A stretch of 62,522 nucleotides of DNA, filler included, from Sphacelaria rigidula (taxonomy: Eukaryota): the NCBI GenBank assembly GCA_964200075.2. It is 10 parts of 10 records of this genome, joined end to end, with 100 filler letters (N's around TTAATTAATTAA, not from the genome) between each part and the next. Parts side by side here need not be neighbours in the genome. Positions count along the whole stretch, not along the records: positions 37,575 to 43,736 come from CAXNAA020021834.1; 9 more parts are not named here. One strand, 5' to 3'. The notes beneath the pieces are model-generated. The model was not told where the DNA came from, searched no databases, and saw nothing but the letters and a program-made list of their open reading frames with translations. The position numbers and the translations under genes were made by a program. This document shows, in pieces, positions 1-62,522 of this stretch (positions are counted from its first letter, which is position 1; every line of letters starts with the position of its first letter).

Positions 1-27
1 CAAGTGCCAGTGCATTTCCCACTGCCC

Positions 28-98
28 AGGGGGGGGGGGCGTACTCATTTGTTGCTTGCCTTAGTCGTGTGAGCATTGACCACGCATCCCTTTCGAGA
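28..98 (-). mobile_element. LINE family B, 3' end fragment
   Basis: G-run followed by CGTACTCATTTGTTGCTTGCCTTAGTCG...CATCCCTTTCGAGAC, matching the 3' end of the longer copies at 9262-9826 and 47690-48985. Confidence 0.85.
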
Positions 99-850
99 CA
101 CAGCAAAAGTGTGTGTGTGTGGGGGGGGACTCTACTGGCTTCCGTCTGTACAGCTAGTAAGAACATATCATCATGTACCCAAATTCGGAACAGCTACTGT
201 ATGAAAACAAAACAGTTGGGTTTTCGAAACTAAGTCCAGATAATTAAAATCGCTCTTCTTACCCGAGGCAAAATGTCCGCTTGAGATCCGTTCAAACGTT
301 CGAAGATACACCGTAAAGGTGTGTATTGCGCAAGGAATCCGTCGAAAGATAAGTCAAGTGATATAATTAGAGGACGGCACTGCAGCACCGTATTCAAATA
401 CATCGCCGCATGAACAGTATACAGTAGTGAGTCCTCTACTTGAGAAATGAAAACTAGCAGCATTCAGCTTTCGTCTGAAACTACAGCATCAGAGTTGCGA
501 GGAAACTTGAAAGTACTCCTGACCGGTTCACGTCGACCCTTTTACTCACGGTTTCCCCATCTCGTCTGTTTTGTACATGTCGTATCCCAAATGCGTCCCA
601 TCAGTCAGCGGTACAGGTTAGTAGTATCACATGAGAAGAATTTCTCGGAATTAATCATGGAAAACAAAATGCTGCTGTTATGACGCTTCCTCTGTGCTGT
701 AAGCAAAGTCGGTTATGTTTACACGGGCCCTCAACCGCGTCCGGTGCGTTGGGCGTTTAGGTTTTTTGAGCACTGCGCAAGGTGGGCAAACGGCCGCAGA
801 AAAATCAGTCGGCTCGGAAATAACCGTTCCTCGCCCCTATTCCGAGGGGC

Positions 851-945
851 GGTGGGGGGGGGTACTCATGATTTTTGCCGTCATGAAAACATTGGCCTCG
901 CATCCCTACGCAGACGGGACGGGGCACTCGGGGTTGTCGCCGGGT
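851..945 (-). mobile_element. Repeat family A, 3' end fragment
   Basis: G-run followed by TACTCATGAT...GGCCTCGCATCCCTACG. Confidence 0.75.
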
Positions 946-1110
946 CAGGCCCAGGGGGAGGGGGCACATAGAAAAAACGCCAAGAAGAAAAAGTCTTAAA
1001 TGATGTAAGAAATGACGGCCGCCCCACTCCGCCGTTTGTTTCAGAGGTCGAGCTCCCCCGCCGCAGTTTCTTCTGACTTTCGCAGTTATGAACACGGGAT
1101 TGTACAAACT

Positions 1111-1471
1111 GGGAATGGGTTCTTTATTGAGGATGAAGCTTGGAAAGCTTCCCACGCATCGGAATATTTGCGAAAAAGGAATATAAATGCACTCTCCGGC
1201 CATGATGTGCGGCCTCATTCATCCCTGTAGAAAAAAAAACTTGCACTTTGAAGTATCCTGTATTTTTAGTGGATTTAGATGAATAAGAACAGTTTTTGTG
1301 CCGGAATGACGGGAGGACGACAGTGTTCGGTACACATAACCCGGATTTTGCCGATTTTGATATATAACTTCTTTCAGGATTAGTGAGTCCACACATCACG
1401 GGCGGAGAGTGCACTTGTATTTCTTTCTTTTAGCTTCCCAAGGTTCATCCTCAACAAAAAAAATCCATCCC
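1111..1471. repeat. Degenerate inverted repeat (1111-1218 vs 1383-1471), foldback/MITE-like
   Basis: TTGAGGATGAAGCTTGGAAAGCT...GCACTCTCCGGCCATGATGTG recurs as a diverged reverse complement. Confidence 0.6.
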
Positions 1472-1615
1472 TAATGTGTAAAATCCCGTATTTTAGTGAC
1501 AGTCTTGTCCTAGAATGCTCTCCAGCACTCTTGGGTTGCCTGGCAGAATGGCCAGTGCTGTCTCCACCGCCATGGCGGAAAAGCCGCCCCATCATAGTTC
1601 CATGCCCCGTTTACG

Positions 1616-1654
<39 letters not shown>

Positions 1655-1869
1655 GGGGGGAGTGCACAGGAGAGGACATCGTGGTTGTGGTAGGTAGTGG
1701 GCGACTAAACGTCGAAACTGTAAAAAAACCAAGGTGACAGATCTGAAAACATTCTCGAAAAATAAATCAAAACATGAGCAAGTTGGTCCTAAAAGTTATC
1801 GAAAACAGTAAACAAATATATTATTCTCTCCCTTCCTATGAGTCTCTCCATAACCTTACACTTCCAATG

Positions 1870-1955
1870 AACCTAATTATAGCATCGTAGGAACTCCGTT
1901 GGGCAGAAATCATCTGCACCCCCATAACCGACTTTACTTATGGGACAGAGGAAAT
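1870..1955. mobile_element. Stowaway-like MITE, isolated terminus
   Basis: GACTTTACTTATGGGACAGAGGAA matches the TIR at 10460-10485. Confidence 0.65.
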
Positions 1956-2312
1956 ATAACACCTACTTTTGTACCCTGCATATTTTAGTGGGTGCATGCA
2001 GTGCATACAGCATGTTCAAGGTGGGAATAATTTAGTATCACCATGAACGACTCTAGTCCCGTGCTCGTCTGCTCGGGTACTCCATGTATACACCACGCAC
2101 GAAAACGAACGCAACAGACATCGTTACGATACGAGCCAATAGAAACAAAAAATAAAATAAGAAATCTCCCGTTTGGGTCTTGATCTTACTTCCATGCCGA
2201 CGGGCGGAACCCAACAACTTTGCACAACACTATCCATCGGGAAAATCCCTCCGAACCCCGTGTAACCCGTAATTCTACGTTGTGTTCCCATAACCTTCCC
2301 TCCTCCCCCGGA

Positions 2313-2357
2313 AATGGTCAAACGACCAAGGCAAGCAACAACTGAGTACGCCCCCCC
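2313..2357 (+). mobile_element. LINE family B, extreme 3' fragment
   Basis: AATGGTCAAACGACCAAGGCAAGCAACAACTGAGTACG followed by a C-run. Confidence 0.8.
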
Positions 2358-3097
2358 TACCCCCCCGTAAATTTCGAGTGGCAACAATACCCCACTAAAC
2401 GTAATCAATTACATGGCGATCCCCTCACGGCCAACCCAAGGGCAAACATCGGGATGTCCAATAGCAACGCAAGCTCAACATTGAAAAAACGCTTGTTTTT
2501 CGACGAGTTTTCAAGTGCAACAAACAAACAAAAACAAATAACTAGTAGTACGCAACGACAAGAAAAACACGCGACTCTGTCTGCTCTCGCAAAAACCCAT
2601 GCTTCGAAGGGGGTTACACTCTGCAAGATTAATGTATTGAGCTCCCCCTGGCGTGCGTAGTTCTAATCCCTGCTAGACTCGTACCCCACCCCTTGCTCCA
2701 TCCAGGTGCTCACGACCGAGCGACGGCTCATGATCAAACCATTTGACGTATTCTACATTCTACATGGCATACGGACAGCAAATCTCTTATCGTTTCAAAG
2801 AAAATGTGAAACAAACACCGGAAACGCACGGCGATATGCATGTGTTATACATCCACACGCTGGCGCAAAAATGGATACCAAGTCACCCGGGCACCGCCGC
2901 TTTTCCAAACCGAAGTCATTGCCTTCGGAACGCAGAAGACGCCGTATTTATATGAAAAATCATTTCAGGGCGACGTAGGCGCGGTCATCACGATGGGAAC
3001 AATCGCTTCTGTAATGAGAATAATATCATGAACTCCTAGCAACACTCAAATTAGAGACCACTCTCGCTGTCATGGGGACAAAAAAATAGTCCTACCG

Positions 3098-5949
3098 TCA
3101 CTCTGAGTCGAAAGCGTCCAGGTGTATGTCACCCCGCTTCTTCACAATTTCTGCAAAGCCGGACAACGTTTTCGATGCGCCCCAGGTATCGCTGGCTGAG
3201 CTCTCTGTTGCGCTTAAATCGCTGCGGAAGCAGCAGACAGTTACCGTCAAGGAGATGAAAACACAAAAGACGAAAAATACACGAGAACAAAAAACAAGAA
3301 AAAAGAAGAGCAAGGGGATGGAGTAATTATAAGTAGTGGTTCCAACAGCTCCAAAAATAGCGATAGCGGGTCGAACTCAAGTTGCGAATCGAAGGGCGTT
3401 GCTATACATCGAGGGGAGGATATACAGATTCACGACCCAAATTTTATTCAGCCATGGGAAGGCACACACTGCCCTCCCCCCCGGCTTCGTAGGGATGCGA
3501 GGTCAATGCTCTCACGACTATGGCATGCAAAATCATGAGTACCCCCCTCCCCCGCTTGGCGATTGGTTGCGAGCATGGTCCGGCGAAAATCCGGCGTGCT
3601 CCGTCCCGGCTTTGCAGGGATGCGAGGTCAATGGTCTTATGACGATGACATGCAAGATCACAAGTACACCCCCCCCCTTTCCCCCTCCCCCGCAGCCAGA
3701 TCCCTTCACCGGCCAACAAAAAAGGGAATACCCTTACATGTTTGCCATCAAATATATCAACAAATAACGATACTCGGGAGTTGACACGAAGTACTGAAGG
3801 AGGCAGGCGTCAACTTTTGGCGACATCTTCTGTTTTTGGACACTATTTTTGATGAATTTAATATATATGCATGTGTGTGCATCAGACCCATAGTAAGGGC
3901 AAAAGCGTTTCCCCTCACCTGTTCATCGTACGAATCATCATTTCCACTGGCCCAGCCTCGTCGTCGTCGCCGTAAATGTCGCCGAGGCCACTCGCATGGG
4001 AGGACCCAGAACAAGGTAGCAACTGCCCACCGGCCCCTGCTTGCGGCAGGATTCCGCGTTCCACGGCCCTCAGGATGTACTCCCGAACGATATTGGCGGC
4101 CTTGTCCAGATCCTAGAGGGAGAGAGGGACTTTCATGTCAGCGCTGAAACTATACATTCTACACGTCTACAATAACTCAAAACAGAATGGCGATATCACC
4201 ATTTTGAAGCAGAGTGTCGTCTCATTTGCATATCCAAGTGTAGTGGTCGTCATCTGCGAAATACAGAAAATGTGTCATTGTTCATGGGGCTCCCCCAAGA
4301 TCATGAAGGAGTATCCATACGCCACCTGTTCGATAACGTGCCGCAAGACGTCATGAAAAAGGTGTATCGGATCCCCTCGACGGCGAAATCAAGTAGATAG
4401 CATCACAAACAAGTAATACAGGTTTGGATACGCGCCACCCTCCGAGAAGTATCAAACCCCCCCCGAGCAGAACAACCGTGGCGTTTGCAATGCCGACGAG
4501 CAGAGCGCGCGCGCGCACACACACACACCCGACACGACGCTCACAAGAGAAACTGCATCAGGAAGGTCAACACCCTCTTGTGACTCCACCAACTTTCACC
4601 GACGACACGTACATCTGTCACGCCAACACAAACCAACCCCACGACAACCGAACGTACCCCTGTCGACCCTCCAACGCAACTCACATGCTGCTCCCCACCA
4701 CACTCATCACCGTCACCATCATCATCATCATCGAAACATCCACTCCCTCCGTCCTCCCGCTGCCGCGGTACCCCCTTGTCCTTTCCGCCCTGCACGTTAT
4801 CGCCCTTGTCCTCGCTCTTTCCACCCTCGCCCTTTTCAGGATATTTATTTCCATGACCCTCCCCATGATTATCACCATCGATGCTCATTACCTCCGTCGT
4901 TTCCGTCGCCGCGCTATGACTCGTCATACTCCCCGACTCTTTCCCACTAGACGCGGGAGAAATAGCACCGACTTTCCCTACCCCACCTTCTACTTCTTCC
5001 TCGGTGCTGCTGTGACTTTGTCGGAGGGTGATCGGACGGCGAAATGGTCGGAACCACTCCAGCTCGAGAAGTTCCGACGGGGTCAGGCGTTCTTCGGGAA
5101 TCGGTTGAAGACATCCACGGAGGACTTCCTCGAATTCGGGCGAGTGCGCTGGTACGAGATTCACCATGTCGTCTACCGCTAAGTCTCGCTGAGAGGGCGA
5201 GAACGAATCAAAACACCATATTGGAAACAGAAATTGGACAAAATTGGAAATCCAGCTGTGAGTTGTTTGGCCGGGAGTCTGGGGGGTCGGGGGGAGGGGG
5301 TCAAACGCTGCGTGCTCTGCCGCACTGTGTGTACTGTTGACCTCACAAAAGAGCAGGACGCAGACAATCACTCAAGAGCAGCAACATGACACCGGGTATC
5401 CATGCCCCTATACAGATTCATAGATTTGTTACCGTCAGCCAACCAAAGCTCTGAAATTATCCAACACTTGAGCATACCGCAATGGCATATTATGATTGTT
5501 CCTGTTATGGCTACGTATACCCGCCCCTCCACCTCCCACCCCCCGCCTCTCCGCTTCCCCTCAGCCTCTACTGTATACAAAGTCATTGCAACATCGTATA
5601 TACTCTGTGCTGCGAACAAGGAACACCCCTCCATATGCCACACAACCCGAGGGCGGACGAAACACGATTAGAATAAACACATGAAAAAACAAAAAACAGC
5701 GACAACAAGACAAAAAGACATCACATACTAACGCACTTCACCCCCATTACTTGTGCCCTCACGACTTGCCTGCAAACGCTCATGCAGATCGATCTGCGAC
5801 ACCATTGAGTCAAACGGCAGACGCCTGCCCGCCATCTCCATTAATACAACCCCGATGGACCACACGTCGGCTGCTACGCCGTAGCCTGTTCCCGCCAGCC
5901 GCTCAGGCGACATGTAGCGTATTGTCCCAACCATTGTTTGTGCCATATC
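3098..5949 (-). CDS. MAP kinase kinase (STE7-like), 3' part; exons 5949-5770, 5188-4685, 4112-3919, 3221-3098
   Basis: Kinase subdomains [38 protein letters not shown] and [21 protein letters not shown]. Exons have AG acceptors and GT/GC donors with matching phases (0,0,2). Stop TGA at 3100-3098. Confidence 0.85.
3472..3690 (+). mobile_element. Two tandem copies of repeat family A inside a MAPKK intron
   Basis: GGGATGCGAGGTCAATG...AGTAC+C-run at about 3480-3553 and 3575-3677. Confidence 0.85.
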
Positions 5950-6004
5950 CTGATCAATGCGCCGTTTTTTTTTTTTCGTTTTTTTGTTGTGGAGGGATGG
6001 AGGG

Positions 6005-6163
6005 AAGGGAGCGCCCTCATGATTTTGCATGCTGTAGTCATGCGACCATTGACCTCGGAGAGGGGCGGCGGGGGGGGGGGGGGGGTACTCATGATCATGC
6101 ATGCCCTGGTCATATGACCATTGGCCTCCTGTTCCTACAAAGTCGGGGCGGATCCCGCCGGGG
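6005..6163 (-). mobile_element. Two tandem copies of repeat family A at the contig end
   Basis: CTCATGATTTTGCATGC... and G15-TACTCATGATCATGCATGCC... Confidence 0.85.
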
Positions 6164-6263
6164 NNNNNNNNNNNNNNNNNNNNNNNNNNNNNNNNNNNNN
6201 NNNNNNNTTAATTAATTAANNNNNNNNNNNNNNNNNNNNNNNNNNNNNNNNNNNNNNNNNNNN
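6164..6263. other. Artificial contig spacer. Identical spacers at 12427-12526, 18689-18788, 24951-25050, 31213-31312, 37475-37574, 43737-43836, 49999-50098, 56261-56360
   Basis: N44-TTAATTAATTAA-N44 (stops in six frames), recurring every 6262-6263 bp. Confidence 0.98.
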
Positions 6264-6384
6264 GAATTCCCAGCTTCTCGTTGTGCTTGGTTTATCCCAT
6301 TTCGATTTACGGGAAGATTTTGCAGTTAAAGTGCGACAATCAATCAATCAATCAAATTTGCCTCCCAAAACCATGCACTTTTAG

Positions 6385-7750
6385 CCATCACCTTCGCCTA
6401 ATTCATTATTTATCTCGAGATATGGCGCACAAAATATTTCATATTAAAATCGGTATATTACGAGCAGAGGCACTACATGCACTAAATCTGGATATCGCGT
6501 CTCAGGTTTTGAGAGTTAGACCGTCGTGTGTGGCAACCAATCCGTATTTGTAGCATATGAGGATATCAGCCCGTGTGCATCCGATTTTCTCCCGTGGATT
6601 GATTTTTCGGACCCCAGTTCGTTGGGAAATGTTTTCCGCCTAGCTCTGGGGAAACCACATCAATTTTCTGATTCTCTGGACGCTGACATTTTGGTTTATC
6701 ATCTTTCTGCTCAGATCGGGACACTGCTGCATTTCCCCAGAATCTGGGGCCCAAATCGGGGGAGATGCGGTAGTGTCCCGATATGAGCAGAAAGGTGACA
6801 AACCAAAAGTCAGCGTCCAGGAGAATCGGAGAATTGATCCGGTTTCCTCAGAGCTGGGCGAAAAACATTGCCCAACGGACTGGGGTCCGAAAAATCAATT
6901 CGCGAGAGAAAATCGGATGTACACGGGCTGATATCCTTATATTTGTACAAATACGGATTGGTTGTCATACAAGACGGTCTTATGCTTTGAAATTTCGTAT
7001 GGAGAATCAATAGTGGATATGATATTTTAAAATCAACTTCTGTTTTTTTTTTTTTTCATTTTTTCTTTGCTTCGAGGGAGTTTTAAGGGAAAATGGACAA
7101 TGTTCTCGGTCCTTATCTCAGTTTTCCAGCTCAATTTATAGAATTGTGATTCGAAACTCAAGATGGGGGATAGCAAAGGCACGCTGAAGAAAAAAATATA
7201 TGGGCTTTCAATTTACTTTTTGAGAAGTATGGGTATTGTCGTGAAAATATAGTCTTTACTACACTAAAACGTCCTAATCAACTTTTAAAAGAAGAAAAAA
7301 TCAACATGCCTCACCTTTTTTTGGTTCATCATGGCCTAGTGAGGTCCTACACAAAATTTTAAATCGCAAGCACCAAACCTGGGCCGGTAAATGGCTTGCA
7401 AAATACTGTTCCAAGTTTCGCCCGGCCCGATTTCTGAAACGCCCTGCCTAGGCTCATTTTGAGTGTTGGATTTTTAATTTGGTACGGAGAATGAATAGGG
7501 CAAAATAAAAAATACTATTTCGGGATGGAAAGTTTCTTTTTTAGAGTTAACGCCATTTTCCTGACAACTGGGTGGTGATTATCGCCATGAGCTCATGAAA
7601 AATATAAATGAAAAGTCCGTCCCGAAACTTTATTTTCTCTTTTGCCCCATTCTTTCTCCCTTACCAAAGTTAAAAGTCAGCTCTCAAAATTGACCCTAGA
7701 CGGGGTCTGCAAACCACGACACCCCGTCTTGGCCGGTCCAGCTCGTACCG
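6385..7750. mobile_element. Non-autonomous DNA-transposon-like repeat (family D); homologous copy at about 15985-16850
   Basis: Collinear similarity, e.g. ATCTCGAGATATG, TATATTACGAGCAGAGGCACTA and CCAAACCTGGGCCGGTAA. Both copies have internal inverted repeats. Confidence 0.75.
6519..6979. mobile_element. Foldback MITE with TTA target-site duplication (PIF/Harbinger/Tourist-like), nested in family D
   Basis: About 180-bp inverted arms (GACCGTC...GACGGTC). TTA at 6516-6518 and 6980-6982. Empty site visible at 16107-16121. Confidence 0.85.
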
Positions 7751-8011
7751 TGGCATTGCTCTCGGGGATCAGATATTGTGCGACAATCAATCCGTCAATC
7801 AATCAATGTAAATGACTGCATTTTTTTTTTGGGGGGGAGGGGGGAAGGGGCGGCAAAATTACCGACCAAAATAAAAAACTGTACAGTACAGTACTCCAAA
7901 GAGGCAGACTCGCAGACTGTTATTTCTGCACGAGAAGAGCCGAACGTTTGAACTTTCCGAACTCTTTCGAGCAGTAGTACATGCTTTCTTCCTTGAAACC
8001 TAAGGGGGATA

Positions 8012-8379
8012 TATGTGTGTGTCTTGTCATCCCATCCATTCTGAACGTCGGTCTATACCTTTTGGTACACGTGGGTACATCAGCCCGGGTCACTCAGGAG
8101 GAAGGCTAACACAGGAGTTTTGATATTTTTTTTCAAGTATCACACCTTCTTTCTGCGGTGCCTGCCTTCATTTTTCGTCACGAGAGTGGTGCAGCAGTCC
8201 CTTCCCCCCGTCAATCGTGAAGTCGAATTTCGTGCACTCACGACATAGTCGCTCTCCAGTATTGTTGGGAATGGTGTGGGAAAAAAACCCAAATCGTGTG
8301 ACTTCACCGAGATTCTAACCCACAACCCAACCGTCGGGAGAAGACGAGATTACCGACTGAGCCACCAGGGCGACCGGCC
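8012..8379 (-). mobile_element. tRNA-derived SINE
   Basis: 5' GGCCGGTCGCCCTGGTGGCTCAGTCGG (A box) ... GGTTAGAATC (B-box-like). Second head copy at 12527-12621. Ends in a (CA)n tail. Confidence 0.7.
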
Positions 8380-8708
8380 ATCACATATATAATGTATGCT
8401 TATGACAAAAGCCATGCAATCTGAAGAAACGACAGCTAACACCATTCGGGTCAGGGTCTAAAACTAACCTGCTCAAGAGTAGAGAGGTAAAACTTTGACA
8501 AGGTTACAAAAGACGTTACGTAGCCTTTTTTTCGTCCATTTTCTTCTCTTCGTTTTTGCTCGATTTATTTATTTATTTCTCCTTTCTATTTTCGACCGTT
8601 TTTAGGAGTATCCTTCGGAGAAGGGTTCATCTAGTTGGGTACTCCTATCCTCAGGGACCGCGGCTAGACTTCTCCGGGATCAGCCAATGTGCGATCAATT
8701 TTCATGAC

Positions 8709-8820
8709 ATCAATGAAATCAATCAAAATCAATCAAACCACTCAAATCAATCAAATCAATCAAATTAGTCAAATCAGTTGAATCAATCAAATCAATGTGA
8801 ATCAATTAAATCAATCGAAT
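8709..8820. repeat. AATCAATCA-type short tandem repeat
   Basis: Direct reading. Confidence 0.85.
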
Positions 8821-9057
8821 ATAGTTGAGGTATCGAGCGATAATTCTGTAACCCACACATCCTCCTCCCCACCCCCCGTATCGGAAGATCAGGAGCCACC
8901 CTGAAAGAGCCGCTGCAGGCAAGCAAAACCTACGATCGGGCTTTGTTATCTCTCTCCGGAACGCGCTTCCTCAAAACAACGATGTGTTACTGAACAAACT
9001 CAGCAAAGTACAGAAAAGGACGTGAGATAAAATGGTACTACTTAATTGACGTGATGT

Positions 9058-9135
9058 TCCGTCTCGAAAGGGATGCGTGGTCAATGGTCAAACTGCTGAG
9101 GCAAGCAACAAATCAGTATCCCCCTTCCCCCCCTC
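9058..9135 (+). mobile_element. LINE family B, 3' fragment
   Basis: CCGTCTCGAAAGGGATGCGTGGTCAATGG followed by a C-rich tail. Confidence 0.85.
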
Positions 9136-9261
9136 CATACACGTGAGCACGGTTCCAATTTGCGGAAGTCCCTCTTGACGAGTTTCGTAGGTCTCATTGG
9201 ACACATGTTCCTTTCTTTTTTTTCGATGTTTTGAGCCCTTCCCTCCCCCCTCCCCCCTCCT

Positions 9262-9826
9262 CAGACGCAAAGTAGACGAGGAAGAACACCTGAAGATATA
9301 CGGGGGGTTGAGAGAGGGGATAGGGATGACAGCATATCTGCATGGCCCCATGGACGCGCCGAAAATTTTGAAACTGCGATTTCGGGTGGGGGACCTAGAC
9401 CTGCCAGGAAGGAGAAAGAGATTTACCAGTACTCGAGTGGAGGAAGAAGTAGATGCACAGAATTGCCCCTGTGGCAAAGCAACAGAGAGCAGAAGTCATT
9501 CAGTGGCAGAATGTGGACTATACAAGGAGGAACGGGACGTGCTAGAGGGGGAAATGCGGGACGTGAACGAAGATAGCATGAAATCGTTTGATGCATTAGA
9601 CTGCAGCAAAAACGATAGTTACACTAGGAGATAGATGGTGGCCACAGACGGCGGAACAGGACGGGGATAAGATATGTAAAAGGTCTTTGTGTGCTGTATG
9701 GAAGAAACGTAATGAGCACCTATATGTTGGAGGTGTCTCTATTAGGAGTAGGAACGGTGCTCAATCTCAAAAGGGATACGTGGTCAATGGTCAAACGACC
9801 AAGGCAAGCAACAAATGAGTACGCCT
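9262..9826 (+). mobile_element. 5'-truncated LINE (family B): ORF2 C-terminal Cys/His domain plus 3' UTR
   Basis: LKIYGGL..YLHG..KLRFRVGDLDL..CPCGKATESRSHSVAECGLY, a non-LTR RT C-terminal zinc-binding motif, running into the family B tail. Confidence 0.85.
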
Positions 9827-9885
9827 CGTTACAAAGTATGCTTCACGCTCGTGAGTTCGAAATATTATATATATATATATATATA

Positions 9886-10485
9886 TTCCTCTGTCCCATA
9901 AGTAAAGTCCGTTATAATCACACGGACCCTTGACCGTGTCAAATGCCGTAGGCGATATTTTTTTCGAAATCTTCAGGGGTATTTTAGTTGAATCACGTCT
10001 TTTTTTCTCCTGTTTGCCCAGCAGCCAGCGGGCGCGAACGGCCGATAAACGATCAGTCGCCCCAAAAATGGCTATATTTCGCCCCTTTTCCATAACACAG
10101 AGAAAAACCCTGGAAACCCGAAAAGCGGCAAAAATCGAGGAAAAAACATAACTGGCTCTATTTCTCCGCTTCGTCGCTGGCATACGGTAACTACGCCTAG
10201 TCCGAAACCACTCGTTTACATTGTAGAATCCAATTACTTCAAAATGAGCCAAATTCGTCAAAATTCGACCGACAATGTACAGATTGGCGAAATTTGGTCG
10301 AAATTTGGCCATGTTTAACCCAACGATTACAAGGTTGTAGGTTGATTATTTTGTTCTTGTTTTTTCCAGGGGCCATACCCATTACTATATATTTTCAACG
10401 AACCTAACTTCAACATCGTGAGCACCTCCGTTGGCGAGGTACGGCCTATCCTCCATAACGGACTTTACTTATGGGACAGAGGAAG
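9886..10485. mobile_element. Stowaway-like Tc1/mariner MITE
   Basis: TIR TTCCTCTGTCCCATAAGTAAAGTCCGTTA and its reverse complement. Flanked by TA, with a (TA)n tract on the left. Confidence 0.88.
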
Positions 10486-11289
10486 TATACTATATGCATA
10501 TGAATATTGGTTGATTTGATTGATTGTCGCACATGAACTGATTCTCGAGGGACCCAGCCGTCGTCACATCATGGACGTACCCGAGATTTAACAGGACGGA
10601 AACACTAGCCGAAGAGAAAAAGGCTATGTATATATCCATCAGTTAGACTACGACAACTGATCAATCACTCCAAAATCAATCAACAGAGAGGAAACAAACG
10701 GAATAACTGAAAAAAAAGAAGAAGGAAGACTATGTATAATAACGCAAGTATATGTACTTTCAGGCAGCTATGGCCACGCTAATGAAATATCGTGACACTT
10801 TTACACCTCACAGCGAACAGTATACTGATTTGTATCGCACTCGAGTCATATTCTGTTCTCCAATCATGTTGCGGCCCGCTCACCTTTTCCGCTGTCGTGA
10901 GCATGCGTCTGGGGGGAAGGGATTGGCCAAAGTTACTCGGAAACAAGCGTGTCGAAAGACTATTTCGAAGGAATTATCACAATGTTAAGAGCATCGAGTA
11001 CACGAATACGGATACATGAACCAAAATCGAAAGACGAAGCATCAAGCGAAGGAGAAATGACAGCGCCAAAAAAAAAAAGTCACACGCTGGTTGCGTTTTC
11101 GACTCCCCTAAAAAAATCTTCTCGTGAAATTGAAAGTTTTAGCGTTCACTGAGAGTTGTTGTTTGTGTTGTTCGTTTGTTGTCTTCACACAAAAAACCGT
11201 TCAGAGTGAGTTTTGATATTCGTTCCAACTTGATCACTTCTCCATTTTGTGTGTGCTTTTTTTTGCCCGTGACATATTTCGCGTGCTTA

Positions 11290-11476
11290 CAGCTACACAT
11301 CGCTATCCTACTCAGGTATACCAAAGGCTTCAGTGGCGAGCTACTACAGAAAGCTTATCGAGCCTCGTGTAAGGTCAAAAGAGGCATTTCGGAACTTAAA
11401 CTATTTTATTCATTAGTTGACCGCTCCTCACTCTCAATCGTATCCCAGACACTCAATCTCACGAAAACATTGTTCA
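11290..11476 (+). repeat. Dispersed repeat family C; copies at about 50205-50392 (+) and 39790-39905 (-)
   Basis: CAAAGGCTTCAGTGGC...GCATTTCGGAACT...CTCACTCTCAATCG is shared. Confidence 0.75.
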
Positions 11477-11496
11477 AAGCCGATCTCCGTGCATAC

Positions 11497-11738
11497 CTGA
11501 GGAGTCTTCACCGCGGGGCTGTACCCCGCCGACTGCTCTGACGGTACAGCGTCAGCAGGCATGCTGTTATCGTCATGTTTCACGAGCAGAACTCCTGCCA
11601 ATAAGCCCGTAGCTGACAGCCGCGTCAGAGAAGTGGCATTGAATAATCGCGTCGGCATGACAATCACGAGTCCATCATCCCCTTCTAAATAGTGGGTGTT
11701 GTCTCCGACGTTGATTTCTTGAACACCTACTCTTGAAT
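11497..11738 (-). CDS. Nicastrin-like (gamma-secretase subunit) internal exon
   Basis: GLVIVMPTRLFNATSLTRLSATGLLAGVLLV...SAGYSPAVKTPQ resembles the nicastrin small-lobe segment (IAGLAV...SGFSPSVQCPN). Bounded by CAG| and |GTATGC. Confidence 0.65.
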
Positions 11739-12354
11739 CTGCGGCGGTGTGGCGTGAGGACGGTTTGGATTGGAAAGGGTGGCGAGTGTGGGTTATGTGA
11801 TGTAATCTTTTCAGGAGCGAGGCACACTGCAACAGAGATCGACAGAGAGACGATCAGAGTAGATAAAAAACGGACATGAATCGATCAGGACAGAAACAAA
11901 CAGGGACCGAGAGACATAGAGAGACAGAAACGGAGCTTCGGCATTATCATGAAACACACGTGAATTTGTTCTGCGACAACGGTAAAAGCCCGCCATCGCT
12001 CTACGCCGACTGCACTGTTCACAGCCTACGCTGCCGCTGTGCCTCTCGCGTCCACTGTTTCTCCCACTCTCTCGCGCGCGCTCTCTTTCATCGCTGGGTA
12101 TGCCGAAAACCTCGACCGCTTCTCTCGTGCTTACCTCGGCAACCTACTGGTCGACACTATAATACACGATCCCCGTCCACAATGAGATGGCCAACGACAG
12201 TTCACCTGTACTGAAGACACCAGACTTTGGAGTGGGTCAAAGATGGCCGCTCTTACCGAGACGTTCCCCCTCGGATTCTCGAAAACAATCTGGCCTGCGC
12301 TCAGAGGGTGGCATACCTCTCAGCATGGGTACCCCCCCCTCGCCCCTCCCCCCG

Positions 12355-12426
12355 ACGGTACTCCGTCTCGAAAGGGATGCGTGGTCAATGATCAAACGAC
12401 TGAGGCAAGCAACAAATGAGTACCCC
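12355..12426 (+). mobile_element. LINE family B, 3' fragment at the contig end
   Basis: Tail consensus ending ATGAGTACCCC. Confidence 0.88.
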
Positions 12427-12526
12427 NNNNNNNNNNNNNNNNNNNNNNNNNNNNNNNNNNNNNNNNNNNNTTAATTAATTAANNNNNNNNNNNNNNNNNN
12501 NNNNNNNNNNNNNNNNNNNNNNNNNN

Positions 12527-12621
12527 TGAGAAAAAATCCCAGATCGCTCCTAGATTTGAATCCACGACCCAACCGTCAGAAGGTTTAGAGGTTACCGACT
12601 GAGCCACCGGGGCGACCGGTT
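12527..12621 (-). mobile_element. tRNA-derived SINE head
   Basis: CCGGTCGCCCCGGTGGCTCAGTCGGTAA...GGATTCAAATC, matching 8290-8379. Confidence 0.7.
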
Positions 12622-15600
12622 TATAGACTTGAGAATAGATATTTACCCGTGCGTGCCGGGGTTTATTCGACAGGGCGTTGTTTTAACGAGAAGGCCTTTG
12701 ACTGGGCTATGGAGTAGGTGGATACGGTATCGGCCCCTCGATTAAACGACTGGCAAATATGTGCAGATCACGGCCCAAAATGTATTGCGCCGACGAGTTA
12801 TGGCTGTGGCAGCTCAACCCTGCGATCGCGAGCGTAGTCCATCTGGATCATGCATACGAGTACTCGTTTGAGGTAAAATTTATCGTGATTCAACAGATAA
12901 CCTGCTGTCGCCGTCTAATAAGACCATTTTTTATGGCAGTCACCCATCTCGATTTTTTTCAACGTCGGTGGTAAAAAACCGGGGGACGCTTTTTGTGGGT
13001 CCCGATTTCGACCAAATCGGGGGAGAAAAAATCGGGGTGTCACGATCTCAGAACGATCTCCCCCGATTTTTCGCAAAAAAAATGGGGAGAAATCGTTCCG
13101 AGATCGTGACCCCCCCCCCCCCGATGTTCAGGAGGTGACGTACGTGCATTGACGTACAATCGTAGGGTACGAGGCGTTTGATATTTTTGCAACCGCAGCA
13201 GAAGGCAGTCTCGTGACAGCGCAGGGCGTGCCTGCTCGCGCCAGCTGCTGAAGCAGCTTCACACAGGGTTTGACAAACGGATAATGAGTGCTGACGCCGT
13301 ACCCTGCGGCGGTGATGATACTTTATGCTGCACTGTGCTGCCATATGTACCACTATAACGAACGGTACTGTACTGTCCTGGTCTGTTGTCGCTGTACCTG
13401 CGGGGTGATGTATAGCACTGCACTATTGAACTCTTCTCGCGCACTGTCTGTTCACTATTCTCACAAAACCGAGTGTGCCATCATGTACTACCGTGCGGCA
13501 TCATCATGTACTGTAACGATGAAGTGTCCTGCGCTGTATTACCCTAGGGTACCAAGGTACGACACACTGCACTCGAAGGATTAATCTCCGCCTGCCTGCT
13601 CCTCGGCTTCATGGACAAGTACGCAATATCATGCAGAGAATGACTCTGTACAGAATTGTTTCACAAATCTGTGATACTGTCTATACCATAAAACGGTCCC
13701 CGCGATAGTGAGTTCGCGAATATAAGTCCCCTCGATTTTGAAGAAATCGGAGTCTCAACAAATCGAGATTCGGTACCAGAAAACATGGCGTAAGGGTCAA
13801 GTACATTCTCAGGCTTGCTCAGCTCGTAATCGGCCCATATTTCCACAGGCACGTCAGATATTCATCCCTCCTCCTAACTATTTTTTTCTGGACCTCCCTT
13901 CAAACCTTATCCATCTCACTGCCAGCACAAGTCATCTGTTGAATCAGGATCAATTTTACCTCAAAAATGAATGTTTGGCTAGATGACCTGACCTACCGTC
14001 GGGGTAAAATAGTTATACCCTTTGATCGCCACTCCATACGTACGTAGGTCATCTGCTGAATCGGCACCACGTTCGCTTGAAAAAAATGACTTCGTGATCC
14101 AGATCACGTACCCTGGCGGTCAAAAAAAGGTTACGGCGGGTGTGGACGGCCTGCATTATGTTGATTGATTGATAATCTCACGTGTGTGTGTATGTGTTGT
14201 GTAGTACAGTACCCCTGTATAGTCGGCGGAGTGTATACCTTTTTTTTTTCTCCACCATTTGGTTCGCTAAAACGTGATTTATGACAGAAATCGATGATAC
14301 CACCACTACTGCTGTGACTTTCCCACGAACAGCACGCTCCCCCGCTGCAAGATGCACTATCCCTCTGCAGAGAGGCGTCGGACGATGTCATGATGTGTTT
14401 GACACGAGCGAGATTCGTTCATGTTCCCGACCCATTCGTTCGTCGGTGCATTATACTGTAGCATAGCCGCGAAACCTGAACACAACAATCGCCAGATTGT
14501 AACCCCGAGAACGCGGACAAGCTGGTTGATGCCGAGAGTTGATAGACTCGGAATGACATTTGCGAAAAGACATGCCGGGTTCTGGTCGTTCAGTTTGGTG
14601 TTTGGTGAATGGCAAGTAGTTCGGTAGAAGAAGAATCACTTGTAGGAGTGTGGCATGGTTGCTGTAGCTGGAGGTTTCGGGTCGCGCGCGCGCCGACGAC
14701 GTAGGGTACTTACTCTGTAGGTGAATCTGCACCGGCTTCGAAAAAGGTGTGGAGGGTAGCCTAAAAAAGGTACTTGGGAGAATAAAAAAATGGCTACATC
14801 GGATGTTGACCGTTAGACTGCTATGGTGTAATGAATAAATAGTGCATCTGGATCACGCATACTTTTCTCAAGTGAAATTGATGCCGAATCAACAGATGGC
14901 CTACTCTCGCTACTCAAGGGTTAGCCCTCAGAAGGCGAGAGCAGGTTATCTGTTGGATCGATTTCAATTTCATTCGAAAAAGTATGCACGGTTCAGATGG
15001 ACTACCCGCAACGCGGTCTAAGGGTCAACCGTGGAAATCTGGAGATTTCGGCGGACGGACGGCCGCTCTTTTGCGCATTGATAGCCTTATGAGGCGAGAT
15101 CACGTCTTTGCCCACCCCGTTTTGTGTTACGCGAGACTATGGGGTAGCATGTATTCCGAGCACAAACGGTATTTGTGGTGCGTTTCCCCCCAATTCCACA
15201 TGCATTAGCGACCCGCTTATCATAAATTGAAACTCGGGGCTCGGCCTGAGTTTCTCATCTGATGAAGGCCTACTGCATTGGACTCAAGTGTGACGTCGCT
15301 GACTTATTTTTTGGGAAATCTCAGGCTAATTTTCTTTCAACGTCGTTTCTGGTGAGCGGGCCGCTACCGTATTTGATCCCAAAAGGTACCCTTTTTAGGG
15401 GGGCGAATCAATAACAACGAGGTTGTACCTTTACTAGACTACGGCCCGAACGCAGAAGTGTACCCGCTACTCACTCTACTACAGTGTAGTGTAGGGCGCG
15501 CAGTCTGCGTACATCGGCAAAGCATATATACGCACAAGCCATGCCTTGCCTGTCCAGGTGGGTTTGCACGAGCTTGTCCATCCTTACCACGGGTTTGAGC

Positions 15601-15984
15601 TCTCTAAGCAACATCTCATCGACTCAGACGAGTTGGGCCGTGATCCGCGTACACCGTATTAACCCTTTTGGAAACTGTTGACGATTTTTGTTGTTGTGAA
15701 TCGGCATCTTTTTCAGTCATTTTCGAGTCAAAATAATGTCGATTCATGAAAACAAAATCGTCACTGTGTTCCAAAAGGGTTGATCGTCCAATCAAGGAGA
15801 AGATACCCATGTGCTCGTGAGTCTGGGCCAATCTTTTCTCACTGATTAAGCGCCATGTCTAGTAATTCCTAAATCGTACGGACATCAGCTCCATACTAAA
15901 GTCTACATGAAACCCCGAACGATATAAACACGGATGATGTTTTTGGTGTGGACATTCCCCAGAGCACGGGGAAACGATGGATGC

Positions 15985-16850
15985 CCTCACCTTCACCCCC
16001 GTCATCTATCTCGAGATATGACGCACATGATATTACGCACTAGAATCAATATATTACGAGCAGAGGCACTAAATGCACTAGATTTGGATTTGGCGTCTCA
16101 GCTTTTGAGAGTTGTGCTTTGAAATTTGGTATGGAGAATCGCTAGGGCGTAATAAAAAAATCTTCGGGTCCTTGAGCTTTTATTTTTATTTTTTAATGGT
16201 AAATTTTCGTTTCTTCGGGGTGTTTCAAGGGAAAATGGACGTTGTTCTTGGCCCCTATCTCAGTTCTTCAGCTGATTTATAAAATACTTTTGTCAATTGA
16301 AGCTTAGCATGGAGAATCGCAAAGGCATGCTGAAAAGAAATAAGTGACCCGTCATTTTTTCTTTATAGAGTTGAAAAAATGGTTTTCACCATACTGAAAC
16401 ATCCTAAACTCATAAAACTCAAAGTGTCCCACTTTTGTTGGTTCATTATGCCCTCGCGAGGTCCGACGCGAAATTTAAAAACACAAGTACCAAACCTGGG
16501 CCGGTAAGTGGCCTCCAAAATACCGTTCCGAATTTCGACCGGCCTAGTTTCTAAATCGCCGCTTTCATATCGATTCTGAGAGTTGGACTTTAAAATTTGG
16601 AACGGAGAATGAATAGGGTATAAGAAAAAAAAAGTGGACTATTTTTCTTCATGAGTAAAAATGCAATAATTAGTCTTCAGTTTTCAGTAAAATGCCGTTT
16701 ACTTATAGAAAAAAAGAACTTTCGGTCCAGAATTAATCTCGTTATTATGCCTTATTCATTCTCCGTACCAAATTTTAAAGTCCAACTCTCAAAATTGAGG
16801 TGCGGCGGGGCCTGCAAACGACGAACTCGTGTCTAGGCTGGACCTGCTCG
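15985..16850. mobile_element. Repeat family D copy lacking the nested foldback MITE
   Basis: Collinear with 6385-6518 joined to 6983-7750. Confidence 0.75.
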
Positions 16851-16980
16851 CATGTGTATACTGTTCAAACCCACATAACCAATAGTTACACCGTTCGGGC
16901 GAATCACTTCCGGTTCGAATAACTCAATCCTAAATCCACGATTTGTCAAGCCTGATTGCCCAGCAAAGAGAAAAATGTAG

Positions 16981-18026
16981 ATCGCTGGTCAAGAAGTTCT
17001 CCACGCCATTTTTGCGCCATTCCACGTGCCTGGGCTGCGGGTACCGGGGTTACAATGCTCAAGACAAAGCCCAAGGATTGATTCGTGCGGTACGAATCAA
17101 TTACACCAAAGCCCAGTAATTTCCATACGAATCATTGATTTGTCCGACCCTTGAAAAGTTACCCCGCTCACAGGGCGCATCGCCCTTTTTCTATTTTGTC
17201 CATGTCGTCCTCTGTGTGTGCAATGAACGAACGCCACGTGGGACCACCAGATCGACCGAAGCATCACGGAAGCAGAGTTCTTGCGGAGGCGCATCCCGGC
17301 GGGGTCTCTGTACGGCTTGCTGGCGCAAGAGGCCAAGGACTACTTGAAGCCGGGAGCGCACACCGACGCCGAGCTGGAGCAAGTCGGCACCAACTTTGCA
17401 AGGGTACGAGTATGTATTTCGTGTGTACAAGTGCATTTCGCCAACGCTTGAATAGTAGATCCGCTTTTTTATCGAGATCTTTTTCGCACACGATTTGTCA
17501 TCCTGTACCGGTAAAAAAGTTCTGTCTGTTTAGCTACACTCCAACAGACCTCAGGAATTCATGTAACGCCCCCGCCCCCGTCCCGCCACCCATGCGCGAA
17601 CAACAACAATCGAATTTTCAGATCGCCTCCAATGAGGGCGCCAACGCAGCCACCACTCCAGCCAATCCACTCGCGGCGCCGGATCCCTCAGACGCCACGG
17701 CCGCCGCTGCCGCTGCCGCCAGCTCTACAACCGCCACTAGTCCCGCCAACAACAGTGCTCCATCCGCATATCGAAATCCGACGCCCGGAACGTGGATAGA
17801 CCAGATTCAATCGTTCCTGAACGACGTACCACAAGGAGCCCCCGAGGGCGACCCCGACATCACGGGCGAAGGAAAGCGTGCATTAAGCGAACGAGAGGCG
17901 GGGACCGAGGGCGGCGGCGGGGATGGTAGGGATGAGGATGTTGGTGCGTGGGATGGGCAAGGGGTGGATGCGGCGACGGTGATTCAGCACAGGAGACGGT
18001 TCGACCAGCGATGTACCGCGTACGAG
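16981..18026 (+). CDS. Unknown protein, three internal exons: 16981-17089, 17251-17403, 17622-18026
   Basis: AG/GT-bounded, phase-compatible open exons: SLVKKFSTPFLRHSTCLGCGYRGY...; IDRSITEAEFLRRRIPAGSLYGLL...; IASNEG...QHRRRFDQRCTAYE. Confidence 0.7.
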
Positions 18027-18859
18027 GTAGGACATTTGATGCTTGATTGTTCTGATGCGCTTGTTGGGACCGAGTTCGCACCTTAATTTTTTATTTTGCT
18101 GCTTGATGGCGTCGACCGGATTGGAGAGGCACAACCGTCCCGACTCGTGCCGACTCTCGGTTGAATCTCTTTTTCGTACTCATGTCCTCACCATTTCAAC
18201 TTCGGGAATCAGATAACTTCTTGAAAGAATAAAGAGCATGTGTGCCGAGGTGTTGAACCCTTCTGGAACCCTCCCCTCCTGTCCCCTGGCCAAACGCCTT
18301 ATGATGAGAAACCCTGACGAAGAGAAGAACATGCAAACAGAATAGGCCGACGGCAACCATTTATATAATGGAAGGCCGAAGAAGAATGTCCTCCCTGGAG
18401 AATTTGGGTGAGGTTTGTCCAATCATACCACGCAACGGATGAAGTGTGTCCAATTGTATCCATCGACAATAATCAGCGAAACCACTGTGATATGAAACAT
18501 TCCATTCAAAATACAGCAATGGGCTCCAGGGTCCAGCTAGGCACGTCGGTATACGAGCTGGGCCGGCAGTAAACCCAGTATCCTCTGTCGTCACCACAAC
18601 TCTTCGAGTTTCCCAAATCAGCACGACCTAAGCATATCGCTGTGAACTGCAGACTTACCTGGTAACATAAGGCACCGCCGCTGCTCGANNNNNNNNNNNN
18701 NNNNNNNNNNNNNNNNNNNNNNNNNNNNNNNNTTAATTAATTAANNNNNNNNNNNNNNNNNNNNNNNNNNNNNNNNNNNNNNNNNNNNGGCCTTTCCCAT
18801 TTCGATTTACGTCAAGAGTTTGCCTCCCGAAACCGTGCACGTTTTGAGTGGGGGCTATC

Positions 18860-19450
18860 GTAGAAAGTGTCTGAGCTACATGGTTTCCTCCCTTCGACAC
18901 CGACTCCCTCCAGGTGCCTGTGGAAACCGCGTTGATCACCTCTCTTGATGTGCGCTTCAAGTCGGCTGACGTAGGTCTCGAAGAATCTCTCCACCGTATG
19001 TGCTCTAACACGACGAAGGCCCTTGTTGGCCTTCTTCAAGGCTTTCTTGAGGTTGGTGTGTATGTATATTGCCCACTGCCCGTGTGACCTGGGGCTGCTG
19101 GGTACGAAGTGCCGATAACGTGTACCAGCCGCAAAGGTGGCTCCATGAATCCCCTCATTCTTTCTCGCACCGGGGGTGTCCTCGACGAACCACCAACGGT
19201 TCGATTTCTCAGGGTTGTAGGAGCTGCGAGGAAGAAGGCCAGTGTTGCATATTTAGTCTCCAAGGCTACAGCACCGTGATGCGGCTCCCGCGTGTTTTAG
19301 CGGGGCGTTGTATAAAATCAAACTTCGTTGCACAACCTGCGTTGCATTTCGCATTATCCGTAGCACCACCGCAGGTCATCGTGCTCGTGGATAAGCCAAG
19401 TCAGCGATATGGCGACGGACGAGGAGAACATAAGGAGTCGCGTCCATCTT
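18860..19450 (-). mobile_element. Decayed RTE-like LINE fragment (endonuclease-RT linker)
   Basis: LRRVRAHTVERFFETYVSRLEAHIKRGDQRGFHRHLEG with surrounding stops and frameshifts. Confidence 0.55.
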
Positions 19451-20649
19451 GACATGGGTGATTAGATGCCGACACCAAGGCTGTCTATGTGTTTGTACAC
19501 GCTCCACCGCTCTCTATTCTCGGACACGGCCACTTCCTCAATATCCTTCCCTCGGGGTCTCTTTTCCTCACCCCATCTCTCGCGCTCTCTCTCGCTCTCT
19601 TTGTGTGTGTGTATGTATGTGTGTTTTCTTCCCTGCCGGTGTGTGCGCGAGTTGCCGTTTGGTGCCTCGCTTCCATCAGTGTCGGGCGTGTGAGCTGAAA
19701 TTGAGGAGCCGCGATATGTTCCCACGAGTCCGCGTTGGTTTTTGCTGTCCGGTGCGAGGGTGGTTTGAGGACGCAAAATCTACCCGTAAATCGAAATGAA
19801 AAAAGCCGAGCATATGGAGCAGCTGAGATTCCCCACGCTTGGATTCGCTTTCGCCAATGTCGCTCATATGAGTCATATGAGGTGCTTCGTGCAGCCTGAA
19901 ACCAAACATCAGACTCTCCATGGTCAATTTCTTCGTCATTAGGGCTGGTTTTGGGAGGGGGTTATCGTAGAAAGCGTCAAACACCTACACACACTGTTGC
20001 ACACGCACACGAGCAAGGCCCAAGTGGCTGATCGCTTATTGGAAACAGCGAAGTGGTTGCCTTAAGGAAATTCACGTCGTACTAATGCCGAGATAGCCCC
20101 TCCACAAAACGTGCACCGGAGACCGTCCCACAAACCGGCTGCGATCCCACTGTTGGGCTCGTTTGCAGCAATTTTGCCCACATGAGACGCGTGTAGCAGT
20201 CCGAAATCAGCTATAATGCTCAAATGAGTCGCGTCGTGTAGCACGAAACCAGTTCTAATGGCATTTAGGATCATCGCCTCTGTGCACTTTTTTGGCGGGT
20301 TCGGGGGGGGCTATCTCGGCAGCAGTCGTTGAATAGAGGTGATCGTGGTCGCCATGATGAGAACGGCCGCAAACATGCGTGGGCGAGCGCGCAAAATGCT
20401 GGAGGAACCGGCCAGCAATCGGGTGAGAAAGAGCCAAACATTCATTCATACATCGCCCACGTCACAACTCCGGTGGCTTTACAAAAACCAATCGACATGC
20501 GGTGCTACAAGGGTGATGTCTTCATACTTGCACAATCAACCGTGCGCAAACCGCCCAACACAATATTCAAACACTACAACGGGGGACACGATCGCACAGG
20601 ACATCGTCAGTACGAATGAACACTGAAGTCCATCAAGCTGTATTTACCC

Positions 20650-21870
20650 CATCGCGCTTCTCTGGTCAAAGAACACAGGGCGCGTCGGTCTTCGGCCGTT
20701 GTCTCCGACGATTTCCCGCGTCTCTGTAGAATCTTTATGCCGTTTGGTGTGCCCGGAATTTCCCACGCGCTACTCAGGGTTTGAAACTCTCTCCTTCTCC
20801 ACTTTGACGTTGCCGCCCACTTCATCTATTATCTTCTCATCCGGGGTAGACCTCGGTCCGTTGCCTGATCCTTTCGGGCGGCCTTTCTGTTGGGCCTTGG
20901 CCGGGTCCCCCGGGCCGGGTGCACCGTTCGCCAGCCGTACCAGGGTTGCCACGTACGCCCGCCCTTGTTGATGTATCGCCATAACCTCGGTTTTGGATTC
21001 GACGGAGCTCAACAGGGCCTTCGTATCTTCTCTGTGCAATGCCATAATATTGGCGAATAGTCGTCGTTCGTCGGCTTGCGACTGGAGGTTTTGCCCGAGC
21101 ACGGCCGGCTCCGAGTGGTGCACGCCGTCCACGTTTCCGTCAAGCGTGGGTCCTTCACCATCTCCGTCATCGCCGCTGTGGTGCCCGTCCCAGCCTTCAC
21201 CGTGCCCTGATGGTTCCAGTACAGGTTTCACGCTCCACGGCGCGTCCCGGCCATCGTTCCGCCGTCGCCAACGTTTGTGCACATATGGGATATTGAATCC
21301 ATGTTGTACTGTGATAGCACCTGATTTCGACTTGCGGTGTCGCAGTTCCACGATGACGGCGAAATAGTGCCTGCATGGCAGTTCACGCCGCAGAAGCTGC
21401 AAGTAAGAACATATATGAAAATTGCGAGACCCGAACACGACGAGGTGGCTTGGGTTCAAAGACGAAAACTTGTGCCCTGCCGTCGCAACGGCCTCTACAG
21501 GGGCGTGAGCAATCAACGTCAAAAAGGCTCCTAGATACGTGCGCGCCCACATGCTGGCGTCCAACCCAGCTTCGCCCTCGCGCATGTCCACTTCGAGATC
21601 TATTTTGTCCGGCGCCTGTTGCAGGATATTCGACGTCTGAGTTGCCAAGCAGATTCGGCGAACTGCAGCTGCGTCGAGAGGAATCCGGTTGCCCTCGTCC
21701 TCTGACAATCCATACCGACGTGGTGGACGTAAGCCCGACATCTGTGCCGGAGTTGCTCTCGAAGCTCCTGCATAGTGAGAAAGAGTTGAGATGCGCGGTC
21801 GTTGATATCACGCGACTCCAGTGCAGACATTAGCAGTGTGGCCAAAAGACGAAGGGGCAACGAACACGAC
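20650..21870 (-). pseudogene. Mutator-like (MULE/FAR1-type) SWIM zinc-finger transposase remnant
   Basis: ICSYLQLLRRELPCRHYF (SWIM with one Cys lost), YVHKRW, a downstream GHTKR knuckle-like motif, and a frameshift near 21720. Confidence 0.7.
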
Positions 21871-22296
21871 CACCCTCCTCTCCTTCATACTATCAGTCGC
21901 ACTGTCTCCGCCGAACATCAAATCGACAGGAACTGTCAAGCTCGCAGAACCGCCTCCGACAGCAGTCGGCAGAAAAGTCAAAACTGTGTGCCGTTCAGCC
22001 GGGAAAGTCAGCAAGAATCAAAACTGCAGTGAATCTAGATTTTTAAGGGTCAATCCTACAACTGCATGCATCAGTACGGATAATGAGCGAAATTTGAAAT
22101 CCCATGAAAAGAACAGGCGGGTCAACTCTACAACCGCAGACAACAGCAGGCGCGGAAATTACGACAAGGGTACAGGAACGAACGTTTTTCCATCTTCTAC
22201 AACAACAAAAAACGACAGCTTCACGACAGAAGAACCGCGTTCATCATCACCCCCACCGTCGCCAACAGCAGCATCAGCAGTAGCCGCACTACCATC

Positions 22297-22358
22297 AGGA
22301 GGAGGAGGAGGAGGAGGAGGAGGAGGAGGAGGAGCAGCAGCAGCAGCAGTAGCAGCAG
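22297..22358. repeat. (GGA)n(GCA)n compound microsatellite
   Basis: Direct reading. Confidence 0.95.
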
Positions 22359-23062
22359 CCCAAGATATCGCACCCGAGCAGCTCTCCGACATGGAAGTTA
22401 CAAAGAGACGAGAGGAGGAAGGGTACATTAGAGAAATGCTTGACATCAAGAAAAGAGGCCCATCAGAACTGTAGCAGGGGCTAGTTACCTCACCTGCCTA
22501 CGTGAAAAGCGGGGCGATTAAACACCCCAGGGAAATTGAGCGCACGTGACACGGTACGGAATATCCCCATCAGCAAGGGCAATTAGTACAACAAACGAAA
22601 ATCACCACCTGTTTTTTCAAGAAGCAACCACCCCAAGTGACTCCACCAGCAAGCCCGAGGGAAGCATCTACTATCGAGAAGCAGCATCCAGAAACACATC
22701 TTCAGCGCACTCGAGCATCACCAGCAATATCGCTCTTCTCGACGCACAGGACGTACTACACCATCATGTCATTTGAACCGGAACACTTGTTCATGCTTTC
22801 AGGTGTACTTCATTGTTCGGAATTTTGTATACCACCAGAACATACTACAGCAGCAACTACAATCGGGTGAGAGCACAGAATGAGGCGAACAGCCATACTA
22901 CAACACCGCCGCGAACGAACCGAACGAGATCAACCAACGCTACTACAGCTACGACATCACTATCGAGTACGAGCCGAGTAACATCAACATACGTCACTAC
23001 CCACCGTTTACTGCTGAATTGTTGACGTAGCGCGGTAAAACATGGTATGGTACGTATATCCT

Positions 23063-24950
23063 TTTTGCTTCGGCTCAAGAATTCTGGTATCATGTGTTGT
23101 CCCGTTTCTACGTACGGCAGTGTCTCACTAGAATTACCGCAAATTAAAATACCTGCAACCAAAAACGAATCGAACTCAATGCGGTATGCACTCGGTGCAT
23201 TTTTTGTCTCCATCAACTCATCAACCATTACATACTATTCATCAGGCTAACCCGAAAATCGACGCTGACGATTATGGTATTACTATCCCCTGCGGAGCTA
23301 TCCACCTCTCCCCATACTGTTACGGTAGAGCTACTCCGCACAGTCACCTATCCACTTTTTGCACCCTGGTCCCACCCTTTCTTAAGCGACGGGGCGGCGG
23401 GTGGGAAAGTCGATCGATCCTTTGCGAAGCGCGCTAGTTCGTGCCTACTTCTCTCTACTTGTGCTGCATATACCAGTCGGCCGCTGCTAGATGAATGCTA
23501 CTTGTTGCTGGTGATGGTTTCTGTACTCGTGTGTGCGGCAACCTAGCTGCGATGGCCAACTTTTCTACTGACAGCGGAACTGCAGCTGGGAAACAAGGAC
23601 AGACACCGTACCGTTTTTCTGTACGTACGTCCCACATTGTCAGAATTCGTAAAAGCCTACGCAAACGCCGCTTTCATACTGAACGCTACATTTTGCTTCT
23701 GCTCAAGAATTCTGGTATCATGTGTTGTCCCGTTTCTACGTACGGCAGTGTCTCACTAGAATGACCGCAAATTAAAATGCCTGCAACCGAAAACAAAACG
23801 AACTCAATGCGGTATGCACTCGGTGCATTTTTTGTCCCCATCAACTCATCAACAACTACATACTATTCATCAGGCTAATCCGAAAATCGACGCTGACAAT
23901 TATGTTATTATTATCTTCTGCGGAGCTATCCACCTCTCCCCCATTAGGCGAGCCTGATTGACAGTCGAGTATCTTGTTAAGCCCTAACTTTCAACGTCTG
24001 GCTACCCTACTCGCTGTTTTCCTAGCGCTACGGAGACGCCCTCTGCGCCCTCCCCCGCCTCCCTGACGTAAACCATAAACGCCCTCGACTTCCACCGTCC
24101 TGCTCGTTGAATCTGTAGTTTGGTGATTCCTCGAGCCGCTAGTTGCGTGGCCCCGCCGACCCTGCCTGAGTGTAAGGCCTATTCGGACCGGTCTCTACCC
24201 GCACGGCTGACCATGGTTCTTCACGCTGTTACTGCTTCAATCCGATTAAAAGCCTTCCATCCCGTCGGCGTGGCTCTCGTGACCAGGGGAGCGTGGCCTG
24301 GCAGTTGTGGGTGCACGTCCAACAAGACCAAAAGCGCCTCGAACGCGCCCGCCGGTACTCCGCCCGATCGCACCGAATCAACGATCCTTGCTCTCGTAAT
24401 GATGCAACCTGTCCTTTTTTTATCGGATTTGGAGGCAACGAAGTGAATCTTCACTTGGTTCGCAAACGCGCGGTTCACAAAATCTAACTGTACGTCTTCC
24501 CGGAAAAAATTGATGCAATTGCGGGTTAAGCAGAATTCTGGGTGGACGGTACCGTCGGGGTACGCCCACAACTCGGATGCCCCGCACAGCAGAAAATACG
24601 AGAGCGCGAGGCCAAGCCACATGATGTGACCCCCGTCCGGGTCCTCGGTTATTGTCTGTCGTCCTTGGTTTAGCAAATCCCAAGTCAACGGCCGCCTGAT
24701 GTGCGGTTTTCCTTGAGTCGATGCGTGAGCTCTATCGATCCCTTTTCCTACAGCCCTAATCCTGCCGTGCGTTCTAGGTATGTCCCATCCGACATACACT
24801 TTATGGAAATACTTGATAGCGGCGAGGTAACCTCTTATGGTGGAATGTTGGTTGTTGTGCACGAAACATCGCATAGCCATGAACTCGGTCAGTGCATTGA
24901 TCACGTCGTCCGGTTCATCGGTTTCAGTCAACCAGGGTGATTTTCCCTGT
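23063..24950 (-). mobile_element. Ngaro/PAT-like DIRS retrotransposon, 3' portion with split direct repeats
   Basis: Tyrosine recombinase followed by direct repeats of about 253 bp (23691-23944 and 23063-23315) separated by about 375 bp. Confidence 0.8.
24002..24950 (-). pseudogene. DIRS-type tyrosine recombinase pseudogene
   Basis: RRPLT, LSYFLLCGASE (catalytic R read as G), SKSD, HSGRVGGAT, GRWKSRAFMVYVR. In-frame stops at 24221-24223 and about 24180. Confidence 0.9.
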
Positions 24951-25050
24951 NNNNNNNNNNNNNNNNNNNNNNNNNNNNNNNNNNNNNNNNNNNNTTAATT
25001 AATTAANNNNNNNNNNNNNNNNNNNNNNNNNNNNNNNNNNNNNNNNNNNN

Positions 25051-25490
25051 AACAGCGCCTGGATGATCATGAGGACCCCCCCCCCCCCCCCCCCCCTTCC
25101 GCGCGCGCAGATTGAAAATAAAACACTTGTTAGCAGAATTTTATCGGTTTGCGGAGTTTGTACTAGTTCTCTTGAATACCGTAGTCGTAAAACCATTGAC
25201 CTCGCACCCTACAAAGCCGGAATGGTCCCGCCGGGTTTTTGCCGAACCAGGCTTGCCGTCGTCAAGCCCGAAACGCCGTGATGTGTTCGGCGAGTCGGAT
25301 GAAGTGATTGCTTCGGAGAGGGCGGGTGTACTCATGATCATGCATGCCATAGTCCGATTCAGAGGGGGGGGCGGGGGGGGCGTACTCATTTGTTGCTTAC
25401 CTTAATCGTTTGACCATTGACCACGCATTCCTTTCGAGACGGAGCACCGTTCCTACTCCTAATAGAGGCACCTCCAACAGAGGGGGGGGG
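25051..25490. mobile_element. Cluster of family A fragments plus a family B 3' end (25363-25480, minus strand)
   Basis: Both tail consensuses present and bounded by G/C runs. Confidence 0.85.
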
Positions 25491-26251
25491 AAGGGGTATC
25501 TACAGCTTGCCGTGCTATCGCCCCCAGGTGCACTTGGTTGTGTTCCAGTGGAGGTTTCGACCAAAATATCAAATATTCAAATGACGACATGCAATGCTCA
25601 ACATGACATGAGTAGATGCACGTTTTTCGAAAAGGCGGAGAGGAGGGGAAGACCAAACTTAACACTTCACGCACGTCCGAGGGAGGAATGGAAACTTGAT
25701 CCGTGCAAGGAAGAAACAAATGCAAACCGCCCCTGCACAGGGTTACAATCCTGCGTGGTGTTTTCCTCCTTCAGCGCGTTTTGCACGCGGCAAAGTTTAA
25801 CTCCGTGGAGGCACCCTCCGCGGGGTTCGACTTGGCCAAGTGTGACCTATCAGCTTTGATGACGAACGCGGATCTGCAACCGTAAAATGTGGTAAAGACG
25901 GATGTAAGGGCTCTGAATCCGAGTGCATCCGTTGTCACGAGATCAATTCTTGGAAATGTTCACCATGCTCCATTGTCAAGGCCAGTATTTACCGGGCGGC
26001 CGTCTGTCTGTCCGCGACTTTGGAGCTGCCATGCGACGATGGCAACCGCATACTGTACCCAAAAGTGGTATCCTCATGTGCTGGTGCACGACATCGTTTG
26101 CCCGTAAGAACGATTTCCGCAGCGCTTTCGATTTTATCTCATCGGCAACGTATCTTCGCAACCAGGTGATGCCATGCTACGGTTTCTCCGACCTTGCGGC
26201 TTTCACTTCAGCTCAATGCCCGCCGTTCGTGTCCCTTCGTGTGCCCGTTAG

Positions 26252-28886
26252 AGGAAGACTTCGGGCTTCTTTGGAAGGTCTTGGGCTATGATGACCGCTT
26301 CCCGGGGGACCTAGAACTCTTCGATCGAGTGGGAGTTTACGGCTCCCTCACGGACAGCAAGATTCACCACAACTATATCGGTGCATGTGAGTCTCCAAGT
26401 TTCATGTCAGAATTGGCAACATACACTTTGAGATCTTTGGCCGCGAGATAGTGATTCATTCGAGCAGCATTTACCCTCTTTCAAATGATCATTGTAGTGA
26501 AAGTGCGACTACTCCGCGGAGGCTGCATATTTTCCCCGGGGGGGTTGTTGGAAGCGAACGTGGGGAGCTGACACGGCTTCCCCCTTGGCATCGGGCCCAT
26601 AGTCACCATCTACTTCTATGTCAGCTAGCTTGGTGGGTGGATTGATACAAGCCCAACGCGACCTGTTACTAAAAGACGCTACATATCTCTCGGCTTCCTT
26701 AGAATGCGCGGATAATGCAGTGAAACTTGAAAATTATGAAACCCAAAAAGCTGTGAGTAGGACCGTTTTGTAACATGGCCCCCTTTCCATTAATTGAAGA
26801 CGAATCTTATCTTGCGAGTGAAAGTTATGTTATCGTGACGGTTAGATGAGTTTTTTATGTTGTTCATAATCATAGTTTCGCGTGTCAAGAAAATCGGCGT
26901 GTCACGAAGATGAAGATTGATCATAGGTCAAGTCTTATTATTCCACTATTTCTATCATCCTTACAATGAGGGGGAAAATCCGTTAAGGACTTCGCAGTGG
27001 TAAAATGTCGTGTGTTCTTTATTGATGCTCATCGCTAAATTGATGGAACAGTCGTTACGGAAGTCGCGGTGGGGTAAGGCGCCGCGGTGATGCCCAAACA
27101 TTCCCACGCTATACCCTACGCTGCTTGTTTCCACCAAAGATTGAACTGCGATAGGGACTACAACAATTGTTTCCTCATGGCTGTTTCCAAGGCGAGTTTC
27201 CACGTCCGAATTCTCAGAAATGCTCCATCGCCGATTACTACATACAGCTCTTCTCGTGGGCGGAGTCTGCGCCATAGATGCGATCCCTAATCACTAGTGA
27301 TTTCTCCTCTGCATCCCTTCACAGACTGCTACGGTATGAAGGGCTCTTCCGTGTGGAGCGGCAACGAGATCTACGACAACGCTCTGGTGGGCATCAACCC
27401 ACAGGACAACAGTGACGACATGACCCTCACGGGCAACCACGTGAGACCCCGGCAATAACCCTTGTGTTTTTTTCTTTGAAGAAGGGTGTGCTCTGTTTTG
27501 TCTCTACCTGCTTTTCGTCGGGATGCCGACCACTGTCTGTCTGAAATGAAATTGCTGCTGCTGCTCCCACCATTGATCCTCTCAATCATATTTTCATTAT
27601 GACCCGGGAACCTTGATTTTAATCCCATTTCCTGTGCATGGTTGTGCGTTGTACTTGCTGTGATGGTGTTGACCAGGTGCACAACAACGGATGGCACGGC
27701 ATTGAGTACAGCAAGCGTTGTAAAGGGTGAGGCATTGTATCGATGGAAACGTACAAAGCATGTCGCCACCCCAAGTTCGGCACTCATTTGTGTCTCTATT
27801 GTAATACCCGCTTCGACGCTGCTGCAGGAATTAAGTAGATAGTGAATTGTCAGGGATCGTTTGGAGAAACTCAGACACGTACATACCGTCGTGTCATGTC
27901 TTCATACCCGGGCTCTTCCACACTTGCATCCTCCTCCTGCAGAGCTCTCGTCTACGACAATATAGTCGAGGACAATGCTCGGGCCGGGATCTTCTTCCAT
28001 CGCTCGACGGACTACGCCGATGCTTACGACAATGAAGCAAGGCGCAATGCGGAGGGAGACTTCGGCATCTTCGAATGTACGGGGGTCACCATCCACGACA
28101 ACATCATGGAGGTGAGTACCTGGTCGACGAACTGTTCGATAGCCGAAACGCCTGGGTGTCGGTTGGAAAATTGAGTCATCCCTGTGATGGGATCTAATTT
28201 ACGGATCATGGATACCTCACCAACACCTCTGCGGCCTTTTCCGATTGATTGAAAAATAGGGCGGTAAATACGGCGTCCGCATCAGCATGGGGGCGCAGGA
28301 ATGCGAGGTGTACGACAACGTGATATCAGACAGCACACGGTATGGCGTCTTCTTCTACCGAGGCAGCGACGAGGCAGAGGTGAGGCATTACACAGATCCT
28401 TCCCTCTGGGGAGAGACGAAATAAAAGTCGTTACAGCGTCGTACCCATTTGCGCCTGACGGGTGCTACGCGTTCTCATGTGTTGGACACGTCAACTGTAG
28501 CGTCTTCACTGGCATCACCGTTACACAAGCCGCATCAAAACAGCGGTTCCGAGTGATGGTACGTGTACGGCTCGCGTCACTCGAGCACATCTCGTCCTAT
28601 TCTTGCGCACTCTAATCAACAGGCGTCGACTGATTGGGACGGACGCCCGCGCTATAACATCATTCGGGATAACGAGATATCTGATCCGGTGGAAGGGCAG
28701 GGAGTTGCAGTGACCGGTTCGGATAATAACGAGATCCTCGATAATGTCTTCGTTGGCATCGACTCTCTTCGCTTCGATGACGCCGCAGAGACTCTTGTTC
28801 TCGGCAACGTGCTACCGGACGATGTCAGCTTCAATCTCGATGATGGGTCGACGCTTGCCGAAGGCTCCCAAGAGCCGACGGACTAA
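26252..28886 (+). CDS. Mannuronan C5-epimerase-like beta-helix protein; exons 26252-26386, 27325-27440, 27677-27726, 27943-28111, 28260-28379, 28623-28886
   Basis: FGLLWKVLG..FDRVGVYGSLTDSKIHHNYIGAYCYG, HNNGWHGIEYSKRC, AGIFFHRSTD, KYGVRISMG, YRGSDEAE, DGRPRYN. All AG/GT junctions in phase. Stop TAA ends at 28886. 5' exons not identified. Confidence 0.92.
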
Positions 28887-30647
28887 CCGCGATGCCGACG
28901 GGACAAAGTGCTGCCCGTTAGAAGCATCAAGCGTCGTCGGTGCTAGCAACGATCATGATTTCATGACTCGACTATTTAGATACGGCCTTGACGCTTGTAT
29001 CTGGGGAATATTCACGGACGTTTTCTCTCCAAGGGATATTGTTCTGCTAAAGACATCGCGCTTTCCGCCGTACCATGTATATAGCAGTCCGAACTGGCGT
29101 TCAGAAAAGTACGTAACGCGTCCTTCCCTGTGTTCGATTGTTTTTGATGCTGTTAACGCACCATTCGAAATACTTTACAACTCGGTCAGTTCCTTGAAGT
29201 TTTCTTCGGCAAAATCACATGATACGTGTGGGCTCCGAAGAGCTCCGAGATCCAGGACGTGAGTATCGTTTTGTGACTGAGCTGTCAGAGAGAATTACAC
29301 TTGAATAGCAATGGCGGCCCTGATGTTGGTGCTCAGCACATTCGTCTACCGTCTGAAGTGAAATAATCTAGAAGATCAAGCGTCTTTTGACATTTCCCTT
29401 GTCATTGAACTATGTTCCGTGACTTTGCCCTTTCTAGGAAGAGAGCACAAGTTTTGCAATGTATTGATGTGTACGTTTACTTTTTCGGTGCTACGCTTGT
29501 TGTATATAGTTGATGCTCGTGGCACCTGTGTGCAACACGGATGTCTCAGAGCGCGCTCGTATCAAGGAGTTATCATCTAAGCGGTGAATTTTCTCCATCA
29601 GTCAAGGGTGGCGCGTGCGATTCGTTGGGGAGGACAATTAGGAAAGTATGTTGGTTTTCGGTGGAAGGTCGTGACTATCCGTGACGTTCCCGGCTGCGGC
29701 AGCGAGTCGACTAGACAACATACAACCCGATTCATTGTTGGAGGTGTTTTCTTTCGCTTCAGGTTGCAGTCGATAGAGAGTTGAACCGTGTGAACGGACA
29801 TCGCGCGGACCTCATCTCCTCGTCGCTTACTCGTCCAATGCTGCTTTTCTTGAAAGTTCCCTCGTGTACTGCACTTCGTTGTGAGTAGGGTTGGACCAGA
29901 CGTTCGCGTGAATTTTCGGAGCATTCCAATATCACGAAGTGAATTTGATTTCTGCTTCGGGTAAAAATTGGATGAGTCGGATTTTTACGACTTGGGTTTT
30001 GCGACATGGTTTTTGCGACTCTTTTTTTTGCTAGATTTTCCTACTTTGAAACCCATATTGAGTTCATTTCTTGGGGAAAACTTGGTCAAAGAGAATCCAA
30101 ACGCGTCTTGGTCCAAGGGAAACCTGGACACACAGCGGTTGCTGCTGCCTACGTAGTTTCATCCTCCAGATCGAAGTCTTCAGTGAGAACGCCCAGCGTG
30201 CAGCTGCTTGACGCGACCACTGCGGTCTGCCACGGACCCTTCCCCACGTACCCGACAAGGGGGCAACATCCCCGTACACAGGAGCAATGCTAGCGGATCC
30301 TACGTCCTGACAGTCTGGCAGCCGGCAAGGTGGTTATGGTAGTGTCCTTCTAGCGGTATCAACTTACAGCGCACTGGAGCATAGTTTGCACGTGAATGTT
30401 TTGTCGATTACCTCACCTGCTGTTAGCCCAGATGTTGCGAGGCTTTAGTTCCGTATGCGCAAGTGCTCAATGTAGCGTGACTCGCCAACAGACAGACCGA
30501 CAGGCTTCAGGCTTCAAAACTCTTAACTTTCATTGTCGTGTTTCGTGTTCCTATTTTGTTGCGGGTTTGATCAGCAAAATGTCCCATCTTATCATCTTCA
30601 TACATGGTAAAGGGGTATGATATTCAGGTCTGTATGTCATACCCTTT

Positions 30648-31059
30648 AACAGAGGATTCTCAAAAATGAGGTTCATCAATGAAATGAGGTTCGAGCTCAA
30701 AGCAGTACTTTCTCCACGCTTTCAGCGATGGTGCCCAATGATTTTCTTGTCGGCCTAATGCCCCTCGATCGCGTAGATACTTCTTCAGCGCATTTTATTG
30801 ACTCTGTGAGCTTACAGCGCTGTCCGAAACCGCCATTTCTACTTATTTTTTAGGGGGGTGATATCAGGGAAAACAGCAGTTTCGGTTAGCGCTGTAAGCT
30901 CACAGAGTCGGTAAAATGCGCTGAAAAAGTATCTACGCGATCGAGGGGGATTAGGCTGACAAAAAAGTCATTGGGCACCATCATTGAAAGTGTGGAGAAA
31001 GTACTGTTTTGGGCTCGGACCTCATTTCATTGATGAACCTCATTTTTTAGAATCCTGTT
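30648..31059. repeat. About 410-bp hairpin (foldback MITE-like)
   Basis: AGGATTCT..AAAAATGAGGTTCATCAATGAAATGAGGT arms of about 190 bp around a loop of about 35 bp. Confidence 0.9.
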
Positions 31060-31183
31060 CTTTGTACATGGTACTATCTATGCTGTTTTCAAAAATGTGA
31101 CTGAGACTCGTGCACTTGTACAACGTACAACCGGTGCCGGTAGTCCGACATGGTTTCAATGTCGACTGACGATAGATGATGAT

Positions 31184-31212
31184 GGGGGGGGGTGTACTCA
31201 TGATCATGCTTG
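31184..31212 (-). mobile_element. Family A tail at the contig end
   Basis: G-run followed by TGTACTCATGATCATGC. Confidence 0.75.
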
Positions 31213-31312
31213 NNNNNNNNNNNNNNNNNNNNNNNNNNNNNNNNNNNNNNNNNNNNTTAATTAATTAANNNNNNNNNNNNNNNNNNNNNNNNNNNNNNNN
31301 NNNNNNNNNNNN

Positions 31313-31598
31313 TTCGTTGGATCCGGCGCGCCCCGCAGTAAACCTCTCGTGAGAGTAGTTTTCCCTGCACATACCGCACCAACCAGCACCACCTTCAACT
31401 TATGAGAAGTTGTTGCTCCCGAGCGTTCCAGCGCCTCGTGGTAGCTGACGATTTGCGCCCATCCGCCTCGAATAACCTCCTCTGAAGGCTCAGTCCAAGG
31501 GTTCTGCCCTAGAAGTGTTGCACCACGATCCCACATGTGCGGGGTAATCTCCAGACCAGGAATTCGAGCAAACCTCTCAGCGGTAGCCTTTGGTATGC
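31313..31598 (-). CDS. ROCO (LRR-Roc-COR) GTPase exon, truncated by the contig end
   Basis: NPWTEPSEEVIRGG...LKVVLVGAVCAGKTTL, the LRR-Roc linker plus P-loop. CAG acceptor at 31599-31601. Confidence 0.88.
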
Positions 31599-34500
31599 CT
31601 GTACGCGTTCAGACGAACGTTGTAGAGAATGTATCACGTGTTTGAAAGTTGACCGAATGAAGTCAAATGTACTACAACCTAATTCAGAGCGAAATAGGTG
31701 GTTCCGATCACGATGAATACCTAGACCCTCACATCTGGCCACGATCACAATACATCCCCCACCGCAAGGGATACCGAATAGTGAACACATCATCGTGGCA
31801 CCAGTCGAGCTCTTTCCTTTTTTTTCGCCAGAACACGGACTGTACCTTATCGGAAAAAGGGTCCGATACATGGCAGCACAGTTTGGTTACTTTCCGACAT
31901 GTTATATTCCCCACGGATCAGGCTTTGATTCCGCAGGCAGTTAAAACAGTCTCCTGCTCGTACAGAGCACATCTTGGGGGGCTCCGGAAAACGATTGGGT
32001 AGTCATGTACAAAGAGGTGCGGTGAGAGCGCCCAGCATTAGGACCTTCTTCTGGTTGGCAAACAATACAAAAGAGGAGACTTTCTCAACGCACGACGCGA
32101 AGTGCTGAAATGTCCGTAATGAGGGAATGTCTCTCGCTCCCCGTGTGAAACAGGGCCCTTTCTAGTTACCCTTGCGATGAAAGGCAAATGTAGCCTCGCC
32201 AGCCGAGCCGACTTACCAGCCCTAAACAGCAAACTCGAGCAGTAGACCATTGCCGACAACAACAAAAAACTCCTGGTCCTGGGGGCATGGCACAACGTAT
32301 CTTACTTGGTGATGAAGCGACTTTCACGGCTATGGAATGACCCTAAAACGACAGCTACTAATTGATATTGGATGCCCTTGAGTGAGGTACCCTAAACGGC
32401 CGAGCCATCAGTTCGTGTGTACACAGGTCAGCGTTACTGACGGCGTAGGCTGTGCTAGATTTTGGAAATACAGTATCAGCTATACCGTGCAAAAGGAAAG
32501 TGGAGGTAGTATGAGCTGTTCGACAGTACATTTTTCTGCATGAACGAGCACTCGGGAGTGAAGCTGTTCCCTGCACCACATGGTCGGCGTTCGCTTTCTA
32601 GGTCACCGAACTGACATGACCCTGCTTCTTCTCGTCGGTTGTTGTCTTCTTCCTTTTTATCGCAACCTTGGCCATGTTCCTAGCTGCGTTCCCACGCGTG
32701 TTCCACTTTTCGTTATTTTCCCTTCTCTCATCTCTCCCATTGTCCTTCTCTTCCTCTATTTTTATTCTTCAGTCTATTTGTTTCACGTCTCATACGGTAG
32801 CGGTGTTTTGTGTCTCGTCCCCTGAGAGGTCGTTGGTGACAGTCCATGTCATAATAGTGTGTTTCCACATAGCTTTCACGTACTCTTGTCCTCGTACGAC
32901 AGTTTTTCTCTCAAGTCATGTTGCCCGGACTGACCATTTCTAATTACTACAGTAGTTGCTTTCTCTTTTTTTCGTTACCATTTCATCATCCACAAGGGGA
33001 CGTGCTTCCCGACTCAATAATTACTTTCTTCTCCTTCTCTTCCTCCATGTGATGTCCCTCTTTTTCTTGTGCATCGCCTTTTGCCTACAGTTTGATACAT
33101 TCGCTTGCATCTTCACTTCTTCATCATTCCCCGTCGTCGTGTTCCCTTTACCGCGTGCCACCACTTTGATAACGTTGGGCGCGTGTATCTTGTCATCACG
33201 CCTGAATCCCTCGCGTCTTGATTCGTCACATTTCATCGATCAAATCAATTAATATATTCTTGGATCACGATGCGCTAGGATTCCTCCCACAATACATTGC
33301 AGCATATAACGAGGCACCTGACAGAACGTGTCACCGCATGAGCTGCAATCGCGAAGACACCTGTGAGATTGAAATATTTTACATCGCTGTGGACGCCAAA
33401 CCTTCAAACCGCTCACAATACCTTGTACATGATCTCGTGGACATGAACATCCGTGCGCACACTCGGGGAATACAAATATGTAAACAAGGCCGTACAGTAC
33501 AAACGATTGGCGCATGACTGACAAAGTTGCCGACCTCATGGGCGGTACATCAAAACGGTAAACCAACGCGCTAATCCCAGTATCGATGGTCGCGCAGTAT
33601 GTCTGAATATTGACTACTTTGTCACCATGAGCATATACCACGGCAGCAGCTACTAGTATTCGAGTTAAAGCTGCAGTATTTGTGGAACGATAAAGCGTTC
33701 GCAACGCAATTTGGGCGGACGTACAGGCCCACCATCTGGAAAGTTCAAATGATATATCATCGTCAGCTTCATGAGTGTTTCGGCAAGCAAAGGTGCGTCC
33801 GGAGTGCACGGATAAGGACGTCTCTAGCACACCGGGAGGAGTTTTTTGGCATTTCAACTTGAGACCTCAATCACCCAATTTCACACTTTTCTTTTCAGCA
33901 GTCTCCAACTTTGATCGTTCAAATATTGCGTATGGCCAAGAATATAAAACCTGACACCGTCACAAACTGCATTGTCTTCCTTGGTATCAGGGCCATGGTC
34001 AGGGTTGGGGTTTCAGGTGTCTGGTTCGGAAACCCTGGTACCGAGAAGCGCCGCGAACATGTACGCCATTGAAGCACTGCAAGCAGCACTTGCCTTCAAG
34101 CGTTCGAGGTTGGCGCCCGTATATTTTTCCCACCTTCGGGTTAATGCGGGACCAACAAGCTGTACAGGTTTGAATCTTCACTTCCGATGGGCCCTGAACC
34201 ACACGTTATTTTCTGGCAGCTGTAATGCCCGCAAGATGACTGCGCTGCATATGTCTTATCCACTCTCGACTCACCGGGACCAACAGAGTATACACCATCA
34301 CTGCCTTCACATCATGAGGAGTCGACTCGTATGAACTCTGACTCGCCCTAACCGTGAAATGTTGTGTTTACTAAGGAACCTCCGTGGTGCCTTCAAAACA
34401 ACCCTCTGATCGAGACCAGCATCTCACGCACGTACTCAACCATGTGGCACAGAGAAAGGACGGCCCGCAAACAATGAAGGCGGCGCGCTCGTGGGCAGTA

Positions 34501-37403
34501 TCCACACTACAGACACAGTGCCAATGAGCCTCACGATGCGCAAGGAATGGCAGTACTGCATTTCGTGTGAAGAGCCAACACATGTCACCTGCTACATCTG
34601 GAACCATTTCCTCCTCCCCTTGCGCTAAAACCCAATCAACGCAAAACCCTACCGCACCCCACACAACGCAATTATATTATATTCTTCTCGTTTCTTCTTC
34701 GTCCTTCTTTTCCTTTCCTGTTTGCAATCCGACCCCCCGCCCTACGACTACCGACTAAACGACTGAACACACGATGAATCCGAAGGATGCGGGGACTAGG
34801 CTGTGCTTGCTCCTATTTGACAGCCTCATGAAAATATGATTCAAATCGAATTGCACTACTAGCGAGCGCTGTATGCGTCGACTCCTAGGCCTTGTCTTCC
34901 TTCCTCGAGCTAAATTGCCACTCCAACAGGAGATCGACCCTCCCGGTCGAAGGGTTTATCGATGTTGATCCGTTTATGCGGGAGTACTGTTTTTTGGTGG
35001 AGGATGTGTGCCACCAGTCCGTTTCCTCGTCAGTGATACATATCCATCACCCTGATTGCTCGTGTGGCGATGATGGTTGGTGCAGGGTCATTTGTGTCAA
35101 AACCATTTTTCATGACGGAGGCACCGAAAAATGTAAATGTTACCGGGTGGCGCCATCAAATCACAGGGAAGATGCACTCGTTATGGCCATCACCCTTCGA
35201 TGATAGAAATTCCGAACACTTTGAGAAATTTCCGGCGACGTTTTCGCCACGACCAAGAGTACGTTTACTTGCTACAAGCCTGACAACAGTTGAATTTACA
35301 CATAAACTAGTTTTCGAAACCCTTGTATACATTACTTGAATAAAAGAGCATGCACTCTTGGTCGTCGCGGAAATGTCACCAGATATTTTCAACAGTGCAC
35401 AATTTCGATGATCTAAGAGCGATATTCTCCCATGGCGGGTGATGTCTACAACCTCCCCTTTTTCTCCTCAAAACTTGATACCAGTGGAATCATCGTAAAT
35501 GAGGGCGAGAAGGACTGTACAAACAAGGAAATACAAGTGCGAAATTTGCAACTGACGAGAGACGCAGTCTCCGCCGTAAACGAAGGATTCCCACGTGTTC
35601 AGCGTCAAACTTCGAGGGCCAGGCAACCCAAATTGAAGAAAATTGACGACACTGATCTTCAGGATGGTCACGAATCATGCGCATGAAGTCACCAAACTGG
35701 CATCATGGTACATGATTTTTCACATGTTCTCATTGTTCGGAAAACGATTTCAAACATTTTTGAGAACTGCTCGTTTCACCCAAAAAATATACACTCAACA
35801 ACATACAGGGTGTACCACGGAGAGATCGTTTGGTTCCCTTTCTCTACGGACTCGCCCTGAGAAAGAGGGAAGGGGGTTGGCCCCTTACTTGACAACACAG
35901 ACTCGTCTCGAGGAAGGGGGGAAAGGCTTGTCCCCTCGACACCACGGACTCGTCCCGATGGAGAGAAGGGAAGGAAAGGTGCTATGGTGTCAACGGCAAT
36001 ACCCCTTACATACGGAACACGCAACGACCTGAGGCGATAGCTGGCCACAGCTTCTGTGGAATAGGGTGGAAACATACATCGAAACTTGTGCATGAATGAC
36101 GCTAGGGATCGACGCCATTCAGCTACTTTTGTGGCCAAAAAATATTAGTGGCCGCGATTCACATTCTATCGTGACACTCAATAAACATTGGTGGGCGCAA
36201 GTGATATCCTCTCGTGACCAACAATATGTATTGGTGGCAGCGTGGCAGATCCTTTTGTAAGAAGGAAGGTAGGGTGACAAGAAGAAGAGGGAAAAAGACC
36301 GCTCCTGGGTCGACCTTATTTCTGTGTGATTCCGGGTGGTGCGCCCACATTTACCGAAAGGTGTAGACCGGCGTCCAGAATAGATGCAACGACACACACA
36401 AAACTTACTCACACTCGAGTCAGCTGGTCCAAAAACACATTATATGTGACCGCGGAGTCAGGTAGCCAAAGCACAACCTCTGCATTACTCGGCGTGCTCA
36501 GCGTCAGGCGCTGTAGGTGGCAAACATGGGAAAGGAAGGCCAAAGGATCCGAATCATGATTCGAATCAGTTTACTGATGAGCAAATTTCAGACGGGTTAT
36601 GATCTGCCCGACGTGTGTAAAACTTGGACCGGCTTTGCCCATTTGGCATGACTTTTCTTGGATCTGGCTATTTTCCGCGAATTGCATCAGTGCAAAGCAG
36701 CAAGTGATTACTCAAACACGCTCCGTCGAGGCATAGGTGACGCAGCTTGAAGAATAACAAAGCGGTATCAAGAGCTTTTCCCGCGTTTTTGAATATAATC
36801 CGCCGTTTCTCCGCACTTTTCATTCCCTCGAGTTCGTGTCCAAATAGTGGCGGCAACAAGCCCATTTCGGGCTAGGAATGTTCGTCGTCCGTTCGGCTGC
36901 CGAAAGGAATTGGCAGCCTTGCACAAAAAGCAAAGGATTTCGACCCAAGAAACGCCCCAAGAATGCGGCGAAAAATGGCATGAGCTTGAACACCGTCAAC
37001 AGCCCAGACTCATGAGACATGTGTGTTGATGAAATATACCTAGCCTCAAACTCAAAGACAGAGCCTTTCACGTTTTCTTGCAAAGATGTCCATCATTGTG
37101 TGGTCCCTGCATGCTGTCCGAAAGTGGTTTTGCTTCATTTCAAATATGCTGTATTTCATGACCATCACTCCCAGTTTTACTCTCAACCAGTACGTGTCGT
37201 GAGACATATTTCATATTCCATCACACATCGCATAGGTGCACTTTTTCTCGGGGTGGGGGTGGTTGTTCCGAACTTCAAAAGCAAAGTCAAATATCTCCTC
37301 CCTCCTTTTATTTTCCCTCATTCCTCGCCTCTTCATGCCTGAACATCCTAGAAATCCTATTCGCTTTTCCCTCGGGCGCGTACTCTTCATGCGAAGGGCG
37401 AGG

Positions 37404-37474
37404 GAGGAGGGGGGAGGGGGGGGGGGAGGTGTACCGATGATCTCGCATGCCAGTGCCATATGACCTTTGACCTT
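37404..37474 (-). mobile_element. Family A tail at the contig end
   Basis: G-rich run followed by TGTACCGATGATCTCGCATGCC...TGACCT. Confidence 0.7.
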
Positions 37475-37574
37475 NNNNNNNNNNNNNNNNNNNNNNNNNN
37501 NNNNNNNNNNNNNNNNNNTTAATTAATTAANNNNNNNNNNNNNNNNNNNNNNNNNNNNNNNNNNNNNNNNNNNN

Positions 37575-37660
37575 CCTCAACCGTGCTCCGTCTCGAAAGG
37601 GATGCGTGGTCAATTGTCAAACGACTAAGGCGAGCAACAAATGAGTACCCCCCGCCCTCC
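37575..37660 (+). mobile_element. LINE family B, 3' end
   Basis: Near-consensus tail ending ATGAGTACCCCCC. Confidence 0.88.
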
Positions 37661-39162
37661 CGTCGAAAACTCAAATCTTCGACCTTGAGGCGTACGTGTC
37701 CAGAGATGTCCTCCCGGCATGTCCTTACTTAGTTGAACCTCATTTCAATCGCCAACCCCAATTTTTGTCGTGATTCTCTGTTTATAACTGATTGCAAGAA
37801 ACCGCACTATTGCACGAGCGCCAGAACTTGACATTTCGCACCATATTTGTGTATCGCGCCATTTTCATCACACTCCTATCCCCGCCCTTTCTTCGGGACG
37901 ACTCCGTGGTCTCAGTAAGGGATTGACCCATCTCTTCCCCGGCACACGCCCCGCATTTCGGCCTCGCGGATTGGACCAGCACCCCCTCACCGCGCTGACT
38001 CTCGTCAAACGAAATCAACCCAGCAAACTGTGTTTTGCTCCTCAGACGTCCTCACGATTTCAACGACCGAAATCAGATACTTTGAAGAAAAGCCTACAAC
38101 ATATATCTCAGAAATCGAACGCGCTGCTTTCACTCCAAGCGCCCCAATAGTGGTGTTAGTCGGACAGTTTGACCTCGGCAGCGTGGCGACAATGACACAC
38201 ATATATTACTGCGAAAGAAACGGCATTTGAAGCACAGCGTAGGGACTGTAAAAGAACCGTGTCCACCTGCCGTTTAATCCGTTCGACATCGAAACTTTGC
38301 CTGGGGGCGGGGCGAAGGGGGCTTTACTTCAAGGATGCATCCGCACTCTCAAAGTCGAGTCGCGGACCGGGAGCCATCATTGTTGCTTTTTTTGACGACA
38401 TTGATGATGTGTCGTACTAACATTGTCATCAGTGGATAAAATGGGCACTTCCAAGTCAAAGGGTTTAATCTTCACAATTGCTTACGTGTTCCAAGTTCTA
38501 GTCGGGCGATAATAGGCACGAATATAAGCTGGAGTAGTCGAGGATTTACCATTATTCAATTTTTACGTTTTAAGCTCTATGGTTGGTGACAAGTTCACGC
38601 AAACTTCGCTACTACTACTGTACTCGAGAAGCTGTGGAACGTCACTCACGAAGATATATTGATGGTCATTCCATGGAAGTGCATGAAACCTTTAAGGTAT
38701 GACGTGCGGCCGCTTCCAGCTAGCGGTAGCCAGTGTAACATCACGCCGTTGAATTGTGTCACGCAACAACAACATATCTCTTCGACCCCGCCTGGGAGAG
38801 TCATCTTGTCTTTTTGCAGAAGTGTTTCATCGCCAAATGGCCCACCCTAGCGGCCAAAGGAGCAAAATAAACGAAATATTGTGGGAAACGTGGCAATGTT
38901 GCCGAAGTACAGTGTGGCCCTAAAGATTATCAGCGTCTCTTGTCTCCGAGAGATATACGTGGCACCCTTTTCATAAGGTGAACACCCTAGCATTTGATTG
39001 AGAGTTAGCTTTTTGGAGGAACATATTGTTTTGTGTGTTCCATTAGTGGATGGAATACTGACATGTCTGAATGTCGAGCGTAATGGTGCCGATTCAACAG
39101 ATCGCATACCGCAGCAGTCAAAGGCTTAATACGAACGACGTTGAGGAACACGTTTAGATGTA

Positions 39163-39708
39163 CAGTAGTGGGCGGTCTCACTATTCATTTTTCGGCATTT
39201 TGCGGTTTTTTCGTAATTGACGATTTTCTTCGGCTCTTTTCGCTTGCCACCGCCTATCACATTGACGATCCGAAGATACCTGTATCCGCTCCACATTCCA
39301 CAAAAAAAATGTGTACTCAATATTGAGTGACTCACGGGCTGAACGATCATCGGGGGCCCTGCCACGTTTCAGCCCAGGTTCTTACTCTTCGGTATTTTCG
39401 GTCGATCGAGCCTGTCCCGATCATATATGTCAAGGAATGTACAGTTGTATTTTTTTGAAATTCTATCTACTCTTTGCACTAGAGCCGAAAAACTGTGTTT
39501 TACGGTCAATCACGCCCTCCTGGTAAACGAGGTATTTACTCGTATCGCCCGATAACACCAACTAAGACTGGCTTGGGCACTGTGTTTCGAGGATGATACT
39601 GTTTATTGTACCAAAATCTACCGACGCTAGCAATTTCGAGTTTTGTCGAAGAGTAGTACGCAAGGAAAACCCCAAGACACCCCTTCATAGTTAGACCGCC
39701 CACTACTG
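39163..39708. mobile_element. Tc1/pogo-like MITE
   Basis: 22-bp TIR CAGTAGTGGGCGGTCT(C/A)ACTAT with TA on both sides. A related internal sequence occurs inverted at about 54300-54745. Confidence 0.88.
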
Positions 39709-41904
39709 TAGAGTTGTTGGCTGTACGAGTATCAATAGGGAGCAGCACGTCTTGTTCAAAACTAACATTGAAACAACGAGAATGACGATATCAATTATCG
39801 AAACATTCCTCTCATCAATACGCCGCTGTAGTAACAATGTGTTCGTGAGATTGAGAGTATAGGATACGATTGAGAGTGAGAAGCAGTGAATTAATAGAGG
39901 ATTCATTCATCCCACGATGGAGGGGGGGGGGGGGATACTTCGGGCCACTTTTGCACGAAATTTCAAGTCAAATCGTCGTTGGAAGCAGCAACGGTTGTTT
40001 GAACGCGCTCGTTATAGATAGTATAGAGCCTATAACGCTCATTCATACTACTTGGCAATGTTTTTTTTTTGTCAAAGACAAGCGCACCGCGAGTGTGGCA
40101 GACCGTCTGACAAAACTATGAGCCTCTTTTTTCGTGCAATCAAGTACCCCCATCCCTATCCTAGGATGACTCAGATGAAGTACTTTTAGTTTTGGAATAT
40201 ACCACTTCGGGCCGTTTACGAGGCCCGATACGCTTTCTGTAGTAGCTTGCCATCGAAACCTTTGATATCCCTGAGTAGGTTATTGGCGTGCAGCTGTAAG
40301 CACACGGCAGTGTTACAGGCAAAGATAAGCACACACAAGATGAAAAATCGGTCGCAACGCTAGACTTTCAATCTCCGAAAACATTGTTCGCTGTACATTG
40401 GGCAGGTTGTGATTTTACGTCGCACGTAACGGGACGTACCCCAAAATTGTTCTTCCGATTAGTACGTTGAACGCGATTGTAGGGTATTTTCTTTTCCTTC
40501 AAAGTATAAATGAGCTGAAAAGCTCACTCTCAATCAATCACTAGACTCTGAATAAAATATGCGCCTATATATTGCTGGACATGGAGGACACAATTGCCGG
40601 GAAATTCATGTTGCAAATAAATGCTGCCCCCCCTGTTTTTGTCCTGGCCATTTTTGTTTCGCATGTTTTTTGTAATTTTCTTTTCAGTCTACTCTTCGTG
40701 TCTGTTTCTTCATTCTGTTTTCTTCACTTTCCTTCAACGAGCGTTTGGATTTGGTTCATTTCGGGTACGCCCATCATATGACCACGGCCGAAACCATGGG
40801 GGATCCGTTCATGTGCGACAATTAATGAATCAATTAATCAATGAACAAATCAATCAAATGCAGTATCGTATACTCTCCCAGTTGCTTTTTTTCGCGTCGA
40901 TCTGCGGGGCGTATGCCTACATCCCATCGTCGCATCGTCCATGAAGAAGGGGCCGTCGTGAGAATCATCCCGTCTGCCCAAGTGGGTACAGTATACACTC
41001 CCAACAGGGAGAGCACATTGATTGGTGGGTGCCGGCAAATGTACGATAGGAGCACTGCAACCGACCGCGATGTACTTTCAAGTAGACAAGTCGCTCGGAA
41101 AAATCAATAAACGAAGAGTGAGCGCGCGTCAACCCCCCCCCAAAAAAACAAACAAAAAAAAGCTGCTTGTAAAATGGTATAACACGCACAACAATCACAC
41201 ACCGGGCGTTCACACAAGTACAGAGGGAACACGCGTAGACTATGAAAAGCACTTCACACACACTGAGTGCAGGTGAACCCCTGGTCGGTAGTACTAGAGC
41301 TCTACGATAAAGCAACTCAGTCTGTTCGTGTCGCGCGCGCGTGTGTGGAAGTATGTACGCCTCAGAGTAGCAGCGGTAGCAGAAGTAGTAGAAGTAGTAG
41401 AAGTAGTAGCATCAACATCGGCATCAGCAGAGCGTCAGCTCCATTTGCTTTGCTTCGTTTGGTGCGGACAACCAACAACAAAAGTGACGATCGTCCCTGC
41501 TCGGGCATGCCTCCATAAATATGCAAAAAAATGAGTTCGTAGGGGGCAAAAAACATCAAACCGCATGCAACAAAAATACAAACCAAGAGCCAGGAAATAG
41601 CTATATATATATATATATCGAAATGGGCGGCTTTTTTTCTGCTGCCTGCTTTCTTGTTTTTCACCAAGAGAACGAATCAAGGGACGCCCTTGGATATAGA
41701 CCAACGTGTCTACAATGACAAGACACATGTAAATACACACGTGGGTCACATCCCTTATTCTTCCCTTCTTCACCATGCCCAAAAAGACCCGACTGAACGG
41801 TAGTGATCGTAAGCCGAGAGAGTGCGACGGTCATTGCGTATGCAGGGAGGAAACACAAGAGCATGCAACGACAGCAAGCAGCAGCAGATAGCAGCAGTGG
41901 TAGC

Positions 41905-42000
41905 TACAACAACAACAACAACAACAACAACAACGAAAGAACAAGAACAAGAACAACAACCACAACAACAGCAGCAGCAGCACAGCAGCAGCAGCAGCAG
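41905..42000. repeat. (ACA)n/(GCA)n compound microsatellite
   Basis: Direct reading. Confidence 0.9.
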
Positions 42001-42804
42001 TCGTCACTATTTTTTCTTCCCTTTGCCCTTTTCCTTTCCTTTGCCCTTCCCGCCCTTGATATCCCCCCCCGTCTGATATCAGGACGGTTTTGGGCAGTGC
42101 GGAGCGGGAAGGATAAGGGCAAATTCGGATGCACGCGGATGGGTGGATGAGTGGGCGGGACGGCGGGGGGGGGGGGGAGTTGAAACGTTGAGAGTGAGAA
42201 ATTTGTGGTGCAATCTTTGATCGACACATCCAATGATTCATCCATACATTGGTTGAGCGCACGCAAGTGATCCACTACGAGAGTGCAGTCCGAGGTCGCA
42301 AGAGAGAGGGGCACTCAACGTGAATAAACGAAAAGCAGAGACACTCGGGAGGGGGAAACTCGAGGAAACGGGCGGAATTGATTGGGAGGTGAAAAGAGAG
42401 GGGGAGAGCTCACAGAAAAAACTGACAGAATACTGACAGCAGTAGTACGAGATGGAACGAAATGCGCGTACGTGTGTGCGACGGACAGACAAGGAGAAAT
42501 ACAAAAGCGACTGATGGTACGATACGATGGAACGAGATCACTAGTTCACTTTTTCGAAATCAAGAATACTCGTGAAGGCTTGTATGTTTTTAGATACTCC
42601 GTGTCAAGAAAATACGAAAGTAGGCAACAAAACGTGAACGCCTTGCTCGACCATATATATATATATACACACACACAAGCATATATTGCATCATCATACC
42701 AAACATTATTTATAACAATTAAAATAGTGCTGACGATCATGCACACACAGATTGCGGTATGCCCTCGAGAGAAAATTCTGCAAGTTTGATGCATGGGGGG
42801 TTTG

Positions 42805-43650
42805 GGAGGGGGAGACGTGCTCATGTGTTGCTCGCCTTAGTAATTTGACCATAGGCCGCGTATCTCTTTCAAGACCGAACACCGTTCCTCCTCCTAATAG
42901 AGACACCTCCAATATTTTGGCGTTCGCTACAATTTTTCCATACATTGCCGTTTACGTATCTTACCCCCTTCCTGTTCCGCTGTTTGTGGGCACCATGTAC
43001 TTCCTCTGTCTCATAAGTCTGGGCACGTACGGGCGTTTCATCGTTTGGATATTTCGACGTTGACGATCATCCTATGGTTGGGTTCGTTTGAGAGGCAAAG
43101 CGCAGACGAAGCTGATGAAGAAAAAAAATCGAAAAAAAAAAGCTGCTTTCATCACTGAGATTATGCCGAAATATACCCCACTTTGACCCCTTTTGATCCA
43201 TTTATATCATTGACCGATTTTGGACGTTTTTACGTCGAGCACTAGCAATTACACGCTAACAAAATGTAGGATGGGGCGTACGTAGGTCAACGTCAGGACA
43301 TGGCCAAAATCCATGATGGTTTCGCGATTTTCACATTTTCTGGCCCATTTTTCGCGATTTTTCGTGTTCCCGGGTCTCTCATGCTTTCCTGGGAAAACAA
43401 GCGAAAAATGGCCGTTTCTGGACCGACCTACTTTTTCTCGGCCGCGCGGCTGTATGGGTCAAGCACCCACGTTGTAGAAACAATCTTGATTTGAGCTAAA
43501 AAAACGCCGACGAATGTAATGTAAAAAGATCGAAAATCAAGTATCACACCGTAAAGGGTCCGTGCAATCACAAGGACCTTCACTTATGGCACAGAGGAAG
43601 TATCTCCTAGTATAGCGATCATTTTCTCACTGCTACTGTATCTAATGTAC
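42805..43650 (-). mobile_element. LINE family B fragment interrupted by a MITE
   Basis: 42805-42999 and 43603-43650 are collinear with the reverse complement of 9590-9822. Confidence 0.8.
43000..43600. mobile_element. Stowaway-like MITE with TA target-site duplication
   Basis: TA|CTTCCTCTGTCTCATAAGT ... ACTTATGGCACAGAGGAAG|TA. Confidence 0.88.
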
Positions 43651-43658
43651 CAATCTCA

Positions 43659-43736
43659 GGGGGGGGGGTGTACTCATGATCATGCATGCCATAGTCATCA
43701 GACCGTTGACCTCGCATCCCTACAAAGCCGGGACGG
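43659..43736 (-). mobile_element. Family A near-consensus copy at the contig end
   Basis: G-run TGTACTCATGATCATGCATGCCATAGTCATCAGACCGTTGACCTCGCATCCCTACAAAGCCGGGACGG. Confidence 0.9.
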
Positions 43737-43836
43737 NNNNNNNNNNNNNNNNNNNNNNNNNNNNNNNNNNNNNNNNNNNNTTAATTAATTAANNNNNNNN
43801 NNNNNNNNNNNNNNNNNNNNNNNNNNNNNNNNNNNN

Positions 43837-43964
43837 CAACAAAAAAAAAAACGGACTTTAACAAAAAAAACTCCAAAGATTTCAAAAAAATGGTCGCCGG
43901 CGGCATCGGACACCGCTAAAGGTCTGTGTAAACATAAGGACCTTTACTTATGGCACAGAGGAAG
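43837..43964. mobile_element. Stowaway-like MITE terminus; the opposite terminus type is at 49754-49998
   Basis: CCTTTACTTATGGCACAGAGGAAG|TA here and TA|CTTCCTCTGTGCCATAAGTAAAGG at 49752. Confidence 0.8.
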
Positions 43965-46145
43965 TACCACAAGAAGCGGAACCGAGTGTACAACTGGACC
44001 CTTTCGTACAACAGCGCGACTAGCACCTATGCGAGGTAAGACTGGTGATGGATCCGGAAGGTGAGATCTCAATGTCGGAATGGCAACGGCAGGAAACTGC
44101 AGCACCAGTACACGGTACACGGGAAGGTGGCAAGGATAGATGACGGCACGCGGTCTGGAGGTGGTGATGCAAGGACACAAAATAAGTACGCGTAAGATAG
44201 TCCGCCATGAGTCGAATCACATACCGTTACCCGCCCCACCTGAGATATTTAACCGCTGACAGGTCCGCCTAGTTTGGTTGAACACCAGACTTCGAGGCAA
44301 CGCCAACCTTTACAACCCCACACCCCACCTCCTCTCCCTGAAACACCGTCGCGAGTCTAAATCCAGAAAAACAAACAGGTTGGAAATAACGAGCAAAGGC
44401 CCAGGATGGAGCGATGTCAGAGAGGCTACCAGGAAGCAGAGTCTTGGAAAGCCTGATGCTTCCCGAGTGGACGGGTGGTTCCACGCCCTTTGGCATCTGC
44501 ACCACCCAGCCAAGGCATCAAGTATGCCATCCCGCTCGAGCACACCATGTCCCTCTGTCGCGCAGTGATGTTCTGAACTTGTTCCTCATAGGTTTCGCAT
44601 TCCGAGAGAACTTTGACGGAGCTCAGCAAAAAGGACAAGTGTTCGACGACGGTGAACGCTTTTGAAGAGTGATGAGACGACGAAGATTGCGTGGAGTCTT
44701 CAAGTGAAGAGCTCCAGCAAGTGGCCCAGACGAGCGAACCGATGGCATTGAGCGAGCGAAACAGAGAAAAGCATTAATATTGTACGAAGGAAAGCGGGAG
44801 ACCGTTTTGTGGTGCATTACAGGAGCAAGCAGCGCTTTGTATTTGCATTTGCATTTTTTATATAGCACTGAGCAGTAGTTCAGTACTGTTTTTTTCTTTC
44901 ATTGGAACAGCTGTTCAGTATTTATTTTTTTTCTACTCTCTTCGGGTCTGTTTTCATTCGTATTTTCCCGTTGATCATGGGCTCGGTTGTATACCTCGTA
45001 TCGTTCCCGGCTTAATTTTCTCACCTTATAACGTTTGATCTTGATTTGAGGGGGGGGACCGCCTTCTCGATTTGTTTGCCTCGTTTTTTTCTGATCAGAA
45101 CTTCCTCCTTAGGCCCTCATTTTTGTTTTCTCTGTTCGGTTTTCTAGTCTGGATTCCATTTGCTCTTTTTCCCTCAACCGTTTTGGTTTCTCTTGATTTC
45201 ATAGGACCTTATCCTCTTTCTCGTGTCAGTCCTTTCTATTTTTTTAATTACTTTGAACTGTTTTCATGTTTCATGAATTGTTTTTTTCGTACTAGGGACG
45301 TGATATGTCCTTCCTAGTTTTCCTTCATGTTTCAGTTTCCTTTCTCCCCTTCTCCTTTGTTGTGGGCCTGGTTCGTTCCTCCAGCAATATTTTTCGGTTC
45401 TCTTTTCCTCTCCACCTTTTCGCGGAGTTGATCTTGCTCCGCTCTTTGTTTTTATTTCCCGGTCTTGCATTCCATGGAGATTATTTATTTCTTGGTTTTG
45501 TCAGACCTGATCCCACCCTTTGTTTCATGTACCCGGTTCGTTCATCACGTTTCTTCGTCCTCGGAGAACGCTGATCCGATTTTAGGGTGCCCCACCCCTT
45601 TCGAGTAGAGCAATTAATATCGTGGAGTAAGCATTGTACAAAAAGGGTGGGCACCGAGTACCTGCTTGGACACTGTACCATGACGGAACTGTTGATCTAA
45701 GATATAGGAGTCCCCCGGTGTCCAGTAGGTCAGTTGCTGCTGGTCGGTGAGAGAAAAGCCTGCGCACTCCCATCAACCAGTAAGCGCTTTCTTGGTTTTT
45801 TTTTAGTGTCAGCTTTTTGCGAATCCCACACTACCCAGGATTTATGTTTCCAGTGTAACTGGGATCCCGGGACGACATCGCACATGCGAAAGCACTCGCT
45901 ATGATCCGAAAGGGCGTGAGATTTTTTCCCCCCAAACGCTGAGGCCTTTTCCCTGAATACCAGGTTTGGCCCATCTTTTCATTTCATGACGAGTTTTTCC
46001 CCTGGTCATCGCTAGCCTTGAAATTCCGCGGTTTTCTCGTCGGTTTAAGGCTGATGGCATGTATTTGAGGGGATATTTTTGGTATGAAATATGTCGTGAC
46101 ACTCCCTACTTTGCATTACAGCGTACACAAAGCAAGAGAGGGGGA

Positions 46146-46560
46146 TGTGACGGCGGATATCAGTCGCTTAAATAGAAGGCGTTCTCGATGTGCGTGATAT
46201 GGGCGATAGGTCGTATTCCAGCCGTACCTTGGTCAGATCATATTCCAGTCTGGTTTTGCAGTATCGCCCCAGGCTGGTCACTCGTGTTTGGCTACCTAGC
46301 CAAGCTTAACAATAGCGTTATCAGCCACCACTTGGAGACACCTCGCTTGCAAGCAAGTCAAGAGCACCTCTCCTGCACGTGAAAGTAAGTCTGTGTTTTG
46401 CATGATGTATGCAGTGCTGGTTGAACCGAACTCTTCGGTGAGTCTCTGGTGCAGCACAATTGGTTGCCTGCAGTAACGGTTACGCTGGCCGCTGGTGTTT
46501 CACCACCCCCAGCCTATGTCCCACGAGCTTGATACGCCACCCTGAGACTCGACCACGACA
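46146..46560 (+). mobile_element. Putative LTR (TGT...ACA) between a polypurine tract and a primer-binding site
   Basis: AAGAGAGGGGGA|TGTGAC ... CACGACA|TGGTGACCAATCCGAGAA. No second LTR copy found in the window. Confidence 0.6.
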
Positions 46561-47689
46561 TGGTGACCAATCCGAGAATCGAACTCGGGTTTCCGCGAGT
46601 CATACCATGGTCGTTGGTATCGCATCATACCATGTTAATTCCCTTTTTCGCTAGTATTTTTCTTGCTCTTGAATTTTTTTCTCTTTCGCGGCCACACTGT
46701 TTTATACAAGTGATCCCTTTCCCTCATCGTCTGCATTTAGCAGTAGTAGCCCACGATGCACTATTTGCGTTTTTCTCTCCTTTCATCGACTCGATTTTTT
46801 TTTCCTTTTGCCCCCCTGTCTGCCGTATGGTACCCCTTGATTTTCTGCCGTTTTTCTCCTCTCTTTCTACATTTTCAGTTGTATTTCCTCCACTCCCCGT
46901 GGCAATTTTACTCTACAGCCATCTTCGCTATTTGTTTTTGCTACTTTCATGTTGCAAGCTACAGCCCCGCCCATCCATGGTGTTTTTTTGGCAAATATTT
47001 TGCAAGAGCAAATTCCTGATGCACGAAAGTATACCCCAGGTACATCTGTCTTGAGAAACCCACGATGGCAAACTCCAGGGACGACCACTAAGCGCAACGA
47101 AAGCCTACTCGGGATAACGGGTGAGATCGGGCATCGACAACGGCTCCACCAATCGTAGCCAATGACGGTTTGCTAGACATCTGAGAAGAGGGTGTAACCA
47201 TATATCGGGAAGGTTGTAGCGTAAGGTTAATAGGTGGGTGAATCGAAGAAACGGGATCTGGTAGGCGTTCTGCTGGGCTCTCTGGACACTGGGCTGTTCT
47301 CCACGGACCCGAAGCTGGTTCTGGCCACCATCAACGGTGAGCTACAAATACCCCTTGTTTGAGAGTACTGTACTCCATTCGCAGTAAATAAACGCCACTT
47401 TTTTTGCCGAGTAGCGTCACGTAGCTCCCCAAGTGGTAGACCCGAGACCGTCCGAACAACATCGATCAAGGTTCCGTAACAGGTGTAAGTACTGGTCATT
47501 GCGCACAGTTAACGAAGGAACGAAGGTAGGCGAAGTGTTCTCCGCAGGGGGGGGAAAGCCTACTTCATCCGACAGACCTCCAACTGGACACAGTAGCGAA
47601 TTATCGTGCTCTGTAGACCCTTATCAACGCATCCAATCTGATCGTCAGCAAGGAGACCGTTTGACAAAACAGGTGCAATCGGACCTGAG

Positions 47690-48985
47690 GGAGGGTACTC
47701 ACTCGTTGATTGCCTTAATCGTTCGACCACTGACCACGCATCCCTTTCGAGACGGAGCACCGCTCCTACTCCTAGTAGAGACACCTTCAACATTCCGGCG
47801 CGCATTACGCTTCTTCCATAACTCATTACGTTCCTTCCACACATTGCGCCAAAACCTTCACATATCTAATACATTTGACGATTTCATGCCACCTTCGTTC
47901 ACGTCCCGTATTTCCCCCTCTAGCACATCCCGTTCCTCCTTGCATAGTTCACATTGTGCCACTTCATGACTTCTGCTCTCTATTGCTTTGCCACAGCGGC
48001 AGTTCTGTCCATTTACTTCCTCCTATTTCCGACTACTAGTATACCTCTTTCTTCTTTCCGGCAGGTCCAGGTCTTGACCCGAAACCGCAGTTTCAATTTT
48101 TTTGCCGCGTTCACAGGGCCATGCAGATAGGTTTTCATTCCGATCCCCTCTCTCAACTCCCCGGTTATCTCCAGGTGTTCTTTCTCGTCTACCTCACGTC
48201 TGAGCGCTCCTTTCCCCCCCCTTATTTTTATCGTGTTGCTCACTTTTGTCTTGTACCTCGCGCCTGCAACTAGGGACAGTATTTCGTCTTGGTTCCCTCT
48301 TATCTTCTTCCATACTTTCTCGACTTCTCTATCCCACCTTATGGTATCCCCTTTCGTACTTTTCTTCCATACAGCCCTATCAACGACAGCTGGCAGTCTC
48401 GTTCTCTGCATGTTCAAGCGATATTGCCATCTGAGTTTCCTCATGCCTTCTCTTTGTTCTAAGTGAGTACATTTCCAACTCTGCTCTCAAAACTGTATTA
48501 CTCGTCGTTTTCGAGCATCCAAGTATTTTCTTAGCTACTGCTATCTGCACTGTTTCTAACTTCTTCACCAATTTCACGTTCCACTCCCATACTTCTCCTA
48601 CATATTCCAGCTGTGGTACGATCAAGTTCATCAGGACACATATCTCAATCCTGGTGTCTGGGTGCGGGTCTCTGAGGATCATGTTCATGCTTCCTATCTG
48701 TGCCTTACCCTTTTATATTAGCTTGTTCATTTGTGCACTCCAAGAACAGTGTTTCGAGATCTCCATCTATATTGGTCTAGAATCGACAGTTCCTCTCCTC
48801 CCCACTTCCACCTGAACTCCAGTGGGTTTTTCTCATTCTCGTTGCTGACAAGTATCGCGCATATTTTCACATTCGCTATTACTCTCACTCGCTGTTCGCT
48901 GTCACTCTCCATTGCCTCGTGTATTCTTGCGCCTTGTCTATCTGTTTTTGCAATCCTTCTACTGCTTCTGAAATCCGCACAAAAC
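47690..48985 (-). mobile_element. Longest family B copy: decayed LINE RT (late domains and thumb), C-terminal Cys/His domain and 3' tail
   Basis: GLQKQIDKAQEYTRQWRVTAN, WKWGGEELSILDQY, IVPQLEYVGEVW, KKILGCSKTTSNTVLRAELEM, GMKTYLHGP, KLRFRV. Frameshifted. Confidence 0.92.
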
Positions 48986-51914
48986 CGTTGGACCTGAGGG
49001 GAAAACGACGGCCGAAACGGTAGGTGAGAGGCGATCTGAGTACGAAATAAAAGCGATATTTGGGAGTCGATGCTGAGGAGCTGTCGGCGGTTCCAAAAAT
49101 AGTGATTGGCACTCGAAAATTTAGCAGTAGGCGCCACTCTTTCCACGATGAGTGACCGCTCCCTTTCGTCAACAAGTACGAAAGATATCAGGCAAGATTT
49201 GCTGTCATGCCGTTGTAGGAGGCCAGAGAGGTCAAGCAGTCGCCAAACGGCCATCAGGTAGGGGCGTGCGGTAGGCCCATGGGACGAGGTGATCAACTTG
49301 CCAACAATTGAGGTAATGTTGCACTCACATACACACACATCTGCAGGCGCTTGATCTCGCTTCTCGATCCCCAATTGATTTTCCACAGCCATCAAAACAA
49401 GTCAACGGGATAGTCAGTGCCCCTGCAGAATGTGCCCCACTTCCGGTGCCCCTCAAAAGATTCGCGGAACAGAGGCGAAGAGTTTAGCGTGGAGGTAGTC
49501 ACCCATTTGGGCAGGTGACTGAAAGAAGGCATTGCTTTCCGAAGCGTCAGATCTCCCACGCGGTAAGGACGCAGTCGTAAGACCTGGAGGATGGCTACTG
49601 GATACGTTGTCAGAGCTTTGCAAGTCATGTGGGGTGAACATGTCTCATTAGCTCCTTGAACCAAGCGCACATTGCTTGACACGCTGCTTCCCTCCCGGAG
49701 TTGCCGTGTCAACGCAAAACCACGCAAGCAATCTAAGCTGACTTTCACTTTTACTTCCTCTGTGCCATAAGTAAAGGTCTTTATGGGGTACAAATCATAT
49801 CTCGCCAACCTAGTCACTCACGATACTACCGATAGGCTTGTTGAAAAGCTATGGATTTGAGGATACCTCTAAAAAAAAAAGGTTGAATCCGATTCGTAAT
49901 TACTGAGAAATAGTGTGTCGAATATTGGGAATTTTGGCGGGTTTTCTGGGATATATTTGAGAACTATTATGAGAATTGCCTTGTTTTTAGTGTGGGGGNN
50001 NNNNNNNNNNNNNNNNNNNNNNNNNNNNNNNNNNNNNNNNNNTTAATTAATTAANNNNNNNNNNNNNNNNNNNNNNNNNNNNNNNNNNNNNNNNNNNNTT
50101 CGTACCTTTCTTAGGCAAAAAACGAGAAGGTATACCTTTTCTAGGCCATTGCCCTATTTATTTTGTGTGTATTTTTCTCCGCCTGGAACACTGTCGTGTG
50201 CCTACAACTACACGTCGATATCCTACTCAAGTATTGTATATCAAAGGCTTCAGTGGCAGGCTACTACAGCAAGTGTATCGCGCCTCGTGGAGGGGCATTT
50301 CGGAACTGAAACATTTTATTCGTTGATTGACCGCTCACTCTCAATCGCACCATGGACTCTCGATCTCACTAACCCATTGTTATACAGTATACATCCATGT
50401 ATTTCGCCAGCGGCTAAACATACCTAATCCTTAGACAGCGATCCCCCCGCTGGTAGACTGAGGTAGACACTCCACTTTTGGGGTTCAGAATCATTCCTTT
50501 GTCACAACTCAAAATGCCTCCTCTACGGCGGAAGGGACCGGGGGTGCACAAGAGGCACATAGTTGTGGGAGTCAAAACACAGACGGTGGTGTGGTTGTCG
50601 ACCACCCGATCATTACGCCGCATATTTTTCTGTGCACCCTGTAGTGTATCGTGCCGCGGCTGCACGTGCGGTCTGCAGCGTACTGGATCTTGCAGTGTTG
50701 AACGTGCCGATTGTATGCAGCGTGCGTTTGAATATCTCACCATAACTACCGCCGCGAACGCCCCTGACTACCGTATAGAGCATTTGCTCGGCGATGGCGG
50801 TCGCCTCACCGTCGAAGTACTTGTCTACATTTACGTGCGTGGAATACTCGTGGCCGCCGCTCGCGTATTGCGCCATGACGGTCAATACCAGATGGAGGTG
50901 TGGAGCTAGTAGGACGCTCAGGCAGTACTTAACAGACAGACACAGTGTACCGAAGATGCTCGAACACCTGCTTTTTGGTTATATAATCTATTATGGTCGA
51001 TTTGGCATGATCAAGATGAGATTTGAGGGTAGACGGCGAAGGTGTCTCCCAGCTGGCTACCTCTACCGGAACAAAAAGGCTCATTTTTGACGACCGTGAC
51101 TGGTCAGATTGGTAATCCCGCGCCTCTCGGGCCTCGTGCACGGCTCATAATTTTCCGCGGGAAACTTCCAAACACACATGGTTGACTCCGTGAGCTTCTC
51201 CGATGCTCCGCGGAGAGACACCCCCCCCCTCTCTCAAAAATCTCCCCCCCTGAGCTCTGGAAACCCCGGGATGTCTCGGGACTGTCAGCCTGTACAACTG
51301 TTCCGAGGCGACGCTCGTCGTCTAAGGATTAAGGCCGTACTCGACACCGTGTACACATTTCCGTTGGTTCTGTACACGGGAGCCGCCTCTACAACGCGGA
51401 CCGCCGGAGCCTCTTTTGGGGTCAGGTCTATCACTCCTGACCCCGCCGCGTCTCCTCCTTTTCCTTCCTCCGGCGACTCTTCCGATGTTTCCGCGTCTTG
51501 CACTGTTTCCACCGCTGACTCTCCCATGAAGGAGTCACATGTGTTTGGCCAGTAGAGTCGCTCATTTTGATAATACCTACTCGACTACCCGTCAACTCGA
51601 TTACTCAATGATGATGAAGAGTAGCGCTTTGTACTGAAAGTGATATCGAAGGCGTTGCGAGGTATAGAGTATGTACTGCCGTGGGTGGGGGTTGGTACGA
51701 TGGGGCGCTGGGGCAAGCAGGTTCATTGTTCATTCACCCGCATGCTTCTTTTTTTCTTTATGGCCATCATTCGCTCATACTCCCTGTAGTTTGTAACGTA
51801 ACGCCACCCATCTAATTGATGATCATCGTTCGCCCATGTATTCAACATAGTCAGGGAGGTGACGTCACGAAGTCGCCGACGGTCACGGATACTCACCATA
51901 CCCAGGTGATACCG

Positions 51915-52221
51915 TACTCTATACTCAAGTATTACTGAGAGTGCTTACTCAACATTTGAGTAGGGTATTAGAGGTCGTACTCGATCTACTCGAAATTTGA
52001 GTAGAGTATGTGAGGCCGCACTCGACCTACTCAAAAATTGAGTGAGAGTATTGAGGTCATACTCAACTAATATTCTATACTCAAGTATTACTGAGAGTGC
52101 TCACTCATTATTTGAGTAGAGCATTGAGGTCGTACTCGATCTACTCAAATTTTTGAGAAGAGAATACTCGAGTATTTCACTCGAGTACCCAAAAGTGCAT
52201 ACTCTACTCGACCTGCCCTTG
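51915..52221. repeat. Tandem about 41-bp TACTC/GAGTA motif array ending in a hAT-like TIR
   Basis: Repeats of GTACTCGA.CTACTC.AAATTTGAGTAGAGTAT ending CTCTACTCGACCTGCCCTTG. Confidence 0.8.
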
Positions 52222-53439
52222 GAACAATGATTTACTCCGTATTATTTTGAAGTCAAATCTGAATTTGATTCGACAAAAAAGTTTGATCACATCAGCGACA
52301 ACTACAGACGGCCCTGTACTTCCATCAACTCATTCTCGCACACGATATGGTGATATATACATGGACCTCGGCCCCGTTCACTGCTGCAACACTTTGCACA
52401 TAGTGCTCTATATTGTCTGTAATGGCAGGGAACAACAACCAGCATCACATACGATAGCTCACATGTGCAAGATACACATGCACTCCACCATAATGTTGCA
52501 GTGGTGTGCTGTGGTATGGTCTGTATGTGCTCCTTTGTGTACCTGCGGCTCGCGTAGCTCAGCCTCCACTTGAGGCTGTTGTACTCCTCACATAGATTCG
52601 CGGGTTCTTTATCATTGCTTCTACTGCTTCCACTGTTGCTTCTCCCTCGCTTACGCCCACTTCCGCCCCCATTGCTCCTACTATGCTGGACATCCATACT
52701 TGGTGCTGTAGCACTTGCGGCACAATGGGCACCCTGTCGACTGCAACTGTTCGAACATGCGTCGATGGCACCTGGCGCCAACGTGTAGCTTACAGCTACA
52801 GCGCAGGCGGCAGCAGAAGCTGACGCACATGTTGCCGCTGATATAATCTGATTTATAGGCGGCATTAGCTAGGGTCACCAGCGACGAACACTGTTGCAGC
52901 TGCACACACGTGGAGGGTTGGTGTTGAAGGTATTTTTCGTTGTGTTGCAGTCTCTAGACCTCAGACCCGTAGTCTGATTGGTATGCACCAGGGAGATGGA
53001 ATCTACTCGTGCATTTGTCAATCATTTGGTGAACCATTTCTTTCAACCACCGCAGATGGCTATTCCACCAACTCTAACCGCCACCGAAGACATGAATCCG
53101 AGCTGGAAAGATTTTGTTCATCACAATGCAGCAGCCTCCGCTAGTCGAAATTGCCCACCTTCAAAAATATACTGAGCATTGCAAAATGGCTATTCTAGAC
53201 AATACTATTGAATTCAGTTCACCGGGAAATATTTTCTGAAGATACAACGTTCATGCCGACCCTGACAGCCTGACAGTGCCTCCCTCGAGAGTGTACTCAA
53301 GCCCTGCCACCCTGCCGACGCGGCTTGAATCGTACAAGGGGCTGATTGTCTGAGAAAGGCGTATATTCCCCCCAGCATTTGACCTCAGCAGTAACGACCA
53401 TTATAAACAGCAGCAGTAACGTCTGCCCATCTGTGGATC

Positions 53440-53862
53440 ATGTGGGGTAGCCCAACCGCAGCAGCACTCCTGCTGGGGTGTGGAACCGCGCACGCGTTTG
53501 TCGCACCTATAGCACCATTGCGATTGCATCACCCACTGAAACACGCAACCACGCGGGCACAGCTCGGAGGTTCAGGCGGTCGCAATGCTTTCACTAACAC
53601 CGACAGGGACAACAGTTGCACGGGCAGAAGTATCACCGGGTGTCAAATAAGGCAGCGTACCAGACGGCCTCGCGGGGCGGTCATGATACCTTCAATGGTA
53701 TTTAGAGGCGGAGGGGGTTTCGGGGGAGGGGGATTGGGAGGGGGGGGGGACAGGCAAGGCGGGTTCGATGTTGACCTTGGGACGGTTGTCACGCTTGGGT
53801 TCGCGCTCCTACTCTTTTTCGCACCGGGGGTAATATCTGGCGTCTTCACCACCTTTTTCCTG
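53440..53862 (+). CDS. First exon of a putative plastid-targeted membrane protein
   Basis: Signal peptide ending AHA-FVAP (ASAFAP-type), R/T/S-rich transit peptide, Gly-rich linker, hydrophobic helix, donor CTG|GTGAGT. Confidence 0.75.
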
Positions 53863-54178
53863 GTGAGTGCTTTGGGGCTAGTGTTGGAGTTACTTGGCTA
53901 CCTGGGCAGTCGCCACGATGTATGTTGTACAGGATGTTGGTACAGTAGTAGCTGATTTGCCTACTGATTGATTGATTGGTTGATGGATGGATCGATTGTC
54001 GCACTTCAACTACTCCTCGCCGACTACGTGTGTGTGCCTTTGAGACGTACACGTGGAGACGACTACAGTAAGGTCTGGTTCAGAGCTGTCTAGAGGGTGA
54101 AATAGAACAGTCAGCTCCGCAGTGTATAGTTCCTCTGCGATTTTATTCCAGCGCAGTGAACGTATTGGTGCAATCATG

Positions 54179-54922
54179 CAAGGGCAGGTCGAGTAGAGTA
54201 TTTTGAAAGACGTACTTGAGGTATTTTAGTCAGCATCAGAACTATTCCTGGTTATTCTAGGAATTACTCGCGTGCTACACCTCGATAGAATTCCAAAGTG
54301 CCAGCGTCGGTAGATTTTGGTATAATAAACAGATCGTCCGCAAAACACAGTGCCCAAATTAGTGTTACTTGGTGTTATCGGGCGATACGGGTAGATACCC
54401 CGTTTATCAGGAGGGTGTTATTGACCGTGAAACACAGTTTTTCGGCTGTAGTGCAATGAGTAGGTATAATTTGAAAATAATACAATTTCAGTTTCTTCAC
54501 AATTACAATCGAAATAGGCTCGATCGATCGAAAATACCAAAGAGTCAAAATCTGGGCTAAAAAGTGGGAGGGCCCCCGATGACCGGTCAGCCCGCCAGTC
54601 ACTCAATATGGAGTACTGATGATTTTGTTTCGTGGAAAGTGGAGTGTGTACAAATATCTTCAGATCCACAATGTGAAAAAAGGTGGCGAGCGAAAGAGGG
54701 CCCAAAAGAATCGCCAATTACGAAAAAATCACAAAATGAATAGTTCAGACGCTAGTTACTTACATATTCAAATTAGTGTAGAGTGTTATGGTAAGAGTCG
54801 TTTTGTACCCGAAAAATATCTGGAAACAGATCCCTGAAACCCTACCTACTCCCAATGTGAACTTTGAGTACGACTTTCAAAAATGCCCCGCAATTGAGCA
54901 TACTCTACTCGACCTGCCCTTG
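54179..54922. mobile_element. hAT-like non-autonomous element
   Basis: 22-bp perfect TIR CAAGGGCAGGTCGAGTAGAGTA with 8-bp flanks CAATCATG / CAATCATT. Confidence 0.85.
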
Positions 54923-55039
54923 CAATCATTGTTTCGGGTTCAGCGGGCTGGAATAAATCGGGTGAACACAGCTTCTTAGCTCTGGGAAACTGCGTCATGA
55001 AAGCACTGGCACGAGTGATGCAGCAACATCCTCAAGTAT

Positions 55040-55268
55040 TTACTCTACTCGATGTTCGAGGAGGTCGAGTACGGCCTCAAATAGTCTACTCAAATTTTGA
55101 GTAGGTCGAGTACGGCCGCCAATACTCTCCTCAAATTTTGAGTAGGTTGAGTACGACTCTCGAATACTCTACTCAAATTTTGAGTAGGTCGAGTATGGCC
55201 TCAAATACTCCACTCAAATTTTGAGTAGGTCGAGTACGACATCAAATACTCTACTCAAATTTTCAGTA
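55040..55268. repeat. About five tandem 41-bp units (TACTCTACTCAAATTTTGAGTAGGTCGAGTACGGCCTCAAA)
   Basis: Direct reading. Reverse-complement relative of 51915-52221. Confidence 0.9.
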
Positions 55269-55304
55269 CGAGCTGGGCCAGCCGAGAAGCGATTCTGCAG
55301 TTTT

Positions 55305-55765
55305 CAGGCCGATTATACGGGCAATACTTGGAGTTGGACCCTGAAATCTGGTATGGACAATGAGTATGGTACAATAACAAAAATTACTGGCGTACACGAG
55401 GGATTTTTTTTTTTCATGAGTTAAGGGCATTTTACCGATATCTGAAAACTGATTATTGCCCTTAACTCATTTTAAAAATAAAATCCCTTGTGTACGCCAG
55501 AATTTTTTTTCATTATGCCCTACTCATTGTCCGTACCAAATTTCAGGGTCCAACTCCAAGTATTGGCCATATAATGCGTACACAAGGGATTTTTTGTTTT
55601 TATGAGTTGAGGGTATTTTACCGATATCTAAAAACTGATTATTGCCCTCAACTCATTTTTACAGTAAAATCCCTTGTGTACGCCAGTAATTTTTTTCACT
55701 TTGCCCTACTCATTGTCCATACCAAATTCAGGGTCCAACTCCAAGTATTGGCTGTATAATCGGCC
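55305..55765. repeat. Composite inverted/direct repeat (foldback-like)
   Basis: AATACTTGGAGTTGGACCCTGAA at 55323 vs TTCAGGGTCCAACTCCAAGTATT at about 55542 and 55727. An internal block of about 185 bp is duplicated. Confidence 0.8.
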
Positions 55766-56360
55766 GTTTAGTGACAGGGTCAGAAGAAATTCGGAACAAT
55801 ATGTTGCAGGCCATTTACCGGCCCACGTTCTGTGTTTGTGTGTTGAAATCTTGTGTGGGCGCTCTCTAAGGCATAATTAACAAAAGAAAGTAGGTCAGGT
55901 TAATTTTTTCAATTTTTCCCAGTGGCTTAGGGCGTTCCACTATGGTAAAGACCATATTTCACGAGAACGCCTCAACCTCTATGAAAAAGAGAAAAAATGG
56001 AAGACCCATTTTTTTGTTCTAATCGGCACTCTTGTTTGGTTCTCCACACCAAAATTCATCGCGATCCGCAAAATGCATCGATCGGGAGTTTCATAGAGAT
56101 TTTAGTATCGGCGCTATTTCCGGTAGGTATAGGAATAAGTAGACATGGGGTTTAATCAACAAAAAAATATGGGACCAAAATTTTGAGCAGATGGGCACCT
56201 TCCCCTTGATTAGACGATAAATACGATGTGCGGATCACGGCCCAACTCGTCTGTGTCGATNNNNNNNNNNNNNNNNNNNNNNNNNNNNNNNNNNNNNNNN
56301 NNNNTTAATTAATTAANNNNNNNNNNNNNNNNNNNNNNNNNNNNNNNNNNNNNNNNNNNN

Positions 56361-56426
56361 CTTTGTAGGGATGCGAGGTCAATGGTCTGATGACTATGGC
56401 ATGCATGATCATGAGTACACCCCCCT
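56361..56426 (+). mobile_element. Family A near-consensus copy at the contig start
   Basis: CTTTGTAGGGATGCGAGGTCAATGGTCTGATGACTATGGCATGCATGATCATGAGTACACCCCCC. Confidence 0.9.
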
Positions 56427-59400
56427 CTATCCGCTCGCCCCCTATTGTGCGCCTGCGCCCATTTTTTAACGCTATTTTTGCAGTGATGATTTTCATGCAA
56501 AACGAAAGGTTTTTGCCCTTTTTTGTTCTGTGCCTGTACACCTTTTGATGACACGCTACTACGGTATGTGTGTGCATGTGTGTGTTTTTCTTTCACGTGC
56601 TATAAACGTGAATGACTATGTCATTGGCCAGGCAGATTCCCCACCCACAGAGACGAGAGGAGAACGACGAAGCTTGCCTCCAGTTTTGCTCGGTTGAATC
56701 TTCACCTAATTGAGTCGAGTTGAAATACACGAAATTCAAAACCTCGAGTATTTGCCTTCTTTCGTCCTTTTTTTCGTGTGTGTGTGTTTGTGTCCATTTT
56801 AGGAAGCGTTCGGCCCGACAGAGTCAGCTGGAGCACTAGTGGTACTGGCAGCGCTTTTCCTAGCTACCTACGACCCCGAGAAGACACCTTCCGGAGAAAG
56901 TATAGATGGCGCAGTTGTGAAAGATGATGCAAGAGAAGAGGAAGGAGGCAACTTGATGACTTGAAGTTGTCTTGAAAGCGTCGACAGCGTGGTTTCAATA
57001 AATATGTCAGACGTGTAACCTGGCGGGCCAAAAAATATTGTTGAACAAGCAGCAAGCAGACCGCGGCCAGTGCTGTGCTCCCCGCGTTGTGGGTGACGAC
57101 GTAGTTTAGTTGGTTGGGTGGTTCATATTTTGTTTGTTGACATTTGTCATGATCATGTTTTGAAAAGAAATTGAATAGTGATCCGATGTACTGTTTTGCC
57201 GTCATCCGATGGCGCCGCATCATGTATCGACTCTCAGGGTCTTCCAGAAAAACTAATTCCTCAGAGTCGTGTTTGCATGGAGCCATGACGGAGGGACGTG
57301 ATGGGTACGAGTCATGATGTCGCTGATTGAGCTGGGCTGCCCTTAGTCGTACCCTTTCACCCTCCGAGTGTGATGTCTCCGCGCAGTTTGTTTCGCCGTT
57401 GATTCTCATGGCACGCTGCACCATTGTATTATTTAGCTCATTTTGTTTTGTTTGTATTTGACCCGCAGTGTGTGACTATTGATCAAGGGTGATTCCCTCC
57501 CTCACTGCGCATGCGTTCCAGCAAGCTCACGAAACCTCGTGGGTGAGAATTTCATGCTTCCACGGAAAACCGGCTATCGCTGGCGCTGTGTCGGTACTCT
57601 ACTATCCTTGTAGAGTCTTGGTTCGTGTATGTATGAGTGTCGCGTGGAGCGAACTCATGCTGACAGTCCCAAAGAGGGTGGGTCTCTCCTTGAGGGCCTG
57701 ACGGACAAGTAGCAAGCTGATGATGGTGGGAAAATGACCATCGTGTGGATGTTGTCTAGGGGATCGGAATTACGGAACCCGAGGAAGGTCGAGAACGTGC
57801 TGTGCAGATAGGGCCTGACCGAAAATATGTTCTTGGCCATTGGCTTTTGCGCCACTTGCGCTGTGTTCAGAGAGAGCAGGGGGATACTTAGTGGTTTTTG
57901 GCAGGATGAATGCAAAATCGTTTTGCTTGAACGCCGGCTATGAAATGGATTTGGTATGGCTTCATACCCACTTCATGGTTTCGTGTTTGGCACTGGCCGT
58001 GCTTCCGCGGCACACGAGGTACTGCGGCGGAGTTTGACCTTTGATTACTGAATGCCGAAGCCGGAAATCAGCCGTCGCTCGCACGCGCTTGCCTTGCGTC
58101 ACGGATGGTAATCACTGTTATTTTGTTATTATTTACGCTCATCAACCCGATCTCTCGAACCCGTGGTCATTGACGAGGTTTGTTTTTCTACGAGTAGCCG
58201 CCTCGCCCCGCTGGTACAAGAGGTGAATCTATTCATAATATTCTGCCATGTCAATCCGACGACAGCTAACGGGGCTGACAAAAAGTTTACAAAATTGCCG
58301 CATCTTCCTCAAAAAGGAAACAACGAAGGTGTAACTTTGGATCCATTGGTTGGTTTTGGGGATTTCGATCGCATTGCAAAATATGGTGGGTAGGTACACA
58401 CCGAATATTTGGGTTCCCATACTCGTCGCAGAAACAAGACTTGGGGATTTACGTGCAGCTGCGCTGTGTTTGTACGCCTAATCCCCCAGAATACCGCCTC
58501 CATATTTCTAAAAGGAATAACACTCCATGTTCATGTTTTGCTCCTCCAGCGAGATACCTTACAATACATCACACGCAAACACATCGAGAGCCTTCCGAAA
58601 ACGCACACATAATCAGTGCATGACCGCAAGTTTCACGTGTGTACGCGCTGTGAAGGCAGTACTGCAAGCACCGTCGCATTGGTGCAGCATGCCACAACAA
58701 CAGAAACAAAAATATAGTTGAATGTACAAGAGCCCTAATAAATCCGAGTAGCATCCGCCTTCCGCTCCACGCCCCCCTCGTGGCTTCTTTAACTGCACTA
58801 CAGTTTCCCAAGAGGACGCACGACATTTTCAAACATCCAAGCCTCGCGCGCGCGACATCCGCAGGCCTTCTGTACTCCTACACGAGCAAAGAGTGCTCAA
58901 TATTCAAGACTCTCTTCCATCACTCGAACGAAGAACTGGCAGCTAATACAGTAGCATCGGCAACAACACTGCGATGATCTCTCGATCAATCTCAGTCCGC
59001 TTCAAGTTTCCAGTTATACGAATTTTTGTCCAAGGCCAACCCAACGAGCCACAATGAAGGCAGTATCTCAAGTATAGGCCTACGCGGACACACTGCCGCC
59101 TCCTGCTTGGCTAGTGGTCGCGGCCCAGCACAACAAGTCATCAACTCGTCACATGCGCGACGGATCGTGCGCTTTTATGCTATTGTCATACACTACAACG
59201 AACACTATACACGAACACTTTACACGAACACTTTACACGGCACGGAAAACAAAACGAAGAAAGACGGGGAAGAAAAAAAAAACGAGCCCAAACCGTTCCT
59301 TTACACTAATAAAAACCATCCCCAAATGGCGGACATATTCCCGGAACACCATCTATTTCTGTGTCTGCGTGAAAATAACACGTCCGTTTCACTCGCGATA

Positions 59401-59649
59401 GCATCAACTATCAACATCTTGGAACAGCAGACACAGACTGCACACCACACCACACCAACTAGATTGCTCTGGCACCATGCCACCCAGTGATCGATCGCCA
59501 CGTCACAGAGCGTTTGTTACATACAAGATAAATATATTGCCCAATCAGAAATGCCGCGCACATGTGTTTACCACCTTCTGTCCCGCCTCTTTTGTCGTGC
59601 TTTTAACCCCCCACCCCCTGCTTCCAATCTCAACAGGATGCAGCTCACC

Positions 59650-59802
59650 CTTCATGCGACTCGACCACACATCACAGCGCTTCGGGCTTGTCCGGCGAAG
59701 ACCCGGCGTACTCCGTCCCGGCTTATAGGGTTGCGGAAGTCAACAGTCTTATGAATACGACATGCAAGATATGAGTACACCACCCCTCCCCCTCCTCCTC
59801 CC
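59650..59802 (+). mobile_element. Family A longer, diverged copy
   Basis: Upstream part matches the reverse complement of 25265-25312. Tail ATGAGTAC followed by a C-rich run. Confidence 0.75.
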
Positions 59803-60617
59803 AAGTGGGACTCTGCAGTCTTGGTGGATACACTCACCTATCCCGGGATCTTCAATTGATTGGTCGATTGATTGACACACATCAACCGTCACCACGGGAT
59901 ACATGTACCCGACGTCAACAAAACGGGAAAATTCGCCAGAGAAACCTCGGGACCGGTGAATTCCCGCGCGTGTCCGTCGAGGATTCATCACGCCTCCACG
60001 GTGGCACTACCCAGTAAACAACTGTATACGTATGTCGGCTGAATGAAACAGAGGTCCAGGGTTCGAACCTCGATCCCGATCGTCGTGACCAATAATGAAA
60101 GAGTACCCCAAGGTCAAGCGCGCGGCCAAAAAACCCTCAAAATTGGTGGGGGATGGGCAATCAGATTTCACTCATCCGCGAACAAATCTTCTGCGGAGAT
60201 TGCACGCTTGGGTACCCTAATACACGCCGGATATCTTTGAAAAGAGGTGCAGCGATATCTTCAATACTAGCAGGTGAGAGCGCATATTCCTAAGGTACTT
60301 CTCTCGCCCCAAAAAAGCAAGAAGAGACCCATCGAGAAGGGGATGAGGGATGGGGCGGAGATACTACCCTACGATTGATTGATTGTCGCACATTAATATC
60401 AACATTAATATTACCAATAACGGATCAATATCACCACGAACCCAACCGGGGTCAAAACATGGACGTGCCCAAGCAAAATAAACGGAAACAATCGTCAATA
60501 AAGGAAACTTGAAAGGGGAGTAGAGAATGGACTTCATGGGAAAAAACGGAAAGGGGAGTAGAGAAAAAACGGAGCATTCAGGAAACCATAGGGGGACAAC
60601 GATAACACCCCCACTAA

Positions 60618-60624
60618 TAACAAT

Positions 60625-60703
<79 letters not shown>
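60618..60703. repeat. (AAC)n microsatellite
   Basis: Direct reading. Confidence 0.97.
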
Positions 60704-60704
<1 letters not shown>

Positions 60705-61178
60705 GCGCAGGCCCCCTGCTGCATGGTTTCCGGGAAGGGAGCGGTACAAAAGCAAAAGCGAAACGAGACAAAATTGAACAAGGATGTGAAAGGAGGTGGC
60801 AACTCAGCTATTAGCGCAGCAGCTCTCACCCACCATGAGACCTGCAGGATTGAAACAGCCAACAGCCAACATCATACTGTACGGCACCGAAAAACAAAAG
60901 GTGGGATAAGGAAGCAAGAATGAAAGAGACACCGATGGGGCGAAGTACCACACGTATCCACCATCTACCTCTTCACACAAAATGTATCAAGGACAGTAGG
61001 GCTAGACTATGAACATCTATACCCCCCGAAGAAAACTCGAGAGCGGGAACAACCGAGGATCGGGTATTTTCCCGCTTCAGAAATGAAATCGAGGGAAGCG
61101 GAAGACGGCAAAGGAATCAAGCTAAGACGACGGACTCGGCACAGGGGAAGCAGCGCACGTTTCGAGCGTATTACAGTA

Positions 61179-62078
61179 TTATTGCCCGACGTCCAGCAGC
61201 CTCGACCCCGCCGTGAACGATCGAGCATGTGAGCCATAACCTGCGCACAAATCTAGGCTTCCGCGTGATCCCGCTGCAAGTCGCGCAGCAGTGCCGATCA
61301 TTCAACTCGTGTGCACACACGCATATACACACACGTGCCTGAACCCCACACCCCCATCAAACAATCGCAGGAACCTCCCCCACCCACCCCCGATTAAAAA
61401 CAAGTCCTGTCAAAACTGCAAACTGCAAACTCCAAGCCGCGCGACTTGGATTAAAACCGTGAAACACCCTCTCCCCCCCCCCTTACCACAACGAGCACGA
61501 ACAACAAAAGAAACAAGACACGGATTGCAAGGCCACAGTCTAACCTGCAACGTCTTCCGAATCACTCCCTTCTGCTAACCCCCGAACGGCATCTTCTTCA
61601 ACACCCTTCTCTTCCCTCCCTGGGTCATCACCCACCGCGCTACCCCCCGGTAACTTGATATCCCACGTCAACCCTCCTCCATCACGCTCACCATCCCAAC
61701 ACCGGTACCCTCGTGCATCATTGTCCTCATCAGGCAGCCAGGTGGTAGCCTCTCGCCGCGTTGGCGACTCCACCGCCGCGGTGGCTACAGCATCATCAAC
61801 GCAATCACTGTCTTCATCAAATATCCCCCCTGGCGTCCGGAACATAAAATGCGCGCCCAACACGGTGGCGGAGGCAATGACGCTGCCCATTGCCGCCGAT
61901 GACATGGTGGTGGTCACTGTAACCGCAAATAGAGTTGCGGCAGGAAGAACTATCACTAGGCACGCGCCGAAACGTCCGCCCGGTACGCGGAACGGTCGTT
62001 GGATTTCTGGAAGCGTTGCGCGTAGCCGATAGAACGCTGCGAGTTCTAGAATTGTCTGGAGAGTGTACAGGAAATTGC
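61179..62078 (-). CDS. APC-superfamily amino acid/polyamine permease, 3' exons 62078-61545 and probably 61240-61179
   Basis: NFLYTLQTILELAAFYRLRATLPEIQRPFRVPGG plus two hydrophobic helices. A phase-1 splice gives the terminal GYGSHARSFTAGSRLLDVGQ*. The alternative is a stop at 61540-61542. Confidence 0.85.
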
Positions 62079-62522
62079 CTGTTCGGTTGTGCAGTGGAGG
62101 CAGGGTGGGAGAAGGGGGCGGGGCGGCGGGTGGGCGAAGGGCTGTGTTGGTCACTAGAATATGCCTGGATGGTTTATACCGTCTAGAACAACTCGTGTTT
62201 AGTGTACCACATGTAGGTTGTGCTTCAAACGCTGGGGTATAGGCCAGGCTGTAAAAAAATAAATAAAAATACCCACAGGTACTAAAATTAAGTTCTTCTC
62301 CAAGACTTTTTTCCCGCGCGCTGCACGATTCGCGTTCATTGTGGCGCTCATTGGTTCGTGCCTCAAACGCTGGGGAGTATGGGCCAAACAGTTGGAAACC
62401 TGCCCCCAGAAGGCCCACAGGCAACCGTTTTTTGAACTCCCCCCCCCCCCCAACAAAAAAAAGCATTTTCGAGCCCAAAACATTCCAACGGCAACGTAAC
62501 GTGAGCAAATTGTGGCAACTAC

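What the first reader, a model, noticed from the sequence alone, without database searches (positions are those of the whole stretch)
37583..37654. Two divergent repeat families share a foldable 3' RNA structure
Seen: B reads GTGCTC-CGTCTC-GAAA-GGGATG-CGTGGTCAAT-GGTC-AAAC-GACT-AAGGCAAGCAACAAAT-GAGTAC. A reads GTGCTC-CGTCCC-GGCTTTGTA-GGGATG-CGAGGTCAAT-GGTC-TGAT-GACT-ATGGCATGCATGATCAT-GAGTAC. Putative stems (GTGCTC/GAGTAC, CGTCYC/GGGATG, GGTC/GACT) are conserved while the loops differ. B has a GNRA tetraloop, and GTACTC variants (near 12358 and 59708) keep the closing pair. Inference: a multibranch RNA recognised by the RT, as in stringent LINE/SINE pairs, and possibly a new structured RNA motif.
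Basis: partly seen in the sequence, partly recalled or inferred. Interest (0 to 1): 0.7.

Follow-up and report, generated by a model that had tools for sequence, protein, structure and literature searches.

The report
Shared 3' tail of algal LINEs
This is the 66-base 3' end of a brown-alga RTE-X retrotransposon, shared with a small parasitic partner element as a likely recognition signal for the reverse transcriptase; the pairing is already published and only the predicted RNA fold is new.

Summary
A 66-nt module (family B) and a 72-nt version (family A) occur 21 times in the window, each followed by a C-rich tract.

B is the 3' end of an RTE-X-type LINE of a brown alga. A is a non-autonomous partner. 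This partnership, the (C)n tail, C-rich TSDs and tandem copies are already recorded for Ectocarpus (PMC12477816, supplementary table).

New here:
- The B module is coding. An intact 1,382-codon EN-RT frame ends at a TGA 4 nt before the (C)n.
- A and B consensus sequences, folded separately, give the same three-branch shape.
- Only 1 of 11 A/B substitutions lies in B's 42 paired positions (p≈3e-4).
- All 8 positions that vary among tens of thousands of genomic A contigs are unpaired (p≈3e-4).
- Dead-copy decay hits stems at the neutral rate (64%).

Against the fold:
- There is no compensatory covariation (1 double change in 353 cells).
- MFE z-scores are weak (−1.4 to −1.75).
- The closing stem P1 is outcompeted once upstream sequence is included.
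- The GNRA loop is not conserved.
- Rfam has no match.

Verdict: an ordinary stringent LINE/partner tail with a plausible but unproven fold.

The parts
37583..37648 (+). The finding: a 66-nt B module (LINE 3' end), 5'-truncated just upstream by the piece boundary. It translates ...APSRKGCVVNCQTTKASNK*.
   Evidence: 95.1 bits
37649..37661 (+). C-rich tract that follows the module, the (C)n-type tail.
47695..47760 (-). B module at the end of a decayed LINE copy.
47761..49190 (-). 5'-truncated, frameshifted RTE-X LINE ORF2 remnant: end of the RT domain, the 'LKLRFRV..' region, a Cys/His knuckle, then the frame that runs into the module.
9260..9822 (+). A second 5'-truncated LINE 3' portion ending in a B module (9757-9822). 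It matches 48204-47691(-).
25382..25447 (-). B module, followed by a C tract and then an A fragment (25324-25354), forming a tail array.
12358..12423 (+). B module with the GTACTC variant, preceded by the C-rich tail of another copy.
9054..9119 (+). B module. It is the only copy with a change on both sides of a pair (A1-T66).
42817..42882 (-). Old, diverged B module (13 differences from the consensus).
41..106 (-). B module, with its 5' ~7 nt replaced by flank.
2313..2349 (+). 5'-truncated B fragment preceded by a C-rich tract.
3596..3667 (+). Complete 72-nt A module. This was the reference onto which contigs were laid. Its upstream A body starts near 3554.
3483..3542 (+). 5'-truncated A module, in tandem with the next copy.
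43670..43736 (-). Young A module, cut by the piece end.
56361..56418 (+). Young A module, cut by the piece end.
59708..59778 (+). Diverged A module with the GTACTC variant.
862..927 (-). Diverged A module with an internal deletion.
6085..6156 (-). Diverged A module, followed by a second A fragment (6010-6057).
25160..25230 (-). Old A module (16 differences from the consensus).
37426..37473 (-). A fragment, cut by the piece end.
31189..31212 (-). A fragment (last 24 nt), cut by the piece end.

Best explanation
The 66-nt module is the extreme 3' end of a brown-alga RTE-X-type LINE. It consists of the last 59 nt of the single EN-RT reading frame, the TGA stop and 4 more nt, and is followed by a (C)n run. 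A 72-nt, non-coding version ends a non-autonomous family (A), which resembles the published RTEX-N1/N2.

Most likely mechanism (inferred): the LINE protein recognises this module on its own RNA and, in trans, on A RNA. The endonuclease nicks C/G-rich DNA, and the terminal C run pairs with the nicked G-rich strand to prime reverse transcription. That would explain the C-rich flanks and the head-to-tail tail arrays.

The module probably presents two hairpin arms. P2 is CGTCYC/GGGATG. The second is a long P3 arm made of three stacked pieces: TGGTC/GACTA, then GTC/GGC, then GC/GC. A closing stem, P1 (GTGCTC/GAGTAC), is less certain.

Shown: family identity, the coding overlap, the shared module, and non-random conservation of the predicted paired positions. 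Inferred: RT binding, priming by the C run, and that pairing rather than sequence is what matters.

Sub-odds: shared LINE/partner tail 0.9; cis recognition signal 0.75; fold real and required about 0.5.
For: LINE identity:
- The ORF remnant upstream of a B copy is closest to Ectocarpus proteins and to a 1,328-aa protein with RVT_1 and Exo_endo_phos domains.
- The intact element in L182 has a 1,382-codon frame with Exo_endo_phos and RVT_1. That frame ends at a TGA inside the module, 4 nt before a G and a run of 13 C.
- All 8 B copies tested translate to the same C-terminal peptide and stop.
- Four database ORFs end with the same peptide.

Published match (PMC12477816, supplementary table read): RTEX-1/2 have a single EN-RT ORF, a (C)n 3' end and C-rich TSDs. 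RTEX-N1 shares '60 bp 3' end 83%' and occurs in tandem. Here the A and B consensus differ at 11 of 66 aligned positions, which is 83% identity.

Fold:
- Consensus A and B, folded separately, give the same architecture, and RNAalifold agrees.
- Only 1 of 11 A/B substitutions lies in the 42 of 66 paired positions, and it converts U.G to C-G. Binomial p = 3e-4, 1 of 66 circular shifts is as extreme, and 0.7% of 2,000 masks from shuffled-sequence folds are.
- Both indels lie in loop 2 and the linker.
- Neutral control: within-family decay falls in paired positions 29 of 45 times (B) and 64 of 100 times (A), against 64% expected. Fisher test of fixed differences versus decay gives p = 0.0015.
- Genome-wide, 6,463 to 33,005 contigs per run were laid from 4 runs. 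The 8 module positions with an alternative letter at 5% or more are all unpaired, out of 36 paired and 24 unpaired positions covered (hypergeometric p = 2.9e-4).
- P2 and P3 persist with natural flanks, with pair probabilities of 0.55-0.9.

The tail-encoded peptide is 20 of 21 identical between LINE lineages that are 69.5% identical over the last 200 aa.

RTE-type LINEs typically have an extremely short, repeat-made 3' UTR (PMC2887409, passages read).
Against: - No compensatory covariation. On the curated alignment of 22 real copies, 1 of 353 cells has a change on both sides, against 3-7 in the slid controls. All other pair-preserving changes are wobble to Watson-Crick transitions.
- The higher counts come from forced or spurious rows in the model-fitted alignment.
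- MFE is not significantly low. The consensus z-scores are -1.75 (B) and -1.37 (A), and 5.8% and 9.3% of 1,000 shuffles are as stable. The copy at the finding itself gives z = -0.92.
- P1 has probability 0.0 once 60 nt or more of upstream sequence is included. Enforcing it costs 4.7 kcal/mol. Both families carry an upstream segment that can pair with GTGCTC instead.
- Two A-specific extra pairs in the A MFE (positions 51 and 56) are polymorphic in the genome, so they are not conserved.
- Module positions 61-72 were poorly covered by the laid contigs.
- Conserved blocks could be read as sequence rather than as helices.
- No binding, probing or retrotransposition data exist.
Confidence: 0.6

Rival explanations
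1. The module is a recognition signal read as primary sequence, either as single-stranded RNA or at the cDNA/DNA level. The complementarity between conserved blocks is incidental.
For: No covariation. The stems are identical in sequence between A and B. MFE z-scores are weak. P1 is unstable in context.
Against: Variable positions coincide with the loops and internal loops of a fold predicted from B alone. Both indels sit in a hairpin loop and the linker. Two separately folded consensus sequences give the same architecture. The one substitution in a paired position turns U.G into C-G.
Confidence: 0.25
2. The similarity is only recent common descent: A captured the LINE tail not long ago, with no selection on the module.
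For: A and B are 83% identical over the module, and the stems are unchanged.
Against: Neutral divergence should be spread evenly, as it is for dead copies (64% in paired positions). Fixed A/B differences (1 of 11) and genome-wide A polymorphisms (0 of 8) avoid paired positions.
Confidence: 0.04
3. Conservation reflects protein-coding constraint on the LINE's C-terminal peptide, not an RNA element.
For: The B module encodes the last ~20 residues of ORF2. The peptide is 20 of 21 identical between lineages that are 69.5% identical over 200 aa.
Against: Family A keeps the same blocks although a 5-nt and a 1-nt insertion destroy the frame, and the B frame hits a stop in A. A/B differences fall on all three codon positions (my own reading of the positions listed).
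Confidence: 0.06
4. The module is a self-cleaving ribozyme or another known processing RNA.
For: It is a compact multibranch prediction, and tandem arrays of ~100-nt units exist.
Against: Rfam gives no match at gathering score on the window. It gives none at E<=10 around the finding. Elsewhere there are only far-sub-threshold chance hits. The loops are not conserved. Ribozymes in non-LTR elements are, as I recall, at the 5' end.
Confidence: 0.03

Closest known systems
RTEX-1/RTEX-2_Ec32 LINEs and RTEX-N1/N2_Ec32 non-autonomous elements of Ectocarpus (PMC12477816: main-text passages and supplementary annotation table read)
   Same: Single EN-RT ORF, a (C)n 3' end, C-rich TSDs or flanks, tandem copies, and a non-autonomous partner sharing a ~60-100 bp 3' tail at ~83% identity. 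All of these are seen here.
   Different: The paper's text and the four held supplements do not mention a stem-loop, hairpin or secondary structure (0 occurrences). They also do not say that the ORF ends inside the shared tail. The library FASTA files could not be read, so identity with those consensus sequences was not checked directly.
Stringent-type LINE/SINE pairs with a 3' stem-loop recognised by the RT: eel UnaL2, zebrafish ZfL2-1/2 (PMC4176376 passages read; PMC1636434 seen as abstract in a search listing)
   Same: The LINE and its partner share a 3' tail followed by a simple repeat, and a hairpin in the tail is the proposed protein-binding signal.
   Different: Those are L2-clade elements with a single stem-loop in a true 3' UTR whose loop is the specificity determinant. 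Here the module is coding in the LINE, two arms are predicted, and the loops are the variable parts. Nothing here is tested experimentally.
RTE-clade LINEs with extremely short, repeat-made 3' UTRs (PMC2887409, passages read)
   Same: A single AP-endonuclease and RT ORF whose stop codon is followed almost at once by a simple repeat. Truncated 3' ends are abundant.
   Different: There the repeats are di- or trinucleotide units, and no shared structured module is described. Here the repeat is a C run, and a defined 66-nt module is shared with a partner.

Membership tests
Stringent LINE / non-autonomous partner sharing a 3' tail | An autonomous LINE and a non-coding short family end in the same tail sequence. 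| tested here: met
   B follows LINE ORF2. A has frame-breaking indels. The module is 83% identical between them.
Stringent LINE / non-autonomous partner sharing a 3' tail | The tail ends in a simple repeat instead of poly(A). | tested here: met
   A C-rich run follows nearly every copy. The loose-end consensus sequences are C runs.
Stringent LINE / non-autonomous partner sharing a 3' tail | The tail forms a stem-loop that the RT needs. | tested here: inconclusive
   The same fold is predicted for A and B, and variation avoids the paired sites. However there is no covariation, the z-scores are weak, and there is no experiment.
Stringent LINE / non-autonomous partner sharing a 3' tail | The partner is mobilised in trans by the LINE protein. 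| not testable with these tools
   This needs a retrotransposition assay.
RTE-X clade LINE (RTEX-1/2_Ec32-like) | A single ORF with an AP-type endonuclease followed by RT. | tested here: met
   Exo_endo_phos at residues 193-415 and RVT_1 at 763-1012 of the 1,382-aa frame.
RTE-X clade LINE (RTEX-1/2_Ec32-like) | A (C)n 3' terminus with C-rich flanks, and a very short 3' UTR. | tested here: met
   TGA, then 4 nt, then a G and a run of 13 C. This matches the published annotation.
RTE-X clade LINE (RTEX-1/2_Ec32-like) | RT phylogeny places it within RTE-X. | not tested
   No Repbase or reference RT set was at hand. The clade name rests on the paper's annotation of the matching Ectocarpus families and on the closest hits being Ectocarpus proteins.
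Any described RNA family, including self-cleaving ribozymes (Rfam 15) | A covariance-model match at or near the gathering score. | tested here: not met
   0 matches. The only other matches are 21.5 bits against a gathering score of 53.5, and 18.2 against 100, both elsewhere.
SINE in the strict sense (family A) | A Pol III promoter head derived from tRNA, 7SL or 5S. | not tested
   Only ~60 nt of A body was seen upstream of the module. The paper also leaves the head unknown.

The most novel reading that the evidence does not exclude
The RT-recognition signal of RTE-X LINEs is a two-arm (possibly three-way-junction) RNA embedded in the last ~20 codons of the ORF. The C-terminal peptide would then be conserved mainly because of the RNA. 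The non-coding partner shows the fold freed from coding constraint, with a larger loop 2 and free loop 3 and linker. This would be an undescribed structured cis-element class, possibly shared by RTE-X elements beyond brown algae: a lineage only 43-45% identical still encodes APS..G.VVN.
Probability: 0.4. Interest if true: 0.4.

Novelty: new member of a known kind. Interest (0 to 1): 0.27.

Why it matters
These elements are the most abundant repeats in the model brown alga's genome. In print, RTEX-N1 alone has more than 6,000 copies, and here there is about one tail per 3 kb.

A defined recognition module would help explain how the partner hijacks the LINE machinery, why copies pile up in C-rich tracts and tandem arrays, and why assemblies break there.

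The coding/cis-element overlap is a tidy case of dual constraint, and it gives clear mutants for a retrotransposition assay.

Beyond TE biology the finding is ordinary. It fits the long-established stringent LINE/SINE model, and its sequence-level part is already published.

Tried and rejected
- **Viral-contig scan** with the 20-mer: 0 hits.
- **Genome-contig scan**: 57 hits. 56 lie in a bacterial coding motif (..AVMGCVVNGPGE..), confirmed as GcpE for one locus, so they are a coincidence. One real copy (L159) sits in a contaminated MAG. Searching that MAG gave no further copy: 1 real match of 6.
- **No whole genome held**.
- **MAFFT on A+B** put the loop-2 indel at the 5' end, so that alignment was not used.
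- **The model-fitted alignment A3** contains a spurious row (52077), forced flanks and misregistered rows. Its covariation figures were set aside in favour of the curated count.
- **Sequencing runs**: no RNA holder was listed. All runs are contigs, so they say nothing about transcript ends or expression.
- **Protein route to more lineages**: a region search gave only 4 full-length relatives. The representative search gave 2,072 hits, mostly short fragments of decayed copies, and proteins cannot show nucleotide covariation.
- **The paper's TE library FASTA files** could not be read.
- **TSDs** were not established. One candidate at the 9054 copy was ambiguous on reading.
- **Ribozyme reading** rejected on the Rfam results.

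Full report
**What is there.** The interval 37583-37654 holds a 66-nt unit (37583-37648) followed by a C-rich tract. The unit's 20-nt core occurs 13 times in the window at up to 3 mismatches, against 0.00 expected. An HMM built from 10 copies finds 21 copies or fragments.

The window is ten ~6.16-kb pieces joined by N/TTAATTAATTAA spacers, and several pieces begin or end inside a copy. No genome is held for it.

Two families exist. B is 66 nt, and all nine full copies align without gaps. A is 72 nt, with 5 extra nt in the first hairpin loop and 1 extra nt in the 3' linker.

The local copy differs from it at two positions. Almost every copy is followed by a C-rich run. Many 5'-truncated copies are also preceded by one, and tails sit head to tail at 3483/3596, 6085/6010 and 25382/25324.

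**What it belongs to.** The B copy at 47695-47760(-) lies directly after a decayed LINE ORF2 C-terminus. The closest relatives of that remnant are Ectocarpus proteins and a 1,328-aa protein with RT and AP-endonuclease domains.

A genome-contig scan found one genuine copy in a contaminated bacterial MAG. Its 5.3-kb contig (L182) carries an intact element. The element has a 1,382-codon stop-to-stop frame with Exo_endo_phos and RVT_1 domains. The frame runs through the module and ends at a TGA 4 nt before a G and a run of 13 C.

All 8 B copies tested in the window translate to the same C-terminal peptide and stop. Four database ORFs end the same way. So in the LINE the 'tail' is coding and the 3' UTR is almost nil.

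That arrangement is typical of RTE-type elements (PMC2887409, passages read). Family A cannot encode this peptide, because its indels break the frame.

**Already in print.** The 2025 Ectocarpus TE paper (PMC12477816) covers most of this. I read main-text passages and the supplementary annotation table.
- RTEX-1 and RTEX-2 are listed as single EN-RT ORF elements with a (C)n 3' end and C-rich TSDs.
- RTEX-N1 (607 bp) is noted as tandem-prone, with '60 bp 3' end 83%' to RTEX-1/2.
- RTEX-N2 (188 bp) is listed with a similar tail.

My A/B consensus comparison gives 11 differences in 66 aligned positions, which is 83% identity. The sequence-level finding is therefore known.

The words stem-loop, hairpin and secondary structure do not occur in that paper's text or in its four held supplements. 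The library FASTA files and a PDF could not be read. Searches for RTE-X terms, and for brown alga plus stem-loop terms, found no paper on such a fold.

**Evidence for the fold.**
- Consensus B and consensus A, folded separately, give the same shape. It consists of P1 (1-6/61-66 in B numbering), P2 (8-12/17-21) and a long P3 arm (22-23/52-53, 27-29/47-49, 32-36/41-45).
- RNAalifold on the B copies agrees and adds the 7-22 pair.
- Taking the fold predicted from B alone, only 1 of 11 A/B substitutions lies in the 42 paired positions, and it changes U.G to C-G. Binomial p is 3e-4. Only 1 of 66 circular shifts is as extreme, as are 0.7% of 2,000 masks from shuffled-sequence folds.
- Both indels lie in loop 2 and the linker.
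- In the neutral control, substitutions in dead copies relative to their family consensus fall in paired positions 29 of 45 times (B) and 64 of 100 times (A). The expected share is 64%. The Fisher test of fixed differences against decay gives p = 0.0015.
- The genome-wide test is independent. I laid Logan contigs of four runs (6,463 to 33,005 contigs each) on the complete A copy. The 8 module positions with an alternative letter at 5% or more are loop 2, loop 3, two internal-loop positions and the linker.
- All 8 are unpaired in the common fold, out of 36 paired and 24 unpaired covered positions (p = 2.9e-4). The reference copy's three private changes revert to the consensus in more than 92% of depth.
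- P2 and P3 keep pair probabilities of 0.55-0.9 when up to 200 nt of upstream ORF and the C run are included.

**Evidence against the fold.**
- There is no compensatory covariation. On a curated alignment of 22 real copies with flanks masked, 87.5% of 353 cells pair, against 30-45% when partners are slid. That is expected for a fold derived from the consensus.
- Only 1 cell (A1-T66 in the 9054 copy) has a change on both sides, against 3-7 in the slid controls.
- The higher figures from the model-fitted alignment rest on a spurious hit and on forced flanks, so I discard them.
- MFE is not significantly low. The z-score is -1.75 for B and -1.37 for A, and -0.92 for the copy at the finding.
- P1 vanishes (probability 0.0) once 60 nt or more of upstream sequence is present. 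Enforcing it costs 4.7 kcal/mol.
- In both families an unrelated upstream segment can pair with GTGCTC instead.
- The GAAA loop is B-specific and is simply the Arg-Lys codons. A has a 9-nt loop there.
- Contig cover of module positions 61-72 was poor, because the reference copy is diverged there.

**Other constraints.** Two LINE lineages that are 69.5% identical over the last 200 aa share 20 of 21 tail-encoded residues. A lineage only 43-45% identical still encodes APS..G.VVN. This fits dual constraint but does not separate protein function from RNA function. Ribozyme or other known-RNA readings find no support in Rfam.

**Mechanism (inferred).** The module is the cis signal by which the RTE-X protein picks its template, and family A parasitises it. 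This is the stringent LINE/SINE model, in which a 3' stem-loop is bound by a region of ORF2p (PMC4176376, passages read).

The C run probably anneals to G-rich nicked target DNA to prime reverse transcription. That would account for the C-rich flanks and for insertion into earlier tails. It would also account for the ~100-nt 'goes back' joints and the C-run loose ends seen in the contigs.

**Verdict.** The shared tail is known biology for this clade and host. The coding overlap and a statistically supported but covariation-free fold are modest additions. Interest is low to moderate.

Noticed in passing
whole window; spacers at 6164-6263, 12427-12526, and so on every 6,262 nt: The window is ten equal ~6.16-kb pieces joined by N44-TTAATTAATTAA-N44 spacers. 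Several pieces begin or end inside an RTE-X tail copy, as if contigs broke at this repeat.
   Followed up: partly
L119-L175 except L159 (genome-contig loci): The 20-mer core of the tail is identical to the codons of a conserved bacterial motif (..AVMGCVVNGPGE..) in 56 of 57 hits. One locus was confirmed as GcpE/IspG (PF04551, E = 1.3e-53). This is a coincidence of a 6-residue peptide, not homology.
   Followed up: yes
L159 / L182 (G001 contig C43, 5,259 nt): A contig in a bacterial MAG is an intact brown-alga-type RTE-X LINE, so it is eukaryotic contamination of the bin. No other copy was found in that MAG.
   Followed up: partly
window 3560-3595 and L182 175-205(-): In both families an unrelated upstream segment (A: GAGCAT, enclosing a CCGG..CCGG hairpin; B: GGAGTA) is complementary to the module's first six bases. 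This gives an alternative to stem P1. It could be chance or a conserved switch.
   Followed up: partly
window 24221-24949 (-): A 242-aa open frame with no Pfam hit. From memory it resembles the N-terminal part of a tyrosine recombinase of DIRS/Ngaro-type elements, which are abundant in Ectocarpus according to the paper.
   Followed up: no
window 5728-6162 (-): A protein-kinase exon (Pkinase, E = 3.9e-13) whose open frame runs on through two A tail copies (6085-6156 and 6010-6057). The tails probably lie in an adjacent intron.
   Followed up: no
window 51915-52165, 55041-55268, 60616-60704, 41906-41997: Unrelated tandem repeats: ~41-nt units in two blocks on opposite strands, and a 6-nt microsatellite shared between two pieces.
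   Followed up: no
proteins P0018, P0019, P0024, P0041 and others: Predicted proteins that lost the tail's TGA stop read on as ..VRPPPP.., which is the (C)n tract translated. Many database 'proteins' of this family are decayed LINE fragments.
   Followed up: partly
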